Positions 1 through 32,000 of a DNA stretch of 32,000 nucleotides are shown here, piece by piece. Positions within the stretch are counted from its first letter, which is position 1; the number at the start of each line of letters is the position of its first letter. Origin of the DNA: Sinorhizobium meliloti. GTDB taxonomy: Bacteria > Pseudomonadota > Alphaproteobacteria > Rhizobiales > Rhizobiaceae. A model generated the notes under the pieces. It was not told the origin of the DNA. It made no database searches and worked only from the letters and a program-made list of their open reading frames with translations. The DNA is taken from contig NZ_JAGIOS010000001.1 of NCBI RefSeq assembly GCF_017876815.1, positions 2,280,001-2,312,000 of the forward strand, in the 5' to 3' direction. A program made the translations under genes and the position numbers.

Positions 1-1
1 C

Positions 2-133
2 GGCGACGTGTCGCGCTTCGATGTCTTCGCGAAGCTGCCCTGGTATCCATTCCCCGGCGGACGGATGTTCCGCGCGCAGTATTCCACTGTCGGATCGTGG
101 TGGTACATGCTCAAGGACGCCGTCGGCTGGTAG
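2..133 (+). CDS. 3' end of an unidentified CDS entering from the left edge (...FAKLPWYPFPGGRMFRAQYSTVGSWWYMLKDAVGW*)
   Basis: Frame is open from the window edge to TAG 131-133. Third codon positions are G/C-rich like neighbouring genes. 43 aa are too few for me to assign a family. Confidence 0.4.
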   Translation, partial: GDVSRFDVFAKLPWYPFPGGRMFRAQYSTVGSWWYMLKDAVGW

Positions 134-318
134 CCGGGGCGATCGCTCCTGGGCATCAGATTCGCTGAGAAAACCGTGTATTCCGTACTGCCTGGCAGGC
201 CGGTTAAACGAATTTTTCATTTCTCGTTTGATCCGTGGGAAAAAATTATCTAGGAATTCGATCAAGAATATAGGAGAACAACGGCAACAGGCCAACGCCC
301 CAACAGCGGAGAGACATA

Positions 319-468
319 ATGAACGCGACCAAGGCGATGACCCAATCCCGCTATACCGTCTACCGGGCTAGACCCACCCGTCGTCCGACAACCAGGCACT
401 TTACCCATGCCATCGCGGTGGCTGCAGCCTTCACTTTCATCTGCGCGCTCCTCATCGGCGCGTTCTGA
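319..468 (+). CDS. Possible 49-aa tail-anchored small membrane protein (MNATKAMTQSRYTVYRARPTRRPTTRHFTHAIAVAAAFTFICALLIGAF)
   Basis: ATG 319 lies 5 nt after GGAGAG. The N-terminal half is basic and there is a single C-terminal hydrophobic helix. Third positions are mostly G/C, as in real genes here. An AT-rich stretch (about 205-300) precedes it and an 11-bp-stem hairpin follows. It is below the ORF-track size cut-off. Confidence 0.35.
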   Translation: MNATKAMTQSRYTVYRARPTRRPTTRHFTHAIAVAAAFTFICALLIGAF

Positions 469-474
469 TTTCGC

Positions 475-508
475 AACGGCTGCAGGTGCTCATGCGTCTG
501 CAGCCGTT
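475..508 (+). terminator. Hairpin AACGGCTGCAG-N12-CTGCAGCCGTT after the micro-ORF (no U-tract)
   Basis: Perfect 11-bp inverted repeat read directly from the sequence. The missing T-run makes intrinsic-terminator function uncertain. Confidence 0.3.
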
Positions 509-619
509 CATCGGCCGGTGCCGTTTCTTCGACACGCTCCCTTCCGCTTTTCCGCCCTTGTCCGCGTGCAGCCGCCGTCGTAGCCTTGCCGGCGGAAATC
601 AGACGGGATGGAGGAGCGA

Positions 620-2053
620 ATGCTCGACAAGCGGAAATTCTACATCGACGGCAAATGGGTTGAGCCGGCCACGCAGAACGATCTTCTGGTGCTCAATCCG
701 GCGACCGAGAAGCCGATAGCGGTCATCTCGCTCGGCACCGCCGTCGACGTCGACCGGGCGGTTGCAGCCGCCAAGAAGGCCTTCGCGAGCTATAGCCGGA
801 CGAGCGTCGAGGAACGGCTGGCACTGCTCGAAAAGCTGCTCGCGATCTACAAGCGCCGTTACGATGAAATGGCCGACACCATCACGGCCGAACTCGGTGC
901 GCCCAGAACGATGAGCCACGAGCAGCAGGCGGATGTGGGCGTCGGTCATCTGCAGGGCTTCATCGATGCCCTGAAGCGCCTGAAACTCAGGGAAAAGCTG
1001 CCGAATGGCGACACGCTCCTGCGTGAGCCGATCGGCGTCTGCGGTCTCATCACGCCGTGGAACTGGCCGGTCAACCAGATCGCGCTCAAGGTCGTCCCGG
1101 CGCTTGCGACCGGCTGCACCTGCGTCCTGAAACCCAGCGAGTTCACGCCGCTGAACGCCATGCTCTACGCCGAGATGATCGAGGAGGCGGGCTTCCCGGC
1201 CGGCGTCTTCAACCTCGTCAACGGTGACGGCATCCATGCCGGGGCGGCGTTGTCGAAGCACAAGGACATCGACATGATGTCCTTCACCGGTTCGACCCGG
1301 GCCGGTATAGCCGTCAGCAAGGACGCCGCCGATACGGTCAAGCGCGTCACGCTCGAACTCGGCGGCAAGTCGCCGAACATCGTCTTCGCCGATGCCGATA
1401 TCGAGGAGCGGGTGACCGCCAGCATTCTCGAATGCTTCAACAATTCCGGCCAGTCCTGCGATGCCCCGACACGTATGCTCGTCGAGCGCAGCGCCTATGA
1501 CGAGGTCGTGGAAATCGCCAGGCGCGTCGGCATGGAGGCGAGGGTCGGCGATCCGACGAAGGTTGGCTCCCATATCGGCCCGCTCGTCAGCCATATTCAG
1601 TTCGAGCGGGTGCAGGCACTGATCGAAGCCGGCGTTGCCGAAGGCGCGACCCTGCTGGCCGGCGGCCCCGGCAAGCCGGAAGGCTTCGAGACCGGATATT
1701 TCGTCCAGCCGACGATCTTCGCCGATGTCGACAATTCCATGCGGATCGCGCGCGAGGAAGTGTTCGGACCGGTGCTTTCGATCATTCCCTTCGATACGGA
1801 AGAGGAGGCGATCGCGATCGCCAACGACACGAATTACGGCCTCGCGGCCTATGTGCAGACCCGCGACCGCGAAAGGGCGGAGCGGGTGGCGTCGCGCCTC
1901 CGGGCCGGCATGGTGCACATCAACGGCGGTCCCCACCGCTACGGAAGCCCCTTCGGCGGCTACAAGCAGTCCGGCAACGGCCGGGAAGGCGGGATGTTCG
2001 GGCTCGAGGACTTCCTGGAGGTCAAAACGGTTCACCTGCCGGATGCGGCCTGA
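620..2053 (+). CDS. NAD(P)+-dependent aldehyde dehydrogenase
   Basis: ALDH hallmarks are present: ITPWNWP, FTGSTRAG, ELGGKSP (catalytic Glu), NSGQSCDAP (catalytic Cys), PFGGYKQSGNGRE. ATG 620 follows GGAGGAG (610-616). In-frame ATG 608 is the alternative start. Confidence 0.93.
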   Translation: MLDKRKFYIDGKWVEPATQNDLLVLNPATEKPIAVISLGTAVDVDRAVAAAKKAFASYSRTSVEERLALLEKLLAIYKRRYDEMADTITAELGAPRTMSHEQQADVGVGHLQGFIDALKRLKLREKLPNGDTLLREPIGVCGLITPWNWPVNQIALKVVPALATGCTCVLKPSEFTPLNAMLYAEMIEEAGFPAGVFNLVNGDGIHAGAALSKHKDIDMMSFTGSTRAGIAVSKDAADTVKRVTLELGGKSPNIVFADADIEERVTASILECFNNSGQSCDAPTRMLVERSAYDEVVEIARRVGMEARVGDPTKVGSHIGPLVSHIQFERVQALIEAGVAEGATLLAGGPGKPEGFETGYFVQPTIFADVDNSMRIAREEVFGPVLSIIPFDTEEEAIAIANDTNYGLAAYVQTRDRERAERVASRLRAGMVHINGGPHRYGSPFGGYKQSGNGREGGMFGLEDFLEVKTVHLPDAA

Positions 2054-2070
2054 CCGATAGTCTCTCCCAC

Positions 2071-2100
2071 GGCCGCACGTTTTCGCGTGTGGTCGTTTTT
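2071..2100 (+). terminator. Rho-independent terminator of the aldehyde dehydrogenase gene
   Basis: GGCCGCACG / CGTGTGGTC form a 9-bp stem (two G-U pairs) with a 6-nt loop, followed by GTTTTT. Confidence 0.6.
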
Positions 2101-2201
2101 CGCCTATCGGGCGAATTCGGCTGTCGCTCGCGGCGCGGTTCTGATAGCTGGCTTGCCGCGCGCCGGTTCTGCGGCGCGCTTCCCAGCCATCGGACATCGC
2201 C

Positions 2202-3092
2202 GTGACCCAAGCCGCCAGTTCCGCCGCTCCCCGTAACAGACTTGCCATGGCCGCGCTCATCATCGGCGGTGCCGCCATCGGCGGATCGCCGATCTTCGTG
2301 CGTCTCTCGGAAGTGGGGCCGATGGCCACTGCCTTCTGGCGTGTCGCGCTGGCGCTGATCCCGCTGGTGGCCTGGTCCCGGCTGCGCGGCGGTGCAGCCG
2401 CGGAGAAGCCCCCGCAGTGCTTGTCCGATTACGCTCAGCTTATCCTGCCGGGCGTGTTTCTCGCCATCGATCTCGCAGCCTGGCACCTTGCGCTCACCAT
2501 GACCTCGGTTGCCAATGCGACGCTGCTTGCCAATCTGGCGCCGGTCTTCGTGACGCTGGCGGGATGGGCTCTGTTCCGCTCGGCGGTCAGCGGCATCTTC
2601 CTGGCCGGCCTCGCCACGGCGATCGCCGGCGTGGTGGTCCTGAAAGGCGGTCCGGCGGCACTCGGCGGCGGCGATCTCGCCGGCGATGGGATCGCCATCG
2701 TCGCGGCCGCGTTCTATGCCGGCTACATTCTCGCCATCGGGCGTCTGCGAAGCCGCTTCAGCACCAACCGGATCATGATCTGGAGTACCGCATCGGCAGC
2801 CGTTTGCATGCTGCCGATGGCCCTGTTGACCGAGCCGTCGCTTTTCCCGCCGAGCGCCTTCGGCTGGGCCATGCTCTTCGGACTTGCCTTCGTCAGCCAC
2901 GCCGGCGGGCAGGTGGCGATTACCTATGCGCTCGCTTTTCTGCCGCCGGCCTTTTCTTCGCTGACGCTGCTCCTGCAGCCGGTCGTGGCTGCGCTGCTCG
3001 CCTGGGTTCTGCTGAGCGAGCCGGTGGGCCTCATGCAGGCGATCGGCGGCGCGATCGTGCTGATCGGCATCCTGATCGCCCGCCGCGGCTGA
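2202..3092 (+). CDS. DMT-superfamily (EamA-like) transporter
   Basis: 296 aa, almost entirely hydrophobic, with about 10 helices in two similar halves, typical of EamA/RhaT-type permeases. GTG start at 2202. ATG 2247 is an alternative. Confidence 0.85.
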   Translation: MTQAASSAAPRNRLAMAALIIGGAAIGGSPIFVRLSEVGPMATAFWRVALALIPLVAWSRLRGGAAAEKPPQCLSDYAQLILPGVFLAIDLAAWHLALTMTSVANATLLANLAPVFVTLAGWALFRSAVSGIFLAGLATAIAGVVVLKGGPAALGGGDLAGDGIAIVAAAFYAGYILAIGRLRSRFSTNRIMIWSTASAAVCMLPMALLTEPSLFPPSAFGWAMLFGLAFVSHAGGQVAITYALAFLPPAFSSLTLLLQPVVAALLAWVLLSEPVGLMQAIGGAIVLIGILIARRG

Positions 3093-3097
3093 ACCAC

Positions 3098-4276
3098 TCA
3101 GATACCCGGCAGCTCGAATCCCGCGAGGCGCTCTTCGAGCTTGAGGATCGTCGCCACGTCCGCATTGGCGAAGGCGAAGCGCAGATAGTTTTCCTGACCC
3201 TCGCCGAAATAGTCGCCGGGCAAGCAGAGGACGCCGGCGAGCTTCGCCAGCTTCTCGGCGACGAATTGCGACTCGATGTCGGGGAAGGGGTGGCGGATAT
3301 AGGCAAAATAGGCGCCGACGGCCTGCAGCTTCCATTGCGGCAGCCGGGTCATGATCGTCCTCAGCGCCTCGGCGCGGGCGGCGATTTCGGCGCGGTTGGC
3401 AAGCCGCCAGTCGGCAAGCGCCGGTATCGCCCTCGCGACCGCCGCCTGCGGGGAACGCGGGGCGCAGATCTGGAGATTGTCCATGATCTTGGCGATCTGC
3501 TCGACCACCTGCGGTCCGGCGGTGATCGCGCCGAGACGATGGCCCGGAATGCAGAAGGACTTCGAGAAGCTGTAGAGGCCGATGAAACCGTCCTCCCAGC
3601 CCGGCGTTCGAAGCAGGCCATGCGGCGCGGCGGCCGCATCCGGCAGGAAGTCGCGATAGGTTTCGTCCAGAATGAGCCAGGTTCCGTTCGCGCGGCAGAG
3701 CTCGTAGATGCGCTGCAGCAGTCCGGGCGGGTAGACCGCTCCGGTCGGATTGTTGGGCGAAACGAGCGCGAGTGCCCGGATGCCCGGCCGCAAGGCAGAG
3801 GCGATGGTCTCGACCTCGGGCAGGAAGCCGGCGCCCGCATCGAGCGGCGCAAGCTCGACATCGATCCCCAGCATCGCCAGCGTGGTCTCCTGGTTGAAGT
3901 AATAGGGATTGGTCATCAGCACCGTGTCGCCGGCCCCGGCGACGGCCATCGCGGCACAGATGAAGGCCTGGTTGCAGCCCGAGGTGATGTGGATGTTGCC
4001 GGCGGCGATCGCCCCGCCATAGAGCGCCGCCACATGCTCGGCATAGGCTTGGCGCAGTTCCGCTTCACCCTCGATCGCCCCGTAGCCCGTATAGGCCGTC
4101 GACGCCGCGGCTTCGCCCAGCCATTTCAGCATGTCGGGATGAGCGGGATAGCCGGGCACGGCCTGGGAGAGGTCGATCAGCGGGCCTTTTGCCCCGTCAT
4201 AGGCCTTCGCCCATGCGAGCACCGAGGGTATCGGCGGCGGCGAGAGCTTTTCGACCAGGGGATTGAAATGCGGCAT
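3098..4276 (-). CDS. PLP-dependent class-I/II aminotransferase
   Basis: Motifs SPNNPTG, LILDETY and YSFSKSF (PLP-lysine). AGGAAA lies 6 nt upstream of the ATG. Confidence 0.9.
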   Translation of the reverse strand: MPHFNPLVEKLSPPPIPSVLAWAKAYDGAKGPLIDLSQAVPGYPAHPDMLKWLGEAAASTAYTGYGAIEGEAELRQAYAEHVAALYGGAIAAGNIHITSGCNQAFICAAMAVAGAGDTVLMTNPYYFNQETTLAMLGIDVELAPLDAGAGFLPEVETIASALRPGIRALALVSPNNPTGAVYPPGLLQRIYELCRANGTWLILDETYRDFLPDAAAAPHGLLRTPGWEDGFIGLYSFSKSFCIPGHRLGAITAGPQVVEQIAKIMDNLQICAPRSPQAAVARAIPALADWRLANRAEIAARAEALRTIMTRLPQWKLQAVGAYFAYIRHPFPDIESQFVAEKLAKLAGVLCLPGDYFGEGQENYLRFAFANADVATILKLEERLAGFELPGI

Positions 4277-4321
4277 GGCGGATTTCCTGTTGTTGAAGCG
4301 GACGGGGTTCTCAGCCCCGCA

Positions 4322-5389
4322 TTATGATTTGATTTTGCGCTTCTGCGGACGTTCCGGACGCCGGTTGCGCGGCGCGGAACGGGGCTGAAGGCTCTTCGGC
4401 GTGGTGTTGCGGCCGGCATCTTCGGGCTTCGACATGCGGCTGCGGATGATCGTGCGGGCGGACATCTGCAGCTCCGGCATCGGGTCGCTTTCGAGTGCGG
4501 CAAACAGCCAGTCGATGAAAACGCGGACGATCGGCGCGGCGCGAACCTCGTTGCGGCAGGCGACGAAAAAGGCGTCGTTGGCCGGAACCGTCAGGTCGAA
4601 GGGGGCGATCAGCTCGCCGCGGGCGATCAGGCTGCCGGCGGTGATCGTATCGCCGAGCGCAACGCCCTGGTTGTGGAGGGCCGCCTCGGTGGAAAGCCGC
4701 GCATCGCTCATGAAATGCTGGCGGCCGCGCTGAAAATCGATGGCGTCGGCTGCGGCGAGCCAGGTGTTCCACTCGCGGCCGTCGTCGCCATGCAGCATCA
4801 CGTGGTCGCGGATATCCCGGATGGAGCGTAGCGGCCGCATGTTGAGGAGCGTCGGGCTGACGACCGGGAAAAGCTCGAGCCGGCTCCAGAGCCTCGACCA
4901 GCAGTCCTGCCAGTTGCCGTCGCCATAGAGCAGGCAGACGTCGACATCCGGGGAGTCGAGGTTCGCCTCGTCATTGGAGGCGATCAGCCGCAACTGGACA
5001 TCGGGGAACTGCTCGGTAAAGAGGTGCAGGCGCGGAATCATCCAGAAGGAGAGCAATGCCGGGACGCAGGTGACGGTGAGCTCCCCGCTCGTCGCGGGCC
5101 GCGTCATCGCCGCGGTTGCCGCGGCGATCTCGGCGAAGGCATGCGTCACGGCAGGCAGGAGCAGCGCGCCCTGCGGCGTCAGCCTCAGCCGCTTGCCGCC
5201 CCGCTCGAAAAGGGGCGCGTTGAAGGAGAGTTCGAGCGCGCGGATCTGATGGCTTACTGCGCCATGGGTGACGTTGAGCTCACGCGCCGCAGCGGAAACG
5301 GAGCCGCGCCGGGCGGTTGCCTCGAAGGCGCGCAGCGGATTCAGCGGAGGCAGGCGGCTCGACAAGAAGAGGCTCCGGAGAGGCGGCAT
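4322..5389 (-). CDS. LysR-family (GcvA-like) transcriptional regulator with a basic C-terminal tail
   Basis: wHTH LNPLRAFEATARRGSVSAAARELNVTHGAVSHQIRALE plus a LysR substrate-binding domain. The true start may be TTG at 5365 (GGAG 7 nt upstream, giving MSSRLPPLNPLRAFEA) rather than ATG 5389, which has no RBS and abuts a dyad. Confidence 0.9.
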   Translation of the reverse strand: MPPLRSLFLSSRLPPLNPLRAFEATARRGSVSAAARELNVTHGAVSHQIRALELSFNAPLFERGGKRLRLTPQGALLLPAVTHAFAEIAAATAAMTRPATSGELTVTCVPALLSFWMIPRLHLFTEQFPDVQLRLIASNDEANLDSPDVDVCLLYGDGNWQDCWSRLWSRLELFPVVSPTLLNMRPLRSIRDIRDHVMLHGDDGREWNTWLAAADAIDFQRGRQHFMSDARLSTEAALHNQGVALGDTITAGSLIARGELIAPFDLTVPANDAFFVACRNEVRAAPIVRVFIDWLFAALESDPMPELQMSARTIIRSRMSKPEDAGRNTTPKSLQPRSAPRNRRPERPQKRKIKS

Positions 5390-5391
5390 TT

Positions 5392-5410
5392 ATGTGAATT
5401 TTTCTCACAT
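5392..5410. promoter_or_regulatory. Candidate LysR box ATGTGA-N7-TCACAT (contains T-N11-A) in the lysR / ureohydrolase divergent region
   Basis: Perfect 6-bp dyad read from the sequence. It sits between a LysR gene and the divergent operon, which is the classical LTTR arrangement. Confidence 0.45.
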
Positions 5411-5581
5411 CAAACGCTATAACAATGTCAATTGCTTTTCCAGAAGAATTGTCTCCTAATATGCGCAACAAAGGCAAAAGCCGGGGAACCTGATTGCGCC
5501 GCTTCGGATCGGCACTACGCAAGTCGTGACTTGCGGTGCATCATGTGCCAGCCCCGGCCGAACGATACGGAGGTCCGGCGC

Positions 5582-6640
5582 ATGGCTTGGGATGAACAGA
5601 AGCTCAACGAATTGAAGGCGAAATATGGCGAGAGCCATGGCGGCGAGCTCTTCGATCCGACCTTCCGCAAGGTCGCGGACAAGATTTTCACGAAGAGCGG
5701 CACGCGGCTGGCGCCCTATTCCGGCATTCCGACATTCCTGACCGCACCCCACATGCCGGTCGATGCCGATGACCCGGATTTCGGCAATCTTCAGGTGGCG
5801 ATGATCGGCGTTCCCATGGATCTCGGCGTCACCAACCGCCCGGGTTCGCGCTTCGGACCACGGGCGCTGCGCGCGATCGAGCGGATCGGCCCCTATAATC
5901 ACGTGCTCGGCTGCGCCCCAGTGCATGATCTCCGGGTCGCCGACATCGGCGATGTTCCCTTCCGCAGCCGCTACCGGCTCGAAATCAGCCACGAGGACAT
6001 CGAGAAGCGGATCAGCCAGATCGTCGATGCTGGCGTCCTGCCGCTCTCCGTCGGCGGCGACCATTCGATCACGCATCCGATCCTCAAGGCCGTGGGCAGG
6101 AAGCAGCCCGTCGGCATGATCCATATCGACGCGCATTGCGATACCGGCGGCGCCTTCGACCTGACCAAGTTCCACCATGGCGGCCCATTCCGCAACGCCG
6201 TTCTCGACGGCGTGCTCGACCCGACACGCGTCATCCAGATCGGCATCCGCGGCTCGGCGGAGTATCTGTGGGAGTTCTCCTACGAGTCCGGCATGACGGT
6301 CATTCATGCGGAGGAGGTCACCGGACTGGGTATTCCGGCGATCATCGAAAAGGCGAAGAAGATCGTCGGCGACGGTCCGACCTATCTCTCCTTCGATGTC
6401 GACAGCCTCGACCCGAGTTTCGCGCCGGGCACCGGTACGCCGGAAGTCGGAGGTCTGACGACGCGGGAGGTTCTGGAGTTGATCCGCGGGCTGAAGGGCG
6501 TCAATCTCGTCGGCGGCGACGTCGTCGAGGTGGCGCCGCAATACGACACGACCACCAATACAGCCCATGCCGGCGCCCAGGTGCTCTTCGAGATCCTGAG
6601 CCTGATGGTCTTCAGTCCGGCCGTTGCCGGCAAGGGCTGA
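5582..6640 (+). CDS. Agmatinase/guanidino-acid hydrolase (arginase-family ureohydrolase)
   Basis: Mn-binding motifs GGDHSIT, IHIDAHCDT, SFDVDSLDP and GGDVVEV. ATG 5582 follows GGAGG. The longer track ORF (TTG 5432) has no support. Confidence 0.9.
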   Translation: MAWDEQKLNELKAKYGESHGGELFDPTFRKVADKIFTKSGTRLAPYSGIPTFLTAPHMPVDADDPDFGNLQVAMIGVPMDLGVTNRPGSRFGPRALRAIERIGPYNHVLGCAPVHDLRVADIGDVPFRSRYRLEISHEDIEKRISQIVDAGVLPLSVGGDHSITHPILKAVGRKQPVGMIHIDAHCDTGGAFDLTKFHHGGPFRNAVLDGVLDPTRVIQIGIRGSAEYLWEFSYESGMTVIHAEEVTGLGIPAIIEKAKKIVGDGPTYLSFDVDSLDPSFAPGTGTPEVGGLTTREVLELIRGLKGVNLVGGDVVEVAPQYDTTTNTAHAGAQVLFEILSLMVFSPAVAGKG

Positions 6641-6810
6641 TGCGCGCATGAACGATCCGAAATCGATGCGCATGGCGGCCACGAGCGGATCACGATAATC
6701 TGATGCCAAATCACTCTCTTCGCTGAAGCGCAGCGGGGACAAAGGGCGCAGGGAATCAACTAGAACAAGGGAACGCGGCGCAAGCCGCCAAAAAACAAAG
6801 GAGACATGCG

Positions 6811-7890
6811 ATGATCATCAATTCCATCAAGCGCCGCACGCTGCTCGGTGCGGGGCTTGCCGGCGCGTCGATGCTGGCGATGCCGGCCGTGCTGAGGGCG
6901 CAGGACAAGTCGCTGAAGGTCGGCGTCTATGGCGGCTACTTCAAGGACTCCTTCGACAAGAACATCTTCCCCGAATTCACCAAGGCAACCGGCATCGCGA
7001 TCGAATCCGTCGCCGAGCCCACCGGCGAGGCATGGCTCGTCCAGCTCGAACAGGCTGCGCGCGCCGGCCAGGCGCCCGCCGACGTTTCCATGATGTCTCA
7101 GGTGGCGATGCTCAAAGGGCAGGCGACCGACCTCTGGACGCCGATCGACATGGCGAAGATCAAGAACGGCTCGAACCTGCTCGACCGCTTCGTCAACAAA
7201 TATCCGGACGGCCGCATCGCCGGCATCGGCGCCGTTTCCTGGTACATCACGCTGGTGACCAACACCGACGTCTACAAGGAGGCGCCGACCTCCTGGCAGG
7301 CCTTCTGGGATCCGGCGAATGCCGACAAGCTCGGCCTCCTGGCACTGGTCTCCAACTCCTTCCTGCTCGAAGTGACGGCCAAGACCTTCATGGGCGGCAC
7401 CAATGCGCTCGACACCGAAGAGGGGATCCTCAAGACCTTCGAGAAGCTCGCCGAAGTGAAGCCGAACGTCCGTCTCTGGTACCGCGACGAAGCCCAGTTC
7501 GAACAGGCGCTGAAGTCGGGCGAAATCCCGATGGGGCAATATTATCACGACGTGACCGGGCTCGCCGCGGCGGATGGTCATCCGGTGCGTTCCACCTTCC
7601 CGAAGGAGGGCGGCATCCAGGATTCCGGCTGCTGGGCGCTTTCGCGCGCTTCGCAGAAGGTCGAGGAAGCCCACATCTTCATCGATTACATGTGCCAGCC
7701 TGCGGTCCAGGCGACGCTCTCGCGCAAGGTCGGCACCTCGCCGACGGTCAAGCGCGAGTCCACCGATCTGACGGATAAGGAATTCGCCGCCGTCTCTTCG
7801 GACATCGAGCCGATCGTTCCGCGCTACGATCTCTACCAGACCAAGTCGGATTGGCTGAACCAGAAGTGGACGGAACTGATCGTCGGCTGA
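6811..7890 (+). CDS. ABC transporter periplasmic substrate-binding protein (PotD/PotF polyamine-type)
   Basis: Signal peptide MIINSIKRRTLLGAGLAGASMLAMPAVLRAQD. AAAGGAG RBS. Its operon context includes PotA/B/C-like genes. Confidence 0.9.
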   Translation: MIINSIKRRTLLGAGLAGASMLAMPAVLRAQDKSLKVGVYGGYFKDSFDKNIFPEFTKATGIAIESVAEPTGEAWLVQLEQAARAGQAPADVSMMSQVAMLKGQATDLWTPIDMAKIKNGSNLLDRFVNKYPDGRIAGIGAVSWYITLVTNTDVYKEAPTSWQAFWDPANADKLGLLALVSNSFLLEVTAKTFMGGTNALDTEEGILKTFEKLAEVKPNVRLWYRDEAQFEQALKSGEIPMGQYYHDVTGLAAADGHPVRSTFPKEGGIQDSGCWALSRASQKVEEAHIFIDYMCQPAVQATLSRKVGTSPTVKRESTDLTDKEFAAVSSDIEPIVPRYDLYQTKSDWLNQKWTELIVG

Positions 7891-7904
7891 GGCCGGCCAC
7901 GAGC

Positions 7905-7970
7905 CGCCGCCTCGGTATCCCCGGGGCGGCGCAGCCAATTGCACGGACCTTAAACCGGAAGCGGTTTAGG
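7905..7970. repeat. Two intercistronic hairpins (CGCCGCC...GGCGGCG and TAAACCG-GAAG-CGGTTTA), possibly a dispersed rhizobial intergenic element
   Basis: Inverted repeats read from the sequence in the 174-nt gap between the binding-protein and ATPase genes. The CTAAACCG...CGGTTTAG hairpin resembles intergenic repeats I recall from Rhizobiaceae, but I have not verified this. Confidence 0.35.
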
Positions 7971-8064
7971 GATAAGCTGATGTTGAATTTTTCAAAATGT
8001 CGCCGAGGCAGCGCGTCTGACGTGGCCGGTGACATCCGCGTATGACGCGCGAAACGGGGAACAT

Positions 8065-9102
8065 ATGTCGGGACTTGCCCTTCAAAACGTCGTCAAGGAA
8101 TTCGGGTCGTTCAGGGCCGTCAACGATGTCGACCTGACGGTGCCGCACGGCACCTTCGTCTGCATGCTCGGGCCGTCGGGCTGCGGCAAGACCACGCTCC
8201 TGCGCATGATCGCGGGTCTGGACCTGCCGACCTCGGGTTCCATAGGGCTCGACGGCGAGGACATCACCCGGGTTCCGACGCATAAGCGCAATCTCGGCAT
8301 GGTGTTCCAGTCGCTGGCGCTGTTCCCCCACCTGACCGTCGGCGAGAATATCGCCTATCCGCTGCGCATCCGCGGCGCGCCGAAGGAAGACCAGAAGAAA
8401 CGGGTCGACGAGCTGCTTTCGATGATCCACCTGTCGGGCTATGCCGACCGGCCGGTCTCGAAGCTCTCCGGCGGCCAGCGCCAGCGCGTGGCGATAGCCC
8501 GGGCGCTGGCGATCTCGCCGAAGCTCTTCCTGCTCGACGAACCCCTGTCGGCGCTCGATGCCAAGCTGCGCGAGGCGATGCAGGTCGAGCTCAGGCAGTT
8601 GCAGCAGAAGCTCGGCATCACCACCATCGTCGTCACCCACGACCAGCGCGAGGCGATGACCATGGCCGATACGGTCGTGGTCATGAACGGCGGCGAGATC
8701 CGGCAGGCTGCCTCGCCGATCGAGATCTACCGCCGGCCGGCCGACAGCTTCGTCGCCGACTTCATCGGACAGACGAATCTGATCGAAGCGGAGGCGGACA
8801 CTTCGGGTCGCGTGACGGTGCTCGGTCAGCCGGTGCCGGGCCTGCAGTTGCCGCCGGGTGCGGCGAAGGCGATGCTTTCGATCCGCCCGGAAGACGTGCA
8901 CCTGACCGCGCCGGGTGCCGGAGCGCTTTCCGGCACGGTGACCTTCGTGCGCGATCTCGGGGGCACGATCGAGACATTCGTCGATGTCGCCGGCCGGCAG
9001 ATCGTAGCGGTCTCGACGCCGCGCGCCCGGCCGCAGGTGACGGTCGGCCAACAGGTCGGCGTCGCTCTCACACCCGATGTCTGTGTGGTGCTCGCCAGAT
9101 GA
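8065..9102 (+). CDS. ABC transporter ATP-binding protein (PotA-like, with C-terminal TOBE-type domain)
   Basis: Walker A GPSGCGKTT, signature LSGGQRQR, Walker B LFLLDEP. ATG 8065 follows GGGGA. Confidence 0.92.
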   Translation: MSGLALQNVVKEFGSFRAVNDVDLTVPHGTFVCMLGPSGCGKTTLLRMIAGLDLPTSGSIGLDGEDITRVPTHKRNLGMVFQSLALFPHLTVGENIAYPLRIRGAPKEDQKKRVDELLSMIHLSGYADRPVSKLSGGQRQRVAIARALAISPKLFLLDEPLSALDAKLREAMQVELRQLQQKLGITTIVVTHDQREAMTMADTVVVMNGGEIRQAASPIEIYRRPADSFVADFIGQTNLIEAEADTSGRVTVLGQPVPGLQLPPGAAKAMLSIRPEDVHLTAPGAGALSGTVTFVRDLGGTIETFVDVAGRQIVAVSTPRARPQVTVGQQVGVALTPDVCVVLAR

Positions 9103-9953
9103 GACGCGAACCGCCCCGGACCCTCGGCGACTACCTGCCGATCCTCTTCCCCGCGGGGATGCTGACGATCTTCTTCGTGGTGCCCTTCGGCACGATGATC
9201 GCAGTCAGTTTCTTTCAGCGCCAGCAGGGCGGCTTCTATACGCCGGCCTTCGTTTACGACAATTATGCCCGCTTCCTCTCGGCCTTCTTCGGCGGCGTGC
9301 TCGGCTTTTCCCTGATGCTGGCGATCGCGGTCGCCGCGTGCTGCGTCGTTTTGGCGCTGCCCTTCACCTATCTGCTCACGCGTATGGCGCGCCGGGTGCA
9401 GGTGGTGTGGCTCGTCGCACTGCTCTCCGTGCTTTCTCTCTCCGAAGTCATCATCGGTTTTGCCTGGTCCACCCTATTCTCGCGCACGGCCGGCATCACC
9501 AACATCCTCGTGGCGCTCGGGCTTATGGATGAGGCGAAGGCGCTCACGCCGAGTTTTGCCGCTGTGCTGACCGGCATGGTCTATCAGGCCTTCCCCTATA
9601 CCGTGCTCGTGCTTTTCCCCGCGCTCGTGCGCCTCGACCCGACGCTGACGGAAGCCGCCCGCACGCTCGGTGCCTCGCCGCTCAGGGCCTTCTTCACCGT
9701 CGTCGTTCCGGCGCTGAGAAACACGATCACCGCCACGCTGATCATGGTCTTCATCTTCGCGCTCGGCTCCTATCTCCTGCCGCAACTTCTCGGCCGGCCG
9801 CAGCACTGGACGCTCTCGGTGCTCATCACCGATCAGGCGATCTATCAGTCCAACATGCCCTTCGCCGCGGCGATGGCGGTGTTCCTCGTTCTGGTGACGC
9901 TTGGGCTGGTGGCGTTAACCGTCATCGCAGGACGGAAGGGAGAGGCCGCATGA
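9099..9953 (+). CDS. ABC transporter permease (PotB-like)
   Basis: ATGA overlap with the upstream stop. Multi-pass membrane protein with EAA loop EAARTLGASPLRAFFTVVVP. Confidence 0.9.
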   Translation: MRREPPRTLGDYLPILFPAGMLTIFFVVPFGTMIAVSFFQRQQGGFYTPAFVYDNYARFLSAFFGGVLGFSLMLAIAVAACCVVLALPFTYLLTRMARRVQVVWLVALLSVLSLSEVIIGFAWSTLFSRTAGITNILVALGLMDEAKALTPSFAAVLTGMVYQAFPYTVLVLFPALVRLDPTLTEAARTLGASPLRAFFTVVVPALRNTITATLIMVFIFALGSYLLPQLLGRPQHWTLSVLITDQAIYQSNMPFAAAMAVFLVLVTLGLVALTVIAGRKGEAA

Positions 9954-10750
9954 GCACCATTTTCCGCAAGGTCTACTTCTCCCTGATCGGGCTCTTTCTC
10001 GCTTTGCCGCTGATCGTCGTCGCCGGCGTATCGGTCAACGCCAAGCAGACGCTCGCCTTTCCCCCGCAAGGATTTTCCACATCCTGGTACGGGGAAATCT
10101 TCCTGAACCCCGAATGGCGCAGCGCGCTTGTCGCGTCGGTGACGCTCGCGCTCCTTTCCGCCGCACTTGCGGTCGCGATCGCGCTGCCGCTTGCCTGGTT
10201 CCTGTGGCGGCGCGTCGCGCCATGGGCGAACATCTTCCAGCTTCTGGGGGTCGCGCCCTTCACGCTGCCGCCGGTCATTACGGCGCTCGGTCTGCTCACC
10301 TTCTGGGCGACGGCCGGCTTTTACGGCCAGCCCTGGACCGCCGTCGTCAGCCACGCGATCTTCTTCGTGACACTGCCGCTGGTCACGCTGTCTCTCGGCT
10401 TCACCTCGGTCGATCGGTCGCTGGTCGAGGCGGCCTCGACGATGGGCGCAGATGACCGCACGGTCTTCCGCACTGTCGTTCTGCCGTTGATCCTGCCCTA
10501 TATCGTTTCGGGCTATGCCTTCGCCTTCGTGCTGTCGCTCAATGAGTATATCGTTGCCTACATGACCGTCGGCTTCACGATGGAGACGCTGCCGATCAAG
10601 ATCTTCAACGCGCTTCGCTACGGCTATACGCCGACCATGGCCTCGGTGACGATCCTCTTCGTCACGACGGCCGCGGTCATCTTCAGCCTCGTCGCCCGCT
10701 TCGGAGACCTGCCGAAGCTGCTCGGCGCCATGTCGTCGGACGGAAAATGA
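9950..10750 (+). CDS. ABC transporter permease (PotC-like)
   Basis: ATGA overlap with the upstream stop. EAA loop EAASTMGADDRTVFRTVVLP. Confidence 0.9.
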   Translation: MSTIFRKVYFSLIGLFLALPLIVVAGVSVNAKQTLAFPPQGFSTSWYGEIFLNPEWRSALVASVTLALLSAALAVAIALPLAWFLWRRVAPWANIFQLLGVAPFTLPPVITALGLLTFWATAGFYGQPWTAVVSHAIFFVTLPLVTLSLGFTSVDRSLVEAASTMGADDRTVFRTVVLPLILPYIVSGYAFAFVLSLNEYIVAYMTVGFTMETLPIKIFNALRYGYTPTMASVTILFVTTAAVIFSLVARFGDLPKLLGAMSSDGK

Positions 10751-11526
10751 TGAAGTTCGCTGCCCTGCAGATGAAGAGCATTGGCGGCGACGTGGCCGCC
10801 AATCTCGCCCGCATCGAGTGGGCGGCGATCGGGGCTTCCGGCGAGGGTGCGAGCCTGCTCGTCGCCCCCGAGCTCGCAATCACCGGCTACGGCGCGGGGG
10901 AAGCCATTCGCAGGCTCGCGGAGCCGGCGGATGGGCGGATCGTTCGGGAACTTGGGCGCATCTCGCTCAAAACCGGCATCGCCATTGTGGCCGGATTCGC
11001 AGAGCAGGGAGCGGACGCCGTCTACAACAGCGCCGTCCATGTCGATGGCGATGCCGTCCCGGTTGTCTATCGGAAGTCGCATCTCTACGGCGATTACGAG
11101 CGCTCGCTCTTCACGCCGGCGGAGCCCTCGACGCGCCTGTTCAAACATCGTGGCGTCACTTGCGGCATGCTGATCTGCTACGATGTCGAATTCCCCGAAA
11201 ACGTCCGTCGCCTGGCGCTTGCGGGTGCCGATGCGGTGCTGGTGCCGACGGCCCTCCCGGCCGGATGGTCCGGCACTTTCATCACCGACCACATGATCCA
11301 GACGCGCGCCTTCGAGAACCAGGTCTTCGTCGCCTATGTCAATCACTGCGGTTCGGACGACATGTTCTCCTTTGCGGGCCTCTCGCTGATAGCGTCACCG
11401 GATGGCCAGGCACTGGCAAAGGCCGGTTCCTCGGATGAAACCCTGATCATCGCCGAAATCGACCCCCAGGCATTTGCCATTTCGCGAGCGGAGAATACCT
11501 ATCTCATGGACTTGAAACACGACTGA
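10747..11526 (+). CDS. Carbon-nitrogen hydrolase (nitrilase superfamily amidase)
   Basis: ATGA overlap with the upstream stop. Glu-Lys-Cys triad contexts VAPELA, YRKSHLY and MLICYDVEFPE. Confidence 0.9.
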   Translation: MMKFAALQMKSIGGDVAANLARIEWAAIGASGEGASLLVAPELAITGYGAGEAIRRLAEPADGRIVRELGRISLKTGIAIVAGFAEQGADAVYNSAVHVDGDAVPVVYRKSHLYGDYERSLFTPAEPSTRLFKHRGVTCGMLICYDVEFPENVRRLALAGADAVLVPTALPAGWSGTFITDHMIQTRAFENQVFVAYVNHCGSDDMFSFAGLSLIASPDGQALAKAGSSDETLIIAEIDPQAFAISRAENTYLMDLKHD

Positions 11527-11685
11527 TCTGCCAGATCGTTCTCAATCAGAGAACAATCTGTTCGCGTCGTCCCCTCTTTTGGAAACGCTCGGCCGGATCG
11601 ATATTGTGCTCAACGGAAATGCCCGCTCTGCAGGCCCGCGCGTCTGACGCAAAAGGCGATGCAGCATAGCGATTAGGAGGCAATC

Positions 11686-12639
11686 ATGAGCTTGCAACTG
11701 ACTGGTATCCACCATCTGACTGCGATAACCGCCAATGCGCCGGAGAACCTGCGCTTCTACACGGGGACGCTGGGTCTCCGCCTGGTCAAGAAGACCGTCA
11801 ACCAGGACGACACCACGGCCTATCATCTCTTCTATGCCGACGGGCAGGCGACCCCCGGCACGGATCTGACCTTCTTCGACTGGCCGGTCGGACGCGAAGG
11901 ACGCGGCACGCACAGCATCTCGCGGACCGGGCTTCGGGTCGGCAGCGCCGAAACCGTGCGGTGGTGGAAGAGCCGTTTCGATGAGTTGGAGGTCGCTTCC
12001 GGTGAGGTGGCCGAAATCGACGGCCGCGCCTCCCTCGATTTCGAGGACGGCGAGGGCCAGCGCTTCCGGCTCGTCGACGACGGCGGATTGGCGCCGTCCC
12101 ACCCATGGGAAAGGAGCCCGGTTCCGTCCGAGCATCAGATCAAGGGCCTTGGGCCGATCACCATCAGCGTGCCGGACATCAGCAACACCGCGCTCGTGCT
12201 GACGCGTGTCATGAACATGGCCGAACTGCGGAGCTATCCGTCGCCGGATGGCGTCGGAGAGGTGCATGTCTTCTCGATGGGCGACGGCGGGCCGGCGGCC
12301 GAACTGCATGTGGCGGTCCAGCCCGACCTGCCGGCTGCTCGCCAGGGGGCGGGCGCCGTCCACCACGTGGCCTTCCGGGCGCCGGATGTCGAAGCGCTGC
12401 ACCGGTGGACGGAGCGGCTCGGCGAGTTCCGCCTGCCGTCGAGCGGCGAGGTCGAGCGCTTCTACTTCCGTTCGCTCTACTTCCGCGAGCCGAACGGGAT
12501 CCTTTTCGAGATCGCCACCGACGGACCCGGCTTCGCCGTCGACGAGCCGATGGAAACCCTCGGCGAAAGCCTGTCGCTGCCGCCGTTCCTCGAACCGAAG
12601 CGGGCGCAGATCGAAGCGAGACTGAAGCCTCTGGAGTAA
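11686..12639 (+). CDS. VOC-family ring-cleaving (hydroquinone-type, MhqA/E/O-like) dioxygenase
   Basis: GIHHLTAIT...[36 protein letters not shown], with a second VOC repeat (VHHVAFR). Strong AGGAGG RBS. Confidence 0.88.
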
Positions 12640-12670
12640 CGGCTGCCGCTCTCGTCGGGCCGAGACATGG

Positions 12671-12700
12671 AGAGCCGGAAGCGATTCCGGCTTTCCTTTT
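12671..12700 (+). terminator. Rho-independent terminator after the dioxygenase gene
   Basis: AGCCGGAA-GCGA-TTCCGGCT is a perfect 8-bp stem with a tetraloop, followed by TTCCTTTT. Confidence 0.6.
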
Positions 12701-12774
12701 GCCGCGAGCCCGCTAGTTTTTCGACTGACGCGGGATTTGCGCGGCATCGCGCCAGCGAAAGGAAATTGTCGTTC

Positions 12775-13332
12775 ATGACCAAGCTTCTCGGCATATCGGG
12801 CAGTCTGCGGAAGGCCTCCTTCAACACTGCATTGCTCAAAGCCGCACAGGCGGTCGCGCCGGACGGGGTCGAATTCGAGACCGCGACCTTGCATGGCATT
12901 CCGCTATATGACGGAGACGTGGAGGCCGAAAGCGGCGTTCCAGCCGCTGCGGAGGCGTTGAAGCAGAAGATCGTCGCGGCGGACGGCGTCATTCTCTTCA
13001 CGCCGGAATACAACAATTCGGTCCCGGGCGTTTTCAAGAATGCAATCGACTGGCTGAGCCGCCCGCCAGCCGACATAAAGAAGGTCTTCGGCGGGCGGCC
13101 GTTCGCGCTCGCCGGCGCATCTCCGGGAAGCTTCGGGACCATTCTCAGCCAAAACGCCTGGCTGTCGGTGATGCGGACGCTCGGCGCCGAAATGTGGTCG
13201 GGCAAGCGGCTGATGGTGCCGAAAGCCAACACGTTGTTCGACAGCGACGGACAACTGAAGGACGATCAGACCCTGGAGAGGCTGCGCGGCTTCGTACAGG
13301 CCTTCGCCGATCACCTGGCAATGAGGAACTGA
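12775..13332 (+). CDS. NADPH-dependent FMN reductase (azoreductase/quinone-reductase-like)
   Basis: LLGISGSLRKASFN and FTPEYNNSVPGVFKNAIDWLSRP motifs. ATG 12775 follows AAAGGAA. The longer track ORF from 12667 would run through the terminator. Confidence 0.88.
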   Translation: MTKLLGISGSLRKASFNTALLKAAQAVAPDGVEFETATLHGIPLYDGDVEAESGVPAAAEALKQKIVAADGVILFTPEYNNSVPGVFKNAIDWLSRPPADIKKVFGGRPFALAGASPGSFGTILSQNAWLSVMRTLGAEMWSGKRLMVPKANTLFDSDGQLKDDQTLERLRGFVQAFADHLAMRN

Positions 13333-13517
13333 CGTAGCGTTCGAAACTGTGGAGCACGCCGACTTTCCGGCTGCCACCACCATTCCCGGTGAGCGGGGTG
13401 AGGGCTCTTGAAGCAACCCCCCTCCCTCTAACCGAAACGCGGGATCGTGATCGTAGCGATTCCCTCACAGGGGCGTCTTCGGCTCAGCCCGAAACAACCG
13501 CGGTTCGATCTTTTTGG

Positions 13518-14135
13518 TCAGGTGATTGGAAGACTGGTATCAAACACCGCACCATGCAGACGCATCAACTGGTCCGTTCTCGCCGGGTCATCTTCGAACC
13601 GCTGTCCCGGCAATGTCACAAGATCACTCGATAAGACACGATCGAACAGGGCGTAGCAAACCTCGCCGTTATTGTGTCGGGACTTATAAGCAAGACCATC
13701 CAGATCCGGATAATCCTCATGCAATGCGAGCGCGAGCGCACGAGATGGTGCGTAGTCTGCCCCAGCACTGATGGACGCATCTACGCCGTGAAAGAGTAGC
13801 CCTTCGTCCATTAACTTTGCCAGAACTAATTGGCGATGCAGTCGACGTGGTGTCCACATGCGCTCTTCCACGAACGCTCGCCGAACGATGCGGTTTGCAG
13901 GCCTACGAAGAACGGTCTCAACAAATGCCCCTTCGAGGCGTTGCGCGACGTACAGAAGGCGATACTGGCCCGCAGGCGCATCGAACCGGCCTTGGGGTGT
14001 CGCACCGGGCGCCGGCCCAAAGAAGATCGCACCATGAATCTTCTGATGGACGCGGACAACGACGTCGCCCGCGTCTAATGCAGCAATTCTTAATCCCGAG
14101 GGAAAGCGGGCTGTTGGCGCAGTATAAGCGGGCAC
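13518..14135 (-). CDS. RES-domain toxin (NAD+-targeting RES family)
   Basis: Ordered RES hallmarks: GRFD (Arg), LLYVA (Tyr), FVETVL (Glu), YKSRHNNGEVCYALF (Ser). The GTG start lies 3 nt after the partner's TGA. Lower G+C than the flanks. Confidence 0.85.
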   Translation of the reverse strand: MPAYTAPTARFPSGLRIAALDAGDVVVRVHQKIHGAIFFGPAPGATPQGRFDAPAGQYRLLYVAQRLEGAFVETVLRRPANRIVRRAFVEERMWTPRRLHRQLVLAKLMDEGLLFHGVDASISAGADYAPSRALALALHEDYPDLDGLAYKSRHNNGEVCYALFDRVLSSDLVTLPGQRFEDDPARTDQLMRLHGAVFDTSLPIT

Positions 14136-14138
14136 TCC

Positions 14139-15242
14139 TCAAGCCTCGTCCATGCCAAGATAGGCTTTGGCCGCCGTTACGACTTCGCCAACGCGCCCTC
14201 CGGCAAGGATTCGCTGTGGTGTATCTGCCAAGTTCGGATCGGTGTCGATCAGAAACTGCAGCATCGACCAACGGCCGGCACCGCTGTCATCAAAGAGTTT
14301 GGTCACCTTGGCCAACCCCTCTAGCAGGCGGGTGTCGTTATCCACGGTAATGAACTGGAACTTGGGAAGAACGATTTCCGATCCGTGCATGAGACCGAAT
14401 GCCGAGCCCAACTTGACCCGCTTGTGGAGGGCCTGCCGGGTCGTGCCGAGCATCTTCGCGCCCTCAGTTAGAGAGACCCCACCGCCGGAACGATCGAGAA
14501 GAGCAGTGCTGATGTTGAGGAACCTTTGGTCATCGCTCAATTCAATCGCGCTGGTTCCTCCCTCGACCTCCGCCAAGAGATCGGCCGAGAGCTGAAACTG
14601 GTCGGCGGCGAGATCTATGTGCTTGGCAAGCTCCGAGAATGCTCGGGGCCTATCATACTGGCACAACCGCAACAGCTCGGTACGAGCCGGTGTCAACTCG
14701 GTCAACAGAACGAAAGCATCGATAGCCAACTGCTCGGCGCGTGGGGTAGGGGTCCACCTGTGCAACAGAGCTTGTCGAACCTCCCTCGAACGCGCGAGAC
14801 AGTCATCCACAATGTGCGAGTACCAGTTACGCCTTGTCTTGACGCGGTGAACCGATGAACGCTGATGCCGGGGAAGTTCGAAGTCCGACACTGATGCCTC
14901 GTGAAACGCAGCCCCCATAAGAAGTGCTGCCGAGTGGAGCCGCGAATTGAATACGAACACAAGTTTCAAGGTAGGGCTCGCCGAAACGTCAGGGAGAAGC
15001 GTCTCGCGAACGCGCATGTTCCAGTGACGAAACTCCTCACTGTCTGCCCAATGGTGGTTCAATCGCAATTGATGACCAGCCCACTTCTCAAGCCCTCGAT
15101 CCATGTCTCCTGCAGTTGGACGGTCGAATACGAGACCGGCGAGGTACTGAGAGAGTGTCTGTCCTGCTTCTCGAGCGTGCAGCTCTGCAGCAGCGCGCAC
15201 GACCGGATCTATGTCGGTCGCAGATCTTGTGTGTTCGCTCAT
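14139..15242 (-). CDS. 367-aa RES-partner protein: unknown N-terminal region (~235 aa) + Xre-like HTH + DUF2384-like toxin-binding C-terminus
   Basis: The C-terminal third has the HTH LTEGAKMLGTTRQALHKRV followed by RWSMLQFLIDTDPNLADTPQRILAGGRVGEVVTAAKAYL, resembling Xre/MbcA/ParS antitoxin C-domains. It lies immediately upstream of the RES gene. I cannot assign the N-terminal two-thirds. Confidence 0.8.
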   Translation of the reverse strand: MSEHTRSATDIDPVVRAAAELHAREAGQTLSQYLAGLVFDRPTAGDMDRGLEKWAGHQLRLNHHWADSEEFRHWNMRVRETLLPDVSASPTLKLVFVFNSRLHSAALLMGAAFHEASVSDFELPRHQRSSVHRVKTRRNWYSHIVDDCLARSREVRQALLHRWTPTPRAEQLAIDAFVLLTELTPARTELLRLCQYDRPRAFSELAKHIDLAADQFQLSADLLAEVEGGTSAIELSDDQRFLNISTALLDRSGGGVSLTEGAKMLGTTRQALHKRVKLGSAFGLMHGSEIVLPKFQFITVDNDTRLLEGLAKVTKLFDDSGAGRWSMLQFLIDTDPNLADTPQRILAGGRVGEVVTAAKAYLGMDEA

Positions 15243-15281
15243 GGCCTACTCACGGCTCTCGCCGTCACGAGAGCAGCACAG

Positions 15282-15350
15282 GGTTGATGGTTAGGTTGAT
15301 ATATACAGTCGTAAGCGTGGTATATCAACCTCGAGCATCAAGCCATCAAC
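15282..15350 (-). promoter_or_regulatory. Promoter/operator of the RES operon: -35 TTGATA (15328-15323), 17-nt spacer, -10 TATATA (15305-15300), inside a GTTGAT/ATCAAC repeat array
   Basis: Perfect 11-bp inverted repeat AGGTTGATATA (15293-15303) / TATATCAACCT (15321-15331). Further hexamer copies at 15283, 15337 (ATCAAG) and 15345. The promoter hexamers on the minus strand lie within the dyad arms. Confidence 0.5.
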
Positions 15351-15555
15351 AGCACCTCATGGGTAGGTTCCATTCCAACAGGACAGCGTTGGCGAAATGC
15401 GCCGGCTGTTCGCCATTTCTGCAGGGTTTCTTGGCGCGGGAGCCTCAGCGGCATCCGGGATTCCGACCGCTACGCTATGGACCCGTGATTTCAAGGCGTC
15501 AGGCGTGCAGTCGCCTTGGATCAAACTGCAGACCGACTATTGGGCCGGCCCACAT

Positions 15556-17112
15556 CTAAATGCCGGATTCCGCGAGCCAGGGCCGGATGACGGCGATGTC
15601 TTCCACGCCTATTCCGTGGCCGGTATCGAGGTCGGCTTCCTCGAAATCGGCTCCGCTGGCCCTGAGCGCCGTCTTCAGTTCCGGTGCGTGTTTGCCGTAG
15701 GGATCGTCCTTGCCGGTGAGCATCAGCACTCTTGTGCCGGCGAGGTCCGGTTCCGGCGCGCTTTCGAGCGCCGCCATTGCGCGCATCATCACGGCGTTCC
15801 TGACGATGCCGGGGTGGAGAAGCAGCACGGCGGCGAGCAGGTTGGCGCCGTTGGAGTAGCCGATGAACACGGTCTTCTCCGGGTCGAGGCCGTAGCTCTC
15901 GCGCGCGCCCTCCACGAAGGCGGCAAAGGCTTCCGCTTCCGAGCGAATATCCTGCTGGTCGAATTTCGTCATCGAGAAGCGCCGGAACCAGCGCGGGAAG
16001 CCTTCCTCGGCGCTGCGGCCGCGCACGCCCAGGAGAGTCGCATGCGGATCGAGCTGATGGCCGAAGGGCAGCATATCGATTTCGTTGCCGCCGCTGCCGT
16101 GCAGCAGCACGAAGGTGCGATCGTTCGCCTTCTCCGGGCGGTGGAACCGATGGATGAAAGGAAGGTCGCGCTGCGGCACCCTGGGTTCGCCGGGCAGCGC
16201 AAATTGCGGCAGCCTGACCAGCGTTGCCGTGGGGTCGCTCGCCAGATGCGGGGGCAGGAACAGCGTCGTGCCGAGAGCATCCGGAGCTTCGTCGACGGTA
16301 AAGCCGGGCCCGTCCGTAGCGAGCTCGCAGAGCGCACCGCCAGGCTCGCGTACATAGAGCGAGAAGAAATATTTCCGGTCATGCGCATTGGTGGCGCCGG
16401 CGTGCTCCTGCTCGAGATCGGCTCTCACCGCAAGCACGGTCGCCTCATCCGGGGCGCGGAAGGCGATGTGGTCGATCGTGCCGGTGCCGGGGGCGGCACT
16501 CCAGAAGCCGCCGGCATCGCGGACATCGATCACGTCCCCGGACGAGGAAGTGAGGCGGCGGATGCTCTCCGTCGCTCCCGTCTCGGTGTAGCCGAAGTGG
16601 TTTTGAAGGAAGTGCGCCGTGTCCTTGGGTTTTTCCGTGAGCACCGTTGCGCCGCGTAAGCGGCGGATGGAGTCCGTTTCGGGGATGTCCCGGCCCGCCC
16701 AGGGCGCGGGCTCCGCAAGCGCGTTCGTTCCCACCAGCTTGACGATCACGCCGTCCGGATCCTTCAGACGCAGGACCGGTTCGCCGAATTCCTGCGAAGG
16801 GCCGGTCGCCTGGATATTGAACTTCAGCGCTCGCGTCATCCAGTAGCCGATGCTTTCGGGCGGAATGGCGAAGGCGATCTCGCTCGGCTGGCCGTAGCCG
16901 ACCCGGCCCGGAGAGCCGTCCTCCCAGACCAGGAAACTCACGAGAGAGCCCGGCGAGCCCGCGGCGTCGCCGTAGAAGAGATGCAACTGATTGGGATCTT
17001 CGTAGCCGCCGGTCCGCTTGACGAGGTGCAGCCCCAGGAAGCCGACATAGAAATCGACATTGGCCTGTACCTTGCGGGCGATCAGGGTGATGTGATGAAT
17101 GCCGCTCGTCAC
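15556..17112 (-). CDS. Fusion protein: Mhq-type VOC ring-cleaving dioxygenase (N) + phospholipase/carboxylesterase-family alpha/beta hydrolase (C)
   Basis: The N-terminal ~310 aa are paralogous to 11686-12639 (GIHHITLI...FYVGFLGLHLVKRT...LHLFYGD). The C-terminal part has VLLHGSGGNE, GYSNG (nucleophile), GKDDP and TGHGI. GTG 17112 follows GGGAGGA and overlaps the SDR stop (GTGA). Confidence 0.88.
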   Translation of the reverse strand: MTSGIHHITLIARKVQANVDFYVGFLGLHLVKRTGGYEDPNQLHLFYGDAAGSPGSLVSFLVWEDGSPGRVGYGQPSEIAFAIPPESIGYWMTRALKFNIQATGPSQEFGEPVLRLKDPDGVIVKLVGTNALAEPAPWAGRDIPETDSIRRLRGATVLTEKPKDTAHFLQNHFGYTETGATESIRRLTSSSGDVIDVRDAGGFWSAAPGTGTIDHIAFRAPDEATVLAVRADLEQEHAGATNAHDRKYFFSLYVREPGGALCELATDGPGFTVDEAPDALGTTLFLPPHLASDPTATLVRLPQFALPGEPRVPQRDLPFIHRFHRPEKANDRTFVLLHGSGGNEIDMLPFGHQLDPHATLLGVRGRSAEEGFPRWFRRFSMTKFDQQDIRSEAEAFAAFVEGARESYGLDPEKTVFIGYSNGANLLAAVLLLHPGIVRNAVMMRAMAALESAPEPDLAGTRVLMLTGKDDPYGKHAPELKTALRASGADFEEADLDTGHGIGVEDIAVIRPWLAESGI

Positions 17113-17984
17113 GGTTTGGTCCTCCCTGCCGTCGTCCCGGCGAGAAACGACTGGAAGGCCTCGCCGTAGTCCGGGTGCCAGCGTGAAAGCGGCGGCCGGT
17201 TCTCGACGATGTCTCCCGCTGCCCAAAGGATCCGCTTTTCATCCGTCGGACGCGCGACCTCGTTGTCGGGGCAAAGGATATAGAAGTCGCCGCGGGCAAG
17301 GCCCTCCATCATGAAGTCCACCGTCTGTTCCGGCGTCCAGGCGCCGGCCGGCTTTTCCGTGCGTCCTTGCGCGGTGAGGGACGTGTAGACGAAACCGGGG
17401 ATCAGCAGATGCGCATTGACCTTGCAGTCCTCGGTATTGCGCAGTTCGTGCTGCAGGGCCTCGGTGAAGACCTTCACGCCCGCTTTCGAAAGGTTATAGG
17501 CGGGATCGCCGGGCGGCGTGGTGATGCCCTGTTTCGAACCCGTGTTGATGATGAGCGCCGGCTGCCCGTGGGCAATCATGGCCGGGGCAAAGATGCGCGA
17601 ACCGTTGATGACGCCCCAGAGATTGACGCCGATCACCGCTTCCCAATTTTCGAGCGGGCCGAAGAGGGAACTGCCTGGCTGGACGCCGGCATTGTTCATC
17701 AGCACATGGACGTGGCCGAAGCGCTCGCGCGTCGCGCGCGCCAGGGCCACGAGGTCGTCCGCCAGCGACACGTCGGTCTCGATCGCAGCGACATCGCCGG
17801 AACCGCCCGGAGCCGCCTTCGCTACCTCGGCTGCCGCTGCCTGCAACTTCTCACCGCCGAGATCCGCGAGCACGACCTTCATTCCGAGGCTGGCGAAGCG
17901 CCGTGCCGAGGCAAGGCCGATGCCCGAGGCGGCGCCGGTCACGACGGCGACGTTGTTCTTGTCGATAGCGGAGTAGGACAACAT
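17109..17984 (-). CDS. Short-chain dehydrogenase/reductase (SDR)
   Basis: VTGAASGIG, NNAG and YNLSK motifs. ATG 17984 is preferred (AGGA upstream) over the TTG 17993 used by the track. Confidence 0.9.
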   Translation of the reverse strand: MLSYSAIDKNNVAVVTGAASGIGLASARRFASLGMKVVLADLGGEKLQAAAAEVAKAAPGGSGDVAAIETDVSLADDLVALARATRERFGHVHVLMNNAGVQPGSSLFGPLENWEAVIGVNLWGVINGSRIFAPAMIAHGQPALIINTGSKQGITTPPGDPAYNLSKAGVKVFTEALQHELRNTEDCKVNAHLLIPGFVYTSLTAQGRTEKPAGAWTPEQTVDFMMEGLARGDFYILCPDNEVARPTDEKRILWAAGDIVENRPPLSRWHPDYGEAFQSFLAGTTAGRTKP

Positions 17985-18275
17985 GGGCTTCAATCCTGCT
18001 AGATCATGTTCATGAATTCAGGTCGGTCCCCAGCCTAAGGCACGGACCTGATCGACTCCAATATGTCAGAGCGGGATGCGGGCGGAAACCGCGCGCGTTC
18101 TTCCAATCCGCTCCAACAACGGGTAGAGGCAGACATAGGGTCTGGCCGCGGGCAAGTCCATGATGCGAGGCGGTGTTCACCAGCTTTCGTCTTCGACCTT
18201 GTCGTTCTTTTGCGCCATGCTACCTTGTGAAGTCCGCCCCCATCCGCTCCGGTCCGCCGGGCCTCGAGATACTTC

Positions 18276-19028
18276 ATGATAACCGAAGGAAAATTCACCA
18301 AAGGCACGCCCTGCAGGGACTGTCCCTTGCGCCCGCTTCCGCTGTTCCGCCCGTTCAAGGCGGAAGAACTTGCATTCGTCTCCCACTTCAAGATAGGCGA
18401 ACTCGCCTTCGGCGCGAGCGCGACGATACTCGCAGAAGGGGAGCAAAGCGAACATCTCTTCACGGTACTTTCCGGATGGGGCTTTCGCTACAAGATGCTC
18501 GATGACGGCCGGCGACAGATCCTGAACTATGTGATGCCGGGCGATATCGTCGGGCTGCAAGGCACTCTCATGGGCGAGATGCAGCATTCGATCGAGGCGC
18601 TTTCGCCGGTCGTTCTCTGCGTCTTCCAGCGTGACAGGCTCGCAGAATTGTACAGGGAGCACCCCGACCTCGCCTATGACCTGACCTGGATCGCAGCGCG
18701 CGAGGAGCGGATGCTGGATGAGAATCTGCTGAGCATCGGCCGCCGCTCCGCTGTGGAGCGGGCAGCCTACCTCATCGCCTTTCTCTACCAGAGGGCCGCC
18801 ACGCTGGAACTCTTCAGCAGCGGTTGGAGCGTTATTCCCGTCACGCAGCAACATGTTGCCGACACGCTCGGCCTCTCGATCGTCCACACCAACAAGACGC
18901 TGAAGAAGCTGGCCGCCAGGGGTCTCCTGCGCTGGGCCGAGAAGGGCTGCGACGTCCACGACATCGACGGCTTGCTTGCGCTTGCAGGCTGGGACGGATT
19001 GAGCGAGCCGAAGCGGCCGCTGATTTGA
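18276..19028 (+). CDS. Crp/Fnr-family transcriptional regulator with an N-terminal CxxC
   Basis: cNMP-binding-like beta-roll plus C-terminal HTH (VTQQHVADTLGLSIVHTNKTLKKL). N-terminus reads PCRDCPLRPLPLF. Confidence 0.88.
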   Translation: MITEGKFTKGTPCRDCPLRPLPLFRPFKAEELAFVSHFKIGELAFGASATILAEGEQSEHLFTVLSGWGFRYKMLDDGRRQILNYVMPGDIVGLQGTLMGEMQHSIEALSPVVLCVFQRDRLAELYREHPDLAYDLTWIAAREERMLDENLLSIGRRSAVERAAYLIAFLYQRAATLELFSSGWSVIPVTQQHVADTLGLSIVHTNKTLKKLAARGLLRWAEKGCDVHDIDGLLALAGWDGLSEPKRPLI

Positions 19029-19152
19029 TGCGAAGCTTCATGCGTCAAATTACGTACAACATGTCTTTTTTAAATGCGCCCGGCCTACCGGGTGTTCTAT
19101 TAGCCGCTTCTTTGAGGTCTCGAAAATCGAGGAGACCGAGGATGCAGATATA

Positions 19153-19539
19153 ATGCCAGTCAGTCAGGTTCCGCCGGCCATCAAGTCAGTCCTCGTCCTC
19201 GAGGATAATTTCCTTATCGCACTGGACATGGAGGAGATGCTCGTCGCTCTCGGGGTGACGAGCGTCGACGTCGCTACCACCAAGTCAAAGGCGATGGAAC
19301 TCATCGCGGATCATACGTACGATTTCGCAATTCTCGACATCAACCTGGGGGATGACACGAGCTTTGCCGTTGCCGATGCGCTGATGGCACGGGGCATCAG
19401 CTTCGGCTTCACCAGCGGCTACGGGGAACTGTTGGCGCTGCCCAGCCATCTTCGCGATGTCCCGAGGATCGACAAACCCTTCAGCGAGGGAACGCTCGGC
19501 AGCCTCATCGCCACGGCCGCCCCTTCGAGAGACATGTGA
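19153..19539 (+). CDS. Single-domain response regulator (CheY-like receiver only)
   Basis: VLVLEDN, DFAILDINLGD (phospho-acceptor Asp context) and IDKPF (conserved Lys). 128 aa with no output domain. Confidence 0.88.
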   Translation: MPVSQVPPAIKSVLVLEDNFLIALDMEEMLVALGVTSVDVATTKSKAMELIADHTYDFAILDINLGDDTSFAVADALMARGISFGFTSGYGELLALPSHLRDVPRIDKPFSEGTLGSLIATAAPSRDM

Positions 19540-19556
19540 CCGCGGTTGCGGGTCAC
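19536..19556. terminator. Hairpin GTGACC-N9-GGTCAC spanning both stop codons of the convergent receiver and cysQ genes
   Basis: 6-bp inverted repeat read from the sequence. It covers the whole 13-nt intergenic gap. There is no U-tract, so function is uncertain. Confidence 0.3.
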
Positions 19557-20329
19557 GCCTTGCCGCGCGAGATGAACCAGGGATTGGCGAAGTCGCTGTC
19601 ATCCGATTGATTGCGCTTGCCGTAGCCAAGCGGATTGCCCGCCATCGTCAGTGTTTCACCGCCTGCCGACCTTAGGATCGCGTCGCCCGCCGCGGTGTCC
19701 CACTCCATCGTCCGGCTGAAGCGCGGATAGATGTCCGCAATGCCTTCGGCCAGCAGGCAAAACTTCAGCGATGAGCCGACGGCCTCATGATCGCTGATGC
19801 CCTGATCGGTGAGGAAGGAGATCGTCTCGGGGCTGTTGTGCCAGCGGCTGGTAAGCGCCATCGGCCGGTCGCCGCAACGGCGGCAGCCGATGGTGGTCCA
19901 TTCGCCCGTGACCTGTCCATCCTCGACCACCGCCTTCTTCGCCATGCCGGCGGCCGCCGAATAGATGAGGCCGAGAGCCGGTGCATAGACGACACCGACG
20001 ACGGGTGCACCGTTTTCTACGAGCCCGATATTCACGGTGAAATGGCTGTTGCGTTCGACGAATTCCTTCGTGCCGTCCAGCGGGTCGACGAGGAAGAACC
20101 GCTTTCCGGCGATATCGGGAACGCGACCTGCGGCGACCTCCTCCTCCGCGACGATCGGAATATCCGGAAAGGCGGCCGCCAGATCGGCAAGGATGATCCG
20201 CTCGGCACGATGGTCCGCATCGGTCACGGGCGAGGCGTCAGCCTTGTAGGTGACAGCCGGACCGGCACGGTAAATTTCCAGGATGGCTTGTCCGGCGGCG
20301 AGTGCCGATGTTTCCAGTATGTCCAGCAT
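19553..20329 (-). CDS. cysQ: 3'(2'),5'-bisphosphate nucleotidase (inositol monophosphatase superfamily)
   Basis: SPVTDADHRAE, LVDPLDGTKEF, WDTAAG and C-terminal FANPWFI. ATG 20329 follows AGGAAG. The longer track ORF (to 20524) is unsupported. Confidence 0.85.
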   Translation of the reverse strand: MLDILETSALAAGQAILEIYRAGPAVTYKADASPVTDADHRAERIILADLAAAFPDIPIVAEEEVAAGRVPDIAGKRFFLVDPLDGTKEFVERNSHFTVNIGLVENGAPVVGVVYAPALGLIYSAAAGMAKKAVVEDGQVTGEWTTIGCRRCGDRPMALTSRWHNSPETISFLTDQGISDHEAVGSSLKFCLLAEGIADIYPRFSRTMEWDTAAGDAILRSAGGETLTMAGNPLGYGKRNQSDDSDFANPWFISRGKA

Positions 20330-20723
20330 TGCTTCCTGTTCTTGCGGTCGAGGCGATTCGCTTTGGAGCGCCTCGCCTCTTATCAGACGGGCAACGGCCA
20401 CTGTAGCACTTGAATTGCTGCGCGGGTCACTTGCCGCGGCGGGCCCGGGGCTTCCCACCAAAGTAACGCGCCTCGCTTCATTGCCGCTTTCAGCCCTTTG
20501 CTGCCGAAGTTGGCTATTTCGCAAGCGAATGCTGCTGAAATTTTCATTTTTCTGGCTCCAAAAGTGTCAAATCGATTTTATCGCGGAACAATTTGGTGGT
20601 GGCGCATTTTTTAGCTTTCATTTTCATTTGAAAGCGGTATGAAATCGGGCTTAGAGCATGCTCGAAAACGAGTATTAAAAAACAAGAGATCGGACCGACA
20701 GGATCCGGTCCAGGGGAAGATTG

Positions 20724-21626
<903 letters not shown>

Positions 21627-21630
21627 TTCC

Positions 21631-23016
21631 ATGGCAAATGTCGCATCCACAACCGCAAGCGCCGGCAGCGAGCTGACGGCGCGGGCGCTCCGCGAGGCTG
21701 TCTTTGCGGGCCTCATCACGCTCGGCATGTTCGTGCTCTTCGTCGGCCTCAAGACCGACCAGAACATCCGCAACGAGCTCATCCTCACGCAGCGCTGGGG
21801 CCTGCTCGCGACCTTCGTGGCCATCGCCATGGTCGGCCGCTTCCTCATGGTCGCCTATGTCCAGCCGCGGCTGGCGCAGCGCAAGGCGGCGAAGGCGGCC
21901 GCGCCCGATGTGGTGAAGGAGGAGACGTTCTTCAGCCGCAACTGGTCGAAGATCGCGGTCATCCTGCTGCTGATCTACCCACCGGTGATCGTCGCGCTCG
22001 TGGGCGTCCAGGGATCGCTGAAATGGGTCGACAATTTCGGCATTCAGATCCTCATCTACGTGATGCTTGCCTGGGGCCTCAACATCGTCGTCGGTCTCGC
22101 CGGACTGCTCGACCTCGGCTATGTGGCCTTCTATGCCGTCGGCGCCTATTCCTACGCGCTGCTCTCCAGCTATTTCGGCCTGTCCTTCTGGGTGCTGCTG
22201 CCGATTGCCGGCCTTCTCGCCGCCTGCTGGGGCGTCGTCCTCGGCTTTCCGGTGCTGCGTCTCAGGGGCGATTACCTCGCCATCGTGACGCTCGCTTTCG
22301 GCGAGATCATCCGCCTCGTGCTGATCAATTGGACAGAGGTCACGAAAGGCACGTTCGGCGTTTCCGGCATCGCCAAGGCGACGCTCTTCGGTATCAAGTT
22401 CGATGCTACGAAGGACGGCTTCGCGGCAATGATGGGCCTGCCGATGTCTTCGGCCTATTACAAGATCTTCCTGTTCTATCTGATCCTCGGTCTCGCCCTG
22501 TTGACGGCCTTCGTCACGATCCGGCTGCGCCGGATGCCGATCGGCCGCGCCTGGGAGGCGTTGCGGGAAGACGAGATCGCCTGCCGGTCCCTCGGTATCA
22601 ACACCGTCACCACAAAGCTGACGGCGTTTGCGACGGGGGCGATGTTCGGCGGCTTTGCCGGTTCGTTCTTCGCCGTGCGTCAGGGCTTCGTCTCGCCGGA
22701 ATCCTTCGTCTTCCTGGAATCCGCCGTTATCCTCGCCATCGTGGTTCTCGGCGGCATGGGCTCGCTGACGGGCATCGCCATCGCCGCCGTCGTCATGATC
22801 GGCGGCACGGAAATCCTGCGTGAACTGACCTTCCTCAAGATGATCTTCGGACCGACCTTCACGCCGGAACTCTATCGCATGCTGATCTTCGGCCTCGCCA
22901 TGGTCGTCGTCATGGTCTGGAAGCCGCGCGGCTTCGTCGGATCACGCGAGCCGACCGCGTTCCTGCGCGAACGCAGGGCAATCTCCGGCAGCTTCACCAA
23001 AGAGGGGCACGGCTGA
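21631..23016 (+). CDS. livM: Branched-chain amino acid ABC transporter permease
   Basis: Long LivM/BraE-type permease core (GLNIVVGLAGLLDLGYVAFYAVGAY). Follows livH by 4 nt. Confidence 0.93.
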   Translation: MANVASTTASAGSELTARALREAVFAGLITLGMFVLFVGLKTDQNIRNELILTQRWGLLATFVAIAMVGRFLMVAYVQPRLAQRKAAKAAAPDVVKEETFFSRNWSKIAVILLLIYPPVIVALVGVQGSLKWVDNFGIQILIYVMLAWGLNIVVGLAGLLDLGYVAFYAVGAYSYALLSSYFGLSFWVLLPIAGLLAACWGVVLGFPVLRLRGDYLAIVTLAFGEIIRLVLINWTEVTKGTFGVSGIAKATLFGIKFDATKDGFAAMMGLPMSSAYYKIFLFYLILGLALLTAFVTIRLRRMPIGRAWEALREDEIACRSLGINTVTTKLTAFATGAMFGGFAGSFFAVRQGFVSPESFVFLESAVILAIVVLGGMGSLTGIAIAAVVMIGGTEILRELTFLKMIFGPTFTPELYRMLIFGLAMVVVMVWKPRGFVGSREPTAFLRERRAISGSFTKEGHG

Positions 23017-23903
23017 TGGCCTTTGGGACCGACACCATGACAAAAGACCCCATCCTCAAGGTTGAACGCCTGTCGATGCGCTTCGGCGGTCTCATGGCCA
23101 TCAACGACTTCTCCTTCGAGGCGGAGCGCGGCGAGATTACCGCGCTGATCGGTCCGAACGGAGCGGGCAAGACGACGGTGTTCAACTGCATCACCGGTTT
23201 CTACAAACCGACGATGGGCATGATCACCATGCGGCAGAAGTCGGGCGCCGAATTCCTTCTGGAACGGCTGCCGGATTTCGAGATCACCAAAAAGGCCAAG
23301 GTGGCTCGGACCTTCCAGAACATCCGCATGTTCTCGGGCCTGACGGTGCTCGAAAATCTGCTCGTTGCCCAGCACAACAAGCTGATGCGGGCATCCGGCT
23401 ATACCATTCTCGGCCTGTTCGGCTTCCCGGCCTATCGCGAGGCATCCAGGGAATCGATCGAGCTCGCCAGGCACTGGCTCGAAAAGGCATCGCTGACCGA
23501 GCGGGCCGACGATCCGGCCGGCGACCTGCCCTATGGCGCTCAGCGGCGGCTCGAGATCGCCCGCGCAATGTGTACCGGGCCGGAGCTTCTCTGCCTGGAC
23601 GAGCCCGCGGCGGGTCTCAATCCGCGTGAATCGCTCGCCCTCAATGCGCTGCTGCAGGAGATCCGCCGCGATACCGGCACCTCCATCCTGTTGATCGAGC
23701 ACGATATGTCCGTGGTGATGGAAATATCGGATCACGTCGTCGTGCTCGAATACGGTCAGAAGATTTCCGACGGCAACCCGGACTTCGTGAAGAACGATCC
23801 AAGGGTCATTGCGGCCTATCTGGGTGTCGAGGATGAAGAGGTTGAAGAGGTGATCGGAGAAATCGAGGAAATCGAGGGCGAGCGTGGGGGGCCCGGGCAA
23901 TGA
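23016..23903 (+). CDS. livG: Branched-chain amino acid ABC transporter ATP-binding protein, with an acidic C-terminal tail
   Basis: Walker A GPNGAGKTT, signature-region context YGAQRRLEIARAM, Walker B LLCLDEPAAG. TGATG overlap with livM. Confidence 0.93.
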   Translation: MAFGTDTMTKDPILKVERLSMRFGGLMAINDFSFEAERGEITALIGPNGAGKTTVFNCITGFYKPTMGMITMRQKSGAEFLLERLPDFEITKKAKVARTFQNIRMFSGLTVLENLLVAQHNKLMRASGYTILGLFGFPAYREASRESIELARHWLEKASLTERADDPAGDLPYGAQRRLEIARAMCTGPELLCLDEPAAGLNPRESLALNALLQEIRRDTGTSILLIEHDMSVVMEISDHVVVLEYGQKISDGNPDFVKNDPRVIAAYLGVEDEEVEEVIGEIEEIEGERGGPGQ

Positions 23904-24625
23904 CTGCGCCCCTGCTGCATGTGAGAAGCGTCGAGACCTATTACGGCAACATCCGCGCGCTGAACGGCGTCGACATGGAGGTCCATCGCGGCGAGATCGT
24001 TGCGCTGATCGGCGCCAATGGCGCCGGGAAATCGACGCTCATGATGACGATCTGCGGCAGCCCGCAGGCGCGCACCGGCTCGGTTCACTTCGACGGCCAG
24101 GACATCACGCGTCTGCCGACCCATGAGATCGCGCGTCTGAGGATTGCCCAGTCGCCGGAAGGGCGCCGGATTTTCCCGCGCATGACGGTGCTCGAGAACC
24201 TCCAGATGGGTGCGAGCCTCGACAATCTGAAGCACTTCAAGGAAGACGTCGAAAAGGTCTTCACGCTTTTCCCGCGGCTCAAGGAGCGGCAGGCGCAGCG
24301 TGGGGGTACGCTTTCGGGAGGCGAGCAGCAGATGCTGTCGATCGGCCGTGCGCTGATGGCCCGTCCGAAGCTCCTGCTGCTCGACGAGCCGTCGCTCGGG
24401 CTTGCGCCGCTGATCGTCAAGGGCATCTTCGAAGCGATCAAGGTGCTCAACAAGAACGAGGGACTCACCGTGTTCCTCGTCGAGCAGAACGCCTTCGGAG
24501 CGCTCAAGCTCTCCGATCGAGGCTATGTAATGGTCAACGGCCGTGTGACGATGAGCGGGTCGGGCAAGGACCTCCTCGCCAATCCGGAGGTTCGCGCGGC
24601 CTATCTCGAAGGCGGCCGCCATTGA
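23900..24625 (+). CDS. livF: Branched-chain amino acid ABC transporter ATP-binding protein
   Basis: Walker A GANGAGKST, signature LSGGEQQM, Walker B LLLLDEPS. ATGA overlap with livG. Confidence 0.93.
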   Translation: MTAPLLHVRSVETYYGNIRALNGVDMEVHRGEIVALIGANGAGKSTLMMTICGSPQARTGSVHFDGQDITRLPTHEIARLRIAQSPEGRRIFPRMTVLENLQMGASLDNLKHFKEDVEKVFTLFPRLKERQAQRGGTLSGGEQQMLSIGRALMARPKLLLLDEPSLGLAPLIVKGIFEAIKVLNKNEGLTVFLVEQNAFGALKLSDRGYVMVNGRVTMSGSGKDLLANPEVRAAYLEGGRH

Positions 24626-24650
24626 TCCGCCGCGTCTGGAGTTGAGTGAG

Positions 24651-24995
24651 ATGCAGGGAATTCTCTACGAAGAAGCCTCGATCTGGCAGTTTTTATTCAT
24701 CACCTGCGTTCTCGGGGGCTGGACGGCGTGGCGGACTGGCAAGAGCGTCGCGGAAAGCTGGGGTGGCGTTCCGCGGCTCGTGATTTATGTCGCGCTTTTG
24801 GGCTGGGGCATCCGCTTCATCCATCATGCGCTTTTCAACGGGACGATGTTCACCCTGCAATACTATATCGTGGACACGCTCGTCCTTTTGTTGTTTGCTA
24901 CCGCTGGTTTCCGTTACTATCGGACCAAGCAAATGGCCAGCATGTACTATTGGCTTTATGAAAAAACCTCGCCTTTCTCCTGGAAGGCAAAATAA
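24651..24995 (+). CDS. Conserved small integral-membrane protein of unknown function between livF and livK
   Basis: About 114 aa with 3 hydrophobic helices. GGAG lies 9 nt upstream of ATG 24651. I recall a hypothetical transmembrane ORF at this position in Sinorhizobium liv clusters. Confidence 0.7.
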   Translation: MQGILYEEASIWQFLFITCVLGGWTAWRTGKSVAESWGGVPRLVIYVALLGWGIRFIHHALFNGTMFTLQYYIVDTLVLLLFATAGFRYYRTKQMASMYYWLYEKTSPFSWKAK

Positions 24996-25022
24996 GGGAA
25001 CAGCGCGTGCCGGTCCGCGCGG

Positions 25023-25065
25023 CCGGTGCGAAAGAACACCGGCGCAATGATGGTGGGCATTGCGC
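25023..25065 (+). promoter_or_regulatory. Tandem hairpins upstream of livK (CCGGTG-N8-CACCGG; GCGCAATG-N8-CATTGCGC)
   Basis: Perfect 6-bp and 8-bp inverted repeats read from the sequence, 45-85 nt upstream of the livK start. Confidence 0.35.
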
Positions 25066-25109
25066 AGGCTTATGAAACGAGACCCGCTCGAATAATTGGG
25101 AGTAACAAG

Positions 25110-26228
25110 ATGAAAAAGTCTCTTCTGTCGGCCGTTGCGCTGACAGCAATGGTCGCCTTCAGCGGCACCGCGTGGGCTGACATCCTGGTCGGTGTCGGTG
25201 GTCCGTTGACTGGTCCGAACGCCGCCTTCGGCGCGCAGCTCCAGAAAGGTGCAGAACAGGCGGCCGAGGACATCAATGCTGCAGGTGGCATCAATGGGGA
25301 ACAGATCAAGGTCGTACTCGGCGACGACGTTTCGGATCCCAAGCAGGGTGTTTCCGTCGCCCAGAAATTCGTGGCCGATGGCGTGAAATTCGTCGTTGGT
25401 CACTTCAACTCGGGCGTCTCGATTCCCGCATCGGAAATCTATGCGGAAAACGGCATCCTGCAGGTGACGCCAGCCTCGACCAACCCGCAGTTCACCGAAC
25501 GCGGCCTGTGGAACACCTTCCGCACCTGCGGCCGTGACGACCAGCAGGGCGCCGTTGCGGGCGCCTATATCGCGGCCAATTTCAAGGACGCGAAGGTCGC
25601 CGTCATTCACGACAAGACCCCCTATGGTCAGGGCCTTGCCGACGAAACCAAGAAGTCGATGAACGAAGCCGGCGTCACCGAGGCGCTCTATGAAGGCATC
25701 AACACCGGCGACAAGGACTTCTCCGCACTTATCGCCAAGATGAAGCAGGCTGGTGTCTCGATCGTCTATTACGGCGGTCTGCACACGGAAGCCGGCCTGA
25801 TCATGCGTCAGATGAAGGACCAGGGCCTGAAGGCGACGATGATGTCGGGCGACGGCATCGTCTCGAACGAACTGGCCTCGATTGCCGGCGATGCGGTCGA
25901 CGGCACGCTGATGACCTTCGCACCGGACCCGCGCAAGAGCCCGGCCGCCAAGGACCTCGTCGAGAAGTTCCGCGCCGCCGGCTTCGAGCCTGAAGCCTAC
26001 ACGCTCTATGCCTATGCGGCCCTTCAAGTGATCGCAGAAGGCGCCAAGGCCGCCGGCAACACCGATCCGCAGGCGGTCGCCGAAGCCATCAAGGCCAAGG
26101 GCCCGTTCAAGACGGCAATCGGCGAGCTCGGCTTTGACGAAAAGGGCGACATCACCCGCCCGGACTACGTCATGTACACCTGGAAGAAGGGTGACGACGG
26201 CAAGTTCAGCTACTTCCAGAACGAATAG
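25110..26228 (+). CDS. livK: Leu/Ile/Val (general amino acid) periplasmic binding protein
   Basis: Signal peptide [23 protein letters not shown]. LivJ/K/BraC-type sequence ([22 protein letters not shown]). ATG 25110 follows TGGGAG. Confidence 0.92.
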
Positions 26229-26249
26229 TTCTTTTTCATAGGCAATCTG

Positions 26250-26286
26250 GAAGGCCCGGCGGCATACGCCGGGCCTTCTGCTGTTT
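26250..26286 (+). terminator. Rho-independent terminator of livK
   Basis: GAAGGCCCGGCG-GCATA-CGCCGGGCCTTC is a perfect 12-bp stem, followed by TGCTGTTT. Confidence 0.7.
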
Positions 26287-26533
26287 GGAGCCAGCGAGAT
26301 TGCTTGGAAGAGCAAATCGGACGATCAGAAGGGTCTAAGTGTTAGAGCGGGCTGAGGAAAAGTGTGTGCGGTTTTCCGGCCGCATCCCGCGTCTCGACTT
26401 CTTGGAATAGATCACGGCCATGTAGGTCGACCCGACCTAGGTAACTCCCGTGGTTCGATAGGACTGTTTGTGAACCACTCTGGTTTGTCAAGGTTCCATT
26501 CGAGAGCCGACGCTTCCTGTTCAATGACGCACT

Positions 26534-26986
26534 TTATCGCAGCAGCGACGCCCGGAGAGCCGCGATTTCTCGTTTCAGCCGGGCGACCTCTGCCGGCTCC
26601 ATTCCCGTCGCATCGGCAATGCCGATCGGAACGCGGCTTGCTTTTTCCCTGAGCGCGCGGCCGGTCTCGGTCAGTCGCACACGCACTTGCCGCTCATCGG
26701 CCTTGTCGCGGGTCCGCAAAATGTAGCCCATGGCTTCCAGCCGCTTCAGCATGGGAGTGAGGGTGCTCGACTCCAGGAACAGCTTCTCGCCCAGACTGCC
26801 GACGGTCTGGTCGTCCTTTTCCCAAAGAGCAACCATCACGAGGTATTGCGGGTAGGTCAGGTCGAGCTCGTCGAGGAGCGGCTTGTAGACACGCGTGAAG
26901 GCGTGATTTGCGGAGTAGATCGCAAAGCACAGGAAGTTGTCGAGCTTCATGAGTTCCTCCGAGGAGGGGAGGTTTGTCTTCGCCAT
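26534..26986 (-). CDS. MarR-family regulator, 1-Cys OhrR-like
   Basis: LDNFLCFAIYSANHAF (the OhrR sensing-Cys context) holds the only Cys in the protein. wHTH TYPQYLVMVALWE...SLGEKLFLESSTLTPMLKRLE. ATG 26986 is preferred; ATG 26950 is possible. Confidence 0.85.
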   Translation of the reverse strand: MAKTNLPSSEELMKLDNFLCFAIYSANHAFTRVYKPLLDELDLTYPQYLVMVALWEKDDQTVGSLGEKLFLESSTLTPMLKRLEAMGYILRTRDKADERQVRVRLTETGRALREKASRVPIGIADATGMEPAEVARLKREIAALRASLLR

Positions 26987-27028
26987 CGCTTCGGTCCCGG
27001 TTGTCGTGCCCACTAAAATAAATCGTTC

Positions 27029-27094
27029 GCGATATAATCGCAAGGTATTGACACCGGACGGAGCGCACGATAAATATCGCACACGATTTAATCG
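27029..27094. promoter_or_regulatory. Divergent marR/cpo control region: three CGAT-core palindromes plus a -35 TTGACA (27048-27053) / 17 nt / TAAATA (27071-27076) promoter facing cpo
   Basis: GCGAT-ATA-ATCGC (27029-27041), CGATA-AA-TATCG (27068-27079, overlapping the -10) and CGATT-T-AATCG (27084-27094), all read from the sequence. Confidence 0.45.
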
Positions 27095-27166
27095 CTTTCG
27101 ATATAAAATTGCGTTAGCGGTTGGATCGTGAATTTTGACCGGATTTCAGGGAAAGGAGCATTTCCA

Positions 27167-28174
27167 ATGACCAAGTCTCAGGTGAAGACAACCACGAACG
27201 ACGTCTCCCGCAGAGAAATTCTGGCAGGCGCAATCGGCGCCGCCACCGCCACCGCCACCGCCGCGGCCGCTCTCTCGGCCGCCAGCCCGGCCGTCGCCGG
27301 GGGTGCTGAGCCGCCCGCCGGTGCGGCGACCCCTGGAGCAACCGGCAGCAGGATCATCACGCGTGATGGCGTCGAGATCTATTATAAGGACTGGGGTCCG
27401 AAGGGCGGACCTGTGGTCATCCTCAGCCATGGCTGGCCGCTTTCGTCGGATAGCTGGGAGGCACAGGCCTTCTATCTCGCCAATAACGGCTTTCGGGTCG
27501 TCACCCATGACCGCCGCGGCCACGGCCGTTCGAGCCAGCCATGGGACGGCAACGACATGGACCATTATGCCGACGATCTCGCCGATCTGATCGAAACGCT
27601 GGACCTCAAGGATATCTTCCTTGCCGGCTTCTCGACCGGCGGCGGCGAAGTCGCCCGTTATATCGGACGCCACGGCACGGCCCGCGTCGCCAAGGCAGGA
27701 CTAATCTCGGCAGTGCCGCCCTTGATGGTCAAGACCGACGACAACCCCGGCGGTCTGCCAAAGGAGGTGTTCGATGGCCTGCAGGCCGCCAGCCTCGCCG
27801 ATCGCTCGCAGCTTTACCGGGACATCGCCTCGGGCCCGTTCTTCGGCTTCAACCGGCCCGGCGCGAAACCTTCGCAGGGCATGATCGACAGTTTCTGGCT
27901 GCAGGGCATGACGGCCGGTCACAAGAACGCCTATGACTCCATCGTCGCCTTTTCGCAGACGGATTTCACGGAGGACTTGAAGAAGTTCGATGTGCCGACG
28001 CTCATCATCCATGGCGACGATGACCAGGTCGTGCCCATCGATGCGGCCGCGCGTGCCTCCAAGAAGCTGGTCCCTCAGGCCGAGCTGAAGGTTTATCCGG
28101 GTGCTCCGCACGGCATCACGGATACCCACAAGGACCAGCTCAACAAGGACCTGCTCGACTTCGCAAGGTCCTGA
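27167..28174 (+). CDS. cpo: Tat-exported non-haem chloroperoxidase-like alpha/beta hydrolase
   Basis: Twin-arginine leader [32 protein letters not shown]. Hydrolase core [19 protein letters not shown] (nucleophile), [17 protein letters not shown] 27167 follows AAGGAG. Confidence 0.88.
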
Positions 28175-28206
28175 GACAGCGGGATTGCTGCAGGCAAAGC
28201 AGCTGA

Positions 28207-28232
28207 AAAGGGCACCGCCGGGTGCCCTTTTT
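28207..28232 (+). terminator. Rho-independent terminator of cpo
   Basis: AAAGGGCACC-GCCG-GGTGCCCTTT is a perfect 10-bp stem running into TTTTT. Confidence 0.7.
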
Positions 28233-28295
28233 GTATCTGACCGGCTACCCATCGGCTCGATTTCATGCACTATCCGGAAGGATTCCGGGAGACAA

Positions 28296-29273
28296 ATGAT
28301 GACCGCCAAGCCGCGCATTCTTATCACTCGCCGCTGGCCGCAGGCCGTGGAGCGGGTTTTGGCCGAAAGGTTCGATACAGTCCTCAACGAGGAGGACCGG
28401 CCGCTCGACAGGAGCGCGCTCGCAGACGCCTTGCGTAATTTCGATGCGGTGCTGCCGACCGTCTCGGACCGGCTGCCGGCCGATGTTTTCACGGGCGGAG
28501 GTCTTCGCACCCGGATCCTCGGCAATTTCGGCGTAGGCTACAATCACATCGACGCCGGAGCTGCCAAGGAAGCCGGCATCGTGGTGACGAATACGCCCGG
28601 CGTTCTGACCGATTGCACTGCTGATCTCGCCGTATCGCTGCTGCTCGCCGCCGCGCGCCGGACCGGCGAAGGCGAGCGGCAGGTGAGGGCGGGCGCGTGG
28701 GACGGGTGGCGGCCGACCCACATGATCGGAACGAAGGTGACGGGCAAGACGCTCGGCATCATCGGCTTCGGGCGCATCGGAAAAGCCATGGCGAAGCGCT
28801 GCCATTTCGGCTTCGACATGGACATCGTCTTCTACAACCGCTCCAGGGTAGCGCCGGAGGAAGCGGCGCGCTTCGGGGCCCGCCAGCTCGATACGGTCGA
28901 GGACGTGCTCAGGGCAGCGGACTTCGTGTCGCTGCATTGCCCGGGCGGCGGCGAGAACCGGCATTTGATCAACGCGGCGCGCCTTGCGGCAATGAAGCCG
29001 GCCGCCTATCTCATCAACACGTCGCGGGGCGATGTCGTGGACGAGGCGGCATTGATCGCGGCCCTTGAGAAGGGCGTGATCCGCGGCGCCGGGCTCGATG
29101 TCTACGAGGCGGAGCCTGACGTTCCCACGCGCCTGCGTGCGCTCGAAAACGTCGTGCTGCTGCCGCATCTCGGCAGTGCCACGGAGGAGACGCGCACGGT
29201 AATGGGGATGAAGGTCGTCGACAACATCACGGCGTTCTTCGCGGGCCTGCAGCCGCCGGACCGGGTGGCGTGA
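28296..29273 (+). CDS. D-isomer-specific 2-hydroxyacid dehydrogenase (glyoxylate/hydroxypyruvate reductase-like)
   Basis: [12 protein letters not shown] fold, [10 protein letters not shown] and LLPHLGSAT catalytic contexts. ATG 28296 follows GGGAG. The longer track ORF would overlap cpo. Confidence 0.9.
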
Positions 29274-30172
29274 TCTCGGCACTTCGGCAACGCGGTTCGG
29301 GCGAAGACCCGTCCGCAGGGGAGCTTCGGCAAACGTCCATGGAACCGGCAGCGATCATCGCACCGCAGCGGGCGAGGGGAGAGGGGCGGCTCGTCGCCAA
29401 GGCTGAAGGCGGCCGCACGCGCATCGCCGAGCTCTACCAGGAAGGCTGCGCCAAGATCCGTCTGCCGAAGACCTTCGATGCCTCGATGGAGGCCGTGCTC
29501 ATCAATTCGTCGGGCGGCGTGACGGGCGGTGACCGGCTTTCCTGGGAGTTCAGGGCGGGCAAAGGCACGAAACTCACGCTGACGACGCAGGCCTGCGAGA
29601 AGGTCTACAAGGCAGCCGCCGGCACGGCCGAGATTGCGACGCGCATATCGGTCGCCGCCGGCGCTCACGTCGACTGGCTGCCGCAGGAGACGATTCTCTT
29701 CGATCGGTCGGCCCTGTCGCGGAGCCTCGAGGTCGACCTCGCCGCCGATGCATCCTTTCTCGCAGTGGAGGCCGTTCTGATCGGCCGCAAGGCCATGGGT
29801 GAGGAGGTGCGCGCCGGCCTCTTCCGCGACAATTGGCGAATTCGAAGCGGCGGCAGGCTGATCCACGCGGAGAACCTCGCCTTGGCCGGCGACATCGCGG
29901 CGCTTGCGTCCCGGCGAGCGGTGCTCGACGGCGCTGCCGCCTTCGCGACCCTCGTCTATGCCGCGCCGGACTGCGAGTCGCAGCTTTCCAAACTGCGCTT
30001 GGCGCTCGCGGGACATGCCCTGTCCGGCGTCAGCCATTACGACGTCGGCGGTCGCGACAAGATCGTCGCCCGCGTTGCTGCGGCCGATGGGTTCGCGCTC
30101 AGAAAAATCCTCATCCCGCTCATTTCGCACTTGCGTAAAGACGCGTCAGTGCCGAAAGTCTGGACTCTCTGA
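29270..30172 (+). CDS. ureD: Urease accessory protein UreD
   Basis: UreD-like sequence ([25 protein letters not shown]) directly upstream of ureA. The start is uncertain: GTG 29270 (GTGA overlap with the upstream stop) or ATG 29339. Confidence 0.85.
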
Positions 30173-30200
30173 TCCCTGCAATCGATCTGGACGGCGACGC

Positions 30201-30503
30201 ATGAATCTCACTCCGCGCGAAAAAGACAAGCTGTTGATTTCCATGGCGGCGATGGTCGCGCGCCGGCGGCTCGAGCGGGGCGTGAAACTCAATCATCCCG
30301 AGGCGATCGCCCTCATCACCGACTTCGTCGTGGAAGGCGCGCGAGACGGCCGTTCCGTCGCCGAGCTGATGGAGGCAGGCGCCCATGTTCTCACCCGCGA
30401 TCAGGTGATGGAGGGCATTGCGGAGATGATCCACGACATCCAGGTCGAGGCGACTTTTCCCGACGGGACGAAGCTCGTCACCGTCCACGAGCCTATCCGT
30501 TAA
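30201..30503 (+). CDS. ureA: Urease gamma subunit
   Basis: [39 protein letters not shown]... is canonical UreA, 100 aa. Confidence 0.95.
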
Positions 30504-30515
30504 CGAGGAGGCACC

Positions 30516-30770
30516 ATGCTCAGCCTGCGTCCGAACTGCGAATGCTGCGATCGAGACCTGCCACCCGATAGCGGCGATGCGATGATCTGCACCTTCGAGT
30601 GTACCTTTTGCGCCGGCTGTGCGGAAACGAAGCTTGGCGGGACTTGCCCGAATTGCGGCGGCGAACTGGTTCGGCGCCCGGTGCGGCCCGCGTCAATGCT
30701 GAAGAAATATCCGGCATCGACGGCGCGCGTCCTGAAGCCTCAGGGCTGTGCGCCCGAACGAGCCGCCTGA
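30516..30770 (+). CDS. Cys-rich DUF1272-like small protein embedded in the urease cluster
   Basis: 84 aa with CECC, C..EC..C..C and CPNCGG clusters. GAGGAGG RBS. Located between ureA and ureB. Confidence 0.8.
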
Positions 30771-30781
30771 GGGGAACGAAC

Positions 30782-31087
30782 ATGATTCCAGGTGAGATTA
30801 TCGCCGCCGCCGGTGAGATCGAGTTGAATGCGGGCCTCGAAACCGTCAGCATCGAGGTCGCCAACTCGGGCGACCGACCGGTGCAGGTCGGTAGCCATTA
30901 TCATTTCGCCGAGACCAATCCGGGCCTGATCTTCGACCGTGACGCCGCGCGCGGCAAGCGGCTCGACATTCCTGCGGGTACGGCCGTCCGCTTCGAGCCG
31001 GGACAGACACGGCAGGTGACGCTCATCCCGCTTTCGGGAAAACGCGAGGTTTTCGGCTTCCGCCAGCAGGTCATGGGGAAGCTATGA
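30782..31087 (+). CDS. ureB: Urease beta subunit
   Basis: MIPGEII...[18 protein letters not shown]...[15 protein letters not shown] is canonical UreB, 101 aa. Confidence 0.95.
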
Positions 31088-31503
31088 GAGCGGCCGCTCC
31101 TGCGCTGAGCCTGTTGTTGTGCTGCACGGCTCCCGCCAATGCGCAACAGCCTGAGCCGGATTGCCGGAAGGCCGTGAGCCAGATGGATCTCAACATTTGC
31201 GCCGATCAGGACTACCGGGCGGCGGATGCGGAGCTGAACAAGACCTACCGCCTTGTGGTCGCGGCCATGCAGGCGACCGACAAGGAGCTTGGCGACATCG
31301 ACGCGGCTTACGCCGGAGCGCTCGAGGCACTAAAAAAAGCGCAGCGAGCCTGGATCGGCTATCGCGACGGCCAATGCGAACTCGCCGGGTTCGAGGCGAG
31401 GGGCGGCTCGATGGAACCCATGCTGGTCTCCGGTTGCCTCGCAGAGCTGACACGCAAGCGCACCGCCGAGCTCAAGGAACTCATGGAATCTGCGGAGAAT
31501 TGA
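31084..31503 (+). CDS. Exported DUF1311 (LprI / lysozyme-inhibitor-like) protein in the urease cluster
   Basis: Signal peptide ending ANA-QQ. C...MDLNICA...LNKTY...[13 protein letters not shown]...C pattern typical of DUF1311. ATGA overlap with ureB. Confidence 0.8.
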
Positions 31504-31527
31504 TCATTGCAAAGCGGCCGCGTCATC

Positions 31528-32000
31528 ATGATCGTTGGCAATGGTGACGTGCCCGAGGGCGCTGCCGCGACGATCGATGCAGCCGATCTGGTGATCCGTT
31601 TCAACGATTGCCGCTCGGTCGGGAAGGGCGGCAGCAGGACCGATATCATCGCCGTCTGCAACACCGGCCGCCCGGCACTGTCGATGCTCGGCGGCGGGCG
31701 CTGGAAGACGAGTGCGGCGGTCCGGCAGGCACGCGAGCTATGGAGCGTCCGCTCCGGAGCCAGGTTCGCCGCGATGCGGGCAGCACTTGCCGGGACCCAT
31801 CCGGATCTCGACGATTTCTGCGACGACTATACGGCCGGCTTCGAGAGCTTCGCGCGGGCGACGGCACGCAAGCACCGGGTCATCGCGGCCGAGACGCATG
31901 ACCGGCTGGAGCGCGATCTCGCCCGCTTCGCGCCGTCGCCTTATGTCGCGCCGTCGAGCGGTCTGGTGGTGATTGCCGACATCGTGTCGAGCTTTGCCGC
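31528..32000 (+). CDS. Hypothetical protein, 5' part (runs off the right edge), urease-cluster associated
   Basis: Frame is open from ATG 31528 (or TTG 31507, which follows GGAG) to the window end, with G/C-rich third positions. It begins MIVGNGDVP...ADLVIRFND. It is absent from the ORF track because no stop lies in the window. Confidence 0.6.
   Translation, partial: MIVGNGDVPEGAAATIDAADLVIRFNDCRSVGKGGSRTDIIAVCNTGRPALSMLGGGRWKTSAAVRQARELWSVRSGARFAAMRAALAGTHPDLDDFCDDYTAGFESFARATARKHRVIAAETHDRLERDLARFAPSPYVAPSSGLVVIADIVSSFA

Follow-up and report, generated by a model that had tools for sequence, protein, structure and literature searches.

What kind of system is formed by a RES-domain gene that directly follows a gene for a 367-aa partner protein? 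RES toxins are potent destroyers of NAD+, and their physiological roles remain a matter of debate. The pair studied here lies in a 32-kb stretch of Sinorhizobium meliloti DNA (the window). The original prediction, made from this DNA alone, saw in the long partner an antitoxin that had gained a large extra module, and it favored a regulated or triggerable system, such as a sensor-coupled abortive-infection device, over a plain addiction module. Based on the analysis described below, the pair is an uncharacterized version of a system already known rather than one of a new kind, and it is probably a RES-family type II toxin-antitoxin module with an expanded antitoxin. The features on which this reading is built are collected in Table 1.

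Table 1. Features of the partner-RES locus (positions within the window; residue numbers refer to the partner protein)
Feature	Position	Strand	Remarks
Distal forward half-site GTTGATG	15344..15350	minus	read from the sequence; a second upstream copy occurs in many related loci
Proximal forward half-site GGTTGATA	15323..15330	minus	left arm of a perfect 11-nt inverted repeat
Putative -35 element TTGATA	15328-15323	minus	inside the GGTTGATA half-site
Putative -10 element TATATA	15300..15305	minus	read from the sequence; 17 nt downstream of TTGATA
Reverse half-site TATCAACC	15294..15301	minus	right arm of the inverted repeat
Second reverse half-site CATCAACC	15282..15289	minus	12 nt past the first
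Partner gene	14139..15242	minus	ORF with ATG start, 367 aa; proposed antitoxin and autorepressor
Ribbon-helix-helix-like N-terminal segment (weak evidence)	15123..15221	minus	residues ~8-40
Variable linker, predicted disordered	14979..15122	minus	residues 41-88; pLDDT <50 at 40-88
Conserved all-helical central domain	14538..14978	minus	residues 89-235; no known family
Winged helix-turn-helix, Rv2175c_wHTH / Xre-MbcA-ParS "middle domain" type	14325..14489	minus	residues 252-306; Foldseek, hhalign
C-terminal helical domain, Rv2175c_C / Xre-MbcA-ParS C-like	14157..14315	minus	residues 310-362; proposed toxin-binding part
Gene junction TGA-GGA-GTG	14133..14141	minus	partner TGA at 14141-14139, then GGA, then RES-gene GTG at 14135; the 3-nt gap indicates translational coupling
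RES-domain toxin gene	13518..14135	minus	205 aa, Pfam RES E 1e-16; predicted NAD+ phosphorylase

Two coupled minus-strand genes had been predicted, and they were confirmed: both open reading frames are intact and lie exactly where they had been placed, as does the junction between them. The partner is annotated inconsistently in databases, as a "hypothetical" protein of 104, 321, or 367 aa. We place its start at the ATG rather than at Met47, where the 321-aa entries for the same gene begin, because substitutions in codons 1-46 are dominated by synonymous changes like those in the remainder of the gene and because Met47 is not conserved. The 104- and 321-aa entries could suggest that the partner is truncated in the majority of S. 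meliloti strains; this reading was rejected, as DNA comparison found the 367-aa open reading frame intact, so that the shorter entries reflect differences in gene calling. These inconsistent annotations could now be corrected.

The downstream gene encodes a predicted RES toxin with conserved catalytic-type residues. Its only Pfam match, well beyond chance, is RES (PF08808, residues 27-173; E 1e-16, with a score of 61.8 bits where the curated cut-off is 23.2), a domain present in all listed homologues, and the motifs from which its identity had been proposed all occur in order, GRFD at residues 49-52, LLYVA at 60-64, FVETVL at 71-76, and YKSRHNNGEVCYALF at 150-164. When an AF2 model of this protein (pLDDT 90.6) was compared with known structures using Foldseek, the best match was MbcT (6fkg, E 1.2e-6, TM 0.61-0.68), followed by the Pseudomonas putida RES protein (RES-Pp), NatT, VPA0770, and then diphtheria toxin. 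Fold comparison alone made this connection; a sequence-profile search of PDB sequences with the RES family gave no meaningful matches, and no similarity to MbcT was detectable in it. Residues R28, H30, R50, F51, D52, Y62, E73, Y150, N156, D165, and R166 are invariant in the family. Among them, R28, R50, Y62, and E73, invariant in 31 family members, appear in the same order as the MbcT active-site residues R27, R47, Y58, and E69 (PMC6436930), to which they would correspond one to one. By analogy with MbcT, the enzyme most likely degrades NAD+ by phosphorolysis and would be toxic when free.

The copy of the RES gene in the window has an unusual residue. It carries R97, in a predicted beta-strand; the family consensus at this position is L, and L or P occurs in other strains. 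Because of this residue, the copy may be attenuated. If R97, found in this variant only, crippled the toxin outright, then the pair would be an inactive remnant in this strain, with intact open reading frames and no present function, and decay of RES is common at the S. meliloti locus. We regard this explanation as very improbable, since both open reading frames and the putative operator described below are intact and every family-invariant catalytic-type residue is present. A second departure from the consensus, K151 in place of R, is shared with another family member.

The likeness of the partner to known antitoxins is confined to its C-terminal ~110-130 aa, as had been anticipated. This region is homologous at the profile level to the middle and C-terminal domains of Xre/MbcA/ParS-like proteins. 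In an hhalign comparison with a partner family from Ti plasmids that Pfam annotates as Xre/MbcA/ParS-like (probability 98.1%, E 1.2e-13), residues 252-360 were paired with residues 134-235 of the pTiChry5 partner, which itself carries PF23125 at E 7e-29. The top match of the partner model in Foldseek, and the only significant fold match, was Mycobacterium tuberculosis Rv2175c (2kfs, prob 1.0, TM 0.61, 120 columns); in the fold search, excisionase-type HTH structures also matched the partner HTH. Pfam, NCBIfam, and PADLOC annotation of the window partner yielded nothing significant. The Rv2175c_C domain reached a sub-threshold E of 0.039 in this protein and was matched by 43 of 48 close relatives; among 85 wider relatives it was found in 20 at E<=1e-4 (best 3.9e-8), and Rv2175c_wHTH was found in 9 (best E 2e-7).

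The original prediction had described an HTH followed by an antitoxin-like C terminus of the DUF2384 class. An HTH is indeed present, but it belongs with the winged helices of Rv2175c, HTH_17, and excisionases and not with the Xre (cro/C1) type; the Xre-like-HTH family matched 3 of 48 partner family members, each weakly. The DUF2384 assignment did not hold. PF09722 had no match in the window partner (E<=1) or its close relatives (E<=10) and was absent among the matches listed (25 of 32 families) for 48 members of the partner family; weak matches to it occur in the C-terminal region of some distant relatives (P0340, 7.5e-4; the partner at L043, 1.4e-3).

The winged HTH and C-terminal domain, which in the window partner includes RWSMLQFL...AAKAYL at residues 324-362, are the only segment common to RES-linked partners of 201-476 aa, and we infer that the C-terminal domain binds the toxin. 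Short relatives of 130-146 aa that consist of these two domains were considered as ancestral small RES antitoxins. This candidate was rejected, since no RES neighbor was present in any of the four genomic contexts examined; the absence of RES beside these stand-alone proteins means that the module does not serve solely as an antitoxin.

Is a partner of this size peculiar to the window? The partner family comprises 88 close clusters, mostly of 380-390 aa, and a library-wide search returned 117 representatives at E<=1e-30. RES directly follows the partner in 22 of 24 related genome loci, in most of them after a gap of 2-3 nt or with a 4-nt overlap, and the pair is also found on plasmids and in ICE-like regions. 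One candidate for a partner-RES fusion, P0332, was rejected because the locus is degraded and has been cut short by a transposase. A survey of partner lengths contradicted the view of the long partner as exceptional: all 9 plasmid relatives of the RES protein that were sampled have partners of 201-273 aa, and one family of 238-aa partners is already in Pfam as the N and M domains PF23124 and PF23125. Because partners of 201-273 aa are routine among plasmid RES relatives, oversize is not unique to the window partner.

The N-terminal ~250 aa of the partner match no known family, and nothing comparable occurs in MbcA, ParS, Xre, or NatR. They include, near the N terminus, a segment that weakly resembles a ribbon-helix-helix, in which AF2 places helices at residues 13-25 and 30-39. 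Pfam NikA-like was matched by 13 of 18 family N termini (best E 2.2e-4), and the N-terminal profile matched the Arc repressor (1b28) at E 0.095. The codons of this segment show purifying selection, and it is found in only a subset of the wider family. The linker that follows is poorly conserved and contains many indels in the family alignment. Most long relatives align to profile positions ~104-388, which correspond to the central domain and the C-terminal module. The helices of the central domain span residues 90-231, with pLDDT values mostly of 80-97, and F98, R101, F113, Y141, H161, W163, P165, D197, and R200 are invariant in it. No match to the central domain was found in Pfam, NCBIfam, PDB sequences, or Foldseek searches of the PDB and BFVD, and a sequence-profile search of PDB sequences with the partner family gave no meaningful matches; residues 185-212 have a weak match to the ArsR-like HTH_20.

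The sequence upstream of the partner gene contains copies of GTTGAYR at -108 and -87 relative to the partner ATG and copies of YRTCAAC at -59 and -47. The element GGTTGATA-N19-21-TATCAACC with its extra half-sites is a conserved putative operator, present upstream of the partner in related loci. In each of the 29 loci that were fetched, the pattern GTTGAYR-N15-30-YRTCAAC-N3-9-YRTCAAC has a single occurrence, immediately 5' of the partner gene. The half-sites have a density of 19 per kb over the 160 nt that precede the partner versus 0.47 per kb elsewhere. Within the window, GGTTGATA-N15-25-TATCAACC occurs once, with 0 occurrences expected by chance. TTGATA and TATATA, in their spacing and sequence, resemble the rhizobial sigma-70 consensus and may form the promoter; a scanner for consensus promoters did not flag these -35 and -10 elements. 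Because three to four half-sites overlap this putative promoter, we propose that the operon is repressed by the partner, acting either alone or together with the toxin.

The mechanism that we infer covers the toxicity and NAD+ chemistry of the RES protein, the neutralizing and DNA-reading domains of the partner, and the role of its N-terminal 250 aa. The partner would be made first, with its translation coupled to that of the toxin. Its winged HTH and helical C-terminal module would bind and block the toxin and would also read the GTTGAYR half-sites, through which the partner, by itself or in complex with the toxin, would repress transcription from the overlapping promoter. The additional ~250 aa would contribute oligomerization and/or DNA contacts, giving a higher-order repressor complex on the multisite operator, and may also carry a lability or an input that releases the toxin. 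Autoregulation of the Xre-RES type is described as involving multiple palindromic sites and higher-order complexes (PMC12204516).

Natural variation within S. meliloti bears directly on the nature of the pair. In loci with ~99.3-99.9% nucleotide identity, the RES gene has been disrupted independently at least five times, through three distinct 1-bp deletions and two distinct IS insertions. The partner gene, which is 1.8-fold longer than RES, is intact beside all of these disruptions. These loci were chosen for their differing neighborhoods, so broken RES genes are over-represented among them, and RES is intact on most contigs. The sole partner frameshift found, in SEMIA 134/135, is accompanied by a frameshift in RES, and a broken partner beside an intact RES gene was not seen in this small, diversity-selected S. 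meliloti sample. RES is also truncated or lost next to an intact partner in the related loci L013/14, L045/46, and L047. Repeated loss of the toxin with retention of the partner is classic type II toxin-antitoxin behavior. Set against the proposal of something other than a plain addiction module, this looks like the ordinary addiction-type pattern.

The same observations can be used to ask whether the pair has been domesticated, such that the partner is mainly a transcription factor, perhaps with other targets, and RES is no free-standing poison. There are precedents for RES pairs that depart from classic toxin-antitoxin behavior: NatRT, in which NatT is not toxic by itself (PMC11535050), and Legionella GndRX (PMC12457610). 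A domesticated role would also suit the up to three DNA-binding-like segments of the partner, the widespread occurrence of the winged HTH and C-terminal module without RES, and the fact that many S. meliloti strains carry the pair at one and the same place in the chromosome. However, the independent knock-outs hit RES and not the partner, which better fits a harmful toxin; both genes are broken in the one lineage with a partner frameshift; and the operator pattern occurs just once in the window. We therefore consider domestication unlikely.

RES enzymes have only recently been linked to phage defense, and the pair could be a triggerable defense or abortive-infection system, in which the N terminus of the partner would sense a phage or stress cue and free RES, and the resulting collapse of NAD+ would stop the infection. 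The outcome would be comparable to that of aRES, in which a catalytic domain that yields ADPR-1''-phosphate and depletes NAD+ defends against phage (bioRxiv 10.64898/2026.01.28.702374). Variability in the N-terminal slot of the partner is consistent with such an input, as single relatives carry HSP20, DnaA_N, FYDLN_acid, or tail-collar domains there and the HSP20 and DnaA_N forms have a RES gene directly downstream. Some related loci also sit among toxin-antitoxin, anti-restriction, and AAA_21 genes on mobile elements. However, each of these N-terminal fusions is a singleton among 85 representatives, neither protein of the window matched PADLOC-DB 2.0 models at E<=1, no homologues were found in phage and viral collections, and the flanks of the pair in the window are housekeeping genes. 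In addition, aRES proteins are stand-alone fusions of PF18870 and RES, 300-600 aa long, that are encoded in defense islands without an operonic partner (bioRxiv 10.64898/2026.01.28.702374). That architecture is absent here: the RES protein has 205 aa and a separate, coupled partner, and the window offers no defense-island context. NatRT-type RES toxin-antitoxin systems, moreover, gave no phage phenotype (PMC11535050).

Since links to phage, PADLOC systems, and defense islands were absent, the idea of a sensor-coupled abortive-infection device is unsupported by these data, and we judge a defense function improbable. We are equally doubtful that the N-terminal ~250 aa are an input module through which a cellular or phage cue would gate the depletion of NAD+; if they were, then the pair would be a two-gene, sensor-gated RES switch for defense or stress, unlike either RES-Xre addiction modules or the single-protein aRES. 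The HSP20- and DnaA_N-fused relatives are sporadic, and a regulated or triggerable reading of them is a minority hypothesis. A match of one protein to EAD2 (E 0.022) was weak and was dismissed as noise.

As a probable toxin-antitoxin module with an expanded antitoxin, the pair represents a large alphaproteobacterial clade of RES proteins that lacks the textbook small Xre/DUF2384 antitoxin and has instead long partners of the Rv2175c winged-helix type with interchangeable N termini. Our analysis also defines an unannotated central domain of ~145 aa that is found in >100 sequence clusters. With its precisely placed, conserved putative operator and its naturally occurring S. meliloti knock-out alleles, the system is open to direct testing in a genetically tractable symbiont.

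Among known systems, MbcT-MbcA of M. tuberculosis provides the best structural match to the toxin, with the R/R/Y/E residues in the same order, and its operon likewise has two genes with the antitoxin first. MbcA, however, has 113 aa and no DNA-binding domain, whereas the window partner has 367 aa and several extra domains. The same RES toxin fold is found in P. putida Xre-RES (6gw6, 9r35) and in Pseudomonas aeruginosa NatR-NatT (8qnl). The antitoxins of these two systems combine an HTH with a C-terminal toxin-binding domain, as is predicted for the window partner. In those small antitoxins an Xre (cro/C1) HTH occupies the N terminus, whereas the HTH of the window partner is a winged Rv2175c/HTH_17 domain placed after ~250 aa of other domains.

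The Ti-type plasmids of Agrobacterium and Rhizobium encode 238-aa partners (PF23124 as N domain, PF23125 as M domain, and a C-terminal domain) that are likewise upstream of RES and coupled to it; no experimental work on this family or on that of the window partner was found in the literature. The two kinds of partner have homologous winged-HTH "middle" and C domains (hhalign 98.1%), and both are longer than classical antitoxins and share a host range of alphaproteobacterial mobile elements. They differ in that the window partner is 130 aa longer and its N-terminal ~250 aa have no similarity to PF23124 or to the remainder of the Ti-plasmid family. The RES toxins are only ~30% identical, and a search of the sequence preceding the partner gene of pTiChry5 did not find the GTTGAYR half-site motif.

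Rv2175c is a kinase-regulated DNA-binding protein that, to our knowledge, neither adjoins a RES gene nor acts as an antitoxin. It has 146 aa (PF21531 and PF18367) and lacks anything like the central domain or the ribbon-helix-helix-like segment. It nevertheless has the same order of a winged HTH followed by a C-terminal helical domain as the window partner, and both of its Pfam domains are matched by members of the partner family. The Rv2175c C-terminal domain, which Pfam lists as of unknown function, is thus tied at the profile level to the partners of RES toxins.

The module comprises two minus-strand ORFs, for the proposed antitoxin (the partner) and the toxin-like product (RES), exactly as in the original prediction, and these meet at a TGA-GGA-GTG junction (coordinates are collected in the table). 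At related genome loci, RES directly followed the partner in 22 of 24 cases, with a gap of 2-3 nt in most. As also predicted, the RES product matched the Pfam RES model PF08808 (E 1e-16, 61.8 bits; cut-off 23.2). Sequence searches of PDB chains with RES gave no match, even when the family profile was used, which places it in a divergent RES subfamily. The best fold match of its AF2 model (pLDDT 90.6) was MbcT (6fkg; E 1e-6, TM 0.61-0.68), followed in order by Pseudomonas putida RES, NatT and VPA0770, and then diphtheria toxin.

Among 31 RES family members, R28, H30, R50, F51, D52, Y62, E73, Y150, N156, D165, and R166 were invariant. Four of these, R28, R50, Y62, and E73, occur in the same order as MbcT R27, R47, Y58, and E69, which are required for full toxicity (PMC6436930), and we infer that they correspond one to one. 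The serine of the RES motif is dispensable in MbcT; the equivalent position here, S152, is S or A across the family. Codon 97 has three states among Sinorhizobium meliloti alleles, with R in the window, L or P in other strains, and L as the family consensus. Because of this departure, R97, which sits in a predicted beta-strand, may attenuate the window's toxin. At codon 151, the window has K and the consensus is R.

Features of the partner-RES module and compared loci (window positions unless a locus is named)
Feature	Coordinates	Strand	Description
Partner gene	14139-15242	minus	ATG start, 367 aa
RES gene	13518-14135	minus	GTG start, 205 aa
Partner segment	residues 13-39		two short helices (AF2)
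Partner segment	residues 40-88		disordered linker (AF2)
Partner segment	residues 90-231		all-helical domain, confident (AF2)
Partner segment	residues 252-306		winged HTH (AF2)
Partner segment	residues 310-362		C-terminal helical domain (AF2)
Partner codons 1-47	15104-15242	minus	
Inverted repeat	15293-15331		upstream of partner gene
RES codon 97	13845-13847	minus	R
RES codon 151	13683-13685	minus	K
IS in RES, L055	3764-4879 (window ~13690)		S. meliloti strain
IS in RES, L056	3628-4681 (window ~13826)		different S. meliloti strain
420-aa ORF	15397-16659	plus	most likely spurious, high-GC
Glyoxalase-domain gene	15556-17226	minus	556 aa
P0216			476 aa, HSP20/alpha-crystallin before central domain
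P0229	L053 3001-4398		465 aa, DnaA_N before central domain
Tandem short paralogues	L035 1461-2326		wHTH plus C, Rv2175c-like
Partner-like and RES-like ORFs	L042 2225-3618	opposite	Klebsiella pneumoniae IncFIA/IncR plasmid

No Pfam, NCBIfam, or PADLOC model matched the partner significantly. Its AF2 model (mean pLDDT 75) has five segments, and the only real fold match was the Mycobacterium tuberculosis DNA-binding protein Rv2175c (2kfs; probability 1.0, TM 0.61, 120 columns); the HTH is also similar to excisionase-type winged helices. Among 85 family representatives, 20 matched Rv2175c_C (best 3.9e-8) and 9 matched Rv2175c_wHTH (best 2e-7), and on these profiles we regard the Rv2175c assignment as solid at the family level. 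The first 40 aa appear weakly RHH-like: 13 of 18 family N-termini matched a NikA-like model (best 2.2e-4), and the profile matched Arc repressor at E 0.095. From its N-terminus, the partner comprises a weakly assigned RHH-like segment, a linker, a novel helical domain, a winged HTH (wHTH) of Rv2175c type, and a C domain.

Database entries of this exact gene give 367, 321 (Met47 start), or 104 aa (from Met264; includes Q92MW6_RHIME), and the DNA of every 104-aa-annotated locus compared contains the intact 367-aa ORF. Because purifying selection acts on codons 1-46, which evolve as coding sequence, and relatives lack a conserved Met47, we take the 367-aa form to be the real product. Met47 is preceded by a good AGGAG Shine-Dalgarno sequence, and an internal-start isoform without the RHH-like segment may also be made.

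The predicted DUF2384-type antitoxin C-terminus was not recovered directly, as PF09722/DUF2384 gave no match to the partner. The partners of more distant RES toxins bridge the gap to annotated antitoxin-like families. The 238-aa pTiChry5 partner matched PF23125 (Xre-MbcA-ParS middle domain) at E 7e-29, as well as PF23124, and its family, with >1000 clusters, is named antitoxin Xre/MbcA/ParS-like in UniRef. Profile-profile comparison of the two partner families (98.1% probability, E 1.2e-13, window residues 252-360) indicates homology between the C-terminal ~110 aa and the M plus C domains found in catalogued RES antitoxin-like proteins; by the same sequence comparisons, this homology is absent from the N-terminal ~250 aa.

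RES toxins 25-40% identical to the window's are found on plasmids of Rhizobium, Mesorhizobium, Methylosinus, Agrobacterium, Sinorhizobium, Bradyrhizobium, Sphingomonas, Rhodococcus, and Chroococcidiopsis. Each has an upstream partner of 201-273 aa, labelled "hypothetical" or "HTH domain-containing"; any similarity to the window's partner that could be detected is confined to wHTH plus C. An oversized partner is thus the rule in this RES clade. The proposed acquisition of an extra module is supported but is common in the clade. Mainly because wHTH plus C is the common denominator of these partners, we infer that this module binds the toxin and reads DNA. On the K. pneumoniae plasmid, a 214-aa partner-like protein and a RES-like ORF (A2 profile E 1e-9) are convergent, unlike the co-directional coupled pairs elsewhere; no RES ORF was shown at the related Leclercia plasmid locus L041.

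Nearly all close relatives of the partner are alphaproteobacterial proteins of 380-390 aa. An exhaustive profile search yielded 1026 representatives (E<=1e-3), of which 117 reached E<=1e-30. Most long representatives (280-480 aa) match the central domain, wHTH, and C, with variable N-termini; single ones carry N-terminal HSP20 or DnaA_N, with RES directly after both, and two others FYDLN_acid or tail-collar domains. Many proteins of 110-150 aa contain only wHTH plus C, and the four genomic contexts examined for these showed no RES neighbour, which argues that this module works outside toxin-antitoxin systems too. The tandem L035 paralogues overlap stop to start, with no RES nearby. Several of the Acidimicrobiia MAG loci L025-L031 have a 172-184-aa ORF matching just wHTH plus C (partner residues ~257-350), with no RES gene detected nearby; each such ORF is probably an actinobacterial orthologue of Rv2175c.

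Upstream of the partner gene lies a perfect 11-nt inverted repeat, AGGTTGATATA-N17-TATATCAACCT, flanked by a further GTTGATG upstream and CATCAACC downstream. The operator layout, with one or two GTTGAYR copies separated by 19-21 nt from a pair of YRTCAAC copies spaced 12-14 nt apart, is kept in loci whose proteins are just 35-55% identical, and its pattern is present at L053. Over the 160 nt preceding the partner gene, half-sites reach 19 per kb, compared with 0.47 per kb elsewhere. The 32-kb window has a single copy of the core pattern (0 expected by chance). Each of 29 loci has one copy of the composite pattern, which invariably sits immediately before the partner gene. Related GTTGAC or TTTGAC inverted repeats also precede several short-partner systems (none at the pTiChry5 and Methylosinus loci), suggesting that the shared wHTH reads the half-site. 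Inside the repeat, TTGATA-N17-TATATA resembles a rhizobial sigma-70 promoter; it went undetected by a consensus promoter scanner.

Many S. meliloti strains have this exact partner sequence on the chromosome. Six loci compared at 99.3-99.9% nucleotide identity had an intact partner (L054-L059), and five of these had independent RES knock-outs. Three are single-base deletions, at codons 41, 49, and 69, and two are insertions near codons 103 and 148, where distinct insertion sequences with HTH_38-type and HTH_23/DDE_3-type transposase genes have landed. The sixth had only substitutions. In other genera, RES was truncated or lost next to an intact partner. A single partner frameshift was found (codon 220, Ensifer SEMIA 134/135), in a lineage where RES is also frameshifted, at codon 140, and no broken partner with an intact RES was seen among the loci compared. 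A toxin-antitoxin relationship would predict such an asymmetry. The loci were, however, chosen preferentially for dissimilar neighbourhoods, and RES is intact on most contigs.

The ~2-kb module has a G+C content of 55-60%, compared with 62-69% in the flanks, which contain housekeeping genes (ABC permeases, C-N hydrolase, glyoxalase, FMN reductase, SDR, and IMPase). The 420-aa ORF is almost wholly antisense to the glyoxalase-domain gene, which other annotations call at 518 aa, so that its start is uncertain too. With these flanks, no PADLOC match for RES or partner, and no homologues in phage and viral collections, the suggested abortive-infection device is unsupported. Related loci on plasmids and ICE-like regions adjoin integrases, TraF, ArdC, and other toxin-antitoxin genes, a setting equally compatible with mobile addiction modules and with defence. 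An input function is hinted at only by the variable N-terminal slot of the partner. In aRES, antiphage defence is provided by stand-alone 300-600-aa proteins that combine PF18870 and RES (2026 preprint, bioRxiv 10.64898/2026.01.28.702374); that architecture is absent here. The locus is a genuine, intact RES toxin-antitoxin-type operon whose partner is an antitoxin-like member of a widely distributed, uncharacterised long-partner family.

Follow-up and report, generated by a model that had tools for sequence, protein, structure and literature searches.

A RES-type toxin-antitoxin operon lies on the reverse strand of the window, the 32,000-nucleotide stretch of Sinorhizobium meliloti DNA analyzed here (Table 1). 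The antitoxin is encoded by a complete open reading frame (ORF), and the gene for the RES toxin starts 3 nt past its stop codon. An antitoxin gene immediately upstream of a RES gene (NCBI annotation: NAD+ phosphorylase) is also the arrangement of the Xre-RES, MbcA-MbcT, and ParS-ParT systems (COG5642-COG5654). RES-Xre systems are studied as NAD+-depleting toxins with parts in persistence, the stability of plasmids, and possibly defense against phage; the antitoxins known from them are small and have two domains. The window antitoxin, which matches an Ensifer sp. D2-11 hypothetical protein at 100% identity, departs from this pattern in size: MbcA has 113 residues, whereas the present protein has 367, with 235 extra residues at the N-terminus. 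The original prediction had singled out these 235 residues as belonging to no recognizable family; the interval assigned to them, 14538-15242 of the reverse strand, is correct, and all four peptide strings quoted from the region occur in the ORF. Among partner toxins, R28, R50, Y62, E73, R92, R101, Y150, and R153 are conserved.

Table 1. Features of the RES toxin-antitoxin locus; positions are those of the window and residue numbers those of the antitoxin
Feature	Position	Strand	Basis
RES-domain toxin gene, 205 aa	13518..14135	(-)	Pfam RES E 1e-16
Antitoxin ORF, complete	14139..15242	(-)	367 aa + stop
Helical C-terminal domain, residues 301-367, AGRWSxLQFL...DPNL...P...L	14142..14342	(-)	Rv2175c_C / DUF2384 likeness
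Basic winged HTH, residues 238-300, nearly invariant helix TRQALHKR	14343..14531	(-)	Foldseek 2kfs, sub-threshold Pfam
Five-helix mid-domain, residues 88-235	14538..14981	(-)	AF2 pLDDT 87, pTM 0.80
Basic Arg/Ser-rich loop in mid-domain, residues 116-139, PRHQRSSVHRVKTRRN	14826..14897	(-)	Low confidence, charge
Disordered linker, residues 41-87	14982..15122	(-)	pLDDT below 50, unalignable columns
Acidic two-helix RHH-like hairpin, residues ~10-40, DPVVRAAAELHAREAGQTLSQYLAGLVF	15123..15215	(-)	AF2, sub-threshold Pfam
Promoter-embedded putative operator	15282..15350	(-)	Conserved in nearly all related loci
Arms of the 11-nt inverted repeat	15321-15331, 15293-15303		Perfect repeat
Outer half-sites of the operator	15343-15350, 15282-15290		
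-35-like element, TTGATA	15323-15328		By-eye assignment
-10-like element, TATATA	15300-15305		By-eye assignment

The antitoxin core comprises residues ~238-367, a winged helix-turn-helix (HTH) followed by a helical, presumably toxin-binding domain, and is Rv2175c-like. A C-terminal module of the kind named in the original prediction, an HTH and a presumptive toxin-binding domain, is present: Foldseek aligned residues ~238-362 to Mycobacterium tuberculosis Rv2175c (2kfs) over 120 columns (E 1.3e-2, probability 1.0, target-normalized TM-score 0.62), the sole meaningful structural match. The Rv2175c-type order, a winged HTH and then an Rv2175c_C domain, is confined to these residues, and the solved Rv2175c chain, at 146 residues, has no room for the mid-domain described below. 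Rv2175c is phosphorylated by the kinase PknL and is not known to be linked to a RES toxin.

At the level of Pfam, Rv2175c_wHTH and other HTH models reach the winged HTH below threshold only. The domain has a net charge of +4, and its charge and conservation suggest that it is the operator reader. It differs from the Cro-like Xre HTH of the Pseudomonas putida Xre-RES system, and matches to Cro/C1-type HTH models among the relatives were sporadic and sub-threshold (HTH_3 in 8 of 38, Xre-like-HTH in 6 of 38). The Rv2175c_C model matches 37 of 38 relatives and clears its 26.4-bit cut-off in P0144 and P0139; the window protein reaches 14.5 bits. PF09722 (Xre_MbcA_ParS_C / DUF2384), by contrast with the Xre-RES type, leaves the window protein unmatched at E ≤ 1. 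Likeness to that type is retained in the order of an HTH and then a C-terminal helical domain, and in the motif W..L.FL...DPNL...P...L..G, which resembles its toxin-binding domain. By analogy, the C-terminal domain presumably plugs the RES toxin.

Other long RES antitoxins are encoded on alpha- and betaproteobacterial plasmids, likewise upstream of RES and annotated as hypothetical. One, from Agrobacterium leguminum (WP_304983987), has the C-terminal module in common with the window protein (hhalign probability 98%, E 1.4e-13) and is itself a weak PF09722 match (E 0.07); another, from Cupriavidus metallidurans (WP_008649482), is only weakly similar in this module (hhalign 19%). In both, the N-terminal region of ~110 residues shows no alignment with the mid-domain by profile comparison.

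Residues 1-235 are a genuine, conserved, three-part N-terminal extension on an otherwise recognizable RES-toxin antitoxin. Pfam and NCBIfam returned nothing significant for this region, whether the whole protein or sub-segments were searched, and PADLOC and PHROGs had no match to either. Sequence searches of the PDB with the single protein and three profiles gave chance-level matches only, among them ornithine carbamoyltransferase and DegV; residues 151-188 also aligned with mitochondrial ribosomal protein mS34 (E 0.05-0.08), which was likewise judged to be chance. The claim that the region belongs to no recognizable family therefore stands for both sequence and fold, and no description of this antitoxin architecture was found in the literature.

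The largest of the three parts, a mid-domain of ~145 residues, is previously undescribed and without detectable relatives outside this antitoxin family. AF2 places its five helices at residues 90-115, 137/140-160, 167-181, 187-196, and 198-233. Between the first two lies an Arg/Ser-rich loop with a net charge of +4 and a pI of 11.8 (family mean charge, +2.4), within which residues 126-137 fall below a pLDDT of 50. The profile and structure searches that had been proposed as a check recovered no known domain: Foldseek found no match to the mid-domain model in the PDB (best E 0.28, TM ≤ 0.36) or BFVD (best E 0.098), and what it aligned in the two databases were generic helical bundles with an rmsd above 12 Å. 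A Pfam scan of 31 diverse mid-domains, one by one, yielded no family in more than one member. The conserved positions are all hydrophobic or small (A105, W140, A176, L180, L183, T184, P185, L190, A201, and L205), and the family alignment contains no conserved polar residue in the mid-domain. For that reason the mid-domain is unlikely to be an enzyme, and a small-molecule pocket is disfavored. Conserved hydrophobic stripes run along helices 1 and 5.

Selection on the separate segments was gauged by a codon comparison of the window antitoxin with two relatives, in which synonymous and amino acid changes were counted for each segment. Residues 1-40 (10-14 synonymous versus 4 amino acid changes) and residues 88-235 (30-35 versus 7) are both under purifying selection, which among these close relatives is strongest of all in the mid-domain. 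The linker between them accumulated 4-5 synonymous versus 10-13 amino acid changes, and both its sequence and its length vary across the family. The ~190 residues following the extreme N-terminus had been described as helical; this is borne out for residues 88-235, which form a folded helical unit, but not for residues 41-87, which are hypervariable and predicted to be disordered. Across the family, the arm that precedes the mid-domain is modular and varies to an extreme degree: it may be RHH-like, carry a DnaA_N insertion (P0137) or a recurrent [FY][YH]GGG motif, or consist of unrelated sequence.

In the window protein, the arm begins with a hairpin reminiscent of ribbon-helix-helix (RHH) proteins of the MetJ/Arc/CopG type, a form confined to one subclade of the antitoxin family. 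The resemblance to RHH/CopG suggested in the original prediction is real in part. AF2 predicts helices at residues 13-25 and 30-39 (pLDDT ~70), with a short G-x-[ST] loop between them as in NikA, Arc, and ParD; G27 is invariant and sits inside a conserved A-G-x-[ST]-[LV]-S motif. The RHH family NikA-like matches 15 of 22 relatives, always below threshold (best E 2.2e-4), MatP_C matches the N-terminal segment of one relative, and the Arc repressor aligns to the family profile at E 0.69. The window protein's own N-terminal segment, however, matches no Pfam family even at E ≤ 10. An RHH strand alternates hydrophobic with basic or polar residues; ahead of helix 1, where that strand would lie, the family instead has x-[DE]-[LIM]-D-P, with Asp or Glu at the positions expected to face DNA. 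Together with the net charge of -3 for residues 1-40 (pI 5.0), this pattern is atypical for a DNA-reading strand. No strand appears in the AF2 model of residues ~10-40, although a monomer prediction tests this only weakly.

An exhaustive profile search of 1.84 billion protein cluster representatives located the mid-domain in 93 clusters only. The antitoxin architecture is shared by 88 close homologues, and its encoding in one ORF recurs in dozens of genera and in metagenomes. The C-terminal module is present in 164 of the 177 mid-domain-matching sequences collected; the remaining 13 are short (84-201 aa) and apparently truncated, so the few candidates for stand-alone mid-domain proteins (e.g., P0160 and P0161) were rejected, and every full-length sequence has the mid-domain fused upstream of the core. 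A RES gene immediately follows the antitoxin gene in 33 of the 36 genome loci with a mid-domain; one of the other loci has an IS6-type transposase where the toxin would be. Related loci occur in accessory or mobile contexts, beside genes for ArdC, ParE, DUF4365, or ImmA-like peptidases, or on plasmids.

Upstream of the antitoxin gene lies a putative operator built on a perfect 11-nt inverted repeat (AGGTTGATATA / TATATCAACCT) and flanked by outer half-sites. Embedded in it, by eye, are -35- and -10-like elements separated by a 17-nt spacer, which we take to match the rhizobial promoter consensus; a sigma-70 consensus scanner reported no promoter. Nearly all loci with the mid-domain have the same architecture, GGTTGAYA-N17-22-TATCAACC, ahead of the antitoxin gene, with a third half-site 12-14 nt further on, for a total of three to four half-sites per operator. 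The motif falls at about -90 to -50 nt from the predicted start wherever the ORF start is not over-extended, and its distance from the mid-domain is about 330-430 nt in long forms of the antitoxin and about 100-120 nt in short forms. GTTGAY sites number 3.3 per 180 nt at the operator versus a background of 0.23, and their count is equal in loci with (n=12) and without (n=25) the RHH-like piece. Since the operator is the same in either case, the RHH-like piece is not its main reader, and this segment is dispensable for the conserved operator in a way that sets it apart from the RHH proteins it resembles. Palindromic operator sites in the promoter region also occur in P. putida's Xre-RES system (PMC12204516). 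Unlike those of the Xre-RES type, which are about one helical turn apart, the half-sites here are spaced 25-30 bp center to center.

The best explanation of these observations as a whole, a best guess to which we assign a probability of roughly 45%, is that the mid-domain is a non-catalytic scaffold for oligomerization or spacing. The mid-domain would oligomerize or space the antitoxin such that two or more winged-HTH heads could sit on widely separated half-sites. With half-sites spanning the -35 element, the -10 element, and the region just past the -10 element, such binding would be expected to repress the operon. A precedent for repression by assemblies is provided by P. putida Xre-RES, in which only a higher-order complex represses the system's own promoter (PMC12204516). 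The C-terminal domain would meanwhile block the active site of RES, just as MbcA sterically blocks MbcT with its C-terminus (PMC6436930). The RHH-like hairpin and the linker would be accessory, dispensable for operator recognition, and might add oligomer contacts or bind a partner. Some points count against a scaffold. The monomer is predicted to fold with confidence, and by that model the mid-domain needs no partner to fold; in addition, two antitoxins could be linked through a dimer of the RES toxin, as in P. putida, which would make a dimerizing mid-domain unnecessary.

A different role for the extension would be to sense a trigger. The mid-domain, the hypervariable arm, or both might bind a phage or cellular protein, or be cleaved or modified, and thereby release or activate the RES NADase, which would turn the locus into a toxin-antitoxin module with a sensing function or into one for abortive infection. 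The modularity and extreme variability of the arm, the excess of amino acid over synonymous changes in the linker, the accessory, mobile, or plasmid contexts of related loci, and the unrelated N-termini that other RES antitoxins bear on the same core all count in favor of such a sensor. The mid-domain itself, however, is not fast-evolving but the most constrained segment among close relatives, it lacks a conserved polar pocket, and PADLOC recognized nothing in the protein; on balance, we regard a sensor as unlikely. The more elaborate proposal that the mid-domain and modular arm constitute a new trigger-sensing apparatus is, in our judgment, unlikely: different heads would recognize different phage or cellular proteins, and the five-helix domain would relay the signal to the winged HTH and the plug, such that the toxin is freed and the operon de-repressed. 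Alternatively, the mid-domain might wrap or clamp RES as a second toxin-contact surface, which would bind more tightly or more specifically than the C-terminal plug does alone, or would fix the stoichiometry of toxin and antitoxin. Its strict co-inheritance with RES and its strong constraint agree with this, and the stripes on helices 1 and 5 could form the interface. Known RES antitoxins nevertheless neutralize through the C-terminal domain alone (PMC6436930), and RES toxins just 31-37% identical to that of the window pair with antitoxins that lack the mid-domain, which leaves a second contact surface distinctly doubtful.

The original prediction had also raised the prospect of two DNA-binding modules, an RHH and an HTH. 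That combination is questionable given that the N-terminal piece is acidic and the operator is the same with and without it. The broader version, in which DNA is bound not only by the C-terminal HTH but also by an RHH-like N-terminus and perhaps by a cryptic ArsR-type HTH (residues 185-212), could draw on the sub-threshold RHH matches in relatives, the three to four half-sites of the operator, and sub-threshold matches to Pfam HTH_20 in 32 of 38 relatives. We consider it very improbable. Residues 185-212 are the best HTH_20 stretch in the window protein, at 16.7 bits versus a cut-off of 27, yet AF2 models residues 198-228 as one continuous, turnless helix (pLDDT > 95) with a charge of -3 and no conserved Gly or basic residues, and in distant relatives HTH_20 matches only the true C-terminal HTH. 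Against the RHH half of the proposal stand the acidic strand positions, and loci devoid of the RHH-like piece have the same operator sequence and the same number of sites. Fusions between HEPN domains and RES are known, and a HEPN-like RNase in the mid-domain could be read from R156-x4-H161, given an RQALLH motif at a helix end and an H161 that is invariant in the closest subfamily. This reading is effectively refuted: even close relatives have H, Q, K, or S in place of R156, H161 is lost in the wider family, and neither Pfam nor Foldseek matched the mid-domain to HEPN. Scarcely more credible is an artefact, either a fusion created by a frameshift or assembly error or a mis-called start ahead of an untranslated N-terminus. 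PGAP does start the homologue on a Shinella plasmid at residue 47. A frameshift fusion, which had been named as a possible undoing of the prediction, is contradicted by the recurrence of the one-ORF architecture among relatives and by purifying selection on residues 1-40 and 88-235; the former segment's changes, and a conserved promoter and operator upstream of the long start, likewise oppose a mis-called start.

Whatever the role of the extension, the family demonstrates that the same core, a winged HTH and a toxin plug, is able to carry a large, constrained helical domain and a swappable arm behind a well-conserved, promoter-embedded operator. A mid-domain that determines the geometry of the oligomer would account for the reading of half-sites 25-30 bp apart, whereas one that senses a trigger would offer a handle on RES toxin activation. 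Such antitoxins are currently annotated as "hypothetical," and at least one annotated start omits the N-terminus. Both would be mended by a domain model derived from the present alignments.

The 367-aa antitoxin encoded upstream of the RES toxin gene contains, at residues 88–235, a real and previously undescribed domain family (hereafter, the mid-domain) inside a known kind of system. The original prediction that residues 1–235 belong to no recognizable family held across Pfam, NCBIfam, PADLOC, PHROGs, and PDB searches, and all four peptide strings quoted for this region are present; the interpretation that came with the prediction finds partial support. Pfam returned only sub-threshold noise for residues 1–235, and NCBIfam, PADLOC, and PHROGs gave no match. 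PDB sequence searches yielded only chance-level matches across all four query types, namely the antitoxin itself, a 38-sequence family profile, an N-terminal profile, and a 31-sequence mid-domain profile. When 31 diverse mid-domains were scanned singly against Pfam, no family was retrieved in more than one member. Foldseek comparison of the mid-domain model gave no match in the PDB (best E 0.28, TM ≤ 0.36, rmsd >12 Å) or BFVD (best E 0.098), the top matches in both being generic helical bundles. One segment, REVRQALLHRWTPTPRAEQLAIDAFVLLTELTP, is borderline similar to mammalian mitochondrial ribosomal protein mS34 (E 0.05–0.08, single sequence and profile alike), probably by chance.

An alignment of 38 homologues (A1) and the AlphaFold2 model built from it jointly divide residues 1–235 into three parts (see table). 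The hairpin, which resembles a ribbon-helix-helix (RHH) fold, has the family consensus DPVVRAVAEARAREAGxSLSxYLAxL in A1. Predicted on its own, the mid-domain reached a pLDDT of 87 and a pTM of 0.80. The proposal that ~190 residues after the extreme N-terminus appear helical is thus only partly right: of these residues, the mid-domain alone is modeled as a folded helical domain, and the preceding linker is of low confidence. Within the mid-domain, the loop between helices 1 and 2 (charge +4, pI 11.8) is basic throughout the family and could contact spacer DNA or serve as a protease or kinase site.

Features of the antitoxin locus and of related loci (positions are those of the window, or of the named locus or replicon; codon changes are relative to L007 and L047, two relatives each about 90% identical in protein)
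Feature	Residues	Position	Strand	Description	Synonymous-only changes	Amino-acid changes
Antitoxin ORF	1–367	14139–15242	−	367 aa; residues 1–235 encoded by 14538–15242		
RES toxin ORF		13518–14135	−	205 aa; Pfam RES, E 1e-16		
RHH-like hairpin	~10–40			helices 13–25 and 30–39; AlphaFold2 pLDDT about 70	10–14 (residues 1–40)	4 (residues 1–40)
Linker	41–87			pLDDT <50 (AlphaFold2); length and sequence both variable (A1)	4–5	10–13
Mid-domain	88–235			five helices (AlphaFold2): 90–115, 140–160, 167–181, 187–196, 198–228	30–35	7
Mid-domain loop	116–139	14826–14897		basic, Arg/Ser-rich, disordered; low model confidence		
mS34-like segment	151–188	14679–14792		REVRQALLHRWTPTPRAEQLAIDAFVLLTELTP		
C-terminal part	236–367				25–27	11–14
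Perfect 11-nt inverted repeat		15321–15331 and 15293–15303		AGGTTGATATA / TATATCAACCT; 17 nt between arms; upstream of antitoxin ORF		
GTTGATG-type half-sites		15343–15350 and 15282–15290		two, flanking the repeat; whole operator 15282–15350		
Promoter-like hexamers		15328–15300		TTGATA-N17-TATATA (by eye)		
L022, L023 transposase ORF		3929–4660	−	IS6-family-like; Mesorhizobium sp.		
L047		3001–4104		Shinella zoogloeoides plasmid NZ_CP093531		
L048 antitoxin		761–1459		RES-associated, 232 aa; Agrobacterium leguminum plasmid		
L049 RES partner		722–1429		Cupriavidus metallidurans plasmid		

Searching 1.84 billion cluster representatives with the mid-domain profile matched only 93 proteins, the majority of 330–410 aa with the mid-domain starting at residue ~65–135; in a second group of about 280–320 aa, it lies almost at the protein start. 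The C-terminal module accompanies it in 164 of 177 mid-domain-matching sequences, the other 13 being short (84–201 aa) and truncated-looking. Of the 40 genome loci we examined, most belong to Alphaproteobacteria (Hyphomicrobiales, Acetobacteraceae, Caulobacter, Sphingomonas) and a few to Betaproteobacteria. Among the 36 that encode a mid-domain, 33 have a RES ORF next, at a distance of −132 to +10 nt, and the linkage was repeated in three metagenome/genome look-ups; in the window, 3 nt separate the antitoxin stop codon from the RES ORF. Given this family-wide co-occurrence with the C-terminal module and RES, the long ORF is not an artefactual fusion of two genes, an alternative we reject, and the N-terminal region was not seen to travel independently of either partner. 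L022 is one exception to RES linkage: in it and L023, a transposase ORF occupies the expected RES position, leaving the antitoxin an orphan with its operator kept. Rhizobial plasmids also carry family members, always annotated as hypothetical proteins, as is an identical (100%) protein of Ensifer sp. D2-11. G+C content dips to 0.58–0.59 over the toxin–antitoxin pair (13001–15000, 2 kb) from ~0.60–0.66 in the flanks, where ORF translations appear housekeeping or metabolic (glyoxalase-, flavin reductase-, hydrolase-, and short-chain dehydrogenase-like). Both features are consistent with horizontal acquisition of the pair.

Codon comparison with the two close relatives indicates that the N-terminal hairpin is both translated and under constraint, that the linker is relaxed or diversifying, and that constraint on the antitoxin is strongest in the mid-domain. 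The NCBI start of the L047 protein lies at residue 47, whereby the RHH-like segment is lost; the codon pattern of residues 1–40 and the operator position favor the longer ORF. The N-terminal helices do resemble those of an RHH fold, as was suggested, though weakly. The Pfam NikA-like (RHH) family appeared sub-threshold in the N-termini of 15 of 22 relatives (best E 2.2e-4), MatP_C matched one relative, and the family profile aligned with the Arc repressor helices at E 0.69; the window antitoxin's own segment had no match. A DNA-reading ribbon is doubtful: the residues expected to form the strand read x-[DE]-[LIM]-D-P, and the hairpin has a net charge of −3 (pI 5.0) versus +4 (pI 10.4) for the winged helix-turn-helix (HTH).

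The C-terminal 130 residues, modeled at pLDDT >90, resemble Rv2175c of Mycobacterium tuberculosis (NMR structure 2kfs; Foldseek probability 1.0, target-normalized TM-score 0.62). Pfam Rv2175c_C matched 37 of 38 relatives, above cut-off in two distant ones. The locus would act as a RES-Xre type II toxin–antitoxin system, and its membership by sequence features is mixed: the operon linkage to RES is present, whereas the HTH is an Rv2175c-type winged helix rather than a Cro-like Xre HTH, and PF09722 was not detected directly in the antitoxin by Pfam.

Upstream of the antitoxin gene lies a conserved operator. The pattern GGTTGAYA-N17-22-TATCAACC (≤2 mismatches) occurs 5′ of the gene in nearly all mid-domain loci (L001–L039), about 50–90 nt before the start in loci whose predicted ORF does not begin too far upstream; the remainder of the roughly 300 kb scanned gave only stray weaker matches. 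A third half-site follows 12–14 nt past the right arm in most loci and a fourth, on the left, in some, giving a GTTGAY density of 3.3 sites per 180 nt versus a background of 0.23. By eye, the left arm includes a putative −35-like TTGAYA, with a −10-like hexamer 17 nt downstream overlapping the right arm; a consensus promoter scanner called no promoter in this region. The operator is alike, with 3.33 versus 3.32 GTTGAY sites, in loci with (n = 12) and without (n = 25) the RHH-like piece, which places the GGTTGAYA reader within the region that both groups of proteins have in common. There, the basic winged HTH, which carries the nearly invariant helix TRQALHKR, stands out as the candidate. The main half-sites are 25–30 bp apart, center to center, far wider than the span of a compact HTH dimer.

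Alongside the observed domain layout, RES linkage, constraint pattern, and conserved operator, we infer a mechanism in which the C-terminal domain would block the RES active site, as the MbcA C-terminus blocks MbcT (PMC6436930), and the winged HTH would read half-sites and repress the promoter. The mid-domain would act as a non-enzymatic scaffold that oligomerizes the antitoxin or sets its spacing, allowing several heads to reach sites that lie far apart, with the hairpin and linker as accessories. In Pseudomonas putida, repression requires a 4:2 Xre-RES complex in which the toxin dimer organizes the antitoxins (PMC12204516); by analogy, such an arrangement could apply here, which would weaken the case for a dimerizing mid-domain. 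The mid-domain might instead provide a second toxin-contact surface, and a trigger-sensing role is a further alternative, suggested by the modular, fast-evolving N-terminal arm and the mobile-element contexts of related loci.

Catalysis or small-molecule binding by the mid-domain is unlikely, since the positions conserved in A6, which aligns 31 sequences covering the entire family, are all hydrophobic, small, or helix-capping, and two candidate identities were ruled out. L190 is the sole invariant position; A105, W140, A176, L180, L183, T184, P185, A201, and L205 are nearly so. The R156-x4-H161 arrangement looks HEPN-like, but R156 varies in close relatives and H161 is lost family-wide. A cryptic ArsR-type HTH at residues 185–212 (Pfam HTH_20, 16.7 bits versus a cut-off of 27) falls where AlphaFold2 instead gives a high-confidence, unbroken helix at 198–228; the segment has a net charge of −3 and lacks a conserved turn, and HTH_20 in distant relatives matches the true C-terminal HTH only. 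The non-enzymatic scaffold is our tentative reading of the mid-domain.

What precedes the mid-domain varies: it can be the RHH-like hairpin, different sequences of which a few show an RHH-like pattern, almost nothing, or, in the 465-aa metagenomic relative P0137 only, a DnaA_N domain (residues 80–139, Pfam E 2.5e-16) inserted at the place of the variable linker between the RHH-like N-terminus and the mid-domain. RES toxins 31–37% identical to that of the window follow unannotated ~230-aa proteins at L048 and L049. The L048 antitoxin shares the C-terminal module of winged HTH and toxin-binding domain (hhalign 98%, E 1.4e-13) and has a weak PF09722 match of its own, but profile comparison gave no alignment between its N-terminus and the mid-domain; the L049 partner has yet another N-terminus and a weak C-terminal module match (hhalign 19%). 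Variable N-terminal additions on a shared core may thus recur more broadly across RES antitoxins. A further class of otherwise unalignable N-terminal regions carries a recurrent [FY][YH]GGG (e.g., FYGGG, HYGGG, FHGGG; relatives P0072, P0073, P0075, P0081, P0082, P0124, P0128–P0130, P0132, P0133, P0136, and P0140). The window antitoxin lacks this sequence, which could act as a short linear motif recognized by a partner or a protease.
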